This document shows positions 1 through 64,000 of a stretch of 64,000 bases of DNA, piece by piece. Under the pieces are notes generated by a model. That model was given only the letters and a program-made list of their open reading frames with translations, made no database searches and had not been told where the DNA came from. Where the stretch lies: NCBI GenBank assembly GCA_964460175.1, contig CAYWPN010000002.1, positions 127,145 through 191,144 on the forward strand. The letters run 5' to 3'. Within the stretch, counting starts at the first letter, position 1; every line of letters begins with the position of its first letter. The stretch comes from an uncultured Alistipes sp. Its GTDB lineage: Bacteria; Bacillota; Clostridia; Oscillospirales; Ruminococcaceae. The translations under genes were made by a program, and so were the position numbers.

Positions 1-692
1 GGGTTAGTGGAGTTACCTGTGATAGAAACGTCAACATTTTCCTTCCACATAATAGCAACGCCCTCTGTTACGTCGTTTGCGCCGTAGCAGTTAACTTTTG
101 AACGGAGACCGTCGGAATAAGCCTTGCGGAAAACTTCCTTGACTTCGCCTGTGTGGTAATCCATTTCAGTTTCAACGTATGTAAAGCCATTGATACGTGC
201 GATAATCTGAGCAGCGTCCTTGCCGAGACCGTTAAGGATAACACGGAGAGGCTTCTGACGAACTTTGTTAGCCTTTTCAGCAATACCGATAGCACCTTCA
301 GCAGCAGCGAACGACTCGTGACCTGCGAGGAAAGCAAAGCACTCTGTCTCTTCCTCAAGGAGCATTTTTCCGAGATTACCGTGACCGAGACCAACTTTTC
401 TCTGGTCAGCAACAGAACCGGGAATACAGAAAGCCTGAAGTCCCTCACCGATTGCAGCAGCAGCGTCAGCAGCTCTTGTGCAGCCCTTTTTGATAGCAAT
501 AGCACAGCCTACAGTGTAAGCCCACTTTGCATTCTCGAAACAGATAGGCTGAATGCCCTCAACGAGCTTATAAATATCGAGACCTTTTTCCTTGCAGATT
601 TCAGCGCATTCTTCAATTGTATTTATGCCGTAAGCCTTGATAACTTCAAGAATCTGCTTTTCACGTCTCTCATATGATTCAAATAAAGCCAT
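1..692 (-). CDS. GGGtGRT-family conserved protein, N-terminal 230 codons (the 3' end lies beyond the left window edge)
   Basis: Absent from the ORF track because no stop codon lies inside the window. Hand translation of the minus strand from ATG 692-690 gives MALFESYERREKQILEVIKAYGINTIEECAEICKEKGLDIYKLVEGIQPICFENAKWAYTVGCAIAIKKGCTRAADAAAAIGEGLQAFCIPGSVADQRKVGLGHGNLGKM..., open to nt 1. AAGGAGGA RBS at 701-708. The family name is from memory of similar clostridial proteins; the eponymous motif would sit in the missing C-terminus. Track ORFs 153-677(+) and 68-505(-) are shadow frames. Confidence 0.7.
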   Translation of the reverse strand, partial: MALFESYERREKQILEVIKAYGINTIEECAEICKEKGLDIYKLVEGIQPICFENAKWAYTVGCAIAIKKGCTRAADAAAAIGEGLQAFCIPGSVADQRKVGLGHGNLGKMLLEEETECFAFLAGHESFAAAEGAIGIAEKANKVRQKPLRVILNGLGKDAAQIIARINGFTYVETEMDYHTGEVKEVFRKAYSDGLRSKVNCYGANDVTEGVAIMWKENVDVSITGNSTN

Positions 693-706
693 TTTAGAAA
701 TCCTCC

Positions 707-1399
707 TTATTCTTTTCTCGGGTCAACAATTTTAACAGCGTCAGCAACTCTGCCGTACTGTCCCTGAGCCTTTTCAAAAGCAGTGTTAGCGTCGTCGCCA
801 GCCTTGATAAAGTCCATCATCTTGCCGAAGTTTACGAACTTATAACCGATGATTTCGTTGTCTTCGTTGAGAGCGAGACCAGTAACATAGCCGTCTGTCA
901 TTTCGAGGTAACGAGGACCTTTTGCGAGAGTGCCGTACATTGTGCCGACCTGTGAGCGAAGACCCTTGCCCAAATCTTCGAGACCTGCGCCGACAACAAG
1001 ACCGCCCTCAGAGAATGCAGACTGTGAACGTCCGTAAACAATCTGGAGGAAAAGTTCTCTCATTGCTGTATTGATAGCATCGCATACGAGGTCAGTATTG
1101 AGAGCCTCAAGGATAGTTCTGCCGGGAAGGATTTCAGCAGCCATAGCAGCAGAATGTGTCATTCCTGAACAGCCGATTGTTTCAACGAGAGCCTCCTGAA
1201 TAACACCCTCCTTGACATTAAGAGTAAGTTTGCAAGTACCCTGCTGAGGTGCGCACCAGCCAATGCCGTGTGTGAAGCCGGAAATATCCTTGATTTCCTT
1301 AGCCTTTACCCATTTTGCTTCCTCCGGTATCGGAGCTGCGCCGTGAGCAACGCCCTGAGCGATAGGACACATTGTTTCAACTTCATGAGAATAAATCAT
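707..1399 (-). CDS. NifU/IscU-like Fe-S cluster scaffold domain protein
   Basis: Start moved to MIYSHEVE (ATG 1399, AAAGGAG RBS). The Cys pattern GWCAPQQGTC...ETIGCSGMTHSAAMAAE resembles the IscU/NifU N-domain. Its stop lies inside the RBS of the downstream GGGtGRT-like gene. Confidence 0.7.
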   Translation of the reverse strand: MIYSHEVETMCPIAQGVAHGAAPIPEEAKWVKAKEIKDISGFTHGIGWCAPQQGTCKLTLNVKEGVIQEALVETIGCSGMTHSAAMAAEILPGRTILEALNTDLVCDAINTAMRELFLQIVYGRSQSAFSEGGLVVGAGLEDLGKGLRSQVGTMYGTLAKGPRYLEMTDGYVTGLALNEDNEIIGYKFVNFGKMMDFIKAGDDANTAFEKAQGQYGRVADAVKIVDPRKE

Positions 1400-1539
1400 T
1401 TTTAATACTCCTTTCAGATATTTAGAACGGCGGACCGTTCCACATACAATAATATTATACAGCATTTCCGCATTTTAATCAAGTATTTTTAATGAATAAA
1501 TGAGTGCATTAAGTTAGAAATCACTAACAGCATTTAGTT

Positions 1540-2349
1540 TTATTTTTTCATTTTAGTTTTAAATTCTTTTAACTGTTCCTTTAAAGATTTGACATGAATT
1601 ATCTTCAGTTTCGGGAAAGCATTTTCAATTCGCCTTACTGTAAAACTGCGGTTTTCAGCGATGTGCTGATACTTATTATGAAGTTCTTCCATACGTTTTT
1701 TCAGCCGTGCATTCTTTTCATTCAGTTCCTCACTCTTTTCACGGATATTTTCAACTCCGTTGAAGAGTTTTTCACCTGTTTTATCTGAAATTCTTCTCAT
1801 TTCAGCGGAAATATCATTCAGCAGTTTTATTTTCTTTTTTATCCTGAGAATTGCCATTACCGTAACAATAAAATCGCTTGCAAAGCCTGTGCAGACAACA
1901 GTTAAAATAATTACTCCTGCGCTGTGCGGAAACCAGTTTATAAAACTTTCGATTGACGGGTGTATCAGCCTTACAACCACTATACAGGCAACTCCCCATA
2001 AAAGTGAGAATTTAAGACATATATATCCGCCGATGTTGAATTTTTCCTCTGAATAGTCCCACCAGTGCTGACTGAATATTTTCTCCAGCACAAATCCTGT
2101 AACAAATTCAAGAGCAGAAGTAAGTACAACAGAACCGGCATAAAGGACGATTATATTTTCTTTGAGGGGATTGAGTGAAACCACAACGATTATTACGCCG
2201 AATCCATAAATGGGACAGTAAGGACCATTCAGAAAGCCTCTGTTTACAAATTTTCCGAGTTCAACAGCCTGATACACTACTTCCAGACACCAGCCGAAAA
2301 ATGCGTATATTACAAATATCCATAAAAACTGATATAAGCTGTAAATAAT
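1540..2349 (-). CDS. Polytopic membrane protein (putative ABC-transporter type IV / CmpB-like family) with a C-terminal coiled-coil tail
   Basis: The FFGWCLEVVY...GFLNGPYCPIYGFG motifs are typical of this family, and the C-terminus is K/E-rich coiled coil. The start is uncertain. The in-frame ATGs (2496, 2472) lie more than 110 nt inside the upstream gene. A GGGGGAG RBS at 2353-2359 is followed by ATT ATT (2349, 2346), and there is no canonical start before the first TM helix. Confidence 0.7.
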   Translation of the reverse strand: MIYSLYQFLWIFVIYAFFGWCLEVVYQAVELGKFVNRGFLNGPYCPIYGFGVIIVVVSLNPLKENIIVLYAGSVVLTSALEFVTGFVLEKIFSQHWWDYSEEKFNIGGYICLKFSLLWGVACIVVVRLIHPSIESFINWFPHSAGVIILTVVCTGFASDFIVTVMAILRIKKKIKLLNDISAEMRRISDKTGEKLFNGVENIREKSEELNEKNARLKKRMEELHNKYQHIAENRSFTVRRIENAFPKLKIIHVKSLKEQLKEFKTKMKK

Positions 2350-2359
2350 ATACTCCCCC

Positions 2360-3028
2360 TTAGTAACCCAGTTCCTCGCCGACAATAATAACTTTAATTC
2401 TGCCCTTATGCCTTTGCTGTGCGGAAATGAGGTAGTTACAGCAGATACGCCCGTCACCCTTACAGCCGTCATAAATCTGCCTGTCGGGATTTGCAAGAGA
2501 TACGCACTCCCCTGTCTCTGCGCAGTATGTACCGCAGTTCAGGCGGACGCAGTTCGGCGGAGCAGCTTCGGTCTTCACACGGATTTCAGCCTGCTCCAGA
2601 TTTTTGACAATCTTGTTATATCCTGCAATGATGATTACGCTTTCAGGACCATAAGCAATAGCGGCAACCCTGTTGCTGTTGCCGTCAACGTTGTACAGCA
2701 CGCCGTCCTCTGTGATTGCATTTGCACTTGAAATATAAACGTCTGCAAAGAAAGATTTTCTGTAGAAGTCTTTTATTTCTTCAGGCGGAACTTTTGTTCT
2801 ATCCATGTAATTGTATTCAGGCGAGGAAATAAGTTCCTTGATACCGCATTCCGCCATGGAAACAGAACCGCCGTGAGTGATAGTATCGCCCTTTTTCAGC
2901 AGAGACTTCACAATATCCCTGACGTCTGCCTTCGTCGGAGCATAATAGAACTCCATGTTGTTCTTTTTCAGATTTTCGCCCGTTCTGTTAATTCTTTTTT
3001 CAATTACAGCTCTTTTGTTTTCGTCCAT
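2360..3028 (-). CDS. LUD (YkgG/LutC-like, DUF162) domain protein with a Cys-rich C-terminus
   Basis: Start at MDENKRAV (AGGAGG RBS). LUD-like core (ANAITEDGVLYNVDGNSNRVAA, ESVIIIAGYNKIV). C-terminal CVRLNCGTYCAETGEC...CKGDGRICC. Confidence 0.7.
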   Translation of the reverse strand: MDENKRAVIEKRINRTGENLKKNNMEFYYAPTKADVRDIVKSLLKKGDTITHGGSVSMAECGIKELISSPEYNYMDRTKVPPEEIKDFYRKSFFADVYISSANAITEDGVLYNVDGNSNRVAAIAYGPESVIIIAGYNKIVKNLEQAEIRVKTEAAPPNCVRLNCGTYCAETGECVSLANPDRQIYDGCKGDGRICCNYLISAQQRHKGRIKVIIVGEELGY

Positions 3029-3044
3029 AAAAAAATACCTCCTG

Positions 3045-3383
3045 TTATTCCAAAACAAAATCTCCGGCAGCAATAGCCTTTTTCTTTACATATAAGGTCA
3101 AACCTGCAATATCAATCTCGCTAGCTCTTTCATAAATATTATCAATATTTTCTTTCAGATTGACAACCTGCTCTGGACTATTATGTGCTATTTTCCAAAT
3201 CATATCAAAATCAAGCAATGCTGCATAAAGCTTATTGAAATTTTTCTGTAAATGCTCATCAAAATCATCAGCAGCATAATATGAAACAAGAGCGCAGAGT
3301 TTCTGTAAATATGTATCAGGGGAAAAAGGCCAGCTGTTAGTAAAAAAATTTGACAAGCACTCTGTTAAATGTTCTCTTTCCAT
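3045..3383 (-). CDS. Hypothetical 112-aa protein
   Basis: Intact ORF with an AAAGGAG RBS, placed just downstream of a terminator. No motif recognised. Confidence 0.6.
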   Translation of the reverse strand: MEREHLTECLSNFFTNSWPFSPDTYLQKLCALVSYYAADDFDEHLQKNFNKLYAALLDFDMIWKIAHNSPEQVVNLKENIDNIYERASEIDIAGLTLYVKKKAIAAGDFVLE

Positions 3384-3394
3384 AAAAATTCTCC

Positions 3395-3432
3395 TTTATT
3401 AAAATATGCGGAGCATTTTCACACTCCGCATA
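3395..3432 (-). terminator. Rho-independent terminator after the AIM24-family gene
   Basis: Minus strand reads TATGCGGAG-tgtgaaaatg-CTCCGCATA followed by TTTTAATAAA. Confidence 0.7.
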
Positions 3433-3438
3433 ATGAAA

Positions 3439-4203
3439 TCACGTAACAGCGACAAGAATACGTCCCGTACCCCTGTAAACATTCACGAGACCTTCTCCGG
3501 AAACTGCCGAACCGATAAGACCTTTCATTGAACGCTCAACGGTAAACTGAAGACTTCCCGACCATGCAATAGCCATATTGCCGTCGATTTTCACTGTATC
3601 ATTCTGCAATTCAATAGTAACGAGTTCATTCCGTGGAACATCGCTTTCCAGCGCACACACGCCTTTTCCGGCGAGCATTGTATTGAAGAGACCCTCACCG
3701 CCTGCAATTGCACTGCTGAGATTATTTCTTGCGACCGTTTTAACCTGAATAGTTGATTCACAACTGAGGAACAAGCCGTCGTCAAGGACAATACTTCCGC
3801 CCCATTCGTCCAAATCCTCAAGGAGAATATACTTCCATGTAGGCTCAAGGACAAGAACGCCGTCGCCCGAATATTTTGGTTTTACAGCTGTTTCCTTGTT
3901 TGCTGTCGCACTGAAAATACCTTTGAGTGCGCCGCCGAGACCGCCTATATTTGCATCACTTACGACGTTTCCCATCATCATCTGCATAGCACCTGCCTGC
4001 AAAATAACGCTGTGCTGAGCGTCAAGCTGAGCGATAACCTGTTTTTTCTTTATACCCTGCTTTGCACGGAAAAAAGCGTCGGCAGGACTTATTGCACTGT
4101 AGCCCGAAAGCCTGTTGTATTCAAGAATACTGTAACAGCCCTTTGTTTCAGTAATCTGTCTTGACATCATACTGTCGGTAGTGCATATATCTGTATCAAT
4201 CAT
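3439..4203 (-). CDS. AIM24 family (DUF124) protein
   Basis: 254 aa. The Gly-rich beta-rich pattern (GEGLFNTMLAGKGVCALES, GSAVSGEGLVNVYRGTGRILV) is typical of the AIM24/TIGR00266 family. Confidence 0.75.
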   Translation of the reverse strand: MIDTDICTTDSMMSRQITETKGCYSILEYNRLSGYSAISPADAFFRAKQGIKKKQVIAQLDAQHSVILQAGAMQMMMGNVVSDANIGGLGGALKGIFSATANKETAVKPKYSGDGVLVLEPTWKYILLEDLDEWGGSIVLDDGLFLSCESTIQVKTVARNNLSSAIAGGEGLFNTMLAGKGVCALESDVPRNELVTIELQNDTVKIDGNMAIAWSGSLQFTVERSMKGLIGSAVSGEGLVNVYRGTGRILVAVT

Positions 4204-4215
4204 ATTTTCACTCCA

Positions 4216-4743
4216 TTATTCGTTATCGGGTGAAAGAAGACCGTAAGCACCGTCCGCACGCTTGTAAACGACATTGACTGTGCCTGTCTTCGCATTAAGG
4301 AACATAAAGAAAGCATGGCTCAGAAGGTTCATCTGGAGAATAGCCTCTTCAACGTCCATAGGGCGAAGCTGGAATTTCTTTTCTTTTATGACATTATAGT
4401 CTGCAACCTCTTCAACAGGCTCTGCGAAAGCCTCCTTGAAAGCTGTATCCTTGAGTTTTTTCTCAACCTTAGTTTTATTTTTGCGGATTTGTCTGATAAT
4501 CTTATCGATTGCGCTGTCAAGTGCGTCATTCTTGTTTGCTGCTGTGCGTTCTGCACGGAAGATAATGCTGTTGTAGCGGACTGTAAGTTCAATCACAATC
4601 TGATTTTTAACCTCAGACATGACAATCTTTACGTCAGCGTCATCATCGAAAAATTTGCTGAGTTTTGCATCAATTCTTGTTTCTGCGTATTCCGTGAAAT
4701 TTTGTGGAACGGACATTTTTTTTGCTGTGATAGTAGTTTTCAT
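4216..4743 (-). CDS. hpf: Ribosome hibernation promoting factor, long form
   Basis: 175 aa. N-terminal S30AE/sigma-54 modulation domain (ITAKKMSVPQNFTEYAETRIDAKLSKF) plus a C-terminal dimerisation domain (KKFQLRPMDVEEAILQMNLLSHAFFMFLNAKTGTVNVVYKRADGAYGLL). Confidence 0.92.
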   Translation of the reverse strand: MKTTITAKKMSVPQNFTEYAETRIDAKLSKFFDDDADVKIVMSEVKNQIVIELTVRYNSIIFRAERTAANKNDALDSAIDKIIRQIRKNKTKVEKKLKDTAFKEAFAEPVEEVADYNVIKEKKFQLRPMDVEEAILQMNLLSHAFFMFLNAKTGTVNVVYKRADGAYGLLSPDNE

Positions 4744-4796
4744 AAATGAAAATCCTCCTTTAAACTTCCTTAAAAGAAGCTGAATATTATGGTTAT

Positions 4797-4825
4797 ATTA
4801 TACCATATTGATTTGAATTTTACAA
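4797..4825 (-). promoter_or_regulatory. Candidate sigma-A promoter for hpf
   Basis: Minus strand reads TTGTAA - 17 nt - TGgTATAAT (extended -10), about 55 nt upstream of the hpf start. Confidence 0.5.
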
Positions 4826-4892
4826 TAGCTTTTTGTTAAGTTTGTATATTATGTACATTAATAACACTATATTTTGTAAAATATTACAAAAA

Positions 4893-6260
4893 TCACGGAC
4901 AAAGATTATTCAGCATAACGCTGACGATATTCTCCGCTGTAACGGCAGTGCTGTACTTGTTTTCAAGGAGAACGCAGAAAGCAATCGGGTTTTGCGGGTC
5001 ATCGACAAAGCCGACAAGGAGCGCATTTTCCTCCGCACCGTCCTTGACCTGTGCAGTACCGCTTTTTATGCCGATTGTATAGTTAGGGATTGACCAGCTG
5101 TAGTGATTAGCACCGTTTGTAAGCAGAATCTGCTTGACTGTCGAGGCAGTATCAGGGGAGAAAATCTCCTCACTGAACTCCGTCCCCATAACTTCCGTAT
5201 CTTCGCCGTAAACGTCCGTAACCCTGCTGATAAGGTGCGGCATAGTCATTTTGCCTGTCTCATTTGCAATGGCACTCTGCCACATCATAAGCTGCATGGG
5301 ACTTACAAGTGTTTCACTCTGTCCGATACAGCTCCACTGCGTATTGAAGTCGGTTTTGTCGGTAAGTTTGGCGGACGCTTTTTCGCACTGTATTCCGTCA
5401 ATATCAAAATACTCAATTTCCTTTTCAGTTTCGTTGTCGCTCACTGCATAGCCTAATTTCGTGTACATCTGTTTCAATTTGTCAAGAGGCAAATCACTGT
5501 CTTCAATAAGCTGTGCAAAGAAAGGATTACAGCTGTTTTCAACAGCCTGCTGAATATTCTGTGTACCGTGACCGTATGAATTATGGCAGTCGATAACCTT
5601 TCCGGAAAGATTTGTGTAGTGACCTGAACAGCTGAATGATTTAGAAAAAAGCTTTTCACTTCCCATGATTTCAAGGGCGGAAATAACAGTCGAGACTTTC
5701 TGTGTTGAGCCGGGAACAGTGCCGTACATTGCTTTGGAAATAAGCGTACCCGTTTCCATGCTGTCAATATCCGCATAGCCTTTCGTCGGGTCAAGGGACG
5801 GCAGACTTGTGCAGACAAGAAGTTCTCCTGTCTTGTAGTTATAAGCGACTGCGCACCCTTTCGCACCCATATATGCATCGTACACAGCACGGTTTGCCTC
5901 GTGATTGAGAGTGGTGTATATAGCTGCTTTTCCGCCCTCCTTGACAAGTCCTTCCGAAAAACTGTAGTTATTCAGTTTATCGACGTTCCTTGCAACGAGG
6001 GTATTAGTCATCTGACCTTTATCGTCGCCTATCAGATTACCTACATCAATGAAATAATTATCGGGATAAATGCCCTTGTCCATACCGTCAAACAGAACAC
6101 TGCCGTTTCTGTCATAAACCATACCCAGTTCATAATTCGGGGAATGCGTCATATAGAACGCCGCATTTCTGTTTATTCTGACGACAAGTGCAATCATTCC
6201 GGCAATAAAAATCAGCAGGAAAACCTTGATTATATCCTGACATCTTTTTATACTTTTCAT
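4893..6260 (-). CDS. Penicillin-binding protein, class B transpeptidase (PBP2/PbpA-like)
   Basis: N-terminal TM anchor. SxxK (GSTQK), SxN (SCN) and K(S/T)G (KSGTAQ) motifs. The start overlaps the RodA stop by 4 nt. Confidence 0.88.
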   Translation of the reverse strand: MKSIKRCQDIIKVFLLIFIAGMIALVVRINRNAAFYMTHSPNYELGMVYDRNGSVLFDGMDKGIYPDNYFIDVGNLIGDDKGQMTNTLVARNVDKLNNYSFSEGLVKEGGKAAIYTTLNHEANRAVYDAYMGAKGCAVAYNYKTGELLVCTSLPSLDPTKGYADIDSMETGTLISKAMYGTVPGSTQKVSTVISALEIMGSEKLFSKSFSCSGHYTNLSGKVIDCHNSYGHGTQNIQQAVENSCNPFFAQLIEDSDLPLDKLKQMYTKLGYAVSDNETEKEIEYFDIDGIQCEKASAKLTDKTDFNTQWSCIGQSETLVSPMQLMMWQSAIANETGKMTMPHLISRVTDVYGEDTEVMGTEFSEEIFSPDTASTVKQILLTNGANHYSWSIPNYTIGIKSGTAQVKDGAEENALLVGFVDDPQNPIAFCVLLENKYSTAVTAENIVSVMLNNLCP

Positions 6261-7543
6261 GTGGAAATCCTCCTTTGTGCAGACTGCTTTTTCCTTTTCG
6301 GATTAGGATTTTTAAATTCAGGCGACTGCGAAGCAACAATCATGCCGACCATAAAACCGCTTGTCACCATGGAACTTCCTCCGGCTGAAATAAAAGGCAG
6401 TGTAACGCCCGTGAACGGTATCATATTGCACGAACCGAATATATTAAGTGCCATCTGCACCGTGAAAGCGGCAGCAATTCCGGCGCACATAGTGCCGTGA
6501 TAGTAGGAGCGTGGCGGATTGACAAGCGGCATTGCAATCATAATAAGGAGCATGAGAACAGTCATTACAGCAACAAGAAGTCCCCATTCCTCACTTATTG
6601 TGGCGAATACAATATCGCTTTCATAGGCGAAAACATTGCAGAGAAAGCCGTTTCCTGCTCCCTTGCCGAACCAGCTGCCTTCAGCAATAGCAATAAGTGC
6701 TTTGGTCTGCTGATAACCTTCTCCGTCGGGATTGCTCCATATATCGACAAAAAGTCTGTCCTTGACGTATGCAGGAGCAAGGATAATTGCTATAATTCCC
6801 AGCACGGCAACACATATTCCTGCGGTTACAATAGTTTTACGTGAAAATTTTGCTTTCGGGTAACAAATTCTTGCAATAAATCCTGCGGCATAGATAGCTG
6901 CGAAAGTCGGAATACTGCCCAAATCCCTGCACCACCACTGAAACAGGATAACGACAGCGACTATTCCGAAGAGAATGAGATTTTCGTACACAATATTGAA
7001 TTTAAGTATCTGGTGCTTGTTCTGCTGTTCTGTTATGGAAGTTGCACAGGCGAGAACGAGCAGAGGTTTAATGAACTCCGAAGGCTGTATAGTCATGAAA
7101 CCTAAATCAATCCACATACTTCTGCTGCCTGTGAACAGGAGTATAACGACCATAAGCAGACCTATACCAATCCAGACAAATTTTTTCTGCTGTTGTATCC
7201 AGCGATGATTACGGCATAGTATGTAACCGAAACGGCACGCTGTAAGTGCAGCCACACAGGTTATCAGGTGCTTGATGTCAAGGTGTATTCCGCCGAAACA
7301 GGACTGAAAAATCAGGCTCATATTTAGTATCAGCAGAAGCATGAAGTCCACGGCGTAAGTCTGCTGTCTGAAACGTGGCATAATTATAAAGTATGCCAAG
7401 TCAATAAAAGCAACGGCAACCGTGAGGACAAAAGGTTCATTGGGATTGTCGTAACTGCCGTTTATGAAGACGTTCGCAAGCATAGCACCGTGCGCAATGA
7501 GTACGAACAGGCACGACATGAAGTAAGCAAATTTATTCGCCAT
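6257..7543 (-). CDS. FtsW/RodA/SpoVE family peptidoglycan polymerase
   Basis: Polytopic. SEFIKPLLVL and the C-terminal GVTLPFISAGGSSMV motif are SEDS hallmarks. Start placed at MANKFAYF (ATG 7543). Confidence 0.88.
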   Translation of the reverse strand: MANKFAYFMSCLFVLIAHGAMLANVFINGSYDNPNEPFVLTVAVAFIDLAYFIIMPRFRQQTYAVDFMLLLILNMSLIFQSCFGGIHLDIKHLITCVAALTACRFGYILCRNHRWIQQQKKFVWIGIGLLMVVILLFTGSRSMWIDLGFMTIQPSEFIKPLLVLACATSITEQQNKHQILKFNIVYENLILFGIVAVVILFQWWCRDLGSIPTFAAIYAAGFIARICYPKAKFSRKTIVTAGICVAVLGIIAIILAPAYVKDRLFVDIWSNPDGEGYQQTKALIAIAEGSWFGKGAGNGFLCNVFAYESDIVFATISEEWGLLVAVMTVLMLLIMIAMPLVNPPRSYYHGTMCAGIAAAFTVQMALNIFGSCNMIPFTGVTLPFISAGGSSMVTSGFMVGMIVASQSPEFKNPNPKRKKQSAQRRIST

Positions 7544-7952
7544 ATTCAGCACCCCTCTTTCTGAAAACAAGAGTTCTGTCGCCGAGTTTGATTACATCGT
7601 TTTCATAAAGACGTGTATGCTGAACAGGTGCGCCGTTGATGTATATTCCCGACTTTGAACCCAAATCAGTGATAAACCACTTGCCGTCGGTTACATTAAG
7701 TACAGCGTGATAGCGTGATACTGATAAATCGACTATGCGTATATCGGCGGAAGCGTGCCTGCCGACAAGTATCTCATCGCATTCAAGCGGATAAATCCTG
7801 TCCTGTCCAACGAGTTCCATATCAGCGGAAATTTTACTCCACCTTTTTCTGCCTGATTTTCTTTCGGCATATGAAGTAAGCATGATGACGAGTGCGCAGA
7901 TATCAAGTCCGGCAATGGCTGCCGCACACATTATTGAATTTATTGTGTCCAT
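7533..7952 (-). CDS. Membrane-anchored FHA domain protein
   Basis: Start moved to ATG 7952 (AAGGAG RBS 8 nt upstream). One N-terminal TM helix, then an FHA core (ILVGRHASADIRIVDLSVSRYHAVLNVTDGKWFITDLGSKSGIYINGAPV). Confidence 0.85.
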   Translation of the reverse strand: MDTINSIMCAAAIAGLDICALVIMLTSYAERKSGRKRWSKISADMELVGQDRIYPLECDEILVGRHASADIRIVDLSVSRYHAVLNVTDGKWFITDLGSKSGIYINGAPVQHTRLYENDVIKLGDRTLVFRKRGAEYGE

Positions 7953-8242
7953 AAGCAAAACTCCTTTAAAAATTTTCTGTTATTCAACGCAAACACATTG
8001 AAAAAGTACCGTTTTTCACCCACTTATAGAAAAGCGTTCAGGAAAACGGCGGACGATGTATGATAGTGTACCATAAGTGCCGTTTTTCTTTTTTATATAT
8101 AATTTTCTTTTTTATAAAAGAGAAGTAAGAAATAGAAGATTATAATACATTATCATACATAACATTATAGCATATTTTTTTAATCAATGCAAGGCAGATA
8201 CTCTATTGTAATTGAAAATTAATTTAATTTTAAGAAATTGAC

Positions 8243-8271
8243 TTGCAAAACTATACTTTTTGTGTTATAAT
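8243..8271 (+). promoter_or_regulatory. Candidate promoter of the type IIA topoisomerase operon
   Basis: TTGCAA (8243-8248) - 17 nt - TGtTATAAT (8263-8271). AGAGG RBS at 8301. Confidence 0.5.
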
Positions 8272-8314
8272 AAAAGAACGTATTTTTGATTTTTATTACA
8301 AGAGGTTGATATAT

Positions 8315-10294
8315 ATGGCAAAAAAGAAAGATTATGGCAACGACAGTATTACAATGCTGAAAGGTGCGGACAAGGTAAGAAAGCGTCCTGCTGTCATATT
8401 CGGCTCGGACGGTCTTGACGGCTGTGAACACTCTGTCTTTGAAATTATCTCAAACTCCATTGACGAGGCAAGAGCTGGTTACGGCAACAAAATCATCATC
8501 ACGCACTACAGAAATCACAGTATAGAAGTAGAGGACTTCGGTCGTGGCTGTCCTGTTGACTTCAATAACACCGAACAGCGTTACAACTGGGAACTCGTCT
8601 ACTGCGAACTCTATGCAGGCGGAAAATACGATGCCGACGGTGACAGTTACGAATTTTCACTCGGTCTGAACGGTCTCGGTCTGTGCGCTACTCAGTTCGC
8701 CTCGGAGTTCATGGACGTTGAAGTTATCCGTGACGGATACAAGTACAATCTGCACTTTGAAAAGGGTGAGAACGTCGGCGGTCTCAGCAAAGAACCCTGC
8801 AAAAAAAAGCAGACCGGCACAAAAACTCTCTGGCGGCCCGATTTGGACGTTTTCACTGATATAAACATATCGGACGACTTTTTCTTTGATATTCTGAAAC
8901 GGCAGGCAGTCGTTAACCCGAACATACTTTTCCTTTACCGTTCGGAAAACGAAACAGGCGGTTTTGATGAGACTGAATTTATCTACGAAAATGGCATAAC
9001 CGATTATGTTGCCGAAATATCGGGAGAAAATGCACTCACTACTATCCAGCACTGGACTGCTGAAAAATACGGCAGAGACCGTGAGGACAAGCCCGAATAT
9101 AAAGTAAAACTTGATATTGCCGTTACTTTTTCAAATAAGGTCAAGCTGACGGAATACTACCATAATTCAAGTTTCCTTGAGCATGGCGGTTCTCCTGAAG
9201 ACGCTGTTAAACGTGCTTTCACCGCACAGATTGATACTTATATAAAGTCCGTCAACGGCTATCAGAAGAATGAAAGCAAGATTAAATATGAGGACGTTGA
9301 GGAATGCCTTGTGCTTGTATCGTCCTCGTTCTCCACACAGACTTCCTACGAAAACCAGACGAAAAAGGCGATTACAAACAAGTTTATCCGTGAGGCCATG
9401 ACTGATTTTCTGAAACATCAGCTTGAAATATATTTCATTGAAAATCCCGACGAGGCAAAGCGGATTTCAGAACAGGTACTCCTGAACAAGCGAAGTCGTG
9501 AGAATGCTGAAAAAACACGTCTCAACATGAAGAAAAAGCTGTCCGGTACTATCGATTTGGCGAATATGGTTGAAAAATTCGTTGACTGCCGTACAAAAGA
9601 CGTTTCCCGACGTGAAATCTATATCGTTGAGGGCGACAGTGCGTTAGGCTCGGTAAAACTCGCCCGTGACCCCGAATTTCAGGCTGTTATCCCCGTCCGT
9701 GGCAAGATACTCAACTGCCTGAAAGCTGAGTACACCAAAATTTTCAAGAGCGAAATTATAACTGATTTAATCAAGGTACTGGGCTGTGGAGTTGAAGTCA
9801 CGGCAAAGGCAAACAAGGAACTTTCCACATTCGATATAAACAACTTCCGCTGGAATAAAATCGTAATCTGTACCGATGCGGACGTTGACGGTTTTCAGAT
9901 ACGCACGCTTATTCTCACCATGCTTTACAGACTTACTCCGACGCTGATTGAACAGGGCTATGTGTTCATTGCAGAATCGCCATTGTTTGAAATCAACACC
10001 AAAGACAAGACCTATTTTGCGTACACTGAACAGGAAAAGCAGAATATTCTCAGGAAAATAGGCAGTAAAAAGTATACGCTCCAGCGTTCAAAAGGTCTGG
10101 GCGAAAACGAACCCGATATGATGAACCTCACTACCATGAACCCTGATACACGCCGTCTCATAAGGGTTACAGCGGAAGACGTAAGGCAGTCCGCCGAAAT
10201 ATTTGAAATGCTTCTCGGCGACGATTTACAGGGACGTAAGGACTACATTGCACAGCATGGTGCGGAATACCTCGAACTTGCCGACATAAGTTAA
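8315..10294 (+). CDS. Type IIA DNA topoisomerase subunit B (ParE/GyrB family; topo IV-like)
   Basis: Start at MAKKKDYGNDSITMLKGADKVRKRPAVIFGS. GHKL ATPase N-terminus. Toprim EGDSA (YIVEGDSALGS), PVRGKILN, DADVDGFQIRTL. Confidence 0.92.
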   Translation: MAKKKDYGNDSITMLKGADKVRKRPAVIFGSDGLDGCEHSVFEIISNSIDEARAGYGNKIIITHYRNHSIEVEDFGRGCPVDFNNTEQRYNWELVYCELYAGGKYDADGDSYEFSLGLNGLGLCATQFASEFMDVEVIRDGYKYNLHFEKGENVGGLSKEPCKKKQTGTKTLWRPDLDVFTDINISDDFFFDILKRQAVVNPNILFLYRSENETGGFDETEFIYENGITDYVAEISGENALTTIQHWTAEKYGRDREDKPEYKVKLDIAVTFSNKVKLTEYYHNSSFLEHGGSPEDAVKRAFTAQIDTYIKSVNGYQKNESKIKYEDVEECLVLVSSSFSTQTSYENQTKKAITNKFIREAMTDFLKHQLEIYFIENPDEAKRISEQVLLNKRSRENAEKTRLNMKKKLSGTIDLANMVEKFVDCRTKDVSRREIYIVEGDSALGSVKLARDPEFQAVIPVRGKILNCLKAEYTKIFKSEIITDLIKVLGCGVEVTAKANKELSTFDINNFRWNKIVICTDADVDGFQIRTLILTMLYRLTPTLIEQGYVFIAESPLFEINTKDKTYFAYTEQEKQNILRKIGSKKYTLQRSKGLGENEPDMMNLTTMNPDTRRLIRVTAEDVRQSAEIFEMLLGDDLQGRKDYIAQHGAEYLELADIS

Positions 10295-10303
10295 GGTGGA
10301 ATA

Positions 10304-11398
10304 ATGGAAATTGTTATTTTATTTATTATCTATTCGTTTGTTATAACAGGACTGAATATCGCAAACTTTTTCAGAAAAAATAAACTGCATGAGTTTTTCT
10401 TTGATTTTTTGGGTACTTATCCCGGATATTTCATGGCATTATTTACTTTTGAAGTATTAACAGGTTTGTCGGGTATGACGAACGTTGACTATGATAAAGC
10501 TGTATGTTATGGCTCACTTCACACGCCTCTGCACAGCGAATACGCATGGATTATATGGACTGCAATCGTTCTCGGCTACATCGGTCTTACTGTTCTCGGA
10601 CTGTTCAAGCCCCAAAAATTACCGCCGTTAGTATCTGCAATGTCAATCGCCTGTACTGTTATCGGACTTGTTGCAGGAATTTTCCTGTACATTCAGCTTG
10701 CAAATAATTGTAATCTCCTGCAACTGTTCTGCTGGCTGTACCTCGCAAATATAGTCATGCTTGCGGTACGGCGTATAAGATACCACATCACAGAACACGT
10801 CCGCATTGCTCAGGAGCGTGAAACAGTTTATCGCAGTAAATTCGGTGCATGGCTCGGAAAAGTCATGTCAAAAATTTCAACTATGACCATATTCAGCTTT
10901 GCACTTATATTCCCTGTTGCCGCTGTACTCGAAATTCTGTCGCTGATATTCGGGCAGGGTGCGGACGGCTTTATCAAGGCTTTCACAATGACTGCTGACT
11001 GGACTTTCTCTACACAGATACCGCCTCCGCCTATTGAATATAACGGTCACTATCTCTGCACTGTCGCCGCAGGAGGTCACAAAAAAGTCGTAAAGCCGTT
11101 GCGGTACGGAAAACGTATCGGGCATTACATCGTAGTCAACAGACAGCTTCTCGTTGCGAATGCCTTTGAAGACCTGATTGCAGAGAAAATACCTAAATTC
11201 CATAAAGCCGTGCGTGGATTTTACAACAGGTACGGCTATCCGGTTTCACGTCATATCACAACGTCTTTCCGTGCGGATATTGTGTATATCGTTATGAAAC
11301 CGCTTGAATATACATTCGTTTTTGTACTCTATCTGTGCGACAGTCAGCCTGAAAACCGCATTGCCGTACAGTATTCCGACTATAAAAGGAGAGATTGA
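10304..11398 (+). CDS. Hypothetical membrane protein: about 6 TM helices plus a conserved-looking C-terminal soluble domain, embedded between the topoisomerase subunit genes
   Basis: Starts 9 nt after the subunit B stop. Its TGA overlaps the subunit A start region (TGAAATG). C-terminal HYLCTVAAGGHKKVVKP...VNRQLLVANAFEDLI segment. No family assigned with confidence. Confidence 0.75.
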   Translation: MEIVILFIIYSFVITGLNIANFFRKNKLHEFFFDFLGTYPGYFMALFTFEVLTGLSGMTNVDYDKAVCYGSLHTPLHSEYAWIIWTAIVLGYIGLTVLGLFKPQKLPPLVSAMSIACTVIGLVAGIFLYIQLANNCNLLQLFCWLYLANIVMLAVRRIRYHITEHVRIAQERETVYRSKFGAWLGKVMSKISTMTIFSFALIFPVAAVLEILSLIFGQGADGFIKAFTMTADWTFSTQIPPPPIEYNGHYLCTVAAGGHKKVVKPLRYGKRIGHYIVVNRQLLVANAFEDLIAEKIPKFHKAVRGFYNRYGYPVSRHITTSFRADIVYIVMKPLEYTFVFVLYLCDSQPENRIAVQYSDYKRRD

Positions 11399-11399
11399 A

Positions 11400-13637
11400 A
11401 TGCCAAGAAAGAAAACTACAGCACCGAAGAAATCCGCATACAAGCATGACGCTTATATTGAGGGTTCGGGCAGTGTCGTTGACGAAAGAATAGGCGATAC
11501 GCTTAAAAAGAACTATATGCCGTATGCAATGAGTGTAATAATATCCCGTGCATTACCTGAAATTGACGGTTTCAAGCCGTCGCACAGAAAAATCCTGTAC
11601 ATGATGTATAAGCGTGGACTTCTCAGTCCCGACAAGGAGCGTTCAAAGTCGGCGAACGTTGTCGGCGAAACAATGAAACTCAATCCGCACGGCGACCAGT
11701 CCATATATGAGACTATGGTTCGCCTTACAAGAGGAAACGAATCGCTCCTGCACCCTTATGTTGACTCAAAGGGTAATTTCGGCAAGCAGTATTCAAGCAG
11801 TATGAAAGCGGCAGCCTCACGTTATACTGAGGTAAAACTTGAAAAAATCTGCAATGAACTTTTCCGTGACATCGACAGGGATACGGTTGATTTCGTCCCG
11901 AACTATGACAATACCATGCAGGAGCCTACTCTTCTCCCTGCAACGTTCCCGACTGTTCTTGTGAACTCAAATACGGGTATTGCCGTATCAATGGCAAGCA
12001 ATGTCTGTCCTTTCAATCTTGCGGAAATCTGTGAGACAACTATTGCACTTATGAAAAATCCGCAACACGATATTATCAGCACTCTCAAAGGTCCTGACTT
12101 CCCCGGCGGAGCTTTTCTGCTTTACGACGAAGACGAACTCAACAAGGTTTATGAAACGGGCAGAGGAAGTATAAAACTGCGCTGTAAATACAGCTATGAC
12201 AAGTCATCAAACTGCATTGAGGTCACGGAAATTCCGTATACAACGACTGTTGAGGCGATTATAAATAAAGTGGTTGATTTGGTGAAAGCCGGCAAACTCC
12301 GTGAAATATCGTATATCCGTGACGAAACGGGTATTGACGGACTGAAAATCGCCATAGACCTTAAACGTGGCACTGACCCCGACAAGCTTATGCAGAAACT
12401 CTACAGGCTTACCCCCCTTCAGGACAGCTATCCGTGCAACTTCAATATCCTGATTGACGGTACACCGAAAGTTATGGGAGTTCGTGAAATCCTCGCAGAA
12501 TGGACTGCTTTCCGTGAAAAGTGCATTCAGAGACGTACTGCTTTCGATTTGCAGAAAAAAAAGGAAAAACTTCATTTACTTGAAGCCCTTGCAAAAATTC
12601 TTGTCGATTTGGATAAGGCTATCAGGATTATCCGTGAGACTGAAAATGAAGACGACGTTGTGCCTAATCTCATGATTGGTTTTGGTATAGACGAAATTCA
12701 GGCGGAATACGTTGCGGAAATCAAACTCCGCAATATCAACAGGCAGTACATCACAAAGCGTTTGCAGGACGTTGACCAGCTCCGTGCGGATATTGCTGAA
12801 ATGGAAGAAATTCTTCAGGACAATAAAAAAATCCGCCGTATTATCATCAAGGAACTCAAAGACGTTGCAAAAACTTACGGTCAGCCAAGGAAAACCATGT
12901 TCTATTATCAGTCCGACGTCGCAGAAGAGGAAATCGTCGACGATACGCCCGATTATCCTGTTCATATTTTCGTTTCGGACAGCGGTTACTTCAAGAAAAT
13001 CACTCCGCAGTCACTGAGAATGAGCAGTGAACAGAAACTCAAGGAAGGCGACTTTATCAGGCAGGTTTTTGATGCAACAAACAAAACGGAACTTGTGTTC
13101 TTTTCTGATAAGGCGCAGGTTTATAAGTCAAAGGCGAGTGCTTTCGATGACGCAAAGGCAAGTGTTATGGGCGATTATATTCCCGCAAAATTAGGCTTTG
13201 ACGAGGGTGAAAATCTGAAAACTCTTGTTCCGACAACGGATTACAGCGGATATATGATGTTCTTTTTTGAGAACGGCAAGGCGGCTAAAGTACCCATGAA
13301 TGCTTATGAGACAAAGACAAACCGCCGTAAGCTTACAAAAGCCTATTCCGACAAATCACCGCTTGTATCAGCAATTTTCATTCAGGAAGACTGCAATATT
13401 TTACTGAGAACGTCCAGCGGTCAGGCACTCCTGTTCAATACGGCAGAGATTTTAACAAAATCCACCAGAGATACTCAGGGCGTACAGATTGTTACACTCA
13501 GGAAAAATTCAGTGCTTTCGTCTGCGGAAACAGTTACAGCAGAAAATGCACAGCTTGAAAAATACCGTGCAAAGTCGCTTCCATGTTCCGCAAAGACTGC
13601 AAAGGATTTAGGCGACGCAAATCAATTAAGTTTCTGA
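11400..13637 (+). CDS. Type IIA DNA topoisomerase subunit A (ParC/GyrA family; topo IV-like)
   Basis: Start at MPRKKTTAPKK (ATG 11400). SRALPEIDGFKPSHRKILY, and catalytic Tyr in AASRYTEVKL. I did not see a GyrA-box (QRRGGKG) in the C-terminal domain, which argues for topo IV-like rather than gyrase. Confidence 0.92.
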   Translation: MPRKKTTAPKKSAYKHDAYIEGSGSVVDERIGDTLKKNYMPYAMSVIISRALPEIDGFKPSHRKILYMMYKRGLLSPDKERSKSANVVGETMKLNPHGDQSIYETMVRLTRGNESLLHPYVDSKGNFGKQYSSSMKAAASRYTEVKLEKICNELFRDIDRDTVDFVPNYDNTMQEPTLLPATFPTVLVNSNTGIAVSMASNVCPFNLAEICETTIALMKNPQHDIISTLKGPDFPGGAFLLYDEDELNKVYETGRGSIKLRCKYSYDKSSNCIEVTEIPYTTTVEAIINKVVDLVKAGKLREISYIRDETGIDGLKIAIDLKRGTDPDKLMQKLYRLTPLQDSYPCNFNILIDGTPKVMGVREILAEWTAFREKCIQRRTAFDLQKKKEKLHLLEALAKILVDLDKAIRIIRETENEDDVVPNLMIGFGIDEIQAEYVAEIKLRNINRQYITKRLQDVDQLRADIAEMEEILQDNKKIRRIIIKELKDVAKTYGQPRKTMFYYQSDVAEEEIVDDTPDYPVHIFVSDSGYFKKITPQSLRMSSEQKLKEGDFIRQVFDATNKTELVFFSDKAQVYKSKASAFDDAKASVMGDYIPAKLGFDEGENLKTLVPTTDYSGYMMFFFENGKAAKVPMNAYETKTNRRKLTKAYSDKSPLVSAIFIQEDCNILLRTSSGQALLFNTAEILTKSTRDTQGVQIVTLRKNSVLSSAETVTAENAQLEKYRAKSLPCSAKTAKDLGDANQLSF

Positions 13638-13645
13638 TAAAAAAA

Positions 13646-13675
13646 CTCTCATGTACCTTATACGGTACATGAGAG
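13646..13675. terminator. Shared hairpin terminator between convergent parC-like and plsC genes
   Basis: Perfect 12-bp stem CTCTCATGTACC/GGTACATGAGAG with a 6-nt loop. A7 run on the left (T-run for the minus strand) and TTCTTCT on the right. The plsC stop codon sits in the loop. Confidence 0.7.
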
Positions 13676-14458
13676 TTCTTCTGACATAAGACTATATGCC
13701 ATATTGCTGATTTCAGTTGTGTTATGCGTTTCAACAAACGATTTGTCCATTACTTCAATGAAATCAAGATATACGTCCGTTTTTCTGAACGGAAAATTCT
13801 TGGTGACAAGGTCTGTATTTCTTATGACTGCAACAACAATCGGACAGTCAGCCTTTTTTGCGATTTTAAAAGCCCCGTGCATGAAAGGAAGCAGTTTTTC
13901 GTCACGGTTTCTTGTGCCTTCGGGATAAATTCCCATAGAGGCTTCCTGCGATACTATGATTTCAGACGCTTTCCTGATAGTCTGCGCCTGTTTGCGCAAA
14001 TCATTCCTGTCAAGCGGAAGGCAAAAGCACCTGTGCATAAGCCTGCGGATAACCGGTACTTTCATTATGAATTTCTTTGCAACAAACGCAAGATTATACT
14101 TTTTCAGCACATTCATAGTAATAATCGGGTCAAATGACGACCTGTGATTTCCGACAAGCAGAAATTTTTCTTCCGGCAGTTTTTCCGTTCCGCTTACATG
14201 GACTTTTATCCTGAAAAACTGCCTCAGCGACGACAGGATAAAATCAGAATAACCTCTGAAAAATCTGCTGTTCTTCACATATTCTTTTTTAAGGCTTATC
14301 GGACGGGTGACAATAAAAATTACTGCCAGCCACAACAGCGTAAACGACAAATACATTCCCGAAAAAACAAGCGGTATAACATAAATTCTGGAAATAATTC
14401 TGCGCATAAAGAGTAATATTGTCACTATCAGAGATGCAATGGTTATAACAATAAACAT
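13658..14458 (-). CDS. plsC: 1-acyl-sn-glycerol-3-phosphate acyltransferase
   Basis: NHRSSFDP (HX4D) and YPEGTRNRD motifs. N-terminal TM segments. Start placed at MFIVITIA (AAGGAAG RBS). Confidence 0.85.
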   Translation of the reverse strand: MFIVITIASLIVTILLFMRRIISRIYVIPLVFSGMYLSFTLLWLAVIFIVTRPISLKKEYVKNSRFFRGYSDFILSSLRQFFRIKVHVSGTEKLPEEKFLLVGNHRSSFDPIITMNVLKKYNLAFVAKKFIMKVPVIRRLMHRCFCLPLDRNDLRKQAQTIRKASEIIVSQEASMGIYPEGTRNRDEKLLPFMHGAFKIAKKADCPIVVAVIRNTDLVTKNFPFRKTDVYLDFIEVMDKSFVETHNTTEISNMAYSLMSEELSCTV

Positions 14459-14629
14459 TTTACACACTTCCTTAAATATTTTATAACAGACTGCCGTTAT
14501 TTTTTAATATATTTTTCTGTAAAATTCACCTCTCTTATGTCAATTATAACATAAAAAAACAACTCTGTCAAGAAATCAGCAGTCATTTTTCTCTGTTATG
14601 TACAAAAATCCTCAGCATTTGTCAGGCAG

Positions 14630-14666
14630 TATTCAGATAAAATTCCCATGACATTTCATCATGGGA
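14630..14666 (-). terminator. Terminator after the transglutaminase lipoprotein gene
   Basis: Minus strand reads TCCCATGA-tgaaatg-TCATGGGA followed by AATTTTATC. Confidence 0.55.
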
Positions 14667-14672
14667 TTTCAG

Positions 14673-15752
14673 CTAATATTTTATTTTCAGTATGCACATA
14701 ACGTCGTCATTTGTATAGGTTACTTCCTCGCTGTCGATAAAATTCCATATATCACCTTCGCCGAACAGACGGCTTACCGCCTCAGAATAGGAACTTTCGT
14801 CGGCAAACATGATTTCCACTTCCCCTGCCTCTGCATATCTGTCAAGCACGGCGGAAATTTCCTCATCGCTGTAATACGCAATATATGTACCATTGCGGAC
14901 AAAGTAATTATTGTCCATGGAATAGCATTTCGGAATGAAGTTCAAATCACTGTCTGCATTTCTTGTCCGGAACATACGTTCATCATCGATAAGACAGTAA
15001 GTATGCGACAAAGTTTCGGGAGCGTCATTTTCGGGAACAGGGTCGTCCCATGTAACGTCAAGCCAGTAATACTTTTCATTAAGATTGACATAATTCCACG
15101 CATGGCGACCCCGTGCGGTGTCTCCCCTGCATACTCCGCATTCAATGCCGAGACGTTTCATAATGTACTGAAAGGCTTCGGAATAACCCTGACATATAGC
15201 TTTCCCCTGTACGAGACAGCCGTAAGCAGTTCCAAACAATCCGTTCTCATCACTTTCTGCGCCTGCCGTATCATAGGTTGTATGATTGACAATATAGTCA
15301 TGTACAAAGACGACTTTTCCATAGTTGTCCAGTCCGGACGGCATACTGCTTATGAGTGCATCGGCGCACGAAACGAGTTCGGCGGACATATGTTCTATAT
15401 CCTCTGCGGAAAGATTTTCAATTATATTGATTTTAATTTCCGACTTCTCGCCCATAGTAGTTATAACACTGCCTTCAATCCAGAAAAATTCAGGGTGTTC
15501 AGACCTTATTTTCTCAATAATTCCGCTGACTGTATCGCTGTCAAGTATTTTTTTATACTCCGAAACCATTGTCATATCTTCAAGCGACTGCACAATGCCG
15601 TTATAAACCTCATTTTCGGTAATTTCCGCCTGATTTACAGTAGTCTGCTCAGCTTCAGGCGGAGTGAAACCCATTTCAATGACAGTATCTTCACAGCCTG
15701 CAAGAAACATTACAGACAGAACAGCAGTTAGTTTTTTCAGTATGCCATACAT
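14673..15752 (-). CDS. Lipoprotein with a transglutaminase-like Cys-His-Asp core
   Basis: Start at MYGILKKLTAVLSVMFLAGC (lipobox LAGC), ATG 1 nt after the ldh stop. Core GKAICQGYSEAF...GRHAWNYV...WLDVTWDD. Confidence 0.8.
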   Translation of the reverse strand: MYGILKKLTAVLSVMFLAGCEDTVIEMGFTPPEAEQTTVNQAEITENEVYNGIVQSLEDMTMVSEYKKILDSDTVSGIIEKIRSEHPEFFWIEGSVITTMGEKSEIKINIIENLSAEDIEHMSAELVSCADALISSMPSGLDNYGKVVFVHDYIVNHTTYDTAGAESDENGLFGTAYGCLVQGKAICQGYSEAFQYIMKRLGIECGVCRGDTARGRHAWNYVNLNEKYYWLDVTWDDPVPENDAPETLSHTYCLIDDERMFRTRNADSDLNFIPKCYSMDNNYFVRNGTYIAYYSDEEISAVLDRYAEAGEVEIMFADESSYSEAVSRLFGEGDIWNFIDSEEVTYTNDDVMCILKIKY

Positions 15753-15753
15753 C

Positions 15754-16707
15754 TCAGATATTAAGTCCGTTGAAATTTTCGTCAAGGATATTCACAGACG
15801 ACTTGAATTTCTCCATTTCGTCGTCAGTAAGCGACAGTTCAAGAATTTCCTTAACGCCGTTTCTGCCGATTATGCACGGTACACCAATGAATACGTTTCT
15901 GCTTTCATATTCACCGCACAGCTTTGCAGATACTGTAACAACACTGTTTTCGTCGCCGAGAATAGCCTTGACAATTCTTGTAATCGCCATGCCGATACCA
16001 TAATAAGTCGCACGTTTAGCCTCGATAATCTTATATGCAGAAGTGCGCACCTGCTCCTCTATATCCTGCATATCGTCAATGCAATAGGCATTTCTGTCAT
16101 CGTCAAAAATTTCTGTCACGTGCTTTGTTGCAAGCATTACCTGAGAAACAGGAACAAATTCGCTGTCGCCGTGTTCGCCGATAACATAAGCATGAATATT
16201 TTTAGGGTCGACAGTGAAATAATCGCCGAGAAGATAGCGGAGACGTGCGGTATCAAGGGAAGTTCCTGTTCCGATAACTCTTGACGCACCGAAACGTGAA
16301 AGTTCATAAGTTACCCTTGTCATTATGTCAACAGGATTTGTTGCAACAAGGAAAATTCCGTCAAAGCCGGATTTCACGACAGGAGTTATTATTGAACGGA
16401 AAACCTCTGCATTTCTCTGAAGCAAATCAAGACGTGTCTCGCCCTCTTTCTGTGCAACACCAGCCGCAATAACGATAATATCAGCGTCTTTGCAGTCTTT
16501 ATAGTCGCCTGCATAAATTTTCATGTTGGACTTGGCAAAAGCAAGACCATGATTCAAATCCATAGCCTCACCCAGCGCACGCTCCTTGTTTACGTCAATC
16601 AGCACAAGTTCGTTGCAGATACTGCCCTGATTTACAACGGCATATGCAAAACTCATTCCGACCATACCTGTTCCGATGAGAACAACTTTTCTTTTATCAG
16701 TATTCAT
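15754..16707 (-). CDS. ldh: L-lactate dehydrogenase
   Basis: VVLIGTGMVGMSFAY Rossmann N-terminus, GEHGDSEFV, GTGTSLDTARLR. Confidence 0.93.
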   Translation of the reverse strand: MNTDKRKVVLIGTGMVGMSFAYAVVNQGSICNELVLIDVNKERALGEAMDLNHGLAFAKSNMKIYAGDYKDCKDADIIVIAAGVAQKEGETRLDLLQRNAEVFRSIITPVVKSGFDGIFLVATNPVDIMTRVTYELSRFGASRVIGTGTSLDTARLRYLLGDYFTVDPKNIHAYVIGEHGDSEFVPVSQVMLATKHVTEIFDDDRNAYCIDDMQDIEEQVRTSAYKIIEAKRATYYGIGMAITRIVKAILGDENSVVTVSAKLCGEYESRNVFIGVPCIIGRNGVKEILELSLTDDEMEKFKSSVNILDENFNGLNI

Positions 16708-16734
16708 ATTTAACCAATCCTTTCAGATTCAAAA

Positions 16735-17268
16735 TTATTCAGTTTCGATTTCCGCAATATACGGCAGATTTCTGTAGTATTCGTCATAGTCGAGACCGTA
16801 TCCCACCACGAACTTATCAGGAATAGTGAACAAGGTGTAATCCGCTTCAATATCGGCGGTACGCCTTTCGGGCTTGTCGAGAAGTGCTATAATTTCAAGC
16901 GACAGCGGATTTCTTGATTTCAGAATATCGGCGACTGCTTTCAGCGTGTTGCCCGTATCAATAATATCTTCTGCGATTATAACATGATACTTTGAAATAT
17001 CCTGCTGTAAATCGAGCGTTATGCGGACTTCTCCCGTCGTTTCAGTACCGCCGTAGTAACTCTGCGCCGCCATAAAGCCGAATTCGCACGGAATTGTTAC
17101 AGTCTTTGCCAAATCCGCAAGAAAAACAAACGAGCCTTTCAGTATGCCGACAATCAGAAGCGGTTTACCCGAATACTTCCCGTCAATATATTTTCCCGCT
17201 TTTGCTATTTCCTCCGCTATGCTTTCCTGTGTTATCAGCACTTTTTTTATGCTGTACTTCTTATCCAT
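16735..17268 (-). CDS. hpt: Hypoxanthine phosphoribosyltransferase
   Basis: PRPP-binding motif VIIAEDIIDTGNTL, and C-terminal FVVGYGLDYDEYYRNLPYI. Confidence 0.93.
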   Translation of the reverse strand: MDKKYSIKKVLITQESIAEEIAKAGKYIDGKYSGKPLLIVGILKGSFVFLADLAKTVTIPCEFGFMAAQSYYGGTETTGEVRITLDLQQDISKYHVIIAEDIIDTGNTLKAVADILKSRNPLSLEIIALLDKPERRTADIEADYTLFTIPDKFVVGYGLDYDEYYRNLPYIAEIETE

Positions 17269-17339
17269 TGTATCACCTCTATTATCCGCAGAAACAGGCG
17301 TTTCATACGTCCGTAAATGAAATCACTCCTTTTGTCATA

Positions 17340-17369
17340 ATTATATCATAATTCAATGCTGTTTGTCAA
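17340..17369 (-). promoter_or_regulatory. Candidate sigma-A promoter for hpt-ldh
   Basis: Minus strand reads TTGACA - 18 nt - TGaTATAAT. Confidence 0.6.
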
Positions 17370-17519
17370 GTATCTTATGCCTTTGCATAAGGTTAAAATA
17401 AATATCAATTTAGTAAAATGTAAATAAAATGTTTATAATATATATATATTTGTTCACAACTTTTTGATATAATTAATATAAAGAAAATTTAAATATTATT
17501 GAAAGGAGGAAGTTCTGCT

Positions 17520-17684
17520 ATGTATCACAATTATCGTTATCAGGTAAGATGTATTGTTCCTGGTACTAATCAAAGAGTAACATATAATGGAATGTATACA
17601 AATATGCGTTCAGAAGCTGAGGCAATAGCTGCTTTAAAAAGAAATTATCCTAATCTTATTGATTATGACATTTGGGAAGTATAA
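17520..17684 (+). CDS. Orphan small protein (54 aa)
   Basis: MYHNYRYQVRCIVPGTNQRVTYNGMYTNMRSEAEAIAALKRNYPNLIDYDIWEV. Strong AAAGGAGGA RBS at 17502-17510 and its own terminator. Sits in a very AT-rich intergenic stretch. No family recognised. Confidence 0.6.
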   Translation: MYHNYRYQVRCIVPGTNQRVTYNGMYTNMRSEAEAIAALKRNYPNLIDYDIWEV

Positions 17685-17692
17685 GTCAAAAG

Positions 17693-17722
17693 TCAGGCTG
17701 TATTATTCAGCCTGATTTTTTT
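17693..17722 (+). terminator. Rho-independent terminator of the small ORF
   Basis: TCAGGCTG-tattat(t)-CAGCCTGA followed by TTTTTTTG. Confidence 0.85.
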
Positions 17723-17760
17723 GACTGAAAATCAATGCAAAAAAACTGAAATTTACGGTG

Positions 17761-17787
17761 TTGCTTACATGAATAACATGGTATAAT
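17761..17787 (+). promoter_or_regulatory. Candidate extended -10 promoter for the sRNA candidate
   Basis: TGgTATAAT at 17779-17787. The -35 is imperfect (TTGCTT at 17761-17766, only a 15-nt spacer). Confidence 0.45.
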
Positions 17788-17793
17788 AATAAC

Positions 17794-17999
17794 AGGTCAG
17801 AGAAGAGAAAACCTTATATAAAGCCTGCTCCCAGAGGTATCTGCACAATAACCTTCGGGAGCAGGGCAGGACAACACAGTTATATCACGGGGGACGATAT
17901 TGTGCTGTCTTACGAAATCTACCGTCTGAAAGCATCTCCTTACAGACTTAATATAAGAAACAGCCCATACCTTTCACAGCAGGTATGGGCTTTTCTTTT
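17794..17999 (+). ncRNA. Candidate stand-alone structured sRNA (about 200 nt), class unknown
   Basis: Lies between an extended -10 promoter and a perfect 10-bp terminator. Hairpin A pairs CCTGCTCCC 17824-17832 with GGGAGCAGG 17857-17865, with an inner GAGGT/ACCTT extension. Hairpin B pairs GACAACACA 17870-17878 with TGTGCTGTC 17901-17909, with inner ATATC/GATAT. A possible closing helix pairs CTTATATAAAG 17812-17822 with CTTAATATAAG 17947-17957. There is no plausible ORF and no plus-strand gene downstream. Confidence 0.35.
17963..17999. terminator. Hairpin terminator serving the plus-strand sRNA candidate, and probably also the convergent minus-strand phosphorelay operon
   Basis: GCCCATACCT-ttcacagc-AGGTATGGGC followed by TTTTCTTTT on the plus strand. 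On the minus strand the same hairpin directly follows the stop at 17998 and is followed by TGTTTCTTATATT. Confidence 0.8.
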
Positions 18000-19074
18000 A
18001 ATCATATTTCGGGAAAAGCAAAGAAAATTCAGCACCCTTGTCCACTTCTCCGTATGCTTCGACAAGTCCGCCGTGACGCTCCATGATACGATTGACAAGT
18101 GCAAGTCCAACACCGCTTCCCTCAAATTCCTCTTCGGAATGAAGTCTCTGGAAAACCTGAAAAAGCTTGTTTGCATAGGTCATATCAAATCCCGAACCGT
18201 TGTCCCTGATTTTTATTTTATTGTAAGTCTTGTCGGAACTTCCCGACACTTCTATAACTGCCTGTTCTCTCTTCGACGTATACTTTATGGCATTGCCGAG
18301 CAGATTTTTCATCATTATACCGATAAGTACTTCGTCGCCCTCAACAGTCGGCAAATCTCCGCATATAAAGTCAATTTTACGTCCGCTTTCAAGCGCATAC
18401 AGGTCTCTGAACATATTTTCAGCGATTTCCTTTATATTGACAGGCTTCATCTTCGGCTTTACATTGCACATCTTTGAAAACTCAAAAAGCCTTTCAATCA
18501 TAATTCTTGTCTGGGTTGCCTTTGATACAATCATATCCATGATGTCATAAATTCCCTGTTCCTGATTTTCGCCGAGTTCACCCCTCAGCATTTCAATCAG
18601 CATATTTATTATATTGAACGGTGCTTTAAGGTCGTGTGAGACGGCAGAACAGAACATAGTAAGTTCGTTGTTTGCATTGGTAAGGTCTTTCTGCTGATTT
18701 GCAATCTGCAAATGAGTGCGTATTCTTGCGAGATACTCCTCTTTGATAAAAGGCTTCCTGACATAATCACAGCCTCCGAGTTCAAAACTTCTGCTGATTA
18801 TTTCAGGACTTGTTTCAGAAGTCAGAAAAATAATCGGTATCGCACTTGTTTTCTGGTTGCTTTTTATCACTCTGCACAATTCAAGACCGTTCGTATCGCC
18901 TAACTGAATATCGAGCAGTATCATGTCAGGTGTTCTCTTTTCAAGAAATGTGACAGCAGCCTTTCCGCTTGTTGCAGCGAATACCCTGTAACCCTCTGCT
19001 TTCAGAAGAGTTCCCGAATACGCTATCTGGTCGGGCATATCGTCCACAATAAGAATTTCCGCATAGTTTGTCAT
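17998..19074 (-). CDS. Hybrid response regulator-histidine kinase (REC-HisKA-HATPase_c)
   Basis: N-terminal receiver (ILIVDDMPDQ...DMILLDIQLGDTNG...KPF). H-box AVSHDLKAPF. C-terminal ATPase (DNGSGFD, GSGVGLALV). Confidence 0.88.
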   Translation of the reverse strand: MTNYAEILIVDDMPDQIAYSGTLLKAEGYRVFAATSGKAAVTFLEKRTPDMILLDIQLGDTNGLELCRVIKSNQKTSAIPIIFLTSETSPEIISRSFELGGCDYVRKPFIKEEYLARIRTHLQIANQQKDLTNANNELTMFCSAVSHDLKAPFNIINMLIEMLRGELGENQEQGIYDIMDMIVSKATQTRIMIERLFEFSKMCNVKPKMKPVNIKEIAENMFRDLYALESGRKIDFICGDLPTVEGDEVLIGIMMKNLLGNAIKYTSKREQAVIEVSGSSDKTYNKIKIRDNGSGFDMTYANKLFQVFQRLHSEEEFEGSGVGLALVNRIMERHGGLVEAYGEVDKGAEFSLLFPKYD

Positions 19075-19838
19075 TTAATATCACCTGATTTATACTTCGA
19101 CGGCGTTGTGCCTGTTATTTCCTTGAAAACCTTTGTAAAATAGTCAACAGAAGCATATCCCAGTATATCGCTGATTTCATAAGCCTTGTAGTTTCCCGTG
19201 CGGAGAAGTTCCACAGCATAGCCGATTTTCACTCTCGAATGGAAGTCATGAAACGTTACACCGAAATTCTGTTTGAATAATTTACTGAAATAGTCCTTGC
19301 TGTAGCCCTGAGCGTCCGCAATATCATCAACGGTGAAAAGTTCACGGTAATGTTCCGAAAAATAGTCGATAACCTGACCTGTAAACTTGCTCGCATCGGG
19401 CGATATATCAAGTCCGCTGATTATTTCCGCAATAACCGGCGCAGTCCTGCCCCTGTTGCTGAGTTCGTCTATCCGTTCTTTCGCACGGTTCAGGACTTCT
19501 GCAAGTTTTTTCTGTTCCACAGGCTTGAGAAGATAGTCAAACGCACCTAAAACAAGCCCCTGTCTTGCGTACTCAAATTCGTCGTAGGAACTCGCAAAGA
19601 CTACAGGAATAGTATTTCCCTTTTCATTCAGTTTGCGGAGCATTTCGATACCGTCAATAAACGGCATACGTATGTCGGTAAAAATCAGGTCAAACGACTG
19701 ATTTTCAAGAATTTCAAGTGCCTGCTTACCGTTTGTCGCCTCGGCGGAAATAGCAAATCCGCATTCCGACCACGTTTTCATTTTTGAATAAATGAAACGC
19801 AGTGCCGTATCATCTTCAACTAAAAGTACTCTGTACAT
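19071..19838 (-). CDS. Response regulator with an AraC-type HTH output domain
   Basis: Start at MYRVLLVEDD (ATG 1 nt after the upstream stop). REC (DLIFTDIRMPFIDG) plus a C-terminal AraC HTH (YASVDYFTKVFKEITGTTPSKY). Its 3' end overlaps the next gene by 4 nt. Confidence 0.9.
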   Translation of the reverse strand: MYRVLLVEDDTALRFIYSKMKTWSECGFAISAEATNGKQALEILENQSFDLIFTDIRMPFIDGIEMLRKLNEKGNTIPVVFASSYDEFEYARQGLVLGAFDYLLKPVEQKKLAEVLNRAKERIDELSNRGRTAPVIAEIISGLDISPDASKFTGQVIDYFSEHYRELFTVDDIADAQGYSKDYFSKLFKQNFGVTFHDFHSRVKIGYAVELLRTGNYKAYEISDILGYASVDYFTKVFKEITGTTPSKYKSGDIK

Positions 19839-19839
19839 T

Positions 19840-20763
19840 TTATACCTCCTGCATATTTTCGGAAATCCATAGAAAATCATAATTAAGAACAGCTTTTCTT
19901 AGTTTTCTGAAATCCTCTTTATTCATGTTATCCATAAATGACTGAATATTTTCGGTAAAAATATCGACGGCGGAAATATCAAACTCGCAGGCAAGAGAAA
20001 AGAAACTCTCCCAAAGCGATTTCCAGTTTGATTTATAATCGTCGGACGGATATTTTTCCGCAAGACTGTCATGACACAGATTAAGTTCATTAAAAGTTGC
20101 GTCCCACACCTCCGTGAACTCTTCCAGACTGTCAAAGCGTTCCTGCTTCAGTTCAGCACTCAGACTGCATGATATTCTGTACAGCTTTTTGCAGAACATA
20201 TTTCCCGAAATTCCTTTTATATTGTGAAGTATCTCCCTTGCACCGATAAAGTTACCGTTTACAGCATTTTCCACAAGCATTTCGCAGTCCTGTCTGTGAA
20301 TGCTCAGGAACTGTTTCAGTATACTTAAAACAGCCTTCTCATCTTTCATTACAGCAAGAAGTTCGTCATAAGCGAAAATAACATCATCTTCCGAACTAAC
20401 ATCTGTATCAGCGGAAATATATCTGCCGAGAAGTTCTTTCAGTTCCGTCATTTGCAGAGGTTTCAGAAGTGAAGCATTCATTCCGCTCGAAATAAACCTG
20501 TTGTCATCTTCTATTCTGTCGGCTGACAATGCAATCACAGGCACAGACTTGTTTTTTTCTCTGATAAGCCGGCAGGCTGTATAGCCGTCCATTTCAGGCA
20601 TATTTATATCCATGAAAATCAATGAAAAGTCCTGTTTCTGTGCAATTTCCACTGCTGACATACCGCTGTCCGCCGTTGTCACGTCAAAACCGCAGTTTTT
20701 AAGCAAAATTGACTGGATTTCAAGATTTATTTCGTTATCATCAACAAGTAAAACTTTTATCAT
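19840..20763 (-). CDS. REC-HPt phosphotransfer protein with an extra C-terminal region of about 90 aa
   Basis: MIKVLLVDDNEINLE...LIFMDINMPEMDG receiver. HPt motif ILHNIKGISGNM. Confidence 0.85.
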   Translation of the reverse strand: MIKVLLVDDNEINLEIQSILLKNCGFDVTTADSGMSAVEIAQKQDFSLIFMDINMPEMDGYTACRLIREKNKSVPVIALSADRIEDDNRFISSGMNASLLKPLQMTELKELLGRYISADTDVSSEDDVIFAYDELLAVMKDEKAVLSILKQFLSIHRQDCEMLVENAVNGNFIGAREILHNIKGISGNMFCKKLYRISCSLSAELKQERFDSLEEFTEVWDATFNELNLCHDSLAEKYPSDDYKSNWKSLWESFFSLACEFDISAVDIFTENIQSFMDNMNKEDFRKLRKAVLNYDFLWISENMQEV

Positions 20764-20771
20764 AACTCACC

Positions 20772-23700
20772 TCACAGCCATTTTTTAAGTGCTTTGAGAA
20801 GCTGACCAAAATCAAGCGGTTTAGCGATATGTTCATTCATTCCCGCATTTTTTGCCATTGTAACGTCTTCCGCAAAGGCATTCGCAGTCATTGCAATAAT
20901 CGGAACGGATTTTGCGTAATCGCCTGACAGCGCACGGATAGCGTGGGCAGCCTCATAACCATTCATGACAGGCATCTGAATATCCATGAAAATAATGTCA
21001 TAATAGCCGTCCCTGACAGAAGTAATTATGTCAACAGCCTGTTTACCGTCTTTGGCAAAATCAACTGTAAGACCTGCCATATCAAGAATTTCTCCTGCTA
21101 TTTCCGCATTGAGTTCATTATCCTCAACAAGAAGCGCACGTTTGCCCGAAAAATCTTCATTGCTGAACACATCAAGTTCAGAACCGCTATTCCCCTTAGT
21201 CTCTCCGCATACAAGTTCATTGAAAAGATGCACCATTCTCGATTTGAACAGCGGTTTTGATATGAAAGCATTTGCTCCTGCCGCTCTTGCTTCGAGTTCA
21301 ATATCAGACCAGTCATAAGCGGAAATGATGATGATAGGAACGTGCTTTCCGACTTTTTTTCTGATTTCCTTTGTCGTCTCAATGCCGTCCATTTCAGGCA
21401 TACGCCAGTCAAGAATGACAGCAAAGAAGTCATTGCCGTTTTCATAATGTTCAGCAACACGCTCAACTGCCTCTTTGCCTGTGAGAACCCACTCGCCTTT
21501 CATGCCGATTTCCCCGAGCATATCGCACGTATATTCACACGAAACCTTGTCGTCGTCGGCAACAAGAACATTCAAATCAATGAATTTTTCATAGTCGGTA
21601 AATTCCTCCTGATGTCTGAGTTTAAGGAAGAAGGTAACAGTGATTTTCGTACCCTCATTCAGTCTGCTTTCAACCTTTATATCACCGTTCATCATCTGAA
21701 TTATGTTTTTTGTAATCGGCATACCCAGTCCTGTACCCTGTATCTTATCCACACGGAAATCATCTCTTGCCCTTGCAAAAGGTTCAAACACCGTTTTCTG
21801 GAATTCTTCACTCATACCTATGCCGTTATCCTCAAAAATAAACTCATAACAGCCGACTTTCAGTTTATTCGTCGGCTTTTCGGAAATAGTCAGCCTGATA
21901 CTGCCGTTTTTTGGAGTATATTTGATTGCATTGCTCATAAGGTTCATAAAGGCCTGCTGTATGCGCTGACTGTCGCCGATAACGTTTTCATGCTCAATAT
22001 TCCTGATTGATACGGAAAGTTCGTGACCTTTTGCACTGACTTCAGGTTTGGACATGGTAAGCAGATTATCAATAAGTTCGGCAAGATTAAATTCGTCCTC
22101 CTGCAATTCCATTTTTCCGGACTCAATTTTCGACATATCAAGAACTTCATTGATAATTCCGAGAAGATGTTTCGATGATATTGTGATTTTTGAAAGACAG
22201 TCCGAAAGACGTTCCTTGTCATCAATATGAGTACACGCAATCGCCGTAAGTCCTATAATTGCATTCATGGGAGTGCGTATATCGTGGCTCATATTTGCAA
22301 GAAAGTCTGTTTTTGCAGAATTGGCGATATTTGCCGACTCGTAAGCTGTGCGGAGTGCTTCCTGCTGTGCCAGTTCTGCCTTTTTCTGTCCGTCAATCAC
22401 GTTTCCTGCGAATACAACAGCAATGACTTCGCCGTGTTCGTCTCTTTCAGACGCAACAAGAGTAAGCCTGCACCAGCCAAGATTATTGCGCTGAAATTCA
22501 AGCGTTGTATACTCTGCGTCTGCAAGACTGCTTCGTATATTTTCAGGATTTAAAAAATCCGCAACACGCTGTTTCCATTCGGGAACAGCCATTTTTTCCG
22601 TATAGATATTAAAAAAATATCCGAAATCACAATATTTATTAAAATATTTCTCTAAATCTGCATGGGCTTTCAGAACAGTACATCTTTTTTCCGTAAGCGA
22701 TATATGATAAAGTGAAGAGTAAATCTTTCCGAGTGAACCGATAATATCCCTGTGCTTTTTTTCCTCACTTCTGTCCGATGTTATGTCATAGGCAACAAAA
22801 TTCGCACGGACGTGTCCTTCTATTTTATAGAGAAGTATAAGAATACGGCGGTATTTCTTTACAGCAGGAACATAATATTCAAAACCTACAACAGACTCAC
22901 CGTTGTTGCATATTTCAGTAAGTTTGTCACGGCTTTTTGCAATTGAAATAGTCTCCGCATTTTCAGATACTATTCTTTTATCTGAAAGCCATACTGCTGA
23001 AAATTCGTCGTAAGTGACAGGCATTGTCAGACCGAGATTTTTCGTGAGATTTTCACCGCCGGAAGAAATTACATGATTTTCTATGATATTTCTGTCGAGG
23101 TCGACTGTAAAGAATGTTTCGCTCCCGAAAACAAGCGCATTTCTGTACTGTCTGCGTTCTTCGTCGAGTTTTTTCTCCATGAGTTCCTGTTCCGTTATAT
23201 CCGTAACGGAAGTAAGAATATATTTTTTCCCGCTGCTGAAACTAAGAAGTTTTGTATCTGCCTTAACTGATATTCTTCCGCCGTCCACTGTATCGGAATG
23301 AAACACATAACTTACACGGTCTCCAGTATTCTGAAGTGAATGCACTGCTTTTCTTACATCATCTATATCTTCCCTGTCAATTTTCGTCATGATATTGGTG
23401 ATATATTCTTTGTTGTCCGTATCTATGCTGTGAAAAATCCTGTCCGCCTCCTGATTGAGAATGAGAATATCTCTTTCGGGAAGAGTATAGGCAAAAAATC
23501 CTCCGCTGAAAGAGTTTGCCATTTCCTCCTGCATTGCGAGGATATTACTGAGCTGGGTATTTCTTTCTTCCATTTCAGTTACGTCCTGCATGAGAATATA
23601 CCAGTGTTTTCTGCCCGTTACTTCATCTTCCACAAGTTTTCCTCTGTCTATAACCCAGCGGACAGAACCGTCTTTATGCGGTATGCGGTATTTGACAGCA

Positions 23701-25355
23701 TAGAAACCGTTGTTTTCAGTCATCTGTTTTTCCGCTTCTGCAATAACCCTTACGCTGTCTTCTGCACAGATATTGCTTGTAACATGACTGCCGAATTTAT
23801 CAAGGAATTCCCTGACGGTGTAACCTTGCAGCATAGCTGCACCCTCGCTGATATATTCATATCTGTAGTTATCATTTACATCGGCGATTTTAAGTCCGCC
23901 CGAAATGCCGTTGAAAATAACGTCAAGCCGTTTGTTCATTTCGTCGTTGGCGGATTTCAGTGCCTCTTTCTGCATATTCTCTTTTCTGCGGATTTCAGTT
24001 ATATCGCTTGCAACAACAGAGGCGTGTATATGATTTGTCTGCTCGTCGCACGACATAAGGCAGTTTGTTCTTATGTACAAATCACGTTCTGCATTATGGT
24101 ATTCAGTTACAGCGTTTGTAATTCCAGCCCTGAACTGCTCAATAAGGCCTTTGCAGGTGAAATTTCTTGCCATTTCCTCGTTTGCAAAGATAATTTCGGA
24201 ATTTTCCAGATACTTTGCAAGAAGTTCGTCAAAACTCACAGGAACAGAAAATCCCAGTTCTTTTATGAGATTTACGCCGTGAGCTGTAATAAATTCCTCA
24301 TGTATAAGACCAGATGTGACATCAAAGAAAAAGCTGAACTCTGAACCGTTTGCAAGTGCTTCACGGTAACTTTTCCGTTCCGTAACAAGAGAATTTGTAA
24401 GATTTGTCTGTTCTGTTATGTCAAGCATGGAACAGAGTATATATTTCTGACCCGTTGCGAATTGCAGTAACTTCACATTCGCCTCAACATCTATTATCTC
24501 ACCGTCAATCTGTACTTTATAGGAATGCTTTACGCTGTCACCCGTATTTTTCAGTTTTTCTTTCACTCTGCATACACGCTGTCTGTCCTGCGGGACAATG
24601 CAGTTTTTAATGAAATCCATAATCGCTTTTATCGGGTCATCGCCCTTTTTACAGCTTATAATCTTCTTTGCCTCGTCATTTATAAGAAGCAGCTTATGTT
24701 CGGGAACTGTATAAGCAAACACACCACAGTTAATGGAATCGAGCATTTCTTTCTGCATATCATGACTGTCTTTTACAGCATTATAATTTCTGCGGATTTT
24801 TTCATGTTCTTCTTTATTGCGGATAACAGTACCGATAAAAGTACCTAAAAGCAGGAGTGACTCCTCAGCAAGTGCGGTTATATCTTTCGGAGCATTGTCA
24901 ATTCCTATAAAGCCTATAAGTTTACTTCCTGTTGCTATGGGTGCTTCAACCGCACTTCTTATATTCTGTCTCCGAAGAGTTTTGTAGACAAACGGGTCTG
25001 AATATTTTATATCCTCTATATCTCCCACAACAACACTTCTGCCTTTTTCGAGCGTTTCAACCCAATAGAAGATACTGTCCGCAGGAATATCCTGCAAAGT
25101 ATCGATTTCAGAAGATATACCGTCCGCACACCATTCAAACGTGTTTGAATAATAATTATCCGTCTCTTCAAATATGTAAGCCCTCTCCGCACCGAGATAC
25201 TGTCCAACACAGGCAAGAACTTCGTTAATTGCCTTTTTCAGATTGCTTTCAGAATTAAGTTTAGCAATCTGCTTGTGCATCATTTCAGAAACTTCGAGTT
25301 TTTTTATAAGCAGTGCTGTATCCTGCACTGAGCAGTTATTGAAGTTTTCAGCCAT
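20772..25355 (-). CDS. Soluble hybrid sensor histidine kinase (GAF - multiple PAS-like modules - HisKA - HATPase_c - REC - REC), 1527 aa
   Basis: No TM segment seen. GAF-like N-terminus. Internally duplicated PAS-like pairs. H-box FLANMSHDIRTPMNAIIG (about aa 1024). N/G boxes (MSNAIKYT, DNGIGM, GTGLGM). Two receivers (VILDWRMPEMDG; IIFMDIQMPVMNG). Confidence 0.92.
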   Translation of the reverse strand: MAENFNNCSVQDTALLIKKLEVSEMMHKQIAKLNSESNLKKAINEVLACVGQYLGAERAYIFEETDNYYSNTFEWCADGISSEIDTLQDIPADSIFYWVETLEKGRSVVVGDIEDIKYSDPFVYKTLRRQNIRSAVEAPIATGSKLIGFIGIDNAPKDITALAEESLLLLGTFIGTVIRNKEEHEKIRRNYNAVKDSHDMQKEMLDSINCGVFAYTVPEHKLLLINDEAKKIISCKKGDDPIKAIMDFIKNCIVPQDRQRVCRVKEKLKNTGDSVKHSYKVQIDGEIIDVEANVKLLQFATGQKYILCSMLDITEQTNLTNSLVTERKSYREALANGSEFSFFFDVTSGLIHEEFITAHGVNLIKELGFSVPVSFDELLAKYLENSEIIFANEEMARNFTCKGLIEQFRAGITNAVTEYHNAERDLYIRTNCLMSCDEQTNHIHASVVASDITEIRRKENMQKEALKSANDEMNKRLDVIFNGISGGLKIADVNDNYRYEYISEGAAMLQGYTVREFLDKFGSHVTSNICAEDSVRVIAEAEKQMTENNGFYAVKYRIPHKDGSVRWVIDRGKLVEDEVTGRKHWYILMQDVTEMEERNTQLSNILAMQEEMANSFSGGFFAYTLPERDILILNQEADRIFHSIDTDNKEYITNIMTKIDREDIDDVRKAVHSLQNTGDRVSYVFHSDTVDGGRISVKADTKLLSFSSGKKYILTSVTDITEQELMEKKLDEERRQYRNALVFGSETFFTVDLDRNIIENHVISSGGENLTKNLGLTMPVTYDEFSAVWLSDKRIVSENAETISIAKSRDKLTEICNNGESVVGFEYYVPAVKKYRRILILLYKIEGHVRANFVAYDITSDRSEEKKHRDIIGSLGKIYSSLYHISLTEKRCTVLKAHADLEKYFNKYCDFGYFFNIYTEKMAVPEWKQRVADFLNPENIRSSLADAEYTTLEFQRNNLGWCRLTLVASERDEHGEVIAVVFAGNVIDGQKKAELAQQEALRTAYESANIANSAKTDFLANMSHDIRTPMNAIIGLTAIACTHIDDKERLSDCLSKITISSKHLLGIINEVLDMSKIESGKMELQEDEFNLAELIDNLLTMSKPEVSAKGHELSVSIRNIEHENVIGDSQRIQQAFMNLMSNAIKYTPKNGSIRLTISEKPTNKLKVGCYEFIFEDNGIGMSEEFQKTVFEPFARARDDFRVDKIQGTGLGMPITKNIIQMMNGDIKVESRLNEGTKITVTFFLKLRHQEEFTDYEKFIDLNVLVADDDKVSCEYTCDMLGEIGMKGEWVLTGKEAVERVAEHYENGNDFFAVILDWRMPEMDGIETTKEIRKKVGKHVPIIIISAYDWSDIELEARAAGANAFISKPLFKSRMVHLFNELVCGETKGNSGSELDVFSNEDFSGKRALLVEDNELNAEIAGEILDMAGLTVDFAKDGKQAVDIITSVRDGYYDIIFMDIQMPVMNGYEAAHAIRALSGDYAKSVPIIAMTANAFAEDVTMAKNAGMNEHIAKPLDFGQLLKALKKWL

Positions 25356-25471
25356 ACAAATAACCTCCGTTAAATATATTCTTTTATATTATAACATATT
25401 CCGTAAATGATTTCAATAGTATTACTGCTGTTTTTCTTTAAAGTTATCCGTAAAAATTTTCCTGATTATTA

Positions 25472-25500
25472 TTGAATTTTTGTAAAAAATATGTTATTAT
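25472..25500 (+). promoter_or_regulatory. Candidate promoter for the 25537 gene and nnr
   Basis: TTGAAT - 17 nt - TGtTATTAT. Confidence 0.5.
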
Positions 25501-25536
25501 ATTAATGAAAGAAATATTTTTAAGGAGTATTTAATC

Positions 25537-26070
25537 ATGGATAATTTTGCAGAACAGCTTGTTAAAAAACAGCTGACAAAAAGTGATAAAACAAGAAATA
25601 TGGTTTCTCTTGTTATCGGTATCGGTCTGACTGTATTTTTCGTTGTTACTTCAGTTCTGACAGTCGGAAGCGGTGGTCTCTTCTCATTTCTGGGAATTAT
25701 TCTTGCTGTTTTTTCAGGAATAATGACTTACATCAATCAGCGCAACAAAAAGGTTGAATATGAATACACATTCACAAACGGCGACCTCGATGTTGACAAG
25801 ATAATCGCACAGTCAAAGCGCAGGGAAATGATTTCAACACAGGTCAGCAAGTTCACGGCTTTCGGTAAATACGATTTGAGCGTACCCGAAGAAACCGATG
25901 ATATGACTGTTGTATATGCGACTGATAATATTGAAAGTCACGAATACTATGCAGATTTTCAGCATGAAGAATATGGCAGTACAAGACTTGTATTCTGTCC
26001 GAATGAAAAAATGCTGAGCAATATAAATAACTGTCTCCCACGTCAGTTGAAAATCAAGCAAAAGGAGTGA
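25537..26070 (+). CDS. Hypothetical membrane protein (two TM helices plus a soluble C-terminal domain)
   Basis: AAGGAG RBS. Hydrophobic segments VSLVIGIGLTVFFVVTSVL and LFSFLGIILAVFSGIMTYI. No function recognised. Confidence 0.7.
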   Translation: MDNFAEQLVKKQLTKSDKTRNMVSLVIGIGLTVFFVVTSVLTVGSGGLFSFLGIILAVFSGIMTYINQRNKKVEYEYTFTNGDLDVDKIIAQSKRREMISTQVSKFTAFGKYDLSVPEETDDMTVVYATDNIESHEYYADFQHEEYGSTRLVFCPNEKMLSNINNCLPRQLKIKQKE

Positions 26071-26074
26071 ATTT

Positions 26075-27739
26075 ATGAGAGTTGTAACAACAAGGCAGAT
26101 GTCCGCTGTTGAAAACAGGTCTGAAAAATTAGGCGTATCAAAAAAAATGCTCATGCAGAATGCAGGAAAACGAATTGCAGAACGTATCATGGAAATCACC
26201 GAGAACGACAAAAGAAAACCCGAAGATACGAATGTATGTTTCCTTGCAGGAAGCGGAAATAACGGCGGTGACTGCTTCGCAGGCGCATATATTCTCGTAT
26301 ACAGAGGATATAATGTTACTGTGGTCAATCTTGTTAAAGCACCGTCGACCGACCTTGCAAAAGAATACTTTTCCGCACTTCCCGATAAAGTGAAGATAGT
26401 GCATGGCTACCGCAGTGAGAATGTAAGTACGGCTGTGAGGGCTTCAGGATTTGATTACATGACAATACAGGACAAAGAGGCTATAAATGACCCTGCCCTT
26501 GAAAAAATCCTGATAAGCGAGAAAGAACGTATTGCAGAGATAAGAAATGCTGTTGTTTCGGCGGATATTCTCGTCGACGGTGTTTTCGGCACTGGTTTCA
26601 AAGGCGAACTCGACAAGGAACTTATGACGATATTTTCTTTCGGCACAAGCGCATATAAAATTGCTGTGGACGTTCCAAGCGGCGGCGACGCTTCAAAGGG
26701 AACTGTCCCGACAGGGATTTTCAAGGCGGACGAAACTATCTGCTTAGGCTGTCTCAAATTCGGCATGACACAGTATCCGCTGAAAAAATTCTGCGGAAAT
26801 ATAAATATCGTTAACATAGGAATACCCGACGGCGCATACGATGTTATTGAGGGCAAACGTGAGTACTACAGGCTTGAGCGCAACAGTCTTGCAGGTTTTC
26901 CGCCGAAAAGGGAACGTGATGCACACAAGGGAAATTTCGGCTGTGTTCTCGTGATTTCAGGAAGTTCTTCCATGCGTGGAGCTGCTGCTTTTGCTGTACT
27001 CGGCGCATTGCGGAGCGGTGCAGGTACTGTAAAGCTTGCAACAGTTGCAAAGTGCATTGATACTGTCTCAGTACTTGCTCCCGAAGCCACTTTCATTGAA
27101 CTCGAAAGCGACGAAAACGGTTTTATGAAATTCAATGAAAGTATACTGTCCGAAGCAATGAAAAAAGCAAGTTCCATTGTTATAGGCTCGGGAATGGGCG
27201 TGACGGAAGATACTATGGAAATTATGCGTTTTATTGTGCAGAATGCCGAAGTTCCTGTAATTATCGATGCGGACGGCATAAACTGCATAGCACGGGACAT
27301 AGAAATATTATTGAACAAGAAGTCCGAAGTCATAATCACTCCGCACCCTGGAGAAATGGCTCGTCTGCTGAAATGCGATGCACAGATGATTAACGACAAC
27401 AGAATTATGGTTGCGGAAAAATATGCCGAACAGTACGGGATAACGGTCGTTCTGAAAGGTGCTGGAACTATCGTAGCAGACCGCCGGAGAACTTCCGCAA
27501 ACCACACAGGCAATGCAGGTATGAGCAAGGGCGGAAGCGGTGACATTCTTTCAGGAATTATCGGTGCAACTGCCGCACAGAATATTCCGCCATACGACGC
27601 AGCCTGCGCAGGAGTTTATATGCACGGTCTCGCCGGAGACGCAGCCTGTGAAAAATTTGGCCAGGAGGCTATGCTCCCACGTGATGTCATCGACTGTCTT
27701 GCAGACGCTTTCAGAACTCTCAAAGAAAAATTAAGGTGA
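26075..27739 (+). CDS. nnr: Bifunctional NAD(P)H-hydrate epimerase / ADP-dependent dehydratase (YjeF)
   Basis: N-terminal YjeF_N (AGSGNNGGDCF) and C-terminal carbohydrate-kinase-like domain (GNAGMSKGGSGDILSGIIG). Confidence 0.9.
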   Translation: MRVVTTRQMSAVENRSEKLGVSKKMLMQNAGKRIAERIMEITENDKRKPEDTNVCFLAGSGNNGGDCFAGAYILVYRGYNVTVVNLVKAPSTDLAKEYFSALPDKVKIVHGYRSENVSTAVRASGFDYMTIQDKEAINDPALEKILISEKERIAEIRNAVVSADILVDGVFGTGFKGELDKELMTIFSFGTSAYKIAVDVPSGGDASKGTVPTGIFKADETICLGCLKFGMTQYPLKKFCGNINIVNIGIPDGAYDVIEGKREYYRLERNSLAGFPPKRERDAHKGNFGCVLVISGSSSMRGAAAFAVLGALRSGAGTVKLATVAKCIDTVSVLAPEATFIELESDENGFMKFNESILSEAMKKASSIVIGSGMGVTEDTMEIMRFIVQNAEVPVIIDADGINCIARDIEILLNKKSEVIITPHPGEMARLLKCDAQMINDNRIMVAEKYAEQYGITVVLKGAGTIVADRRRTSANHTGNAGMSKGGSGDILSGIIGATAAQNIPPYDAACAGVYMHGLAGDAACEKFGQEAMLPRDVIDCLADAFRTLKEKLR

Positions 27740-27791
27740 ACAAATAAACGGACGTTCAAGTCAAATCATAAATCAAAAGGAGATTTTTGTT

Positions 27792-28400
27792 ATGAAGAAA
27801 CTTTTTTCGTCCGTTTTTATTTTATTAAGTATGTGCCTTGTATCGTGTTCCGCACCGATGCAGACAACACAAAGCAGACAGAATAATCTTAATTCGCCGT
27901 TCAGTTCGGAAATAACGCTCACCCTTGATAAACTGACCGCAGAGGGAAATTTAAAGCGTTACGGCGACAGCGAATGGGAAGTTGAGTTTTCGTCGCCCAA
28001 CACTCTCAGCGGAGTTAATCTTGCTTTCAGTCAGGGCAATGTGAACGCAAGCTACAAGGGACTGAGTTTTTCAGTTCCGAAATCTGCACTTCCCGTCAAG
28101 GCAATGCTTGTCAATCTGATTGAAGCAGTCGATACGAACGCACGTTCTGAGGAGCTGAAAGGTTCTGACAATGAGGGTATGCTCGAAATATCCGGTACTT
28201 TAGAAGGCGGTGACTACCTTCTCACCGTAGACGGCAACGGAAACATATCATCGTTTGATATGCCGAATAACCTGCTTGAAATCAATTTCAGGAACGTTGC
28301 ACAGATTTCAGGTACTCCCGTTCAGACTACCGCATCAGCTGAAACAACAGTTCCGGCAGAGACTACTGCGGTGGAAAATAGTAGTCAAGCAGTAAGTTGA
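27792..28400 (+). CDS. Hypothetical lipoprotein
   Basis: Signal peptide with lipobox MKKLFSSVFILLSMCLVSCS. T/A/E-rich tail. The 3' end overlaps the convergent gene by 38 nt. Confidence 0.7.
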   Translation: MKKLFSSVFILLSMCLVSCSAPMQTTQSRQNNLNSPFSSEITLTLDKLTAEGNLKRYGDSEWEVEFSSPNTLSGVNLAFSQGNVNASYKGLSFSVPKSALPVKAMLVNLIEAVDTNARSEELKGSDNEGMLEISGTLEGGDYLLTVDGNGNISSFDMPNNLLEINFRNVAQISGTPVQTTASAETTVPAETTAVENSSQAVS

Positions 28401-29457
28401 CCATTCTGGAATAGCTTGCATTTCCGTCCTCTACTCCGTTGAGTTTCATGCTCGTATCAGCAGCAGTGTTATATACTGCGTCGACCGTTTCAGTCGGGAT
28501 AATTTCTTTTTCCTGATTATCTTCCCAGTAAGTTTCAGGGAGGAATCTGAACCAGTCGTTCCGGACTTCCTGTGAAATGCCGTCGGTGAGTTCATAGCCC
28601 GATACTATTTCATTACTGTAAATCTGATTATGTACATATTCGAGTGCCTCAAGATAACCGCTGTACTGCACTTCAACATTATCACTGCCCGTTGTTGCAA
28701 TGAACGAAATGAAATTAGCCTCGTCCTCCTGCATAAAACCCTTCAGATGTGCGTATTCATGGCAGATAACTTCGGGCTTTATTTCATCAACCATGTCATT
28801 ATTGTAAGTTGCCTCCATGGAGAACGGGAAATACATACCTGCCGTACTTGTCTGGCTCATAAAAAAAGAAAACATAATCGGCTTAGGCTTCGGATAGTAC
28901 CCTTTTAACTGCGGATACTGTCCTGAAGCCTTTTTCATTGATTTTCTGCACTCGTCAACAACGTCAACAGTAAGGACGAATTTATTGTGTTCGTCCCTCT
29001 GCACCTGCACTGCAAGTTCATTGCATTTGTCAATCAGCAGCGCATAAACCTGCTTGAGTTCTTCATTATCATGTTCCTTCGGAGTAAAAAAGCGTTCGGA
29101 AAAGCGTGTACAGCCATAGAGTGTAAAGCAGTTCAGACTTTCCGTTCCTGCTATAAAAGCAATTATACACAAAGCAGCTGTTATTGTTATTTCAACAGCT
29201 TTTCTGCGTGTTTTTCTGATAATCATGCAGACAACCGCTGTCGGAATGCCTATAACTACAATAAGAATTGCAGTTACAATCATGATTTCACCCAGAGATA
29301 TTGGCAGAAGTCCGCTGATAAAAACATATGGAGTTGAAATTACTGGAAATATGTAATCCGCATAGAAATCCGCAAAGGATTTTGAAAGTCTTCCGGTTAA
29401 AGTTAAAACTGCTGAAAATACTATGACTGCCAGCGGAATGATATATCTTTTTTTCAT
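28363..29457 (-). CDS. DUF3810-like membrane protein with an HExxH metalloprotease motif
   Basis: Three N-terminal TM helices. CHEYAHLKGFMQEDEANF (HEYAH). Family name is from memory. Confidence 0.75.
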   Translation of the reverse strand: MKKRYIIPLAVIVFSAVLTLTGRLSKSFADFYADYIFPVISTPYVFISGLLPISLGEIMIVTAILIVVIGIPTAVVCMIIRKTRRKAVEITITAALCIIAFIAGTESLNCFTLYGCTRFSERFFTPKEHDNEELKQVYALLIDKCNELAVQVQRDEHNKFVLTVDVVDECRKSMKKASGQYPQLKGYYPKPKPIMFSFFMSQTSTAGMYFPFSMEATYNNDMVDEIKPEVICHEYAHLKGFMQEDEANFISFIATTGSDNVEVQYSGYLEALEYVHNQIYSNEIVSGYELTDGISQEVRNDWFRFLPETYWEDNQEKEIIPTETVDAVYNTAADTSMKLNGVEDGNASYSRMVNLLLDYYFPPQ

Positions 29458-30731
29458 GACTGCGGATTTACGGGCAGACTTTTAATTATACCTGCTTCCA
29501 ACTGCTGAATAGCTATAGCGTCCATACCTGTTACACCGTCGCCCATATTGTAGCAGTCTGCATTTAATCTTCCCTGCTCCGAAAGACCATATCTGTCCTC
29601 ATTACCGATATGCTGAATAATAGAAGTAGCGTCTGCAAGGTCAACAGAACCGTCGCAGTTAGCGTCACCGACTAAATTTATTTTTATATCATCTGATTTT
29701 TCAATAACTTTCACTCTTGCCCATACCGTACCGCCTGTTGACTGCGCCTTAATTATAGTTTCACCGATGTTCTTTGCGGTAACATTACCTTTATCGTCAA
29801 CTACAGCAATATTCTCGTCGGACGAAGTATAGACAACATCACTTGTCATTGTCGGATAGGACAGCATAAGAACATTTGTTTTCTCAATTTCAAAAGTCCG
29901 CATAATATCTTCAATATTGAACTCAACATTGATATTCACAGCATACTTCTTTTCCTCTGTTTCAGCATAGATAATACACTTACCTTTTTTAATTCCGGAA
30001 ACAACACCGCTTTTGCTGACTACTGCAATGCTTTCGTCTGTACTGCTCCATGTTATCGCCGTATCCTGAGAAACCCCCAGAATAGTTATTGTCTGCATGG
30101 AACTTTCAGAAGTGAGTGTAAGTGTTCCGATATTAACTGCTCCCGATGATATTCCTGTATAAACAGAAGTTACATTGAAAATATAGCGAGTGTTCTCAAT
30201 ATCGGCGAATATCTGGCATTTGCCCATGCCCTTTGCTGTAACAAGTCCGCTGCTGTCGACCACTGCTATACTTTCGTCTGTACTGCTGTAAGTTATTGCA
30301 ACGTCCGCAGGTGCATTGAAAACAATCTGCTTTGAAGTTTCGCTGTTCGTAAACATAATATCGTCCATCTGTACTTCTGTCACACTCTGTTCAACAGGTT
30401 CATAATCTGAAGTGACATTAATCTGATATGATGTATCTTTCTCCGGATAATATGCCGAAATGGTACAAGTACCCTTGCCTACAGCTGTTATCTTTCCGTT
30501 TCCGTCAACTTCCGCAACATTTTTGTCCGAAGTATACCAGCTGAGTTCAGATGCTTCAATTCCTGTAAGCGTCGGGATTGCCGACGGGTGTTCATTGTCA
30601 AGAGTAATGCTTCCCCAAGTTACAACACTTTCCGCATAAACTGTATTGCTGTAATCCGCACTGTAAACAACAGGAGTTCCTGAAATAACACACAGTGCCA
30701 TGACTGCCGTCAGTATTTTCTTTATGTTCAT
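29454..30731 (-). CDS. Secreted protein with four Big_2 (Ig-like) repeats and a C-terminal dockerin
   Basis: Start at MNIKKILTAVMALCVISG. Repeats VAEVDGNGKITAVGKGTCTISA / IAVVDSSGLVTAKGMGKCQIFA / IAVVSKSGVVSGIKKGKCIIYA / IAVVDDKGNVTAKNIGETIIKA. Dockerin [51 protein letters not shown]. Confidence 0.88.
   Translation of the reverse strand: MNIKKILTAVMALCVISGTPVVYSADYSNTVYAESVVTWGSITLDNEHPSAIPTLTGIEASELSWYTSDKNVAEVDGNGKITAVGKGTCTISAYYPEKDTSYQINVTSDYEPVEQSVTEVQMDDIMFTNSETSKQIVFNAPADVAITYSSTDESIAVVDSSGLVTAKGMGKCQIFADIENTRYIFNVTSVYTGISSGAVNIGTLTLTSESSMQTITILGVSQDTAITWSSTDESIAVVSKSGVVSGIKKGKCIIYAETEEKKYAVNINVEFNIEDIMRTFEIEKTNVLMLSYPTMTSDVVYTSSDENIAVVDDKGNVTAKNIGETIIKAQSTGGTVWARVKVIEKSDDIKINLVGDANCDGSVDLADATSIIQHIGNEDRYGLSEQGRLNADCYNMGDGVTGMDAIAIQQLEAGIIKSLPVNPQS
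29457..29675 (-). other. Dockerin module (type shared with the GH9-GH16 enzyme)
   Basis: Two Ca-binding loop/helix segments: DANCDGSVDLADATSII and ADCYNMGDGVTGMDAIAI. Confidence 0.85.
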
Positions 30732-30742
30732 ATTTTTTTCCC

Positions 30743-33586
30743 TCACACATTCATGATTTTCAAATCCGGATTTTTTTCAAGAAGTCCGTCAACTGCACTC
30801 TTTGAGCCGATAATGCAGTAGCTTCCCTGATTTTCAAGATAAGGCACAGCAGAAAGCAGGTCGCTGTATGTCATGGAAAGAATATTTCTGCGGATTTCCC
30901 TGCGCTTCTCAAAAGTAATTCCTCTGAAACGGAATATATCGGCAGTTGTACCGTATTCGCCGTCGGATATAAGCGGTTCACCTCTTGCAATGGTGCTTAT
31001 GATATACTGCGTAATATCGGGATTTTCAGCGCAATACTCCTTCAGAAAATCTGCGGAATCTGCATAAGTCTGCAAAGACAGCTCAGGGGACGGGTCACGG
31101 AACGAATAGAATGCAGTTTCGCCCAGAGAATTAGTTCCCGAACCTGTACCGTAAGCACCGCCTTTCACACGGACTTCATTCCACAGATATTCATAAGTCA
31201 TGATAGTAGAAAGAACGTCCCACAAGGCTTTATTTTCCGTTTTTTCCGCAAGAACTGCTCCCGAATACGATACTCCCGACGGAATTACAATTCCCTCCGT
31301 CTTTGCCGGTTTCATTTCAAGCGACTGCAAAGACAATTCAGCGGACGAAATTTTTTCGCCGTCAGGAAGCGCATTTATAAGCGTTTCTATTGAAATATTC
31401 TCAGCAGAAGTCACACTTGCTGTAAGTCTCGATTTGCAGAACACACGTTCCGAAAGTTCTTTCAGTCCGCTGATATTCCTGCTGTCAAGTCTGCTGATAA
31501 ATTCATAGGAAACAAAACCGTTTATAAGTTCGTCAACAGCCGATTCCGCAGACATCGCACTTCTTGCACGTCTCATAGCAAAACGGTGACCGTTGGTAAT
31601 AATACACTGCCGAAGTTCCTCTGTATCCTGACTGATAATCTCACTTATGATTTCAGCGTTATCATAGATTGTCGCCGTAAGTATTTCTGCGATAAGTTCC
31701 TGTGCGGAAGTCAGGTTTCTCCTGAGAAATCTCGATTTAACGCTGAAATATACCTTGCATTTTTCGGGTGTTTCCGGCTTGCTGAATGCCGAAATATCAG
31801 TACTGAGATTTCCTAAAACACCGATAACCTGCTGAGTGAGTTCGATACCCGAATATTTTTCCGTCGGCAGTTCAGAAATAAGCCTGTTGACGAGTGAAAG
31901 CGTTTCGAGTTCCGAACGGCTGAAATCAGATACGTCGAACCACAGATTTACCGATACAATACCCTTGTTCTTTGCAGGATGATTAAGGATTGTCACGCCG
32001 TTCATGACTGTTTCAGAAGTTTTGTAATCAATCGGTGTTTCACTTACTTCCGAAAGCGGAAGAACAGGTATTTTTGCAATATTCTCCGCTAAATCAGGAG
32101 TTTTCTGCCATTCGTCAAGTACCGTGTTGAGTTCAATGAGTTCAGATTTTTCCTCGCCGTTCATACTTGCAAGTGTATTGTCAAGACGTTCCTGCTCCTG
32201 CTTTTTCTGCTTTTCACCATAAGTATCCGACGGTATCATACAGAGTACAGCCCTGCCGTTTTCATTAAGAAGCCAGTCCGAAAGAAGATTTTCAAAATAA
32301 CCTGTATCAATTTTTTCACGCAGACCTGCAAAAACGTCCTCGCAGTCGATATATAACAGAGGTTCTCCGCCGTAAAGCCATGATGACATAGCGTCGATAC
32401 AGCGTGTAAGTCCCTGCGGTTCTTCGCCCTCACGGAAATTAAATTCCGCCCTGTTGACTGCCGCTAAAAGAATATCATGACCGATACCGTCTGCAATGAT
32501 ACCGGAAACAGTATCTATGACAGCAGAAAGAACATTGTCTTTATCGTCCGCATTTATATTGTTTACTCTTAATATTCCGAAAGGCTGCAAAACGTTATCA
32601 GACAGCGACATTTCAATATCAAGGCACAGTCCGGTATCGAGCATTGCACGCTTTAAAGGTGCATCGTTTGAGCCAGCCAGTGCCTCACAGAGTACGGAAT
32701 AAGCAAAGACTTTCTCACGTTCCTGCCATGAGGCAAGAATTTTTCCGACAGCAAGATAAGACTGTTTTTCCTCACTCTCATCAGGAGCAATTTCATAATA
32801 TTCTATTTCGTCGGAAGCAACAGCAGTCTGCAAAGGAATTTCAGGCAGCCAGTCGTTTTTATTGTATTCCGAAAGATAGCTGTCAATAAGTTCAAGCATA
32901 GTTTCGATGTCAATATCACCGTCAAGCCATATATATGAATTTGTCGGGTGATAGAAACGCTTGTGGGTATCAATAAACTGCTGGTAAGTCAAATCAGGAA
33001 TAGCAGACGGAAGTCCGCCGTATTCAAATCTGTAGCAGTTTTCGGGGAAAAGCATTGCCATGATTTTGCTTTCTATGCGTTCATGTACTGACGAGACAAC
33101 ACCTTTCATTTCATTGAACACAACGCCCTTGTATGCAGGCTTATCACCGTCCTTGCGGTACTCAATGTGGTGTCCCTCCTGATAGAAGATATTCGGATTT
33201 GTATAGATTTCAGGCTTGAAAACCGCATCAAGATAAACTTTTGTAAGGTTCATGAAGTCAGCGTTATTTCTGCTTGAAACAGGGAACATAGTCTTATCGG
33301 GGAAAGTCATTGCATTGAGAAAAGTATTCATTGAACTTTTCAGCATATAGAGGAATGGTTCTTTCACGGGGTAATGTTCCGAACCACCCAGAACGGAATG
33401 CTCCAGTATATGAAATACTCCCGTGTCATCTTCTGGGACAGTTTTGAATGAAATCGAAAAAAGTTTGTTTTCCTCTTTATTATTGAACCATGCAAGACGT
33501 GCGCCTGTTTTTTCGTGGCGCATCATGATAAATTCCGCAATGCCGGTTTTTTTTCTGTCTGTGACAGTAAATCCATGTAAATTCAT
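30743..33586 (-). CDS. M16C (insulinase/PreP-like) zinc metallopeptidase, about 947 aa
   Basis: Start at MNLHGFTVTDRK. Inverted zincin HILEHSVLGGSEHYP (HxxEH). No signal peptide seen. Confidence 0.88.
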   Translation of the reverse strand: MNLHGFTVTDRKKTGIAEFIMMRHEKTGARLAWFNNKEENKLFSISFKTVPEDDTGVFHILEHSVLGGSEHYPVKEPFLYMLKSSMNTFLNAMTFPDKTMFPVSSRNNADFMNLTKVYLDAVFKPEIYTNPNIFYQEGHHIEYRKDGDKPAYKGVVFNEMKGVVSSVHERIESKIMAMLFPENCYRFEYGGLPSAIPDLTYQQFIDTHKRFYHPTNSYIWLDGDIDIETMLELIDSYLSEYNKNDWLPEIPLQTAVASDEIEYYEIAPDESEEKQSYLAVGKILASWQEREKVFAYSVLCEALAGSNDAPLKRAMLDTGLCLDIEMSLSDNVLQPFGILRVNNINADDKDNVLSAVIDTVSGIIADGIGHDILLAAVNRAEFNFREGEEPQGLTRCIDAMSSWLYGGEPLLYIDCEDVFAGLREKIDTGYFENLLSDWLLNENGRAVLCMIPSDTYGEKQKKQEQERLDNTLASMNGEEKSELIELNTVLDEWQKTPDLAENIAKIPVLPLSEVSETPIDYKTSETVMNGVTILNHPAKNKGIVSVNLWFDVSDFSRSELETLSLVNRLISELPTEKYSGIELTQQVIGVLGNLSTDISAFSKPETPEKCKVYFSVKSRFLRRNLTSAQELIAEILTATIYDNAEIISEIISQDTEELRQCIITNGHRFAMRRARSAMSAESAVDELINGFVSYEFISRLDSRNISGLKELSERVFCKSRLTASVTSAENISIETLINALPDGEKISSAELSLQSLEMKPAKTEGIVIPSGVSYSGAVLAEKTENKALWDVLSTIMTYEYLWNEVRVKGGAYGTGSGTNSLGETAFYSFRDPSPELSLQTYADSADFLKEYCAENPDITQYIISTIARGEPLISDGEYGTTADIFRFRGITFEKRREIRRNILSMTYSDLLSAVPYLENQGSYCIIGSKSAVDGLLEKNPDLKIMNV

Positions 33587-33594
33587 AAAACACC

Positions 33595-34338
33595 TCATAT
33601 TTCGTCCCACGATGCGTTTCCGCCTGTGGAATTTACAGAATAGTAAGCAAGTATCTTTGAAGCATCATTTGAGTTAATAATACCGTCATTGTTAACGTCC
33701 GCCTGAACGTTCTGCCTTGAACTGAAATCGCCCGTACTGCCTGTGGAAAGCAGTGCATATTCAGTCAGAATGTATGAAGCGTCATTAGCGTCAACAATTC
33801 CGTTGCTGTCAATATCACCCATAGTGATATTGTTGAGATGTACAGCGATATTTTTTATATTGTCCTTTTCGGAAACAATATCCCAGTCTTTTTCACTGCT
33901 GAAATCTCCGCCGTCGATAGTGAAATTATAGACGTATTCAACATAGCTGTCGGGATTGTCGTTTACATCAGGGACAGTTATTTCGTCAGTAATAGCAGAT
34001 GATGTAATATTATATTCTCCGCCTGTAAGTTCAATGCTTACCTTGTAGTTTCTGTAGTCAGACTCCGTATTGTCTCTGCCCTCGATAGCAAAGCTACAGG
34101 ACTTTCCGCCTTCAATACTTGATTTATAGTATGGTTCGTCTGTTACTTCGGGAGAAGTGAACGTGATAAGCACTTCTGCCGTTGTATTTTCGGGTACATT
34201 AACAATAACAGCCCCGTTCACTTCATTTTCGTCAAATTCCTGATATACAGGGACTTCGTCTGCCGCAAAAGATGTCATTGCAGCAGCTGTCATGAAAGTC
34301 AGCACGACAGCAAATGGAATTATTCTATTATGTCTCAT
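33595..34338 (-). CDS. Secreted dockerin-containing protein of unknown function
   Basis: Signal peptide MRHNRIIPFAVVLTFMTAAAMTSFA. C-terminal dockerin GDIDSNGIVDANDASYIL...ADVNNDGIINSNDASKIL. Confidence 0.85.
   Translation of the reverse strand: MRHNRIIPFAVVLTFMTAAAMTSFAADEVPVYQEFDENEVNGAVIVNVPENTTAEVLITFTSPEVTDEPYYKSSIEGGKSCSFAIEGRDNTESDYRNYKVSIELTGGEYNITSSAITDEITVPDVNDNPDSYVEYVYNFTIDGGDFSSEKDWDIVSEKDNIKNIAVHLNNITMGDIDSNGIVDANDASYILTEYALLSTGSTGDFSSRQNVQADVNNDGIINSNDASKILAYYSVNSTGGNASWDEI
33598..33825 (-). other. Dockerin module (second sequence type)
   Basis: DIDSNGIVDANDAS and DVNNDGIINSNDAS duplicated Ca-binding segments. Confidence 0.85.
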
Positions 34339-34359
34339 AAATTCTACCTCTAATCAAAA

Positions 34360-35736
34360 TTAATATGATGTTACAGCACTGCCGTCTTCGCCGACAACAG
34401 TAACTTTTATATTACCGTCACTTTTTTCAGCAGGAATATAAGCAGAAAATCCGTTTCCGCAGTGTTCACCCTCCTGCTCAAGCAGAGTATCTTCAAAACA
34501 GTTGAATGCTTCATAGGTCACCCCGCCTGTCTCAATGAAGATGCGGTTACAGTCACCTGAAAAGAAACCGTCGGGCAGAACACCGTAAATATGCGTATAT
34601 TCACCGCTTTTCTCTGAATTAACAACAATATCACCGCTGTATGTTTCCGCAGAAATACCCGAAATATCAGTCTCAGGAGCAGGCATTACAGGAGCGTATT
34701 TTTGCAGATTGCCCAGATTTCTCTCGACAATTTCAAGAACAACTGTTTTGTTTTCAATATTATTCAGACGATACGGCACAGTCCTTGAAAATTCCGCATT
34801 ACTGAAACATTCCGCCATATATGGCAGAATTGCTTCGCCATAGGAATCACGGAACATAAGTAGTCCGCCGTCTGCATTTTCGTTAATTGTGTTAATCGTT
34901 ATATCATCAAGACCTCTGAAAAATCCCTGATAAGTGTATGTATACTCATAGTCGTTGTAAATCTGAGTATCTTTAGCTTTTTCAGCGGGATAAAGCATGA
35001 GGGCAAGGTCGCCCGTACGGTCGTTTTTAGTGTGCCATTCTGTACCTGCCGGACAAAAATTCCTGTTGAGTTTTGTCATAACTGCCGAATGCCCGACGTA
35101 TGCTCCTAAATTATTCCAGTGGGTATCTGTCTTGTGGTAAAGCGGTACGCTTGAATTTGCATTGAGGAGTGCCGATTTCATGTCAAGCCAGAAATCATCT
35201 TCCGCAAGTTCCGCCGAAAGCATTTCATAATTATCCGCATTGTCCGCAGGAACGTAATTAAACGGCATATTTTCGGGGTAAACCGAATTTTTGTTCGGAG
35301 CGGAAAAAAATACAAATTCCACACCGTTTTTATTGCAGTAATCATCAATCATGCGGAGATTATGCGCAATATTGCAGATTTCACGCCTGCTGAGTGTATT
35401 TATATTCAGGAAATCATCAGCAGTTTCACCGTAATAAAGCCAGCCGTCCCTGCCGACTATAACATTGCTGTCAGGAGAAGTCGCAAAAAGTGCGGATTTA
35501 ATTCTGCTGTCCGCATTGACAAACTGCTGACGGAATGCAAAGTGTTCCGAAAACCACGTATCGAACTCATCGAAAAAATCAAAATTAATGCCGTCCTCCG
35601 TTCTGAGCGACGGAAATTCTGCGAGTTCCCGTTTTTCCGCTGAACCCGATTTCACGAATGGCATACAGACTGACGGCACAAGGCATATTCCAAAAAACAG
35701 GGCGGAATATATTCTGTAAAGATTTTGTTTTTTCAT
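34360..35736 (-). CDS. DHHW/AlgX-AlgJ-like SGNH protein, partner of the MBOAT acyltransferase
   Basis: Start at MKKQNLYRIYSALFFGICLV (single TM anchor). HKTDTHWN motif. Sits immediately downstream of the MBOAT gene. Confidence 0.8.
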   Translation of the reverse strand: MKKQNLYRIYSALFFGICLVPSVCMPFVKSGSAEKRELAEFPSLRTEDGINFDFFDEFDTWFSEHFAFRQQFVNADSRIKSALFATSPDSNVIVGRDGWLYYGETADDFLNINTLSRREICNIAHNLRMIDDYCNKNGVEFVFFSAPNKNSVYPENMPFNYVPADNADNYEMLSAELAEDDFWLDMKSALLNANSSVPLYHKTDTHWNNLGAYVGHSAVMTKLNRNFCPAGTEWHTKNDRTGDLALMLYPAEKAKDTQIYNDYEYTYTYQGFFRGLDDITINTINENADGGLLMFRDSYGEAILPYMAECFSNAEFSRTVPYRLNNIENKTVVLEIVERNLGNLQKYAPVMPAPETDISGISAETYSGDIVVNSEKSGEYTHIYGVLPDGFFSGDCNRIFIETGGVTYEAFNCFEDTLLEQEGEHCGNGFSAYIPAEKSDGNIKVTVVGEDGSAVTSY

Positions 35737-35746
35737 CTGACACCGC

Positions 35747-37117
35747 CTAAAATCTGAAATATATAAACGGACTGTATGAATTTGACGAAAGAGTAAGTAT
35801 GCAAAGTCCGAGAAGTATAAGAGATACGGCATAGGAGCAGAACTCACACACTGCTGATTTTGCTGTTTTTTCGCCGATAATACGCACAACAGGCATTGAA
35901 AACAATACAGCAAGTACAAGCATGACAAGGTACATAGGAGTTAAATTCTGCATAAACATTGCTGTCTGTATGGTATTGCCCGACGGACAGAACATATGAC
36001 CGATAAATCTGCACGCAGTCGGCAAATCGTCCGCCCTGAAAAATACAAACGCAAGGACTGTCACAAACATTGTATAGATATGCCTGAACGGTCTCAGCCA
36101 CTTTTCAGGCTTGATTATCTTGTAAGACTCAATCATCATGAACGCACCGTTGATAAGTCCCCACACAATAAAATTGAGACTTGCGCCGTGCCATAAACCT
36201 GTACAGAAAAAGACAATCAGTTTATTGACAGCGGTGCGCAGTTTCCCTTTACGGTTTCCGCCGAGAGGAATGTATAAATATTCCTTAAACCATGTTGAGA
36301 CGGAAATATGCCATCTTCGCCAGAAATCCTGCATACTTTGCGAAATATAGGGATAATTGAAGTTTTCCCTGAAAGTAAATCCGAACATCAGACCAAGTCC
36401 GATAGCCATATCGCTGTAACCGCTGAAATCGAAATAAATCTGAAACAGATACGATACAGCACCGAGCCATGCAAGCGGTACAGACAAATCAGCAGTATCA
36501 AGTCCATAGACGTAATCAGCAGAAACCGCCATGGTATTCGCAATAAGGAGTTTTTTTGAAAGTCCGGTTATAAAACGGCGTATACCCTCTGCGGTCTGTT
36601 CGGGACTGTGTTCCCTGTGGTCAATCTGATTGACAAAGTCATAATATTTTACAATAGGACCTGCAACAAGCTGTGGAAAAAACGTTATGTACAGTGCAAG
36701 TCTGAAATGACTTTTCTGTATATATTCCGGATTTTTGTATGCGTCAATTACATAAGACATCGCCTGAAAAGTATAGAAAGATATTCCAATAGGCAGTGCA
36801 ATATGCGGTATGGTAATACCAAGCAGACCTGCTCCGAAGCCTGCATATTTGAATATTCCGAGCATGAGCAGATTTGCCGTGACTGCACAGACAAGAGCAG
36901 TTTTGCGGAATTTATGTTCCATTGCACGACCAAACCAGTAGTTCATTTCGATTGAAATAATCATCAGAATAATTGCTTTTGGTTCACCGTATGTGTAGAA
37001 TAACAGACTGAACAGGAGCAGAAGTGCATTTTTCGCCGTTATTGCAGGAATTATGCGGTACAGTATGTATACCGAAGTGAGAAAGAGAAAAAGAAATACA
37101 GGACTGCTGAAAACCAT
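35747..37117 (-). CDS. MBOAT family O-acyltransferase (AlgI/DltB-like)
   Basis: Polytopic. FWRRWHISVSTWFKEYLYIPLGGNR and the conserved His in GLWHGAS. Confidence 0.9.
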   Translation of the reverse strand: MVFSSPVFLFLFLTSVYILYRIIPAITAKNALLLLFSLLFYTYGEPKAIILMIISIEMNYWFGRAMEHKFRKTALVCAVTANLLMLGIFKYAGFGAGLLGITIPHIALPIGISFYTFQAMSYVIDAYKNPEYIQKSHFRLALYITFFPQLVAGPIVKYYDFVNQIDHREHSPEQTAEGIRRFITGLSKKLLIANTMAVSADYVYGLDTADLSVPLAWLGAVSYLFQIYFDFSGYSDMAIGLGLMFGFTFRENFNYPYISQSMQDFWRRWHISVSTWFKEYLYIPLGGNRKGKLRTAVNKLIVFFCTGLWHGASLNFIVWGLINGAFMMIESYKIIKPEKWLRPFRHIYTMFVTVLAFVFFRADDLPTACRFIGHMFCPSGNTIQTAMFMQNLTPMYLVMLVLAVLFSMPVVRIIGEKTAKSAVCEFCSYAVSLILLGLCILTLSSNSYSPFIYFRF

Positions 37118-37126
37118 TTCTTCTCC

Positions 37127-37873
37127 TTATACAGCCATATAGAATATAATTGAACTTACAGTATCGCCGTTGTACTGCACATCAAGTTCTTTTCCTTCGC
37201 CTGCATAGACAACATAACCGCCCATTTCCTCACCTGTTCCGTAAGCGTTTTCAACGTCCGTGCGTGAACTGCCGACGGTTATGCCAGCCGTTGTGGAATA
37301 ACTGCTGTTTGTTATCATTATCTGATATATATAAGGTGTATCGCCGTTTATATAGCACGAAATCTGCAAGCCGTCATAAGTATAAATTCTCTGGTCATCA
37401 CCGTTTGAGAGACAGCCTGCTGCGTCCTGAACATCGAGAGGTTCGCCGAGAGTATTTATAATATCCGCTGCACTTCCGCTCAGATTGTCCATGCTGAACT
37501 GCACCTGTACAGGCGGTTCAGTCGCAGGAGGTTCTGGTTCAGGAGGTTCTGTTATCTCAGGTTCGTCAACGACAACAGGCGGTTCTGTTGCCTGTTCCGC
37601 AGGAGCTTCTGTCACTTCTTCTGTCACGGCTTCAGTAACAACTTCCGTTGTGACTTCTGTTGTTTCCGCTGTTGATATTTCAGAAACAACTGTAGTTTTT
37701 GCTGTAGTCTTCGCCGTTGTAATTACTTCTGTAGACGTTTCTGTTTCTGCCGTTTCTGTAGTGACTACAGGCAAATCGAGCGTGACAGAACTTTCGTCGG
37801 GCGCATCATTTCCGCATGAAACAGCAGAAAATGCAACCGCTATAAATGCAAGTACCGCAAATTTATTTTTCAT
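37127..37873 (-). CDS. Lipoprotein with a T/E/P-rich acidic linker and a C-terminal globular domain
   Basis: MKNKFAVLAFIAVAFSAVSCGND lipobox, followed by low-complexity TETAETETSTEV...EPPEPEPPATEPP. Confidence 0.75.
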   Translation of the reverse strand: MKNKFAVLAFIAVAFSAVSCGNDAPDESSVTLDLPVVTTETAETETSTEVITTAKTTAKTTVVSEISTAETTEVTTEVVTEAVTEEVTEAPAEQATEPPVVVDEPEITEPPEPEPPATEPPVQVQFSMDNLSGSAADIINTLGEPLDVQDAAGCLSNGDDQRIYTYDGLQISCYINGDTPYIYQIMITNSSYSTTAGITVGSSRTDVENAYGTGEEMGGYVVYAGEGKELDVQYNGDTVSSIIFYMAV

Positions 37874-37891
37874 TTAACTTTTTTCTCCTTA

Positions 37892-39640
37892 TTAATAATA
37901 TTTCGCATAGACAAACTGCGTCCATGTATAAGTAAGCGATTTCAGGTATTCATCGGACACACCGCAGAAACCGTTGCAGGTATCGTAATTCAGCCATTTG
38001 CCGTTTATGTAAACCTGATTCCAGTAGTGGTCTGATGTATGAGTACCTGTGCCGTATACAATACGTGTTTCATAGCCTGCCTGTTTGAAAAGCAGGTCAG
38101 TAACAGCAGCGAAATAATAGCAGACAACAAAGCGGTTATCCAGTGAATAATTTGCGAAGTAATCCCAGCCTTTTGCCTCAATATCAGAAAGAGACCTTGT
38201 CACCTCAATATAACTGTACACATTCCTGTTGCGTACATAATTATAGATATTTGTTGCATTCGTTCCTGTTGATGTAATAATACTCTGCGCCCTTTTCTGC
38301 ACTGCCGACATTGCAACAGCAGCTCCTTCTTTGGAAAGTGCGGTTGTATTGTCGATTACCTTGTTTTTCTCCATTTTTCCGCTTGTGGGATTGAAATAGT
38401 ACTTATTGCCGTCAGCTTCCTGCCAGCCAGTTACCATTTTTCCTTCTTCGTCAAAGAAATACTTATCGCCGTCGATTTCCTGCAATCCGAACTGCATAGA
38501 ACCGTCGTCGGCAAAATAATATTTTTTGCCGTTGATAAGAAGTCTTCCTGTCATCATAACGCTGGTATCAGCATTGAAATAATAGGTCTTGCCGTCTATT
38601 TCAGTAAGTCCGGAAGATGCAGTACCGTCTTCGCCGAGGTAATATCTGTCTTCGCCGATAGTTACCCAGCCGAACTGCATTGAGCCGTCCTCTGCAAAAT
38701 AATATTTCTTACCGTCAATCAGCAGTTTTCCGGACATCATTTTTCCGCTTTCCGCATCAAGATAGTACTTTTTGCCGTCGAAATCTGTCATACCTCTGCA
38801 CATTATGTAGTCACTGCCGAAAAGATACTTTTCGCCCTCGACTTCAAAAATACCAGACTGTGCAGAAAAATCGTCGCCGAAATAGTAAAAATCATCGCCG
38901 ACAGCAGTTTTTCCTTTTACTGCCTTTCCCTGTTCGTCCGCATAGTAAACTTTACCGTCCACCGTCTGCAAACCGTTGAGAATCAGACCGTCATTGCTGA
39001 AAACATACGTTTTATCATTTATTTCAGTAATTCCCTTTGCATAGGCTGCATCTTCATAGAAATAACGTCTTTTATCGTTAATATCAAGCCAGCCGAACTG
39101 CATTTTTCCTGTCTGCTCATTGAAAAGGTACTCAACACCATCTATTTCAACGACGCTTGTTGAAAGAGTACCGTCGTCACCGACAAAATAGAAACTGCCC
39201 TCAAATGATGTCAGTCCTGTGCCAGTCATGACACTGCCCTTGTCGTCGAGGAGAACAAGCTTCTTGTCCTCATTTTCAAGAATACAGTTTGTCTGCTTGT
39301 CGTTTTCTTCCTCTATATAGTACTGTTTTCCGCAGTAATCAATCCAGCCATAGACTGCCTTTCCTGTTTCATTATCATAGTACTTTCTTTCGCCTTTTAC
39401 CGTTCTCCAGCCTGTTTTCTGAACTCCGTTCTTGGAAAACAGATAAACTTCTCCGTCTATTTCCTGTTCGCCTGTGACAAAACTGCCTGTTTCATCATAG
39501 TAGAAAATTCTGCCGTTTTCGTCTGTAACCCATTCAGAAATATGTTCTGTCTCGTCTGCATAAGCAGTGGCAGACACAGCGGCTGCAAGACTGAGTGATG
39601 CGGCAAATGCGCATATTATTGTCTTATTGTGCTTTTTCAT
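37892..39640 (-). CDS. Secreted protein with about 17 cell-wall-binding (CW_binding_1, choline-binding-type) repeats and a C-terminal transglutaminase-like Cys protease fold
   Basis: Start at MKKHNKTIICAFAAS (AGGAGG RBS). Repeats of the form GW..IDGK.YYF...G.M..G. C-terminal VVCYYFAA...DHYWNQVYINGKWLNYDT (Cys-His-Asp). Confidence 0.85.
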   Translation of the reverse strand: MKKHNKTIICAFAASLSLAAAVSATAYADETEHISEWVTDENGRIFYYDETGSFVTGEQEIDGEVYLFSKNGVQKTGWRTVKGERKYYDNETGKAVYGWIDYCGKQYYIEEENDKQTNCILENEDKKLVLLDDKGSVMTGTGLTSFEGSFYFVGDDGTLSTSVVEIDGVEYLFNEQTGKMQFGWLDINDKRRYFYEDAAYAKGITEINDKTYVFSNDGLILNGLQTVDGKVYYADEQGKAVKGKTAVGDDFYYFGDDFSAQSGIFEVEGEKYLFGSDYIMCRGMTDFDGKKYYLDAESGKMMSGKLLIDGKKYYFAEDGSMQFGWVTIGEDRYYLGEDGTASSGLTEIDGKTYYFNADTSVMMTGRLLINGKKYYFADDGSMQFGLQEIDGDKYFFDEEGKMVTGWQEADGNKYYFNPTSGKMEKNKVIDNTTALSKEGAAVAMSAVQKRAQSIITSTGTNATNIYNYVRNRNVYSYIEVTRSLSDIEAKGWDYFANYSLDNRFVVCYYFAAVTDLLFKQAGYETRIVYGTGTHTSDHYWNQVYINGKWLNYDTCNGFCGVSDEYLKSLTYTWTQFVYAKYY

Positions 39641-39740
39641 CAGTAATCCTCCTGTTGTCAAGTTATATTTATAAATAATATTATACAACATTGCGCAAAA
39701 AAAGTCAATGACATTTTTACATAATACAGGATTTTACACA

Positions 39741-39775
39741 AAAACCGCCTTATTGACAGAAAATAAAGCGGTTTT
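39741..39775 (-). terminator. Terminator after the 39780 lipoprotein gene
   Basis: Long imperfect hairpin AAAACCGCTTTATT-ttctgtc-AATAAGGCGGTTTT followed by TGTGTAAAA (minus strand). Confidence 0.6.
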
Positions 39776-39779
39776 ATGA

Positions 39780-40652
39780 TTATTCACTTTTGATACTGCT
39801 GTAAACTTCCTCAATACTTGCGGGAGTAATGCCGACTTCAGCAACATTGTCCGCAGTTATAACAATAGCAGTTATTTTATATGCTGTGCCGTCAATCGTA
39901 TCGTCGGGCAGAATAACTACCGTACCTGCTTCCAGACCGTCGGCGTATTCCGCAGGGAATGTAACTCCTCCGTCAGAATATGAAATCTCTTCAGCAGGAA
40001 TAACACCTGTAAGGTCAACTACTCCTTCGACAAGTTCAACCGATATATTTGTATCGAAATCCGGATTAAGCCATGCGTCGCACGCCTTTTCAACAATTTC
40101 GCCAGCCTTTGCAACGTCAACCGCCGAAATATCGGCACTTTCAATAACTCCTCTGCTTACGGCGCATTCCAGAATTTCATCAAGTGAAGATGTACCGTCA
40201 ACAAATCCTGTTGCTCTCATTGCTGCCGATATAAGCAGTTCAGCGGTAACAGGAGCATTTTCATCAAGTTCAGCGTCAGCGTCGACAATGTCCCATGCTT
40301 TTGCGGTTTCAAGATTTTCTTCAAAACTTACTCCTCCTACCATTCCGAACGCATTGTTGATAGCACGAATGAGGTCGCCGTTAGTCATTACATCTGTTTC
40401 CTCCGCAACGGCAGTCGTTTCAGGCTCTGTCAGTTCTGTAGTAACTTCCTCTGCCGGAACAGTAGTTTCCGCTTCTGTTTCTACAATTGTTTCTGCCACT
40501 GTTTCGGGTTCAGTTTCAGGCTCCGTTGTATCTGCAACGGAATTTTCAGGCAATGACGGCTCTGAACTGTTACCCTCATCATTTCCGCAGCCTACAGCCA
40601 TAGCAGCAAGTACAGAAATCACAACAGCAAGTGCAAATCTTTTCTTAAACAT
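39780..40652 (-). CDS. Lipoprotein with an acidic T/E/P-rich linker
   Basis: Start at MFKKRFALAVVISVLAAMAVGCGND (AAAGGTGA RBS). Linker TEPETEPETVAETIVETEAETT. Confidence 0.75.
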   Translation of the reverse strand: MFKKRFALAVVISVLAAMAVGCGNDEGNSSEPSLPENSVADTTEPETEPETVAETIVETEAETTVPAEEVTTELTEPETTAVAEETDVMTNGDLIRAINNAFGMVGGVSFEENLETAKAWDIVDADAELDENAPVTAELLISAAMRATGFVDGTSSLDEILECAVSRGVIESADISAVDVAKAGEIVEKACDAWLNPDFDTNISVELVEGVVDLTGVIPAEEISYSDGGVTFPAEYADGLEAGTVVILPDDTIDGTAYKITAIVITADNVAEVGITPASIEEVYSSIKSE

Positions 40653-40734
40653 AATATTCACCTTTTTGATTATTTTTTAACAACGACTATTATATCACAT
40701 ATCAGAGAAAAAATCAATATTAAAAATAACACAA

Positions 40735-41460
40735 TCAATTGTTGAATCTGTACTTTTTTTTGTATTCTTTTGGAGTAATACCGATATATTTTTTAAAAAT
40801 TTTAATAAAATAACTCTGCGAACTGAAACAAAGCAGACTGCTTATTTCAAGGTCACTGTATTCCGAATAGGTGAGAAGTCCGGCTGCCTCCTCGACTTTC
40901 TTGCGGTTGACGTAATCCGTAAAAGTCATGCCTGTTTCGTTCCTGAATGCTCTCGACAGATAGGCGGGATTTATTTTAAGATACTTCGCAACGTCCTCGA
41001 TTTTAAAACGGCTGTGAAGATGTTCACTGATATAATCCATAGCGCATACAATTCTTTTTGAATATACTTTTTCCGTCCGTACACGGCGCATTTTTCTTGT
41101 GTAGCTCTCAATCATATCTGCGTGTATTCTGCGGAGTTCGTCTTCTTCCATGCATTCGTCCGCCCTCATGATATATATATCACTCATGCTGTACGCCTCT
41201 TCGGGTTTCATACCGCTGTTCACGCAGAAACGTGCAACAAGTGCCGTCGTTATAGTAAAATGATACTTCAGGTTCTGAATATAATCCTTACTCAAAGTAC
41301 CGCACCCTTCGCAGAAAAGCGGTGCAGTGAACATTCTGACGAGTTCTATATTTCCCGAACATATACTCTCATAGAAAGCACTTTCACGGTCAAAAGGTGC
41401 ATATCTGAAACCATTTTCCCTGTTTGCAAACAGATGTGATGTCATAGGACTGTCATTCAT
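40735..41460 (-). CDS. AraC family transcriptional regulator
   Basis: C-terminal dual HTH (ISEHLHSRFKIEDVAKYLKINPAYLSRAFRNETGMTFTDYVNRKKVEEAAGLL...SQSYFIKIFKKYIGITPKEYKK). Confidence 0.88.
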   Translation of the reverse strand: MNDSPMTSHLFANRENGFRYAPFDRESAFYESICSGNIELVRMFTAPLFCEGCGTLSKDYIQNLKYHFTITTALVARFCVNSGMKPEEAYSMSDIYIMRADECMEEDELRRIHADMIESYTRKMRRVRTEKVYSKRIVCAMDYISEHLHSRFKIEDVAKYLKINPAYLSRAFRNETGMTFTDYVNRKKVEEAAGLLTYSEYSDLEISSLLCFSSQSYFIKIFKKYIGITPKEYKKKYRFNN

Positions 41461-41510
41461 AAAATCACTCCTTTTTATTAATTATATCACAGATAAAATA
41501 ATTTGTAAAG

Positions 41511-41539
41511 AAAAACGCCCCCGATTTTACAATCGGGAG
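41511..41539 (-). terminator. Terminator after the GH9-GH16 gene
   Basis: Minus strand reads CTCCCGATT-gtaa-AATCGGGGG followed by CGTTTTTCTTT. Confidence 0.8.
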
Positions 41540-41573
41540 CATTTTCCGTTCAGAGAGAGATGCACAATATATC

Positions 41574-44500
41574 TTAATTCTTGTTGTCGTAAGTTACCCA
41601 CTGATAGTGTGCAGTGAGGGGAGTTTTGCCGTCATAAGGCTTGAGCCATTCGTCAACGCCAGTGCCGTTCCATGTATTCATCATAATTCTGCCAGGAGTG
41701 GACGGAATATTTTCTGTAGCCCTGTAGACTTCCTTTCCGTCAACATACCATGCAATGTAATCAGCCTGCCAGTCAAAGCCGTATGTATGGAAGCCTTCCG
41801 AAGCGTCGAAACCGAGGTCGTACATAAATTCATGTTCGCCTGTACCGTTTGTAAAGTAGTTGAACTGAACTTTTGTTGTGTCCTTGCCGAGAATTTCAAT
41901 ATCGATTTCGTCCCATGGATTATTTTCGGAAGGACCTGTATATGTGAAGAATGAGGAAACAACGCCGTCATTTTTGATAGGCTGCATGGAAGTCTCATAG
42001 TAGCCGTATCCATAATGGTCATTTGTTCTGTATTCAGCACCCGAATAATTATACTGTCCGCTGTTGTCCTTGTCTATTGTAAGACTGAGCATATCATTTT
42101 CGAGTGAAGTATTCTGTTTGTACCAGCCACAGTTAAAGAAACCGCCGTTAGTCCAGCCGTCCGAAGCAAAGAACAGTTCTGAACTGCCGTCCCTGAAATC
42201 CTCGACAGCAGTTGCATCTGCATTCATGGGAGTGCCATAGTCTTTAATACCGTTATTATCTGCAACAGTAACTGTTGTTGTAACAGCCGGAGTTGTAACG
42301 GGTTTAATTTCTGCTGTAGTCACTACAGGAACAGGCTGTTCAGGTTCTTCTTTTTTTCCTACAGGAAGACTGTCAACCATTTTTGCTTCAAGCTTCTGAA
42401 TTAAAAGAGCATCTGCGCCTGTTACTCCGTCGCCTACATTATAGCAGTCCGCATTAATCAATCCCTGTTCACTGAGACCGTATTTGTCCTCATTGCCAAT
42501 ATGCTGAATAATAGCAGTAGCGTCAGCAAGGTCAACTGTACCGTCGCAGTTTGCATCGCCATAGAGAATATCAGTAGTCGGAGGAGTTACAACCTCGCCT
42601 GTTCCGCCAGTAAGCGAAAGGAGATATGTAAGAGGAGAATTCCAGTAGATTGTGATTTCATTTGTGGAGTAGCTTTCTGAATTGTCAACCCAGCGTTTTG
42701 CCGGTGCAACACTCTTGCAGTAAGCCTTTGCTGCGCTGTCCTCTAAGTTCTGATTAACACCGCCTACGAGCATACCTTCCATAGCCTCTCCCACTGCCAT
42801 TGACGGACGGTGGTGCGGATTTTCAGGAGAAACAGTTCCGAAACCTGTCACGAAACTTGTTCCGAGCGGATTTGTTCCGAGAAGATAATCAAGCTGTGCG
42901 TTTGCTGCATTGAGATATTTCTCATCGCCAGTCTCATTGTAAGCAAGACCAAGAATTATACCTGCATTTGCAACAGTCATATTACTTCCCCAGTTGTACT
43001 TTGTAATCGCAGCACCATAAGGCATAACGTCTGATATACTTACAAAATCGTCAGCCTGTTTCTTTACAGCTGCGAGAGCCTTTGTGTAAATATCTGAATT
43101 TTTGTCAATATCTTTCATTGTAAGGACTGCAATGTTGCCGTAATCGCCTACTGTTGACCAGTCAAGACCTTTTGAAGCAGTTGATACGTTTGAAATATAT
43201 TTTGTATCACCTGTTGCACGGTAAAGCTGCAAAGCTGCCCAGTAGCGTTCATCTGTTGTAACATTGTCGCCGTACTCGCCTGTTACAACATCATCTGGAT
43301 TTGTGTATGTAACATTCGGATTTGCCTCTGCCCAAGCATAAGCCTTTATTGCAGCCTCAAGACAGGTATCAGCAAAACCAGCGTCAACATCTTTGTAGAT
43401 TTCGTAAGCAAGAGCCATGGAAGCTGCAAAATCAGCAGTAGCAGTTGTTGACTTCGGCATAACGATAAGCGGTTTTGTTTCCTTTTCGGGCATTACATAT
43501 CCAGGGAAAACATCGCATGAAACTTTATGGTACACACCGCCGTCGTTCTTGTCCTGCATTTTGAGCATCCATTCAAGTTCATAGCGTACTTCGTCGAGAA
43601 TATCAGCAGTACCGTTATTGCTTTCGGGAATGCCTATATTGTCGCTGTACATTGCCGGATTTGTCTGATATGCGTACATAAGGTCAGCAACAGCCTTTGC
43701 AGCAGCTACCACATATCTTCCGTAGTCGCCTGCATCGTGCCAGCCGCCGTTTACTTCTATTGTTTCGTCAGTACCGTAGATAGTAGCGACTGTATCGTGA
43801 CAGGCAACGTGACCGAATTTGTCATCAACTATTTCTGTACCGCAGCGCTGGAGATAAAGCATTCTTACACTTGAATCAAGAAGATTATTATAAACATCAT
43901 CACCGATTGTGAAAGTATAGGAATTTTCAAGTCCGCCGTATGAAATGTAGTATTTTCCGGGAGTAGTGACTTCCGAGAAATCGCCGATATAATTTGTTTC
44001 TTCGGCAGTAGTATTATTTTTTCCTTCGCTGAGAGTTCCTGTGTAAACAACCTCGCCGGTATCTGCATTAACAACAGCAAACTCATTTGTATTTACAGCA
44101 TCGGCATTTCTGATAACAGCCGTTTTCTTAGCGTTAGTCCTGTAGCCTACCTGATTTATATTGATGTCGTTTTCCTCACCGAGAACTGTACTATAGTCAA
44201 CATTGCTGTCATCGACGAGCTCGAGTGAAACGTTGTCAAGGTAGATTGTATGTTCGGGAAGTTCGCCGTCCTGTTTCTGCAAACCGCAGTTGAAACACAT
44301 CTTTGACATGATGTCTGTTTCCTCTTCCATTGTGAACTCATAGTCGATTGTCTGCGGTTCAGTTGTAACGTCAATACCCTTCCATGTATAAGCCTGATAT
44401 GTACCGCCGTTCTGCTGTATCATAGCTTCAACGTAACGTGGAGTTGAAGCGGAAATATCGAATTTCAGGCGGTAAACACCGTTCTGATAAAGCGGAATTA

Positions 44501-44762
44501 TGTCATAGAACATCTGTACAGCATAATTGAGAGTACCCTGTTTTGTGACTTTCAGTGCAAGTTTTCCGTCCTCTGTAGTGAGAGTACAAGCACCGCCGCT
44601 TTCTTTGTAAGTACCCCAGTCAGTCGTACCCGTATCGAATGTTGAGTTGCTGATTAAATTTTCAGCAGCCGATACAGCAAACGGAATTTCAGGTATAGCA
44701 GATGCCATAAGTATGCACGACGCAGCAGCAGCCATACAACGTCTTAAAGTATTTTTCTTCAT
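41574..44762 (-). CDS. Multimodular cellulosomal glycoside hydrolase: signal peptide - CBM4_9-like - Ig-like (CelD_N) - GH9 - dockerin - T/P linker - GH16 (lichenase-type)
   Basis: GH9: [31 protein letters not shown]. Dockerin: [51 protein letters not shown] (aa about 733-795). GH16: [12 protein letters not shown] (ExDxE), [20 protein letters not shown]. Confidence 0.92.
42378..42566 (-). other. Internal dockerin module of the GH9-GH16 enzyme
   Basis: About 80 percent identical at protein level, by eye, to the dockerin at 29457-29675. Long identical DNA runs include GTCCTCATT.CC.ATATGCTGAATAATAG.AGTAGCGTC.GCAAGGTCAAC. Confidence 0.85.
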
Positions 44763-44912
44763 AAATAAAAACCCCTCTCGTTTTTCAGCATACCGTAGTG
44801 CTAAGACAGTATAGCTTTATTGACTGTATTTATTTTACAATAAACAGATAATTTTGTATACTATTTTCGTGACAAAAATAGTAAAATAATGACATCTTTT
44901 AATATAAAATAT

Positions 44913-44938
44913 AAACCTGTCCATAGCGGAACAGGTTT
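44913..44938 (-). terminator. Terminator after the PAP2 gene
   Basis: Minus strand reads AAACCTGTTCC-gctat-GGACAGGTTT followed by ATATTTTATATT. Confidence 0.6.
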
Positions 44939-44948
44939 AACTTTATTG

Positions 44949-45494
44949 CTATACAGACTTTTTTCTGTTGAAGACATATTTATTTGTCAGAGTTACAGTC
45001 ATAGCTGCAATACCGACACCGAGCAATGCTCCGCCAATTATATCAGTCGGAAAATGTACATAAAGATACATTCTTGAAAAGGCAATCAGTATTGCCACGC
45101 TGAATGACGGCACGGCAAATCTTTTGTCATAGTAACATAATATAGTTGCAGCAATAAAACTTGACATTGTGTGACCCGACGGAAAAGAATAATCCTGCGG
45201 AATTTCAATAAGCATATTGCCGATTTCATTTATCCAGCACGGACGGTCACGGCGGATAATATTTTTAACTACAAGATTTCCTATAAAAACTCCTGCAATC
45301 ATGCCAATCATCATAGTCATACTGCACCTGCGATACTTTGATTTTGCGGAGATTATCAGGGCAACAAGAACCCAGAACATTCCCATATTGCCGAAAGCTG
45401 TTATCACCGGCATAATATTGTCAAGAAATCCGCTTCGGAGATGCTCACGGATATAGTCAAGCACCATGAAATCAATTTCTTTTATAATATCCAT
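44949..45494 (-). CDS. PAP2 family phosphatase (undecaprenyl-diphosphatase/lipid phosphatase type)
   Basis: KNIIRRDRP, FPSGHT and SRMYLYVHFPTD motifs. Multiple TM helices. Confidence 0.88.
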   Translation of the reverse strand: MDIIKEIDFMVLDYIREHLRSGFLDNIMPVITAFGNMGMFWVLVALIISAKSKYRRCSMTMMIGMIAGVFIGNLVVKNIIRRDRPCWINEIGNMLIEIPQDYSFPSGHTMSSFIAATILCYYDKRFAVPSFSVAILIAFSRMYLYVHFPTDIIGGALLGVGIAAMTVTLTNKYVFNRKKSV

Positions 45495-45509
45495 AATCCA
45501 AAAAAACTC

Positions 45510-46727
45510 CTATTTAAGTACAGACTCCTGAATAGTGAAATGTTTCGGCACTCCTCTGTCCATGATTATATCAAGCTCACCCTGAATTAATGGCAGGAAG
45601 TATTCCATTGCAACGTCGCTGATATTGTTTCCGCACGGAGTGATAAAACATGAGGGCAGGAACTTTTCCTTGTTTGCGATTTTGTCCGCACCGGCAGTCT
45701 CAATTATCACAGTATACGGCTGATTATTCACACGACGGAACACCATTACTTTTCCTGTTTCACCTTTCAATGCACAGCGCACTCCGGCAGCACCTATTGC
45801 CTCTGATTCGTCTATGTCAGTACGTGAACAGAGGTGCGAGGAACATCTCTGCATGACATTCAGTTCAATCGAACGCACCTTACAGCCGATTTCCGAGCGG
45901 ACAGTCTCTTCAAGGTACTTTCCTATTCCCGAAAGATACTTGTGACCGAAATTGTCAACAACACCCGACTGCACACCCTCAGGAACTTCCATTCCCTCCG
46001 ATACCGCAACAATGACTGCTTTATGTTTCGCCATTTCCTGTTTCACGTCCTTCATGAATTTTTCAAGTGAGAACCTGCTTTCGGGAACATACACAAGATG
46101 CGGGGCAGTTTCGCCCAGCGCATGAAGTACGGCACTCGAAGCAGTAAGCCAGCCTGCGTGACGACCCATTATTTCAACTATAGTAACCGATGGCATACTG
46201 TAAACTGAACTGTCTCTGATGATTTCGTGCATTGTCGTCGCAACGTACTTTGCGGCAGAACCAAATCCGGGAGTATGGTCTGTTATGCAGAGGTCATTGT
46301 CGATTGTTTTAGGAATGCCGATTACTTTTATATCAAGGGAAATTTCATGGAAATATTCGGAAAGCTTGTTAACTGTGTCCATTGAATCATTTCCGCCGAT
46401 ATAGAAAAATGCACCGATTTGCCGCTGAACAATTGTATCAGTAATTTTTTTATAGACAGCGTCGTCCTCTCTCCAGTCGGGCAGTTTATACCTGCATGAA
46501 CCCAGAACAGTAGACGGTGTTTGTCTGAGAAGTTCCATGTCATCAGTTGAGTTTATAAGCGTTTTCATATCAATCAGATGATTTCCGATAATTCCTTCAA
46601 TTCCGTTGACTGAACCAAAAATAGCGTCGATTTCAGGCACTTTGAGCGATTCCCTGAAAACTCCGACCAATGAGGCATTAATAGCGCACGTTGGTCCTCC
46701 AGACTGAGCAACAGCAATATTCATCAT
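45510..46727 (-). CDS. 6-phosphofructokinase (long, about 405-aa clade; ATP versus PPi specificity not resolved)
   Basis: Start at MMNIAVAQSGGPTCAINAS (GGAGGAA RBS). IGGNDSMDT, GIPKTIDNDL, VEIMGRHAGWL. Confidence 0.9.
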   Translation of the reverse strand: MMNIAVAQSGGPTCAINASLVGVFRESLKVPEIDAIFGSVNGIEGIIGNHLIDMKTLINSTDDMELLRQTPSTVLGSCRYKLPDWREDDAVYKKITDTIVQRQIGAFFYIGGNDSMDTVNKLSEYFHEISLDIKVIGIPKTIDNDLCITDHTPGFGSAAKYVATTMHEIIRDSSVYSMPSVTIVEIMGRHAGWLTASSAVLHALGETAPHLVYVPESRFSLEKFMKDVKQEMAKHKAVIVAVSEGMEVPEGVQSGVVDNFGHKYLSGIGKYLEETVRSEIGCKVRSIELNVMQRCSSHLCSRTDIDESEAIGAAGVRCALKGETGKVMVFRRVNNQPYTVIIETAGADKIANKEKFLPSCFITPCGNNISDVAMEYFLPLIQGELDIIMDRGVPKHFTIQESVLK

Positions 46728-46766
46728 AAAAAATTCCTCCACCAAGCATAATAGATTACTATTTTA

Positions 46767-46795
46767 ATTATACCTTAAAATCATACGCTTGTCAA
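46767..46795 (-). promoter_or_regulatory. Candidate sigma-A promoter for pfk
   Basis: Minus strand reads TTGACA - 17 nt - TATAAT (both hexamers are consensus). Confidence 0.7.
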
Positions 46796-46802
46796 TGCAA
46801 AT

Positions 46803-46838
46803 AAAAAATTTCTCTCCGCAAAATAAACGGGAGAGAAA
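46803..46838 (-). terminator. Terminator after the DUF4274-like gene
   Basis: Minus strand reads TTTCTCTCC-cgtttattttgc-GGAGAGAAA followed by TTTTTT. Confidence 0.8.
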
Positions 46839-46841
46839 TAT

Positions 46842-47171
46842 TTATAATTCTGTGTAGAAAATATCCGGCACTCCTTCTTTCTTAAGAATATATCTTTCCG
46901 TCCGTGTCAGAGAAATTGTAAAATGATTTTCAGTTCTTGGATATTTTCCGTTAATTATATCATTGTACAATTTTTCAATAAATCCGCACCATTCTTTGTC
47001 AAAATCATCTGAAATATCATTAAGAATATAACTTAACCCGTCTCCGAGCCAGAATACTTCCAGTGCCATAGCCAAATCGCAGCTGCTGTCTGATACAATT
47101 TGTCTGGGAATTTCCAGACCGTCGTCCCAGTTATATTCAGCCAATAATTTTTTCATTCTGCTGTAAGTCAT
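46842..47171 (-). CDS. DUF4274-like small cytoplasmic protein
   Basis: AGGAGG RBS 5 nt upstream of ATG 47171. YNWDDGLEIPRQIVSDSSCDLAMALEVFWLGDG pattern recalled as DUF4274. The 5' end overlaps the CPBP gene by 35 nt. Confidence 0.65.
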   Translation of the reverse strand: MTYSRMKKLLAEYNWDDGLEIPRQIVSDSSCDLAMALEVFWLGDGLSYILNDISDDFDKEWCGFIEKLYNDIINGKYPRTENHFTISLTRTERYILKKEGVPDIFYTEL

Positions 47172-48006
47172 GATTACCTCCTGTTTTATCTTTTCTGATT
47201 ATTAAAACTGTCACTGCGATTACTAAAACGTATCCGATAATTGAAATAACAGAAGATTCAATTCCGAAATCACCGCCTGTTATAAATATATTGTCCGTTC
47301 TGAGAACGTATGTATATACTGCGGAGTTATCGGGTTCTGTTCCGACGTGAAGCAGACCGACCGTTGACATATTCCAGAGTGCGTGTACCAAAGCGTTGTT
47401 CCAGAAATTATCGCTCTGATACATTATCAGAGAAAACATAATTCCTACAGTCGTACCGGCAGCTATAAGCTGTAAAATACTGATAAAACTGAGTTTGTTT
47501 CCGATAATATGCATAAGTCCGAAAAGTATGGAAGGAATTATAACAGCAGATTTTATATTATAATTTTTTCTGATAAATCCCATTATTATTCCACGGAATA
47601 CCATTTCCTCAACAATTCCGCCTGCTATGCTGTACAATCCTATACCTGTAACGACAACTGATATTTTATCATCTCCTGTCAGCACAGACCATTCGCCGTC
47701 CATAAATAAGAATGCAGTAACTACAGACAACGGCAGAAGTACTGCTGTTATACACCATACAGGTTTCAGACTGAATTTTTTTATTCCTATTTCAGACAAC
47801 TGAATTTTGTAAATTTTCTGGAAAATAAACTTCAGTCCGAAATATGTAAGAACAGGATACAGAACAGAAGCAGCCGTTCCGCCGATAAATGCAGGCAGAC
47901 CGACAGCCGTCAGTATTTCTCCTGCTCCAATACCAATAAGCTGTGCGGTTATAAGTACTATAATTGACAGAAAACAGCCTGAAAGTGTTTTAAAGAATTT
48001 TTTCAT
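47137..48006 (-). CDS. CPBP family intramembrane glutamic endopeptidase (Abi/CAAX protease-like)
   Basis: Polytopic. GGIVEEMVFRG (EExxxR), FGLMH and HALWN motifs. Confidence 0.85.
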   Translation of the reverse strand: MKKFFKTLSGCFLSIIVLITAQLIGIGAGEILTAVGLPAFIGGTAASVLYPVLTYFGLKFIFQKIYKIQLSEIGIKKFSLKPVWCITAVLLPLSVVTAFLFMDGEWSVLTGDDKISVVVTGIGLYSIAGGIVEEMVFRGIIMGFIRKNYNIKSAVIIPSILFGLMHIIGNKLSFISILQLIAAGTTVGIMFSLIMYQSDNFWNNALVHALWNMSTVGLLHVGTEPDNSAVYTYVLRTDNIFITGGDFGIESSVISIIGYVLVIAVTVLIIRKDKTGGNHDLQQNEKIIG

Positions 48007-48088
48007 TTTAAACTCCCTATTATTAACAAGTATTCTGTTTTTATTATACAGTAAAAAAGCACGCTTGTCAATGGAGTTTTTAAATAAA

Positions 48089-48541
48089 TCACAGAGTTTT
48101 AGAGAAGTAGATTTTTCTTGCTATAGTTACAATGCTGATAAACAAAACAACAGAAATAAGTGTGAAAAACACTTCCGCACTGAAATATCCTGCTACTACC
48201 GCAGAAAAAAGCAACGGAAAACATACTGACCTCTGCAAATTAATGCCCGTAAGTTCAGATATTTTCATATTACGCTCATCTGTATCTTTTATGTACATTT
48301 CTTTGAGTTTTTTCTCATCTTTCAGTGCAGAACCAATATAAGCCGTTGAAGCAATCAGCCATATAGTCAATCCCACAAATAAACCAATCTGAAAGCCACT
48401 TATAAAGTCGCCGAAATCTCCGTCAGGCTTATACTTTGAGAAATAGCCCTGCTGACCTATTATAAATATAGCACTGCCGAAACAAAGCATTATTGCATTT
48501 GAAGAAATTTTCTGCTGTATCATCTTTTTGTAGTTTTCCAT
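48089..48541 (-). CDS. Small membrane protein (4 TM) paired with the XRE regulator
   Basis: GGAGG RBS, 15 nt after the regulator stop. Hydrophobic helices. No family assigned. Confidence 0.7.
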   Translation of the reverse strand: MENYKKMIQQKISSNAIMLCFGSAIFIIGQQGYFSKYKPDGDFGDFISGFQIGLFVGLTIWLIASTAYIGSALKDEKKLKEMYIKDTDERNMKISELTGINLQRSVCFPLLFSAVVAGYFSAEVFFTLISVVLFISIVTIARKIYFSKTL

Positions 48542-48556
48542 AATAATAACCTCCGC

Positions 48557-48757
48557 TTAGTCAATATCAGAGAAGTCAAAGACTTCCTCGATAGTAAGAT
48601 TGAAGTAGCGTGAAATCTTATAGGCAAGAACGAGCGAAGCCGTATACTTCCCGCATTCAATGGACGTTATAGTCTGCCTTGTGACATCAACAGCCGACGC
48701 AAGTTCGTCCTGCGAGATTTTACGCTGTTTTCTGAGTTCTTTTATTTTTGTTTTCAT
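48557..48757 (-). CDS. XRE-family helix-turn-helix transcriptional regulator (66 aa)
   Basis: IKELRKQRKISQDELASAVDVTRQTITSIECGKYTASLVLAYKISRYFNLTIEEVF. Confidence 0.9.
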   Translation of the reverse strand: MKTKIKELRKQRKISQDELASAVDVTRQTITSIECGKYTASLVLAYKISRYFNLTIEEVFDFSDID

Positions 48758-48785
48758 TCAATCACCTGTCTTTTTTGCTAAGTTA

Positions 48786-48839
48786 ACTTTGCAATTTTAG
48801 TATAGCACACTTTGCATAAAATGTCAAGTATACTTTGCA
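48786..48839. promoter_or_regulatory. Three phased ACTTTGCA direct repeats (putative operator) overlapping the XRE promoter
   Basis: ACTTTGCA at 48786-48793, 48809-48816 and 48832-48839, an exact 23-bp spacing. One copy is downstream of the -10, one is in the spacer and one is upstream of the -35. Confidence 0.5.
48799..48827 (-). promoter_or_regulatory. Candidate sigma-A promoter of the XRE operon
   Basis: Minus strand reads TTGACA - 17 nt - TATACT. Confidence 0.6.
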
Positions 48840-48867
48840 AAAAGAGATATATTTTTTTATTTTAACA

Positions 48868-48895
48868 TAAAAAAGAGGACGTATAAACGTCCCCT
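48868..48895 (-). terminator. Terminator after the PBP lipoprotein gene
   Basis: Minus strand reads AGGGGACG-tttata-CGTCCTCT followed by TTTTTTATG. Confidence 0.8.
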
Positions 48896-48906
48896 TGATA
48901 TATATT

Positions 48907-50493
48907 TTACTGACCGGTAACGCAGTTGACAATGCCCTGATAGAGTGAGGCACTCTCGCTTGCGAAATTAAATCCGAAAGCCTGCGGATTTCTGAACTGC
49001 GTAACGATTATGTAGGAATCATTGTAACTGCTGTAATCGCCGTATTTTTTCGTACCGTCGTCGCTTGAACTTTTAAGTATGCCTGTAATATAAAGGAAAT
49101 CGCCCTCCCACGTTTCAGCAGTACCGGTCTTTGCGTAGAACTCATATCCCGACGGAACATAAATTCCGAGATTACCGCCTACTCCTGTCATACCGTCAAG
49201 CAGATTTTGTCTGTATTCTTTAGGAATAGTACCAATTACTTCATGGTCTTTCGAACCTGCTCCGATAACACTCTTCACGTCGTTTGTATCAACAATACTC
49301 TGCACAGTAAACGGCTTTACCATATCACCGAATACAGCCTCACGTCCAAGAGCGGCGAGATAAATCGGACAGGTCATTACATAGGACTGCCCGAATGCAG
49401 AACGGCGCAAATCGTCGTTACAGTAAATTTCGATATTATTACTGATAGTACCGAAATCGCAGTCTATATCGCTTACAAAATGGAATATGTTCTCCAAATC
49501 CGCAAGTACGTCGTCTTTGCCGATAGTATCAAATGAACGTGCAAAGAAAATATTGCTTGAATTGGTGAACGCTGAATAGAGACTTCTTTCCATAGGATAA
49601 TTCCAGTTTGTATCATGGTCCCAGTTTACGATAGACGTTCCGTCATAGTACCATGTACCCTCATCGGTAAGGGAATAAATACCGTGTTTGTCTGAAATCA
49701 CCTCAGACATAATCTTAAAGCACGAACCTGGCGGAAAGTTCTGAAAAGCCTTGTTTCCGTAATTTCCCCATGCCAAATCCTCTTCTGTCTCAACACCATA
49801 GTAATCATCGGGATTGTATGACGGATAGGAAACTTCCGCAAGAAGCGAGCCGTCGCTCCTCATAACAACGGCAGAACCGATAATTCCAGTGTTTTCCATG
49901 TAACTATAAATAGCATTCTGAATATCAGCGTCGAAAGTCAGTTTGATTGATTGTCCGACCTTTGTATCGCTTGTCGGATTTTGTGTGCGGAGTTTCTTGT
50001 CATACACCAAATCGAGACCTTCCGACATTTCATTCAGTATGTTAGCAAAAGCGACTTTGTTTGCGTCGTTAGTCATACGCTGTTCCTTGCCTGAAGTATC
50101 TTTTTCACTGTACATCAGCAGAGTACCTTTGCAGTCATAGAGATTGCCACGCATAACAGACGGAACAGGTGCAGGAGCTGTTGTTGTCGGCACAGTCCCC
50201 GTTTCTTTAGTCGTATCTCCTGTTGCCTTCGACCCTGTTTCTGTCTGATTTTTTGCAGTTGTCACCATATCTTTGACAGGACTTAAAGTTCCTGCCGGAT
50301 TGAAGGCAGCTATTGCAGTAGTAACAGCAATATCAGCTGACTGTGTTGTGCCGTTATCCGCTGCGTCATTGCGTGAAATCGTATGTTCTGTAGTTGCTGA
50401 GTCAACAGGCTGAACGACGTTTCCGCACGATTGCAGTGAAAGCACTGATACAAGACTGATTGCTGCAAGTAATTTTTTTCTTTTATTTTTCAT
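48907..50493 (-). CDS. Lipoprotein with a penicillin-binding-protein transpeptidase domain
   Basis: Lipobox LSLQSCGN. T-rich linker. SxxK (GSCFK), SxN (SSN), KTG (KTGTAE). Confidence 0.85.
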   Translation of the reverse strand: MKNKRKKLLAAISLVSVLSLQSCGNVVQPVDSATTEHTISRNDAADNGTTQSADIAVTTAIAAFNPAGTLSPVKDMVTTAKNQTETGSKATGDTTKETGTVPTTTAPAPVPSVMRGNLYDCKGTLLMYSEKDTSGKEQRMTNDANKVAFANILNEMSEGLDLVYDKKLRTQNPTSDTKVGQSIKLTFDADIQNAIYSYMENTGIIGSAVVMRSDGSLLAEVSYPSYNPDDYYGVETEEDLAWGNYGNKAFQNFPPGSCFKIMSEVISDKHGIYSLTDEGTWYYDGTSIVNWDHDTNWNYPMERSLYSAFTNSSNIFFARSFDTIGKDDVLADLENIFHFVSDIDCDFGTISNNIEIYCNDDLRRSAFGQSYVMTCPIYLAALGREAVFGDMVKPFTVQSIVDTNDVKSVIGAGSKDHEVIGTIPKEYRQNLLDGMTGVGGNLGIYVPSGYEFYAKTGTAETWEGDFLYITGILKSSSDDGTKKYGDYSSYNDSYIIVTQFRNPQAFGFNFASESASLYQGIVNCVTGQ

Positions 50494-50528
50494 GTTAAAA
50501 ATTCACCCTCCCAAGTGTATCTAAAATA

Positions 50529-50557
50529 ATTATATCCTATTTTGCGGATTATGTCAA
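50529..50557 (-). promoter_or_regulatory. Candidate sigma-A promoter for the PBP lipoprotein gene
   Basis: Minus strand reads TTGACA - 17 nt - TATAAT. Confidence 0.65.
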
Positions 50558-50692
50558 TATATAATCCATTAAAAATATCTATGCAGAATTATGCAGTATT
50601 TCAACGATTTATGGATTTTTTTGCAGATAAACGTGAATAAATTTGCATTAATTTTGCATATATTTAAAATAAATGCTTTATGGAGGTAAAAT

Positions 50693-51835
50693 ATGAAAAA
50701 ATCAATATTTTTAGCAATAATATCTGTTGTCGCACTTGTTTCCTGTTCAGTGGAAAATATGCCTGTTCCGGAAAGCAGTGACTTGCAGATGCAGAATCAG
50801 TCACAGTCCCCTGCGGAAAACACAGCAGATTACATTCCGCTGAACTTCACAAGCCAGACAGGACTATGGCTTCCATATATGGATTTCGAGAACTATATAT
50901 ACAACAAATCCGAAGACGAATACAGGCAGGAAGTTAAAAAAATAATCAGCTCTGCAAAAGCTGACGGTATAAATACACTGTATTTTCACGTTCACCCGAA
51001 CGGCGACGCTTATTATAAGTCAGAAATTTTCCCTAAGGGTATCTACTACACAGGCGACTATGACCCTTTGCAGATTATGCTTGATGAGGCGCACGATACG
51101 GGAATATCAGTCCACGCATGGCTAAATCCGCTGAGATTTCAGACTGTCGAGCAGATGGAAAGTCTGCCCGATGATTTCATAGTAAAGCAATGGGTGAACG
51201 AAGGCAGTCCTATGGTGAAGATTGTCAACGGCAGATACTATCTAAATCCTGCCTATGAAGAAGTACGTGAACTCGTCAGCAGCTGCGCCGACGAGATACT
51301 TCAGAATTACAACGTCGACGGCATACATATCGACGACTACTTCTACCCTACTACTGACACTGAATTTGACAAGGAAGCCTTTGAAACAAGCGGAAGTTCC
51401 GATTTAGCGCAGTGGCGGACAGATAATATAAATAAAATGGTTAAATCCCTGTATGACACTGTAAAAAATAATAATAAAAGGGTAAAATTCGGAATAAGTC
51501 CGCAGGGAAACATCAATGCGAACTACAATTCACAATACGCTGATGTAAAGCTGTGGGCTGACAGTCAAGGTTATGCGGATTACATAATTCCGCAGATTTA
51601 CTTCGGCTTTAAAAATGAAACCTGCCCGTTTGAAGAGACCCTGCACGAATGGGAAAATATCACAGATGACAGTGTTTCTCTTGTCATAGGTCTTGCGGAA
51701 TACAAAACAGGCGAGGAGGATAAATGGGCAGGTGAAGCAGGCGAGAACGAATGGATTGAAAATCCTGATATTATTCAACAGCAGATTGACCTTGTGAAAT
51801 CTTCTTCCGCCGACGGTTACGCACTATACAGATAA
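50693..51835 (+). CDS. GHL10 (glycosyl hydrolase-like 10, YngK-type) lipoprotein
   Basis: Lipobox VALVSCS. VHAWLNPLRF and DGIHIDDYFYP motifs recalled from the GHL10 family. Confidence 0.8.
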   Translation: MKKSIFLAIISVVALVSCSVENMPVPESSDLQMQNQSQSPAENTADYIPLNFTSQTGLWLPYMDFENYIYNKSEDEYRQEVKKIISSAKADGINTLYFHVHPNGDAYYKSEIFPKGIYYTGDYDPLQIMLDEAHDTGISVHAWLNPLRFQTVEQMESLPDDFIVKQWVNEGSPMVKIVNGRYYLNPAYEEVRELVSSCADEILQNYNVDGIHIDDYFYPTTDTEFDKEAFETSGSSDLAQWRTDNINKMVKSLYDTVKNNNKRVKFGISPQGNINANYNSQYADVKLWADSQGYADYIIPQIYFGFKNETCPFEETLHEWENITDDSVSLVIGLAEYKTGEEDKWAGEAGENEWIENPDIIQQQIDLVKSSSADGYALYR

Positions 51836-51904
51836 TCAGATATATTATCTGATATATAAGGCATATTGGAATTACAGAATAATAGCACAGAAAAAGTCCC
51901 AATT

Positions 51905-52240
51905 TTATGTATTAAAATGCAGATACTCCATAAGTAAAACAGTCGCTGACAAGGTACAGCAGTAAGTTATTATTAAAATCATCACTGACTTTTTCTGTAA
52001 AATATTTTTCTTTTTCAATATAAAATATTCTGCATATAAAATCTGATATGAAAGACAAATGGGTATCACAGGGTAATAAATAAAAATATAAAACATAATT
52101 ACCACATAAGTTATAAATATTTCAAAATCCAATGAGTTTCTTATCAGAAGATAGGCAATCATATTCCATAAACCGCAAATAAACGGCACTGCATACGGAG
52201 CAAACGAGAGTATCAATATTATTTTCGGGATTTTTTTCAT
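51905..52240 (-). CDS. Small hypothetical membrane protein (111 aa, AT-rich)
   Basis: Start at MKKIPKIILILSF (AAGGGGGAG RBS). Three hydrophobic helices. Confidence 0.6.
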   Translation of the reverse strand: MKKIPKIILILSFAPYAVPFICGLWNMIAYLLIRNSLDFEIFITYVVIMFYIFIYYPVIPICLSYQILYAEYFILKKKNILQKKSVMILIITYCCTLSATVLLMEYLHFNT

Positions 52241-52325
52241 ATAAACTCCCCCTTTTGTATATTTTACCATAAATTTCATACGCTGTAAAGATGACAAATG
52301 TCACTTTATGAATGACAAATGTCAC

Positions 52326-52356
52326 AAAAAAGAACCCCCGAAAAAACAGGAGTTCT
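52326..52356 (-). terminator. Terminator of the dockerin-repeat / radical SAM operon (bidirectional shape)
   Basis: Minus strand reads AGAACTCC-tgttttttc-GGGGGTTCT followed by TTTTTTG. It starts 20 nt after the rSAM stop. Confidence 0.75.
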
Positions 52357-52376
52357 TTTTTGTAAGGAGTATATGT

Positions 52377-53450
52377 TTAGAAGAGAATATCTTTAAAACA
52401 GAGCTGAGGTTCGTGCTTATCGAAGTCCCAGCTGTGATAAGCATCGCCGTGACATCTGCAATTCTCCGAGCAGTTACGGCATTTTTCGTTTTCATCACTG
52501 AGATTTTTGCGGAATATCTGGAAACCGTTCTCCCACACGTCTTTGAAACGGTCTGTGAGGATATTTCCCTGAATAAATTCGGGACGGCGTTCAATGTCGA
52601 GACAAGCCGTAATATCGCCGTTCGCCATGATACTTGCAATATATGTACCTGCCGTGCAGATGTAGTACCAGTCACGCACTTCACGTTCATATTCCATGCC
52701 GAGATAGTGACTGCAACCATATGTGACAGGCTCACCTTCAATACGCTTGTTGCGGATATAATCGAACATATAGCGGTAATCATCGGGAGTAAGAATAAGT
52801 TCAGGGTGCTGTTTTGCACGTCCGATTGGTTCAATATTGATAATACGCCATGAATCTATATCCATATCATCAAATATTTTATAAAGTTCGTCAAGCTGAC
52901 CGATATTCTGGTGAGTGACAACAGTTGTAACCTGAATATGTTTGAAACCGCCGGTTCTGATAAGGTTTTCAATGCCGTTAATACCACGTTTCCAGCCTCC
53001 CGGAGTACGTCTGAAAGCGTCATGGGTTTCTTCGAGGCCGTCAATACTTACTGAAATGGTAGCCATTCCCACACGTTTCAAATCCTTTGCGACTTCTTCG
53101 TCAATCAGTGTTGCATTGCTTGTCATTCCCCAGCTGAAACCAAGTTCGTGGGCGGAAGCCATAATATCAAAGAAATCCTTGCGCAGAAGAGGTTCACCGC
53201 CCGTAATGCAGAGCATTTTATCTGCCGTACCGAAATCGCCCTTTACTTCTGCAAGAAATTTTGCATACTGTTTCGGCGTTATCTCCTCCGACGACACATC
53301 ACCGCAGTTACTTCCGCAGTGCAGACAGCGTTCATTACAGCGCAAAGTAAGTTCAAGAAACAGGTGGCGGAGCTGAGGCTTTATCATAAGTCCCGCACGG
53401 TAAGCCTCAAGGGTTTTCATATTATCTTTTTTTACATTTACATCAAGCAT
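52377..53450 (-). CDS. Radical SAM / SPASM-domain enzyme (357 aa), no N-terminal RRE-sized domain
   Basis: CX3CX2C at LRCNERCLHC (C38/C42/C45). GGEPLLR, SVSIDG. Eight C-terminal Cys (GCSH, YICTAG, TACLD, KCRNCSENCRCHG, QLCF) are consistent with two auxiliary clusters. The ATG is 2 nt after the upstream stop, and its GAGGAG RBS lies in the upstream gene's last codons. Confidence 0.88.
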   Translation of the reverse strand: MLDVNVKKDNMKTLEAYRAGLMIKPQLRHLFLELTLRCNERCLHCGSNCGDVSSEEITPKQYAKFLAEVKGDFGTADKMLCITGGEPLLRKDFFDIMASAHELGFSWGMTSNATLIDEEVAKDLKRVGMATISVSIDGLEETHDAFRRTPGGWKRGINGIENLIRTGGFKHIQVTTVVTHQNIGQLDELYKIFDDMDIDSWRIINIEPIGRAKQHPELILTPDDYRYMFDYIRNKRIEGEPVTYGCSHYLGMEYEREVRDWYYICTAGTYIASIMANGDITACLDIERRPEFIQGNILTDRFKDVWENGFQIFRKNLSDENEKCRNCSENCRCHGDAYHSWDFDKHEPQLCFKDILF

Positions 53451-53452
53451 TT

Positions 53453-54232
53453 CTAATTCTCCTCATTATTTTCCTGAACAACGGTTGTCGTTGTCGTTGA
53501 CGAATTATAATCCGGCACTGTGCTTCTGAAGTCTTTAATCTCGCCGAGAATATATTTCTGGAGCATTACCATATCGGCAACATTGACTTCACCGTCGTCA
53601 TTGACATCTGCCCTGTAGTCGTAATCGCCGTACATTACAGCCTCAAAATACTTTTTGCGCATTTCAATCATGTCAAACACGTCAATCCTGTTGTCGCTGT
53701 CAAGGTCGCCCTTCCACGCAATCGGCGGACCATAGACAGGAACAGTAGGAACAGTCATAGTTTCAGTCGGCATAGTTGTCGTCCAGAACGGCGCAGGACC
53801 ATAAACAGCCGCAAAAGTAGTCTCAGTCTGTTTCGGATTATAGTCCTCAACAGATGTAGTAACCTGCGATACAGGCGGACCATAGACAGCCACAAAAGTA
53901 GTTTCAGTCTGCTTCGGATTATAGTCCTCAACAGATGTAGTGACCTGCGATACAGGCGGACCATAAACAGCCGCAAAAGTAGTCTCAGTCTGCTGCGGGT
54001 CGTAATCTGTGTCGACAGGGGCAGTTGTCCAGTAAGGTGCAGGACCATAGACGGGCTGAGGTATTGTAGTCTCCGCTATTGTCGTGACAGGCGAAAAACC
54101 GTAAACATTTCCGGACGCTTCACCGCTTGGACTGTAGTCAGCATTTGCAGTTTCTGCCGTTCCCGTCGGGAGAGTACCCATAGCAACTGCAAACATCGCC
54201 GCAGTCATCAGGGTTTTTACATTTTTTTTCAT
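53453..54232 (-). CDS. Secreted, cysteine-free VYGP-repeat protein with a C-terminal dockerin and a Thr-rich acidic tail (259 aa)
   Basis: Start at MKKNVKTLMTAAMFAVAMGTLPTGTAETANA (AAAGGAAG RBS). Six V-Y-G motifs. 27-aa tandem repeat (A/V)AVYGPPVSQVTTSVEDYNPKQTETTF. Dockerin GDLDSDNRIDVFDMIEM...ADVNDDGEVNVADMVML. Confidence 0.85.
   Translation of the reverse strand: MKKNVKTLMTAAMFAVAMGTLPTGTAETANADYSPSGEASGNVYGFSPVTTIAETTIPQPVYGPAPYWTTAPVDTDYDPQQTETTFAAVYGPPVSQVTTSVEDYNPKQTETTFVAVYGPPVSQVTTSVEDYNPKQTETTFAAVYGPAPFWTTTMPTETMTVPTVPVYGPPIAWKGDLDSDNRIDVFDMIEMRKKYFEAVMYGDYDYRADVNDDGEVNVADMVMLQKYILGEIKDFRSTVPDYNSSTTTTTVVQENNEEN
53537..53713 (-). other. Dockerin module (third, divergent sequence type)
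   Basis: DLDSDNRIDVFD and DVNDDGEVNVAD Ca-binding-loop-like segments separated by about 25 aa. Confidence 0.7.
53796..54010 (-). repeat. 81-bp in-frame tandem repeat, about 2.6 copies
   Basis: Units 53796-53876 and 53877-53957 differ at about 5 of 81 positions. A third partial unit from 53958 diverges after about 45 nt. Confidence 0.9.
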
Positions 54233-54273
54233 AGTATGCACTTCCTTTCAGAATTCTGTGATTAAATCACTCT

Positions 54274-54301
54274 ATAATATAAATGTCGGAAAATCTGTCA
54301 C
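54274..54301 (-). promoter_or_regulatory. Candidate promoter of the dockerin-repeat / rSAM operon
   Basis: Minus strand reads GTGACA - 16 nt - TATTAT, about 40 nt upstream of the start codon. No convincing terminator follows uvrA, so read-through is also possible. Confidence 0.4.
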
Positions 54302-54366
54302 TTTTTTCTGTTTCAAGGGAAGTTTGTATAAATGTACAAAATTAAACAGTAATATTTGTAATAATA

Positions 54367-57186
54367 TTACAGATATTTTTTCAGATATTTTCCGGTATAG
54401 GATTTCTCACATTCCGCAACCTCTTCGGGAGTACCTTGTGCAACAACAGTTCCTCCGCCGTCTCCGCCCTCTGGTCCTAAGTCAATAATATGGTCGGCTG
54501 ACTTTATCACATTCAGGTTATGTTCAATTACAAGAACAGTGTTCCCCTGATTTGTGAGTTCCTGCAACACGTCAATCAGCTTGTGAACGTCTGCCGTATG
54601 CAGTCCCGTCGTTGGTTCGTCGAGAATATATATAGTCTGTCCTGTTGAACGCTTTGAAAGTTCAGTCGAAAGTTTTACACGCTGTGCCTCGCCGCCTGAC
54701 AGAGTAGTTGCAGGCTGACCGATTTTGATATAACCCAGCCCGACTTCCTGCAAAGTTTTCAGTTTACGTGCAATTTTCGGCAGATGTTCAAAAAATTCCA
54801 CACCCTCATCAACAGTCATTTCAAGCACATCATAAATCGACTTGCCTTTGTAGTGTACTTCCAGTGTCTCACGGTTATAACGTTTACCCTTGCACACTTC
54901 ACAAGGAACATAAACATCAGGCAGAAAGTGCATTTCGATTTTAATAATGCCGTCACCCTCACAGGCTTCACACCGTCCGCCTTTGACATTAAAACTGAAA
55001 CGTCCGTTTGTGTAACCTCTTGCCTTTGCGTCGGGGGTTTTGGAAAATAAATCACGGATATCACTGAAAACTCCTGTATAAGTTGCAGGATTTGAACGTG
55101 GAGTTCGTCCTATCGGCGACTGGTCTATACAGATTACCTTGTCGAGATTTTCAAGTCCCTCAATCTTTTCAAAATCACCCGCAAAAGTTTTTGCACGGTT
55201 CAGTTTTGCGGCAAGATGTTTATATATAATCTCGTTGACAAGCGACGATTTACCGCTTCCCGAAACACCCGTCACGCAGATAAATTCTCCGAGTGGAATT
55301 TTAACATCAATATTTCTGAGATTGTGTTCCTTTGCGCCTTTTACTGTCAGGAACTTTCCATTGCCCTGCCGTCTGCTTACGGGTACAGGGATTTTTTTCT
55401 TACCGCTGAGATATTGTCCTGTGATGGATTTTCTGCACTTCAGGAGTTTGTCAACAGTACCCGAAAAAACAACTTCACCGCCGTTCACGCCTGCTCCCGG
55501 ACCTATATCGACGATATAATCAGCCGCAAGCATCGTATCATCGTCATGCTCGACGACAATCAGCGTATTGCCCAAATCCCTGAGACGTTTGAGAGTAGCA
55601 ATAAGCTTGTCGTTGTCACGCTGGTGCAGACCAATGCTTGGCTCATCGAGAATATACAGCACGCCCACAAGCGACGAGCCAATCTGTGTGGCAAGACGTA
55701 TTCTCTGACTTTCCCCGCCCGAAAGAGTACCCGAAGAACGTGAGAGGGTGAGATATTCAAGTCCAACACTGCTGAGAAAGCCGAGACGGTCTTTGATTTC
55801 CTTGATAATCCGTTCACCTATGAACTTTTCGTGTTCGGACAGTTCAAGATTATTGAAAAACTCAAGTTCGTCACGCACAGACATATCAGTCAGTTCACTG
55901 ATATTCTTTCCGCCTACTGTTACTGCAAGATACTCAGGTTTAAGACGTTTTCCCTTGCATTCCGGACAACTTGTTTCAGTCATGCAGTCCTCAATTGCAG
56001 CTTTGGAATAGTCACTTCCGCTTTCACGGTAACGTCTTTCGAGGTTGTGAATAACTCCCTCAAACGTAGTCCTGTACTTCCCACCGCCTAAACTTTCGGG
56101 ACGGCGCATTTCAAGTTTTTCTTCACCTGTACCGTACAGGAAAATATCAAGCTGTTCCTTTGTGAGTTCCCTGACAGGCACATCAAGCGGAATATTGTAT
56201 TTCTTTGAAATCGCCTTATAGTACATCATTGCAATAGACGTTTCGTCAAGACTATTCCAGCCGTGAGCAGTTATAGCACCGTCAAGAATTGACAAATCTC
56301 TGTTCGGAACAATTGTTTTTGCCTCAATCTGCCTGAACATTCCGAGACCCGTACACTTCGGACAAGCTCCCATAGGATTGTTAAAAGAAAATACAACCGG
56401 TTCAAGTTCGCCGATACTTATATTATGTTCAGGACAGGCGAAATTCTGCGAAAACATCATCTCTTCACCGCCGATGACATCCACAATTGCAAGTCCGTTC
56501 GTAAGTTTGAATACAGTTTCGAGACTGTCAGTCAGACGTGTTTCAATCCCTTCTTTCACGATAAGCCTGTCAACAATTATTTCGATGTCATGCTTTTTAT
56601 TCTTGTCAAGCTTTATCTCTTCTGTGAGTTCATAGTCTATGCCGTCAATCCTTGCACGGACAAATCCCGATTTTCTTGCGTTTTCAAGTTCTTTTGCATA
56701 CTGTCCTTTACGTCTGCGTACAATAGGAGCAAGCAGTCTGATTTTAGTCCTTTCGGGGAGCGACATAATTTTGTCAACCATCTGGTCGATAGTCTGCTGA
56801 GAAATCTCACGTCCGCAGACCGGACAGTGCGGTATACCTATTCTTGCGTAAAGCAGACGGAGATAGTCATATATTTCAGTAACCGTGCCGACTGTTGAAC
56901 GTGGATTTTTGGAAGTTGTTTTCTGGTCGATTGAAATTGCGGGTGAAAGTCCCTCAATGCTGTCCACGTCGGGCTTTTCCATCTGTCCGAGAAACATACG
57001 TGCATACGACGAAAGACTTTCCACGTAACGCCTCTGACCGTCCGCATAGATAGTATCGAACGCAAGCGATGATTTTCCCGAACCCGACAAGCCCGTCATG
57101 ACAATAAGCTTGTCTCTCGGAAGTTCAACATCGATATTCTTTAAATTATTTACCCTTGCGCCCCTGATAATTATTTTATCCGTCAT
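54367..57186 (-). CDS. uvrA: Excinuclease ABC subunit A
   Basis: 939 aa. Two ABC modules ([18 protein letters not shown]; [16 protein letters not shown]) and zinc-finger Cys pairs. Confidence 0.97.
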
Positions 57187-57192
57187 TTCAGA

Positions 57193-57735
57193 TTAACCTC
57201 GCTTTATAATATCTCTTACTTCCATAAGGCAGAAACCAAGAAGATTTTCGCCGTCCCAGAGATTAGGATTTTCGCAGTAAGATTTCATGCCAATTCCCCA
57301 TATTTTATCATACGGGCTTGCCTCGACAAGTACTCTGCTGTTTGTATTAAGTATAAATTCTTTAAGTTCCTCATTCTGCGAAAACTTTGCAACATTGCCC
57401 TTTATGACAATATCAGTCTTGTGCTTATCCCATATTTTTTCGTCAAACCCCGATATTTTCCGTCCCAGCGACTTGAATTCATTCGGGTGTGAAGCTTTCA
57501 TAATTTCACTGTATATTTTTTTGTCACCGAAAAGAAGTGCTTTCTGCGACATCATGTACTGTTCGGCCGTAGAGTACTCCACACCGTCCACAGTGAAACG
57601 GCAGTCAAACCACTGACTGAAACAGCTTTTTGTAATACTTCCGTCTGCGGACGGTCTGTGACCCCAGAAAAATATATATTTCATGCGTTCACCGTTATTA
57701 AATCTTTTTACTATTATATCCCTCGTGTAGTTCAT
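57193..57735 (-). CDS. NADAR (YbiA/DUF1768) family protein
   Basis: [27 protein letters not shown] and [14 protein letters not shown] motifs. Sits 2 nt after the uvrB stop and 6 nt before the uvrA start. Confidence 0.88.
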
Positions 57736-57737
57736 AA

Positions 57738-59699
57738 TTATTCCCCTTTCAGTTCGTTAATCTTGTCACGCAGATAAGCAGCGTGTTCAAATTCCAGCAT
57801 TTTCGCCGCATTTTTCATCTCAACAGTAAGTCTGTCGATAAGCTGTTGTCTTTCAGCAGCGGTCATCTTCTTCTTACTTGTTTTCGTCTCGACTTTATTT
57901 CTTGATGTGATTTCAAGCACATTGCGGACTTCCTTTATGATAGTTTTCGGGACTATGCCATGTTCCTCATTGAATTTAATCTGCAAACTCCGACGGCGTT
58001 CAGTCTCAATAATGGCACGTTCCATTGAACCCGTAACGCTGTCAGCGTACATGATAACCTGTCCGTTTGCATTACGTGCGGCACGTCCTATCGTCTGAAT
58101 GAGAGAAGTCTCACTTCTGAGGAAACCCTCTTTGTCAGCATCGAGAATAGCAATAAGACTGACTTCCGGAATGTCAAGTCCTTCACGGAGCAGGTTAATT
58201 CCCACAAGAACATCAAACACACCATTCCGCAAGTCCCTGATAATCTCCATACGTTCAATTGTATCAATATCATGGTGCAGATAGCGGATTTTTATTCCCA
58301 TTTCGTCATAATAAGCAGTCAAATCCTCCGCCATTTTCTTTGTCAGAGTAGTAATAAGCACACGTTCTTTTCTGTCAATTCTTTTATTTATTTCAGAATA
58401 GAGGTCATCAATCTGATTTGCTGTGGGCTTGACGATTACTTCAGGGTCAACCAGTCCGGTCGGGCGGATAAGCTGTTCAATGATTATATCGGTCTTTTCA
58501 CGCTCAATCTGCCCCGGAGTTGCACTTACATAAATTGCCTGATTTATCCTCTCATTAAACTCATCAAAATTCAGTGGTCTGTTGTCATAAGCACTAGGCA
58601 GTCTGAAACCATAATTAATAAGGTTATCTTTTCTTGCCTTATCGCCGGCATACATTCCACGCACCTGCGGTAAAGTAACATGACTTTCGTCAACAATAAG
58701 CAGAAAATCTTTCGGGAAATGGTCGAAAAGTGTAAGAGGACTGCTCCCTGCGGGTCTTCCCGAAAGCACACGGGAATAATTTTCAACGCCGCTGCAATAG
58801 CCTACTTCACGTATCATCTCCATGTCATAGTGAACACGCTCCTTGATACGCTGTGCTTCGATAAATTTGTTATTCTGCTCAAAATAGCTGATACGTTCTG
58901 CAAGTTCCCTGTCGAGTTCTTTCATTGCAGCTTCAATTTTGTCATCGCTTACTATATAATGTGATGCAGGGAAAATAGCCGTATGTGAAACAGTCGCCTT
59001 TACTTCGCCAGTAACCGCATTTATTTCGGAAATCCTGTCTATTTCGTCGCCGAAATATTCAACTCTTATAGCCGTTTCGTTGGACATGGCAGGGAAAATC
59101 TCCACAACGTCGCCACGCACACGGAATTTATTGCGCTCGAATGCAATATCGTTTCTCTCATAGCGGATTTTTATGAGTTCAGCAATAAGCTGTTCCCTTG
59201 ATTTTTCCATTCCCTGACGGATAGAAACAACATTTGAACGGTATTCCTCAGGACTTCCCAGAGAATAAATGCACGATACACTTGATACGATTATAACGTC
59301 CCTGCGCTCCGCAAGTGCAGTGGTTGCGGAATGACGGAGTTTGTCTATTTCGTCATTTATCGCCGAAACTTTCTCAATATAGCTATCCGTACTTGCAATA
59401 TACGCTTCGGGCTGATAGTAGTCATAGTACGAAACGAAGTACTCGACAGCATTTTCAGGGAAAAATTCCTTGAACTCAGCACATAACTGTGATGCAAGTA
59501 CTTTATTGTGTGCGAGTACAAGAGTTGGCTTGTTTACCTGTGCAATGACATTCGCCATAGTAAAAGTCTTTCCTGAACCCGTCACGCCAAGAAGTATCTG
59601 TTCTTTTTTTCCCGATTTCAAGCCGTCCACGAGTTTTTCTATTGCTTGTGGCTGGTCACCTGCGGGTGCGTATTCGGAATGAAGTCTGAAACGTTCCAT
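57738..59699 (-). CDS. uvrB: Excinuclease ABC subunit B
   Basis: Start at [28 protein letters not shown] Walker A, DESH box, and C-terminal UVR domain ([15 protein letters not shown]). Confidence 0.97.
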
Positions 59700-59729
59700 A
59701 AAAATCACGCCTTTCGATAGTATACTTCT

Positions 59730-59758
59730 ATTATACCACACTGCAATACAAAAATAAA
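59730..59758 (-). promoter_or_regulatory. Candidate extended -10 promoter for uvrB
   Basis: Minus strand reads TTTATT - 17 nt - TGgTATAAT. The -35 is weak. Confidence 0.35.
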
Positions 59759-59794
59759 GAGGGAGAACATATTTTCTTATTTTAATCAAATAAA

Positions 59795-59820
59795 AATCCC
59801 GACTTTTTGCGGTCGGGATT
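59795..59820 (-). terminator. Terminator after the galE / small Cys-rich ORF unit
   Basis: AATCCCGAC/GTCGGGATT 9-bp stem flanked by A and T runs on both sides. On the minus strand it is followed by TTTATTTG. Confidence 0.75.
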
Positions 59821-59826
59821 TTTTTA

Positions 59827-60063
59827 TTATTTCGTATCTAAATTTATAATTTCTCCTGAAACTTTATCTTTAAGATAATTTCCGTATTTATCAATATCAT
59901 ATTTCTGATTACAGCATTCACAGTCAATTGAATATTTGTAGTCGCAACATCCCCATGTAGTCTCGGTTTCAAAAACATCCCACACTGATTTTAATATTCT
60001 GCCTTTTCCGCACGGACATAATCCGATTGCAATTTCGCTTCTAAAATTTCTCATAAATCCCAT
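59827..60063 (-). CDS. Small Cys-rich hypothetical protein (78 aa)
   Basis: CPCGKG...[15 protein letters not shown]. Starts 6 nt after the galE stop. No family recognised. Confidence 0.55.
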
Positions 60064-60069
60064 GATAAA

Positions 60070-61089
60070 TCAACCTCTGTAGCCGTTGGGATTATTCTTC
60101 TGCCAGTTCCAGCTGTCACGGCACATATCCTCAAGAGTGCGCTCAGTTTTCCAGCCGAGGACTTTCCACGCCTTGTCCGCATTTGCATAGCACTCCGCCA
60201 AATCACCCTCACGACGTGCGCCGTAAACGTGGTTTACCTTAACGCCATTGACCTTTTCAAAAGTATCAACAATTTCCGTAACGCTGTAAGGTGTGCCAGT
60301 ACCGAGATTGAAAATCTCAACGCACTTGTTTTTCATGATATAGTCAATTGCCTTGACGTGACCGATTGCAAGGTCTGTAACGTGGATATAGTCTCTTGTG
60401 CAGGTTCCGTCGGGAGTAGGGTAATCGTTGCCGAAAATAGTAAGGCACTCACGCTTGCCGACTGCAACCTGTGAAACGTATGGCATGAGGTTATTCGGAA
60501 TACCCTGTGGGTCTTCGCCGATAAGACCGCTTTCGTGTGCACCTATAGGATTGAAGTACCTGAGAAGGATAACGGAAAGTTCACTGTCAGCCTTTGCAGC
60601 GTCTTCAAAAATCTGTTCCATCATGGCTTTAGTCCAGCCGTAAGGATTGGTACATACTCCCCTCTTCATTGTCTCAAAGTACGGCACAGGATTTTCCTCG
60701 CCGTAAACAGTCGCACTTGAAGAGAAGATAATATTTTTAACATGACATTCCTGCATACATTCAAGCAGAGACAATGTTGTATCGATGTTGTTTCTGTAGT
60801 ACATAATCGGCTTACGGACTGACTCGCCGACTGCTTTAAGTCCTGCAAAATGGATAACAGCATCGATTTTATTTTCCGCAAAGACTTCTGAAAGCTTGTC
60901 CTTGTCTTTTATATCGAGTTCGTATGATTTGATTGACTTGCCTGTAATCTGTTCAACTCTGCGGACAGCCTCCGGAGAACTGTTGGAGTAGTTGTCCGCA
61001 ATAATAACATCATATCCTGAATTAAGCAATTCAACAGCAGTATGTGAGCCGATATAGCCTGCTCCGCCTGCAAGAAAAACTGTAGCCAT
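60070..61089 (-). CDS. galE: UDP-glucose 4-epimerase
   Basis: GGAGYIGSH N-terminus, YGWTK (YxxxK), typical 339-aa length. Confidence 0.93.
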   Translation of the reverse strand: MATVFLAGGAGYIGSHTAVELLNSGYDVIIADNYSNSSPEAVRRVEQITGKSIKSYELDIKDKDKLSEVFAENKIDAVIHFAGLKAVGESVRKPIMYYRNNIDTTLSLLECMQECHVKNIIFSSSATVYGEENPVPYFETMKRGVCTNPYGWTKAMMEQIFEDAAKADSELSVILLRYFNPIGAHESGLIGEDPQGIPNNLMPYVSQVAVGKRECLTIFGNDYPTPDGTCTRDYIHVTDLAIGHVKAIDYIMKNKCVEIFNLGTGTPYSVTEIVDTFEKVNGVKVNHVYGARREGDLAECYANADKAWKVLGWKTERTLEDMCRDSWNWQKNNPNGYRG

Positions 61090-61122
61090 AAAAAATCCGC
61101 CTTTCAGTCAGCCCTCTGAGCT

Positions 61123-62649
61123 TTAATTTATATTATTTTTCATTTTATTCATTTCCATTCTGTTGTAGATTTCGGGAAGAATAAAAGTAGGAACCATGTC
61201 ATGAAGTGCCTTTACAGCGACTTTGACATCATTTTCGAGTGCAGCGTCTCTGAGGTTACTCAGACGTCTGCCAAAAGTTGTATTGTCAATTTCAATCTGT
61301 CTGCCGATGAAAATCAGCTTGTTTTTTGTTTTGGTGAGACCTTCTTCGTTCATAAGGAGTTCCTCTCTGATTTTTTCACCAGGACGCAGACCTGTGAAAA
61401 TTATGTCTATATCCTTATACGGTCTTTTGCCGTACTGACGGATAAGATTTTCTGCAAGAGTAACAATCTTGACGGGCTTACCCATATCAAGAACAAATAT
61501 TTCACCGCCGTTTGCAATGGCAGCAGCTTCCATAACAAGACTTACAGCTTCGGGAATAGTCATAAAATATCTTATGACATCAGGGTGAGTGACGGTGACA
61601 GGACCGCCTTTTTCAATCTGCTTCTTGAAAAGCGGTATAACAGAACCGTTTGAGCCGAGAACGTTTCCGAAACGTGTTGTAACAAATTCTGTAGGACCGT
61701 CGTGCTGCTGTGAAAGGTACTGTACAATCATCTCACAGCATCTTTTTGACGCACCCATTACATTAGTAGGATTGACAGCTTTGTCTGTAGAAATCATGAC
61801 AAATTTTTCCACATTGTGAAACTGTGCAAGTGATGCGACATTGAGAGTACCGACAACGTTGTTTTTAATTGCTTCCATAGGAGAACTCTCCATAAGCGGA
61901 ACGTGCTTGTGTGCAGCCGCATGGAACACAATCTGTGGTTTGTAATCCTCGAAAATCTGGTTCATTCGGAAATAATCACGGACGGACGCAATAAGTACAA
62001 TAAAATTCAGCCTGTGACCGTATTCCATAATAAGTTCCTGCTGGATTTCATAAGCATTGTTTTCGTAAATATCTACAATAATAACCTGTTCGGGATTATA
62101 TTTTGCAATCTGCCTTACAAGTTCTGAACCGATTGAACCGCCGCCGCCTGTAACCATACAGCGCTTGCCGTTGATAAAATTACTGATTTCGTTATTGTCG
62201 AACTTTATCGGGTCACGTCCAAGCAAATCTTCGACGTTGATTTCACGCACCTGTTGCAGAATTGTTGCAGTATCGTTAAGAATAAGTGTTCCGATAAACG
62301 GTATAATCTTCAACGGCAGCTTTGTTTCACTGCATATATCAACGATATGCTTACGTTCATTCTCATTAAGTGAAGGAATTGCAAGAATAATCTGTTCAAT
62401 GTCCATTTCCTTTGCAACTCTCTTTATATCATCAGTACCGCCGACAACTTTCACGCCCTCAATTTCCATGCCGAATTTATCGGGGTCATTGTCAATAAGG
62501 CACACAGGGTCAAAAAGTGCAGCAAGTTTATCATCTGAATACGGTGAATTTTTTGCATTTGCGATTTCACTCATAAGCATAGTTGCTGCCGCACCTGCAC
62601 CGATTATCATTGCTCTTATCCCAGTTTTACAGTAGCCCATACCAGTCAA
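61123..62649 (-). CDS. CapD/PglF/FlaA1-like polysaccharide biosynthesis protein (NDP-sugar 4,6-dehydratase/epimerase), lacking the usual N-terminal TM block
   Basis: VTGGGGSIGSEL Rossmann motif, and MISTDKAVNPTNVMGASKR. Probable TTG start at 62649 (GAGAGGAA RBS). Confidence 0.85.
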   Translation of the reverse strand: MTGMGYCKTGIRAMIIGAGAAATMLMSEIANAKNSPYSDDKLAALFDPVCLIDNDPDKFGMEIEGVKVVGGTDDIKRVAKEMDIEQIILAIPSLNENERKHIVDICSETKLPLKIIPFIGTLILNDTATILQQVREINVEDLLGRDPIKFDNNEISNFINGKRCMVTGGGGSIGSELVRQIAKYNPEQVIIVDIYENNAYEIQQELIMEYGHRLNFIVLIASVRDYFRMNQIFEDYKPQIVFHAAAHKHVPLMESSPMEAIKNNVVGTLNVASLAQFHNVEKFVMISTDKAVNPTNVMGASKRCCEMIVQYLSQQHDGPTEFVTTRFGNVLGSNGSVIPLFKKQIEKGGPVTVTHPDVIRYFMTIPEAVSLVMEAAAIANGGEIFVLDMGKPVKIVTLAENLIRQYGKRPYKDIDIIFTGLRPGEKIREELLMNEEGLTKTKNKLIFIGRQIEIDNTTFGRRLSNLRDAALENDVKVAVKALHDMVPTFILPEIYNRMEMNKMKNNIN

Positions 62650-62840
62650 TTAACATTCCTCTCTACTAATATTTTCTCTATTAATGCAATTTTTTCATGC
62701 AGTCATAAAACAGACTGCATTTATACATATTAATTATACTATCTACAGGGAAAAATTTCAAGTCATATTTTCTACAATTTTGAATGAATTTTTCTCTGAT
62801 ATTTCATAAATATTACAAAAAAATTACACAAATATTACAC

Positions 62841-62873
62841 AAAGCGGACATTCCATAACTGAACGTCCGCTTT
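62841..62873 (-). terminator. Terminator after the FtsX-like permease gene
   Basis: AAAGCGGAC/GTCCGCTTT stem with a 15-nt loop, directly after the stop at 62877. Confidence 0.5.
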
Positions 62874-62876
62874 TTA

Positions 62877-64000
62877 TCAGAATGTTCTGGTAAGTGCCTC
62901 TGCCTTTTCGAGATTTCTCGATGCAGGAATTGAGGCAAGTATTGCTATGATTATGTTCACGCCGATTGATGTAAGCAGTCCGAGTGCCATTGATACGAGC
63001 ATAACGGGCTGTACTCCGTTTGCGGTCATAAGTACGAAAAATGCGCCGATTGCAGCTATTATTCCCACACTTGAAGCAGTTGCGGAATACATCACGCTTT
63101 CAAGGATTACAGTCTTGCGAAGCTGTTGTCTGCTCATGCCCACACTTCTCAGCATCATAAGTTCACGGCTTCTGTTCAGTACGCTTGTGTTTATTGAATT
63201 AACCATTGAAAGTACACCGACAAGCCATATCGCTGATATAAAAGTAATCGCAATTTTTACAATCGCCTTGATAAATTCGCTTAAACCTGTGTTAGTCATA
63301 TAGGAATTGCGATAAAACATGGGATTGTTTTCCGCAACAAATTCACTATATACCTTTTCGGCTTCGACATAATTTTCCTGTCCGTTTACCGTCGCTTCAA
63401 CGTTTAAAACCATATCAAGCTTTTCTGCAATATCACTCTCAATAGGAATTATCAGGCACGGAAAAATATGAAACTCATTGCACGCAACGCCGATAATGTT
63501 AACTTCAATATCCTTATGAAGAACAAGCGGAATATTCGTTTCCTGATAGCTGTCTTCGTACTGTCTTACAACATCGCCGTTTTCGTCAAAATCAAAATTT
63601 TTTGCGCCATAGCAGGAAATATTGTAAATCGCACCGCCCGACTGCACAAACTCATCATAAGTCATGCCTGAAGTTTCCGCAATATACTTATCAAAGTCGT
63701 TTCTGCTGATACTTTTTACCGTTAAAATATCATGCAAAGTCATTTTATACGGGAAAAGTTCTTCAAGTTTTTCCTTGTCAAACTCATATACGCCATCTGA
63801 ATAGCTATTGCTTATATCTTCTATTTCATATTTTTTGAAAAGTTCCTCATTGCCGAAAGTTTCTTCCACTTCATTAAGCATATTAACAGGAATTTGACCT
63901 ATGCTGAAATCACGCAGGTTATCATTATCAATAATTTTATCCATATTGCCGTACAGAAACAGCCCGAGCATAAGCGAGAACGTGAAGAACATAGTACCGA
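62877..64000 (-). CDS. ABC transporter permease, FtsX/MacB-like (C-terminal part; the 5' end lies beyond the right window edge)
   Basis: C-terminal FtsX domain (ELMMLRSVGMSRQQLRKTVILESVMYS plus 3 further TM helices). The reading frame stays open upstream of the first Met (63992) to the window edge. Confidence 0.8.
   Translation of the reverse strand, partial: GTMFFTFSLMLGLFLYGNMDKIIDNDNLRDFSIGQIPVNMLNEVEETFGNEELFKKYEIEDISNSYSDGVYEFDKEKLEELFPYKMTLHDILTVKSISRNDFDKYIAETSGMTYDEFVQSGGAIYNISCYGAKNFDFDENGDVVRQYEDSYQETNIPLVLHKDIEVNIIGVACNEFHIFPCLIIPIESDIAEKLDMVLNVEATVNGQENYVEAEKVYSEFVAENNPMFYRNSYMTNTGLSEFIKAIVKIAITFISAIWLVGVLSMVNSINTSVLNRSRELMMLRSVGMSRQQLRKTVILESVMYSATASSVGIIAAIGAFFVLMTANGVQPVMLVSMALGLLTSIGVNIIIAILASIPASRNLEKAEALTRTF

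Follow-up and report, generated by a model that had tools for sequence, protein, structure and literature searches.

A radical SAM/SPASM enzyme and a secreted X-Y-G-P-P repeat dockerin protein: a predicted maturation unit related to the TIGR04133/TIGR04134 system

The two-gene unit

Within the window analysed, a stretch of 64,000 nucleotides, two genes lie together on the minus strand, with the start of gene 2 only 2 nt 3' of the stop of gene 1. Gene 1 (53453..54232, minus strand) encodes a secreted dockerin protein with XYGPP repeats, which is predicted to be the substrate of the radical SAM (rSAM) enzyme encoded by gene 2. The open reading frame spans 53453-54241 (minus strand) and reaches an upstream GTG at 54241, with the ATG at 54232 (MKKNVK..., 259 aa) more likely to be the true start than this GTG. 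The first 31 residues form a Sec-type signal peptide (54140..54232, minus strand; MKKNVKTLMTAAMFAVAMG...ANA|D), which is probably cleaved at ANA|D, a site judged by eye. The signal peptide is followed by a Thr/Pro-rich repeat region (53717..54106, minus strand) with six V-Y-G motifs at residues 44, 62, 90, 117, 144 and 167, spaced 18-28 aa apart, these being the predicted modification sites. A seventh YG, as MYGD, is within the dockerin. When the mature protein was shuffled 100,000 times, none of the shuffled sequences reached 7 YG, 6 VYG or 5 YGP (p<1e-5). An 81-bp tandem duplication (53796..53998, minus strand; period 81, 2.5 copies, 92% matches, score 364) is recent and is the source of two identical AVYGPPVSQVTTSVEDYNPKQTETTF units. 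The type I dockerin domain (53546..53713, minus strand), a predicted cohesin-binding anchor, is matched by Pfam Dockerin_1 (PF00404) at ORF residues 177-232 (E 1.8e-10, 41.3 bits against a gathering score of 22.9), and the protein ends in an acidic tail that is rich in Thr. It contains no Cys, and a sequence scan found no C/S-x-P-x-R sulfatase motif.

Gene 2 (52377..53450, minus strand) encodes a 357-aa rSAM/SPASM enzyme that was assigned to the TIGR04133 superfamily with HMM, Pfam, AF2 and Foldseek evidence. Pfam places Radical_SAM at residues 33-191 and SPASM at 265-327. The cluster motif CX3CX2C is formed by C38, C42 and C45 and is followed by C49, which is invariant in the family (53316..53339, minus strand). 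The SPASM auxiliary-cluster region (52398..52715, minus strand) has 8 Cys, at residues 246, 265, 283, 324, 327, 331, 333 and 351, and all but C331 are conserved in the family (7/8). In the AF2 model (pLDDT 92.5) the residues before the core (1-37) are a single helix (4-23), and because nothing else precedes the core the enzyme has no RRE. Foldseek gave anSMEcpe as the closest structural match over the full length (TM 0.73/0.73), further matches being SuiB, SkfB and CteB, and EpeE with a TM of ~0.5.

Candidate expression signals are also present. A GAGGAG RBS for gene 2 (53459..53464, minus strand) lies within the final codons of gene 1, 8 nt 5' of the ATG. A sigma-70-like promoter candidate, recognised by consensus match as GTGACA, a 16-nt spacer and TATTAT (54274..54301, minus strand), has 10/12 consensus matches and is the best of this strand in the region. 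The unit is closed by an intrinsic terminator-like hairpin (52322..52365, minus strand) with a 19-pair stem (-25.5 kcal/mol, z = -7.05), the sole terminator-like match in the region, whose 3' arm is U-rich yet has no separate T tract past the stem. Neither a Nif11/NHLP-type leader domain nor a small ORF for a Y-protein activator was found in the unit using the ORF list and Pfam; no protease or exporter gene was found at the locus, unlike many RiPP clusters, and no sulfatase gene was seen near the unit.

An earlier sequence-only reading of this DNA had described a self-contained minus-strand pair with a coupled RBS, a candidate promoter and a terminator, and all of these elements were found, the promoter as a consensus match and the terminator as the hairpin without a T tract. 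Its account of gene 1 (Sec N-terminus, six regularly spaced VYG motifs, dockerin, Thr-rich acidic tail and zero Cys) agrees with the sequence throughout, whilst the CX3CX2C motif, the 8-Cys SPASM-like C-terminus and an N-terminus too short for an RRE, which it had noted in gene 2, were borne out by Pfam, the Cys positions and AF2.

Conservation of the pair and its motif

It is apparent that the two genes travel together. The partner lies directly upstream of the rSAM gene in 78/80 related genome loci (rSAM 67-91% identical), and across the 80 loci the gap between the partner stop and the rSAM start is mostly from about -17 to +30 nt, with 48-69 nt in 9/78 and 161 nt in a single locus (L029). 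The flanking genes turn over, UvrA being present in 14/80 and every other neighbour in at most 6. Chance adjacency is ruled out by this conserved pairing despite the loss of flanking synteny. The earlier proposal that the rSAM and the VYG protein are a conserved functional unit is thus upheld, and the gene-neighbourhood check that went with it has the same outcome, as both close and distant rSAM homologues adjoin signal-peptide proteins with YG motifs rather than sulfatases, Cys-rich peptides or cofactor genes.

The partners of this clade carry 1-7 [VL]YGPP motifs, with at least 2 YG[PA] motifs in 71/75. Their motif logo is P-Q-P-[VL]-Y-G-P-P-x-x-F; its sites were chosen on YG, so that Y and G are necessarily constant in it. 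The X position is V in 54% and L in 20% with the rest varied, Pro is found in 82% at +2 and 73% at +3, and F in 36% at +6; an aromatic residue at +5/+6 is conserved in this clade only. The partner N-terminus is near-invariant as MKKTxKTALTAAxFAAA. Within columns 1-17 there are 11 at 2.8 bits or above, where a single residue makes up 67% or more; 9 of these columns exceed 3.4 bits, and pairwise identity is 0.68 over residues 1-17 against 0.24 over the remainder, a contrast that is inflated by the rapid evolution of the disordered region. The signal-peptide control for this comparison consisted of two neighbouring lipoproteins, for each of which the poor synteny left just three orthologues.

A dockerin is present in 60/75 of the Ruminococcus-clade partners, 14 of the 15 without one have a lipobox, and a dockerin and/or a lipobox is found in 74/75. 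The partners of deeper relatives are lipoproteins, and in an NJ tree, which carries no support values, the dockerin clade is nested inside lipoprotein clades. This suggests that the dockerin took over from an ancestral lipid anchor. The dockerin is a lineage-specific anchor and not central; the dockerin-centred module proposed earlier is not supported, given the 15 clade partners that lack the domain and the lipoproteins of the deeper relatives.

The motif is also found well beyond the clade. In Clostridium swellfunianum an rSAM relative is accompanied by a tandem pair of mini-lipoproteins, ...KYGPPVSKYGPPTS... and ...KYGPPPTPKYGPPP..., a minimal arrangement with a mature lipopeptide of ~25 aa, and the Alkaliphilus partner carries ...CGMYGPPP.... 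Downstream of an rSAM relative in a deltaproteobacterial MAG is a lipoprotein in which X-Y-G occurs 11 times, and in Methanocella the neighbour is a membrane protein that contains KYGPPP as well as KYGAP. Other forms include KYGPPVSK, MYGPGPD and LYGPMPVD, with V, L, K, M, E, D, A or I as X, and other clades vary at +2 or +3 (YGVP, YGIP, YGTP, YGAP, YGPM, YGPG). At distant metagenome loci an adjacent ORF with YG.{0,2}P is present in 58/80, against 4.4% of other ORFs; around 20 of these 80 distant relatives are without a YG partner, some being on truncated contigs and some maybe belonging to other subfamilies. The partners next to bona fide and intermediate relatives are lipoproteins, membrane proteins and zinc-ribbon proteins, some of them fused to the enzyme. 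One type of natural fusion joins the rSAM to a C-terminal zinc ribbon bearing LYGPPP or IYGPPE, another has an N-terminal rSAM extension with three motifs of the VYGxxTP/VYGTP type. Some members of the family have C-terminal extensions in which a JAB/MPN domain had been suspected, but Pfam did not confirm it. The partners of other clades have conserved N-terminal motifs of their own (K+xYRF..., ILRxIYR).

From the sequences compared, Tyr-Gly alone appears to be the universal part of the motif, being present in both bacteria and archaea. As the pairing of enzyme and motif recurs across both domains, X-Y-G-(P)-P is very probably a site of protein modification.

Family placement and known systems

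Amongst NCBIfam families the best match of gene 2 is TIGR04133 (272.7 bits against a cut-off of 425), with residues 11-351 aligned to positions 7-344 of the 350 in the profile. The next is AhbD (140 bits), followed by MftC (136); NirJ2 scores 133 bits and TIGR04103, the PlpX family, 114.1. As TIGR04133 is best by ~130 bits yet stays below its cut-off, gene 2 is a relative within the superfamily and not a TIGR04133 equivalog; this is the outcome of the HMM placement that had been proposed as a check. TIGR04133 and TIGR04134 are NCBIfam hypothetical equivalogs that make up the 'rSAM/lipoprotein system', with TIGR04134 the 'radical SAM-associated putative lipoprotein', and the JGI annotation of rSAM relatives is likewise 'rSAM/lipoprotein system'. 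In two relatives (L149 and L152) the rSAM, at 462 and 441 bits, exceeds the cut-off of TIGR04133, and the partner lipoproteins of these two have MYGPGPD right after the lipobox. The gene 1 protein gave no match to TIGR04134 (cut-off 39.8 bits) even at E up to 10, whilst the Alkaliphilus partner (L083) matches it at 52.3 bits. No NCBIfam family was found for the gene 1 protein or for the short lipoproteins; the beta-sandwich lipoproteins alone match TIGR04134.

The TIGR04133 system shares with gene 2 the compact rSAM and SPASM layout without an RRE, and shares with the locus an adjacent same-strand signal-peptide protein with a Y-G-P motif, although to treat this motif as the defining feature is our inference from the loci. 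Gene 1 differs from TIGR04134 in having no lipobox or beta-sandwich and in having six copies of the motif, a dockerin and a clade-specific N-terminus. Judged by sequence, the pair is a dockerin-anchored variant of this catalogued, uncharacterised system, the superfamily of which amounts to 338 clusters (50% identity, E<=1e-30) in bacteria and archaea. Literature searches found nothing on TIGR04133 or on YGPP with radical SAM, nothing linking tyramine or ketoamide, radical SAM, signal peptide and lipoprotein, and for TIGR04134 and its synonyms only an unrelated T9SS review. The earlier statement that no system with such an architecture had been described thus needs correction, as TIGR04133/TIGR04134 was already catalogued and its relatives annotated by JGI.

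Of the better known enzymes, anSME is an rSAM/SPASM enzyme that modifies a short motif of an unfolded cytoplasmic protein ahead of export. Gene 2 is alike in being an rSAM/SPASM enzyme without an RRE, with anSMEcpe as its closest full-length structural match; however, identity is ~20%, and anSME genes pair with sulfatases, which are absent here. As gene 1 has neither a C/S-x-P-x-R motif nor any Cys, sulfatase maturation is ruled out. MftC requires a C-terminal Tyr plus the RRE protein MftB. It resembles gene 2 in acting on Val-Tyr and in being its third-best NCBIfam match, but the Tyr of gene 1 is internal and followed by Gly-Pro-Pro and there is no MftB at the locus, which rules out chemistry of this type. 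Triceptide systems use leader peptides and RREs. Like the present pair, the triceptide and three-residue cyclophane systems combine repeated aromatic-X-X motifs in one precursor with an rSAM/SPASM enzyme, but gene 2 has no family-level match to them and an invariant middle Gly is atypical.

A further parallel is offered by the spliceases, of which 27 have reportedly been validated and 939 systems predicted by Scott et al. 2022 in Chem. Known spliceases are rSAM/SPASM enzymes that target XYG; one precursor may have several such sites, proteins can be substrates too, and the binary spliceases rely on a leader helix in place of an RRE (PMC11414181, PMC9811515, PMC11626197). The PlpA tags are PIRPLYGLPI and AVAAMYGVVFP (PMC10533398 SI). 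For the comparison PlpX was used, with its sequence taken from the PlpA3 genomic locus. It aligns end to end with gene 2 at 26% identity (E 5e-32), and its fifth-best NCBIfam family is TIGR04133; on these scores PlpX and gene 2 share a broad SPASM neighbourhood but are not sisters. The likeness to the spliceases (PlpX/PlpY, RhaX, RcsX, RasX) is one of an rSAM/SPASM enzyme with a minimal N-terminal extension and, in the binary types, no RRE, and of an X-Y-G target with variable X and multiple sites per precursor, as in gene 1. In contrast, gene 2 falls outside the PlpX family (114.1 against a 725-bit cut-off), the pair is without a Nif11/NHLP leader, a Y protein or a PCAT exporter, the 'leader' of gene 1 would be a Sec/lipoprotein signal peptide, and its product would be attached to the cell.

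Proposed maturation and its chemistry

On balance it is probable that the gene pair is one maturation unit in which the rSAM modifies its partner at X-Y-G-P-P, as a dockerin-anchored variant of the TIGR04133/TIGR04134 system. The cytoplasmic rSAM/SPASM enzyme would work on the unfolded pre-protein ahead of Sec export. As the enzyme is without an RRE, the signal peptide may itself be the leader, with the enzyme docking on its conserved N-terminus. A Tyr-centred radical reaction would then take place at every X-Y-G-P-P motif, of which the gene 1 protein has six, and the modified, disordered Thr/Pro-rich chain would be exported and cut at ANA|D. The dockerin would keep the product at the cell surface, as the lipid anchor would do in deeper relatives.

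Since some partners have a single motif, a modification would have to be confined to X-Y-G-(P)-P. The Tyr–Trp/Phe crosslinks suggested by the sequence-only reading are not supported, and such links between repeats are ruled out, given these partners and the restriction of the aromatic residue at +5/+6 to one clade. Its exclusion of thioether chemistry is supported, and such chemistry, whether of the sactipeptide or ranthipeptide kind, is judged unlikely as the dockerin-type partners have no Cys and the lipoprotein-type mostly have the lipobox Cys only.

Our tentatively favoured chemistry, by analogy, is a splicease-like excision of tyramine at XYG, which would cost about -135.07 Da per site and leave alpha-keto-beta-amino amides; a splicease is defined by the loss of C8H9NO (about 135.06 Da) with formation of this group. 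The sequence does not single out splicing, as gene 2 is no closer to TIGR04103 than to AhbD, MftC and NirJ2. If several sites carried alpha-keto-beta-amino amide warheads, the product would be a cellulosome-tethered multi-site protease inhibitor. The conserved Pro at +2/+3 is not a known requirement of spliceases and may hint at a reaction in which Pro takes part.

The main rival to splicing, and the nearest surviving form of the earlier crosslinking idea, is a crosslink of Tyr within the motif, a C-C or C-O ring in Y-G-P(-P) such as a triceptide-type bond that joins the beta-carbon of Pro +2 to the Tyr ring. It would cost -2 Da (-2.016) per site and would rigidify the linker and make it protease-proof. 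Such a small ring fits Sec export, Y-G-P formally matches the aromatic-X-X of three-residue cyclophane RiPPs, the Pro residues are well conserved in the clade, and amongst the structural neighbours of gene 2, SuiB, SkfB and CteB are SPASM enzymes that form crosslinks. However, the +1 Gly is invariant in bacteria and archaea where the middle residue of known cyclophane motifs is free; other clades have V, I, T, A, M or G at +2; no triceptide-maturase family is among the best 25 NCBIfam matches; and Trp/Phe partners are unconserved, with links between repeats already excluded. An intramotif crosslink is considered unlikely.

Some other local change is also conceivable, be it epimerisation of the YydG/EpeE or PoyD kind, beta-hydroxylation or a modification of Tyr, Gly or Pro without backbone rearrangement, that would tune adhesion or protease resistance. 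Epimerases of the rSAM type with SPASM or twitch domains are known, EpeE is amongst the structural matches, and the chain of the partner is disordered and exposed at the surface in a habitat where proteases abound; yet the sequence of gene 2 shows no particular kinship with epimerase families, and the strict requirement for Y-G would be left unexplained, so that this is quite improbable. That the partner is no substrate at all, linked to the enzyme by co-regulation or some other function, with the VYGPP region an ordinary PT-type linker like the Thr/Pro-rich linkers common in cellulosomal proteins, is very hard to credit when the pairing outlasts a full turnover of neighbouring genes and partner architectures across phyla as well as a reversal of gene order, the motif is in some proteins fused to the enzyme, and YG counts are far above compositional expectation.

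Taken to its full extent, the splicing proposal would make gene 1 a protein-sized 'spliceotide', in which tyramine is removed from a Sec pre-protein at six VYG sites, the signal peptide is the leader, and a cellulosome-docked alpha-ketoamide array guards the fibre-degrading machinery against proteases. This conjunction is doubtful. If true, the whole TIGR04133 superfamily would be surface-tethered ribosomal ketoamide inhibitors with interchangeable anchors (lipid, dockerin, transmembrane helix).

Whatever the reaction, a large, catalogued and unstudied rSAM family, TIGR04133 with its relatives, is now tied to one specific target motif, X-Y-G-(P)-P, with members in Firmicutes of the gut and rumen, in a methanogen and in a deltaproteobacterial MAG. 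As the anchor swaps from lipid to dockerin whilst motif and enzyme are kept, it is suggested that the modified products are meant for the cell surface. Tyramine splicing would mean that beta-amino-acid/ketoamide groups are installed naturally in a structural protein that is secreted, and would define a cellulosome component of a new class, another chemistry would be a new rSAM protein modification, and either would permit the annotation of 'hypothetical' pairs in many rumen and gut genomes.

The gene pair and its surroundings

Gene calls, Pfam matches, motif positions and signals all bear out the two-gene minus-strand unit described in the sequence-only reading. The ORF of gene 1 spans 53453–54241, with the likely true start being the ATG at 54232 (259 aa), and gene 2 (52377–53450, 357 aa) starts 2 nt past its stop with a GAGGAG 8 nt 5' of the start. 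On the same strand a promoter-like site is found 5' of gene 1 (54301–54274), along with a strong hairpin at 52365–52322 (−25.5 kcal/mol, z = −7). The gene 1 protein begins with MKKNVKTLMTAAMFAVAMGTLPTGTAETANA/D, read by eye as a Sec-type signal, followed by a Thr/Pro-rich region with V-Y-G motifs at residues 44, 62, 90, 117, 144 and 167, a type I dockerin 3' of the repeats (PF00404, E 1.8e-10) and an acidic Thr-rich tail, and it contains no Cys. Two of the repeat units originate from an 81-bp tandem duplication. The mature sequence holds 7 YG, 6 VYG and 5 YGP, numbers equalled in none of 100,000 shuffles.

Long alternative-frame or antisense ORFs overlap both genes (52308-52853 on the plus strand, 52322-52834 and 53755-54048 on the minus strand), these are without support and are probably coding-sequence artefacts. 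Elsewhere in the window a large multidomain glycoside hydrolase (41574-44762, minus strand; CBM4_9, CelD_N, GH9 and GH16), for which no dockerin is reported at E<=1e-5, fits a cellulolytic Ruminococcus, and a NADAR-domain gene (57193-57735, minus strand) lies between uvrB (57738-59789) and uvrA (54367-57186).

Gene 2 matches the Pfam Radical_SAM and SPASM families, with CX3CX2C at C38, C42 and C45 and eight C-terminal Cys, seven of which are conserved in the family. The AF2 model is confident (pLDDT 92.5) and has just a single helix (residues 4–23) ahead of the barrel, and the enzyme therefore has no RRE. In Foldseek searches the fold is like that of the anaerobic sulfatase-maturating enzyme (anSME), with anSMEcpe at TM 0.73/0.73 and SuiB, SkfB and CteB slightly behind; matches to the PDB by sequence are weak. 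Four residues past CX3CX2C is a further cysteine, C49 (HCGSxC, window 53316-53339), that is invariant in 40 of 40 aligned family members, the aligned position in the splicease radical SAM (rSAM) enzyme PlpX being Ala (HCGSRAG).

Conservation of the pair and of its anchor

Relatives of gene 2 number in the thousands, the best 120 are all at least 69% identical and the named organisms among them are Ruminococcus or Oscillospiraceae. Scanning one genome per species gave 80 loci (rSAM identity 67–91%), and in 78 of these the same-strand gene directly upstream of the rSAM encodes a partner that starts MKKTxKTALTAAxFAAA and carries 1–7 [VL]YGPP motifs, mostly with a gap to the rSAM start of about −17 to +30 nt. 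The adjacency of rSAM and VYG-repeat genes seen in the window is therefore kept in relatives, and since the flanks are variable (UvrA adjoins 14 of the 80 loci and each other window neighbour at most 6) the pair travels as a unit. One of the two exceptions (L028:1159-1332) keeps the conserved N-terminus MKKTLHTLLTSAAFAAA and is truncated to 57 aa without YG, the other (L068) is without a recognisable partner.

The 315 YG sites of the 75 partners in this clade give the motif logo P-Q-P-[VL]-Y-G-P-P-x-x-F, in which P makes up 82% of position +2 and 73% of +3, V 54% and L 20% of −1, and F just 36% of +6. Conservation of the partner is concentrated in residues 1-17, where pairwise identity is 0.68 compared with 0.24 in the remainder and 11 of the 17 columns reach at least 2.8 bits. 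As a small control covering a few loci, the neighbouring GHL10-like and PBP-like lipoproteins have signal peptides that diverge freely despite 60–80% overall identity.

The anchors of the 75 partners are close to mutually exclusive, with a dockerin in 60, a lipobox in 21, both in 7 and neither in 1. In a neighbour-joining tree with 156 enzymes and PlpX as the root, the enzyme of the window sits in a clade with dockerin partners exclusively, its successive sisters being mixed dockerin/lipobox, then lipoprotein-only, then zinc-ribbon and other types. This suggests that in ruminococci that produce cellulosomes the dockerin took the place of a lipid anchor that was ancestral, a reading that is indicative only, as the tree is without support values.

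The wider family and its partners

With 272.7 bits, under the 425-bit cut-off, TIGR04133 ('rSAM_w_lipo', a hypothetical equivalog) is the best NCBIfam match of gene 2, and the next families have about half that score (AhbD 140, MftC 136, NirJ2 133 and the PlpX-type TIGR04103 114). The window system is thus a relative of TIGR04133 and not an equivalog, and its partner falls outside the lipoprotein family TIGR04134. An exhaustive search gave 338 clusters (50% identity, E ≤ 1e-30), TIGR04133 was the best match for all ten representatives sampled, and in JGI annotation family members of this kind are called 'radical SAM enzyme (rSAM/lipoprotein system)'. The claim of an undescribed architecture was too strong, because the enzyme is related to a family catalogued for years, if only as 'hypothetical'.

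In 58 of 80 distant metagenome loci (34–56% identical to an intermediate relative) an adjacent same-strand ORF contains YG.{0,2}P, compared with 4.4% of other ORFs, and two of the rSAMs pass the TIGR04133 cut-off. The partners at these loci range from repeat lipoproteins and dockerin proteins to bitopic membrane proteins; others are cytoplasmic, with a double zinc ribbon and one C[IV]YGPPP, or are beta-sandwich lipoproteins with MYGPGPD. The Alkaliphilus partner is a lipoprotein with ...CGMYGPPP... and a beta-sandwich domain that matches TIGR04134 ('radical SAM-associated putative lipoprotein', 52.3 bits), a deltaproteobacterial MAG has a downstream lipoprotein with 11 X-Y-G sites, four of them VLYGPMPVDVQD units, and Methanocella a membrane protein with KYGPPPTPTP and KYGAPVPP. 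The sole universal feature of partners is X-Y-G, usually with a Pro within the three residues after it.

In Clostridium swellfunianum (L081:2638-2999) the partner is two tandem mini-lipoproteins, ...CRGERENKYGPPVSKYGPPTSYEKKIN and ...CIGGKYGPPPTPKYGPPPVTNQ..., paralogues of 54 and 57 aa that lie ahead of the rSAM and have two KYGPP each; once mature they would be lipopeptides some 25-30 residues long, making this the simplest system for chemistry. In many lipoprotein partners (L075, L097, L104, L106, L114, L119, L122) the first motif abuts the lipobox Cys (C-V-Y-G-P-P), so the presumed modified residue would be two residues from the lipidated N-terminus. The double zinc-ribbon partners of L116-L118, L125 and L126, with the single motif between the ribbons, have no signal peptide, and export is thus not obligatory for the system.

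Natural fusions of enzyme and presumed substrate also occur, with rSAM/SPASM either joined to a C-terminal zinc ribbon that has LYGPPP or IYGPPE (P0134, P0136) or extended at its N-terminus by a stretch holding three VYGxxTP/VYGTP-type motifs (P0128), and in the wider family there are tandem double rSAM/SPASM fusions of 730-850 aa (P0199, P0204, P0213, P0241). A subgroup of representatives (P0138, P0140-P0148, P0151, P0161, P0193) is longer at the C-terminus by about 200 aa, and the H-x-H...S-x-x-D pattern of this extension suggested a JAB/MPN-like domain, which Pfam did not confirm.

Proposed chemistry at the motif

As a cytoplasmic Fe-S enzyme, the gene 2 product would act on the unfolded pre-protein before export, with the conserved N-terminus of the signal peptide as a possible docking element. 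anSME is understood to act on unfolded sulfatases before their export, and the proposed mechanism would resemble both anSME and binary spliceases in that a short protein motif is modified pre-export. Since some partners have a single motif and Y-G alone is universal, the chemistry would have to take place within the motif itself.

The splicease family offers the closest mechanistic precedent for rSAM/SPASM action at repeated X-Y-G sites in which X varies. Removal of a tyramine equivalent by spliceases yields an alpha-keto-beta-amino amide, which is a warhead for protease inhibition (PMC9811515, PMC11626197); the enzymes act at multiple sites per substrate and also accept proteins (PMC11414181, PMC9811515, PMC11626197), and binary systems have a leader helix in place of an RRE (PMC11414181). 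PlpA splice tags also have Pro near YG (PIRPLYGLPI, AVAAMYGVVFP; PMC10533398). PlpX, its sequence taken from the genomic locus, and the window enzyme can be aligned over their full length (26% identity, E 5e-32), and the NCBIfam ranking of PlpX is TIGR04103, TIGR03913, AhbD, TIGR04053 and then TIGR04133; the two belong to one neighbourhood of compact SPASM enzymes without being sisters.

By this analogy splicing at XYG is put forward tentatively, at less than even odds, as the favoured chemistry. A crosslink of the Tyr within its own motif is rather unlikely, some other local chemistry at the motif is a slightly poorer prospect again, and part of the probability is assigned to none of these readings. 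The association of enzyme and motif is conserved across phyla, with natural enzyme–motif fusions, and it is highly improbable that the partner is a non-substrate. If splicing did occur, a ketoamide array tethered at the surface would, speculatively, fit the habitat. Cellulosomes are known to include serpins that bear a dockerin.

In the literature searched, three things appear to be new: X-Y-G-(P)-P as what six partner architectures share, a partner signal peptide conserved in the manner of a leader, and the exchange of a lipid anchor for a dockerin. Scott et al. 2022 are reported to have screened all rSAM-SPASM proteins for YG-rich neighbours, with 939 splicease systems predicted and 27 validated (PMC10849128, PMC10533398), and the gene 2 family may already be among the 939. 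As a probable maturation unit, the pairing of gene 1 with gene 2 is real, conserved and still uncharacterised, a variant of a known but unstudied system, and as the family is widespread it is its chemistry that gives the pair its main interest.
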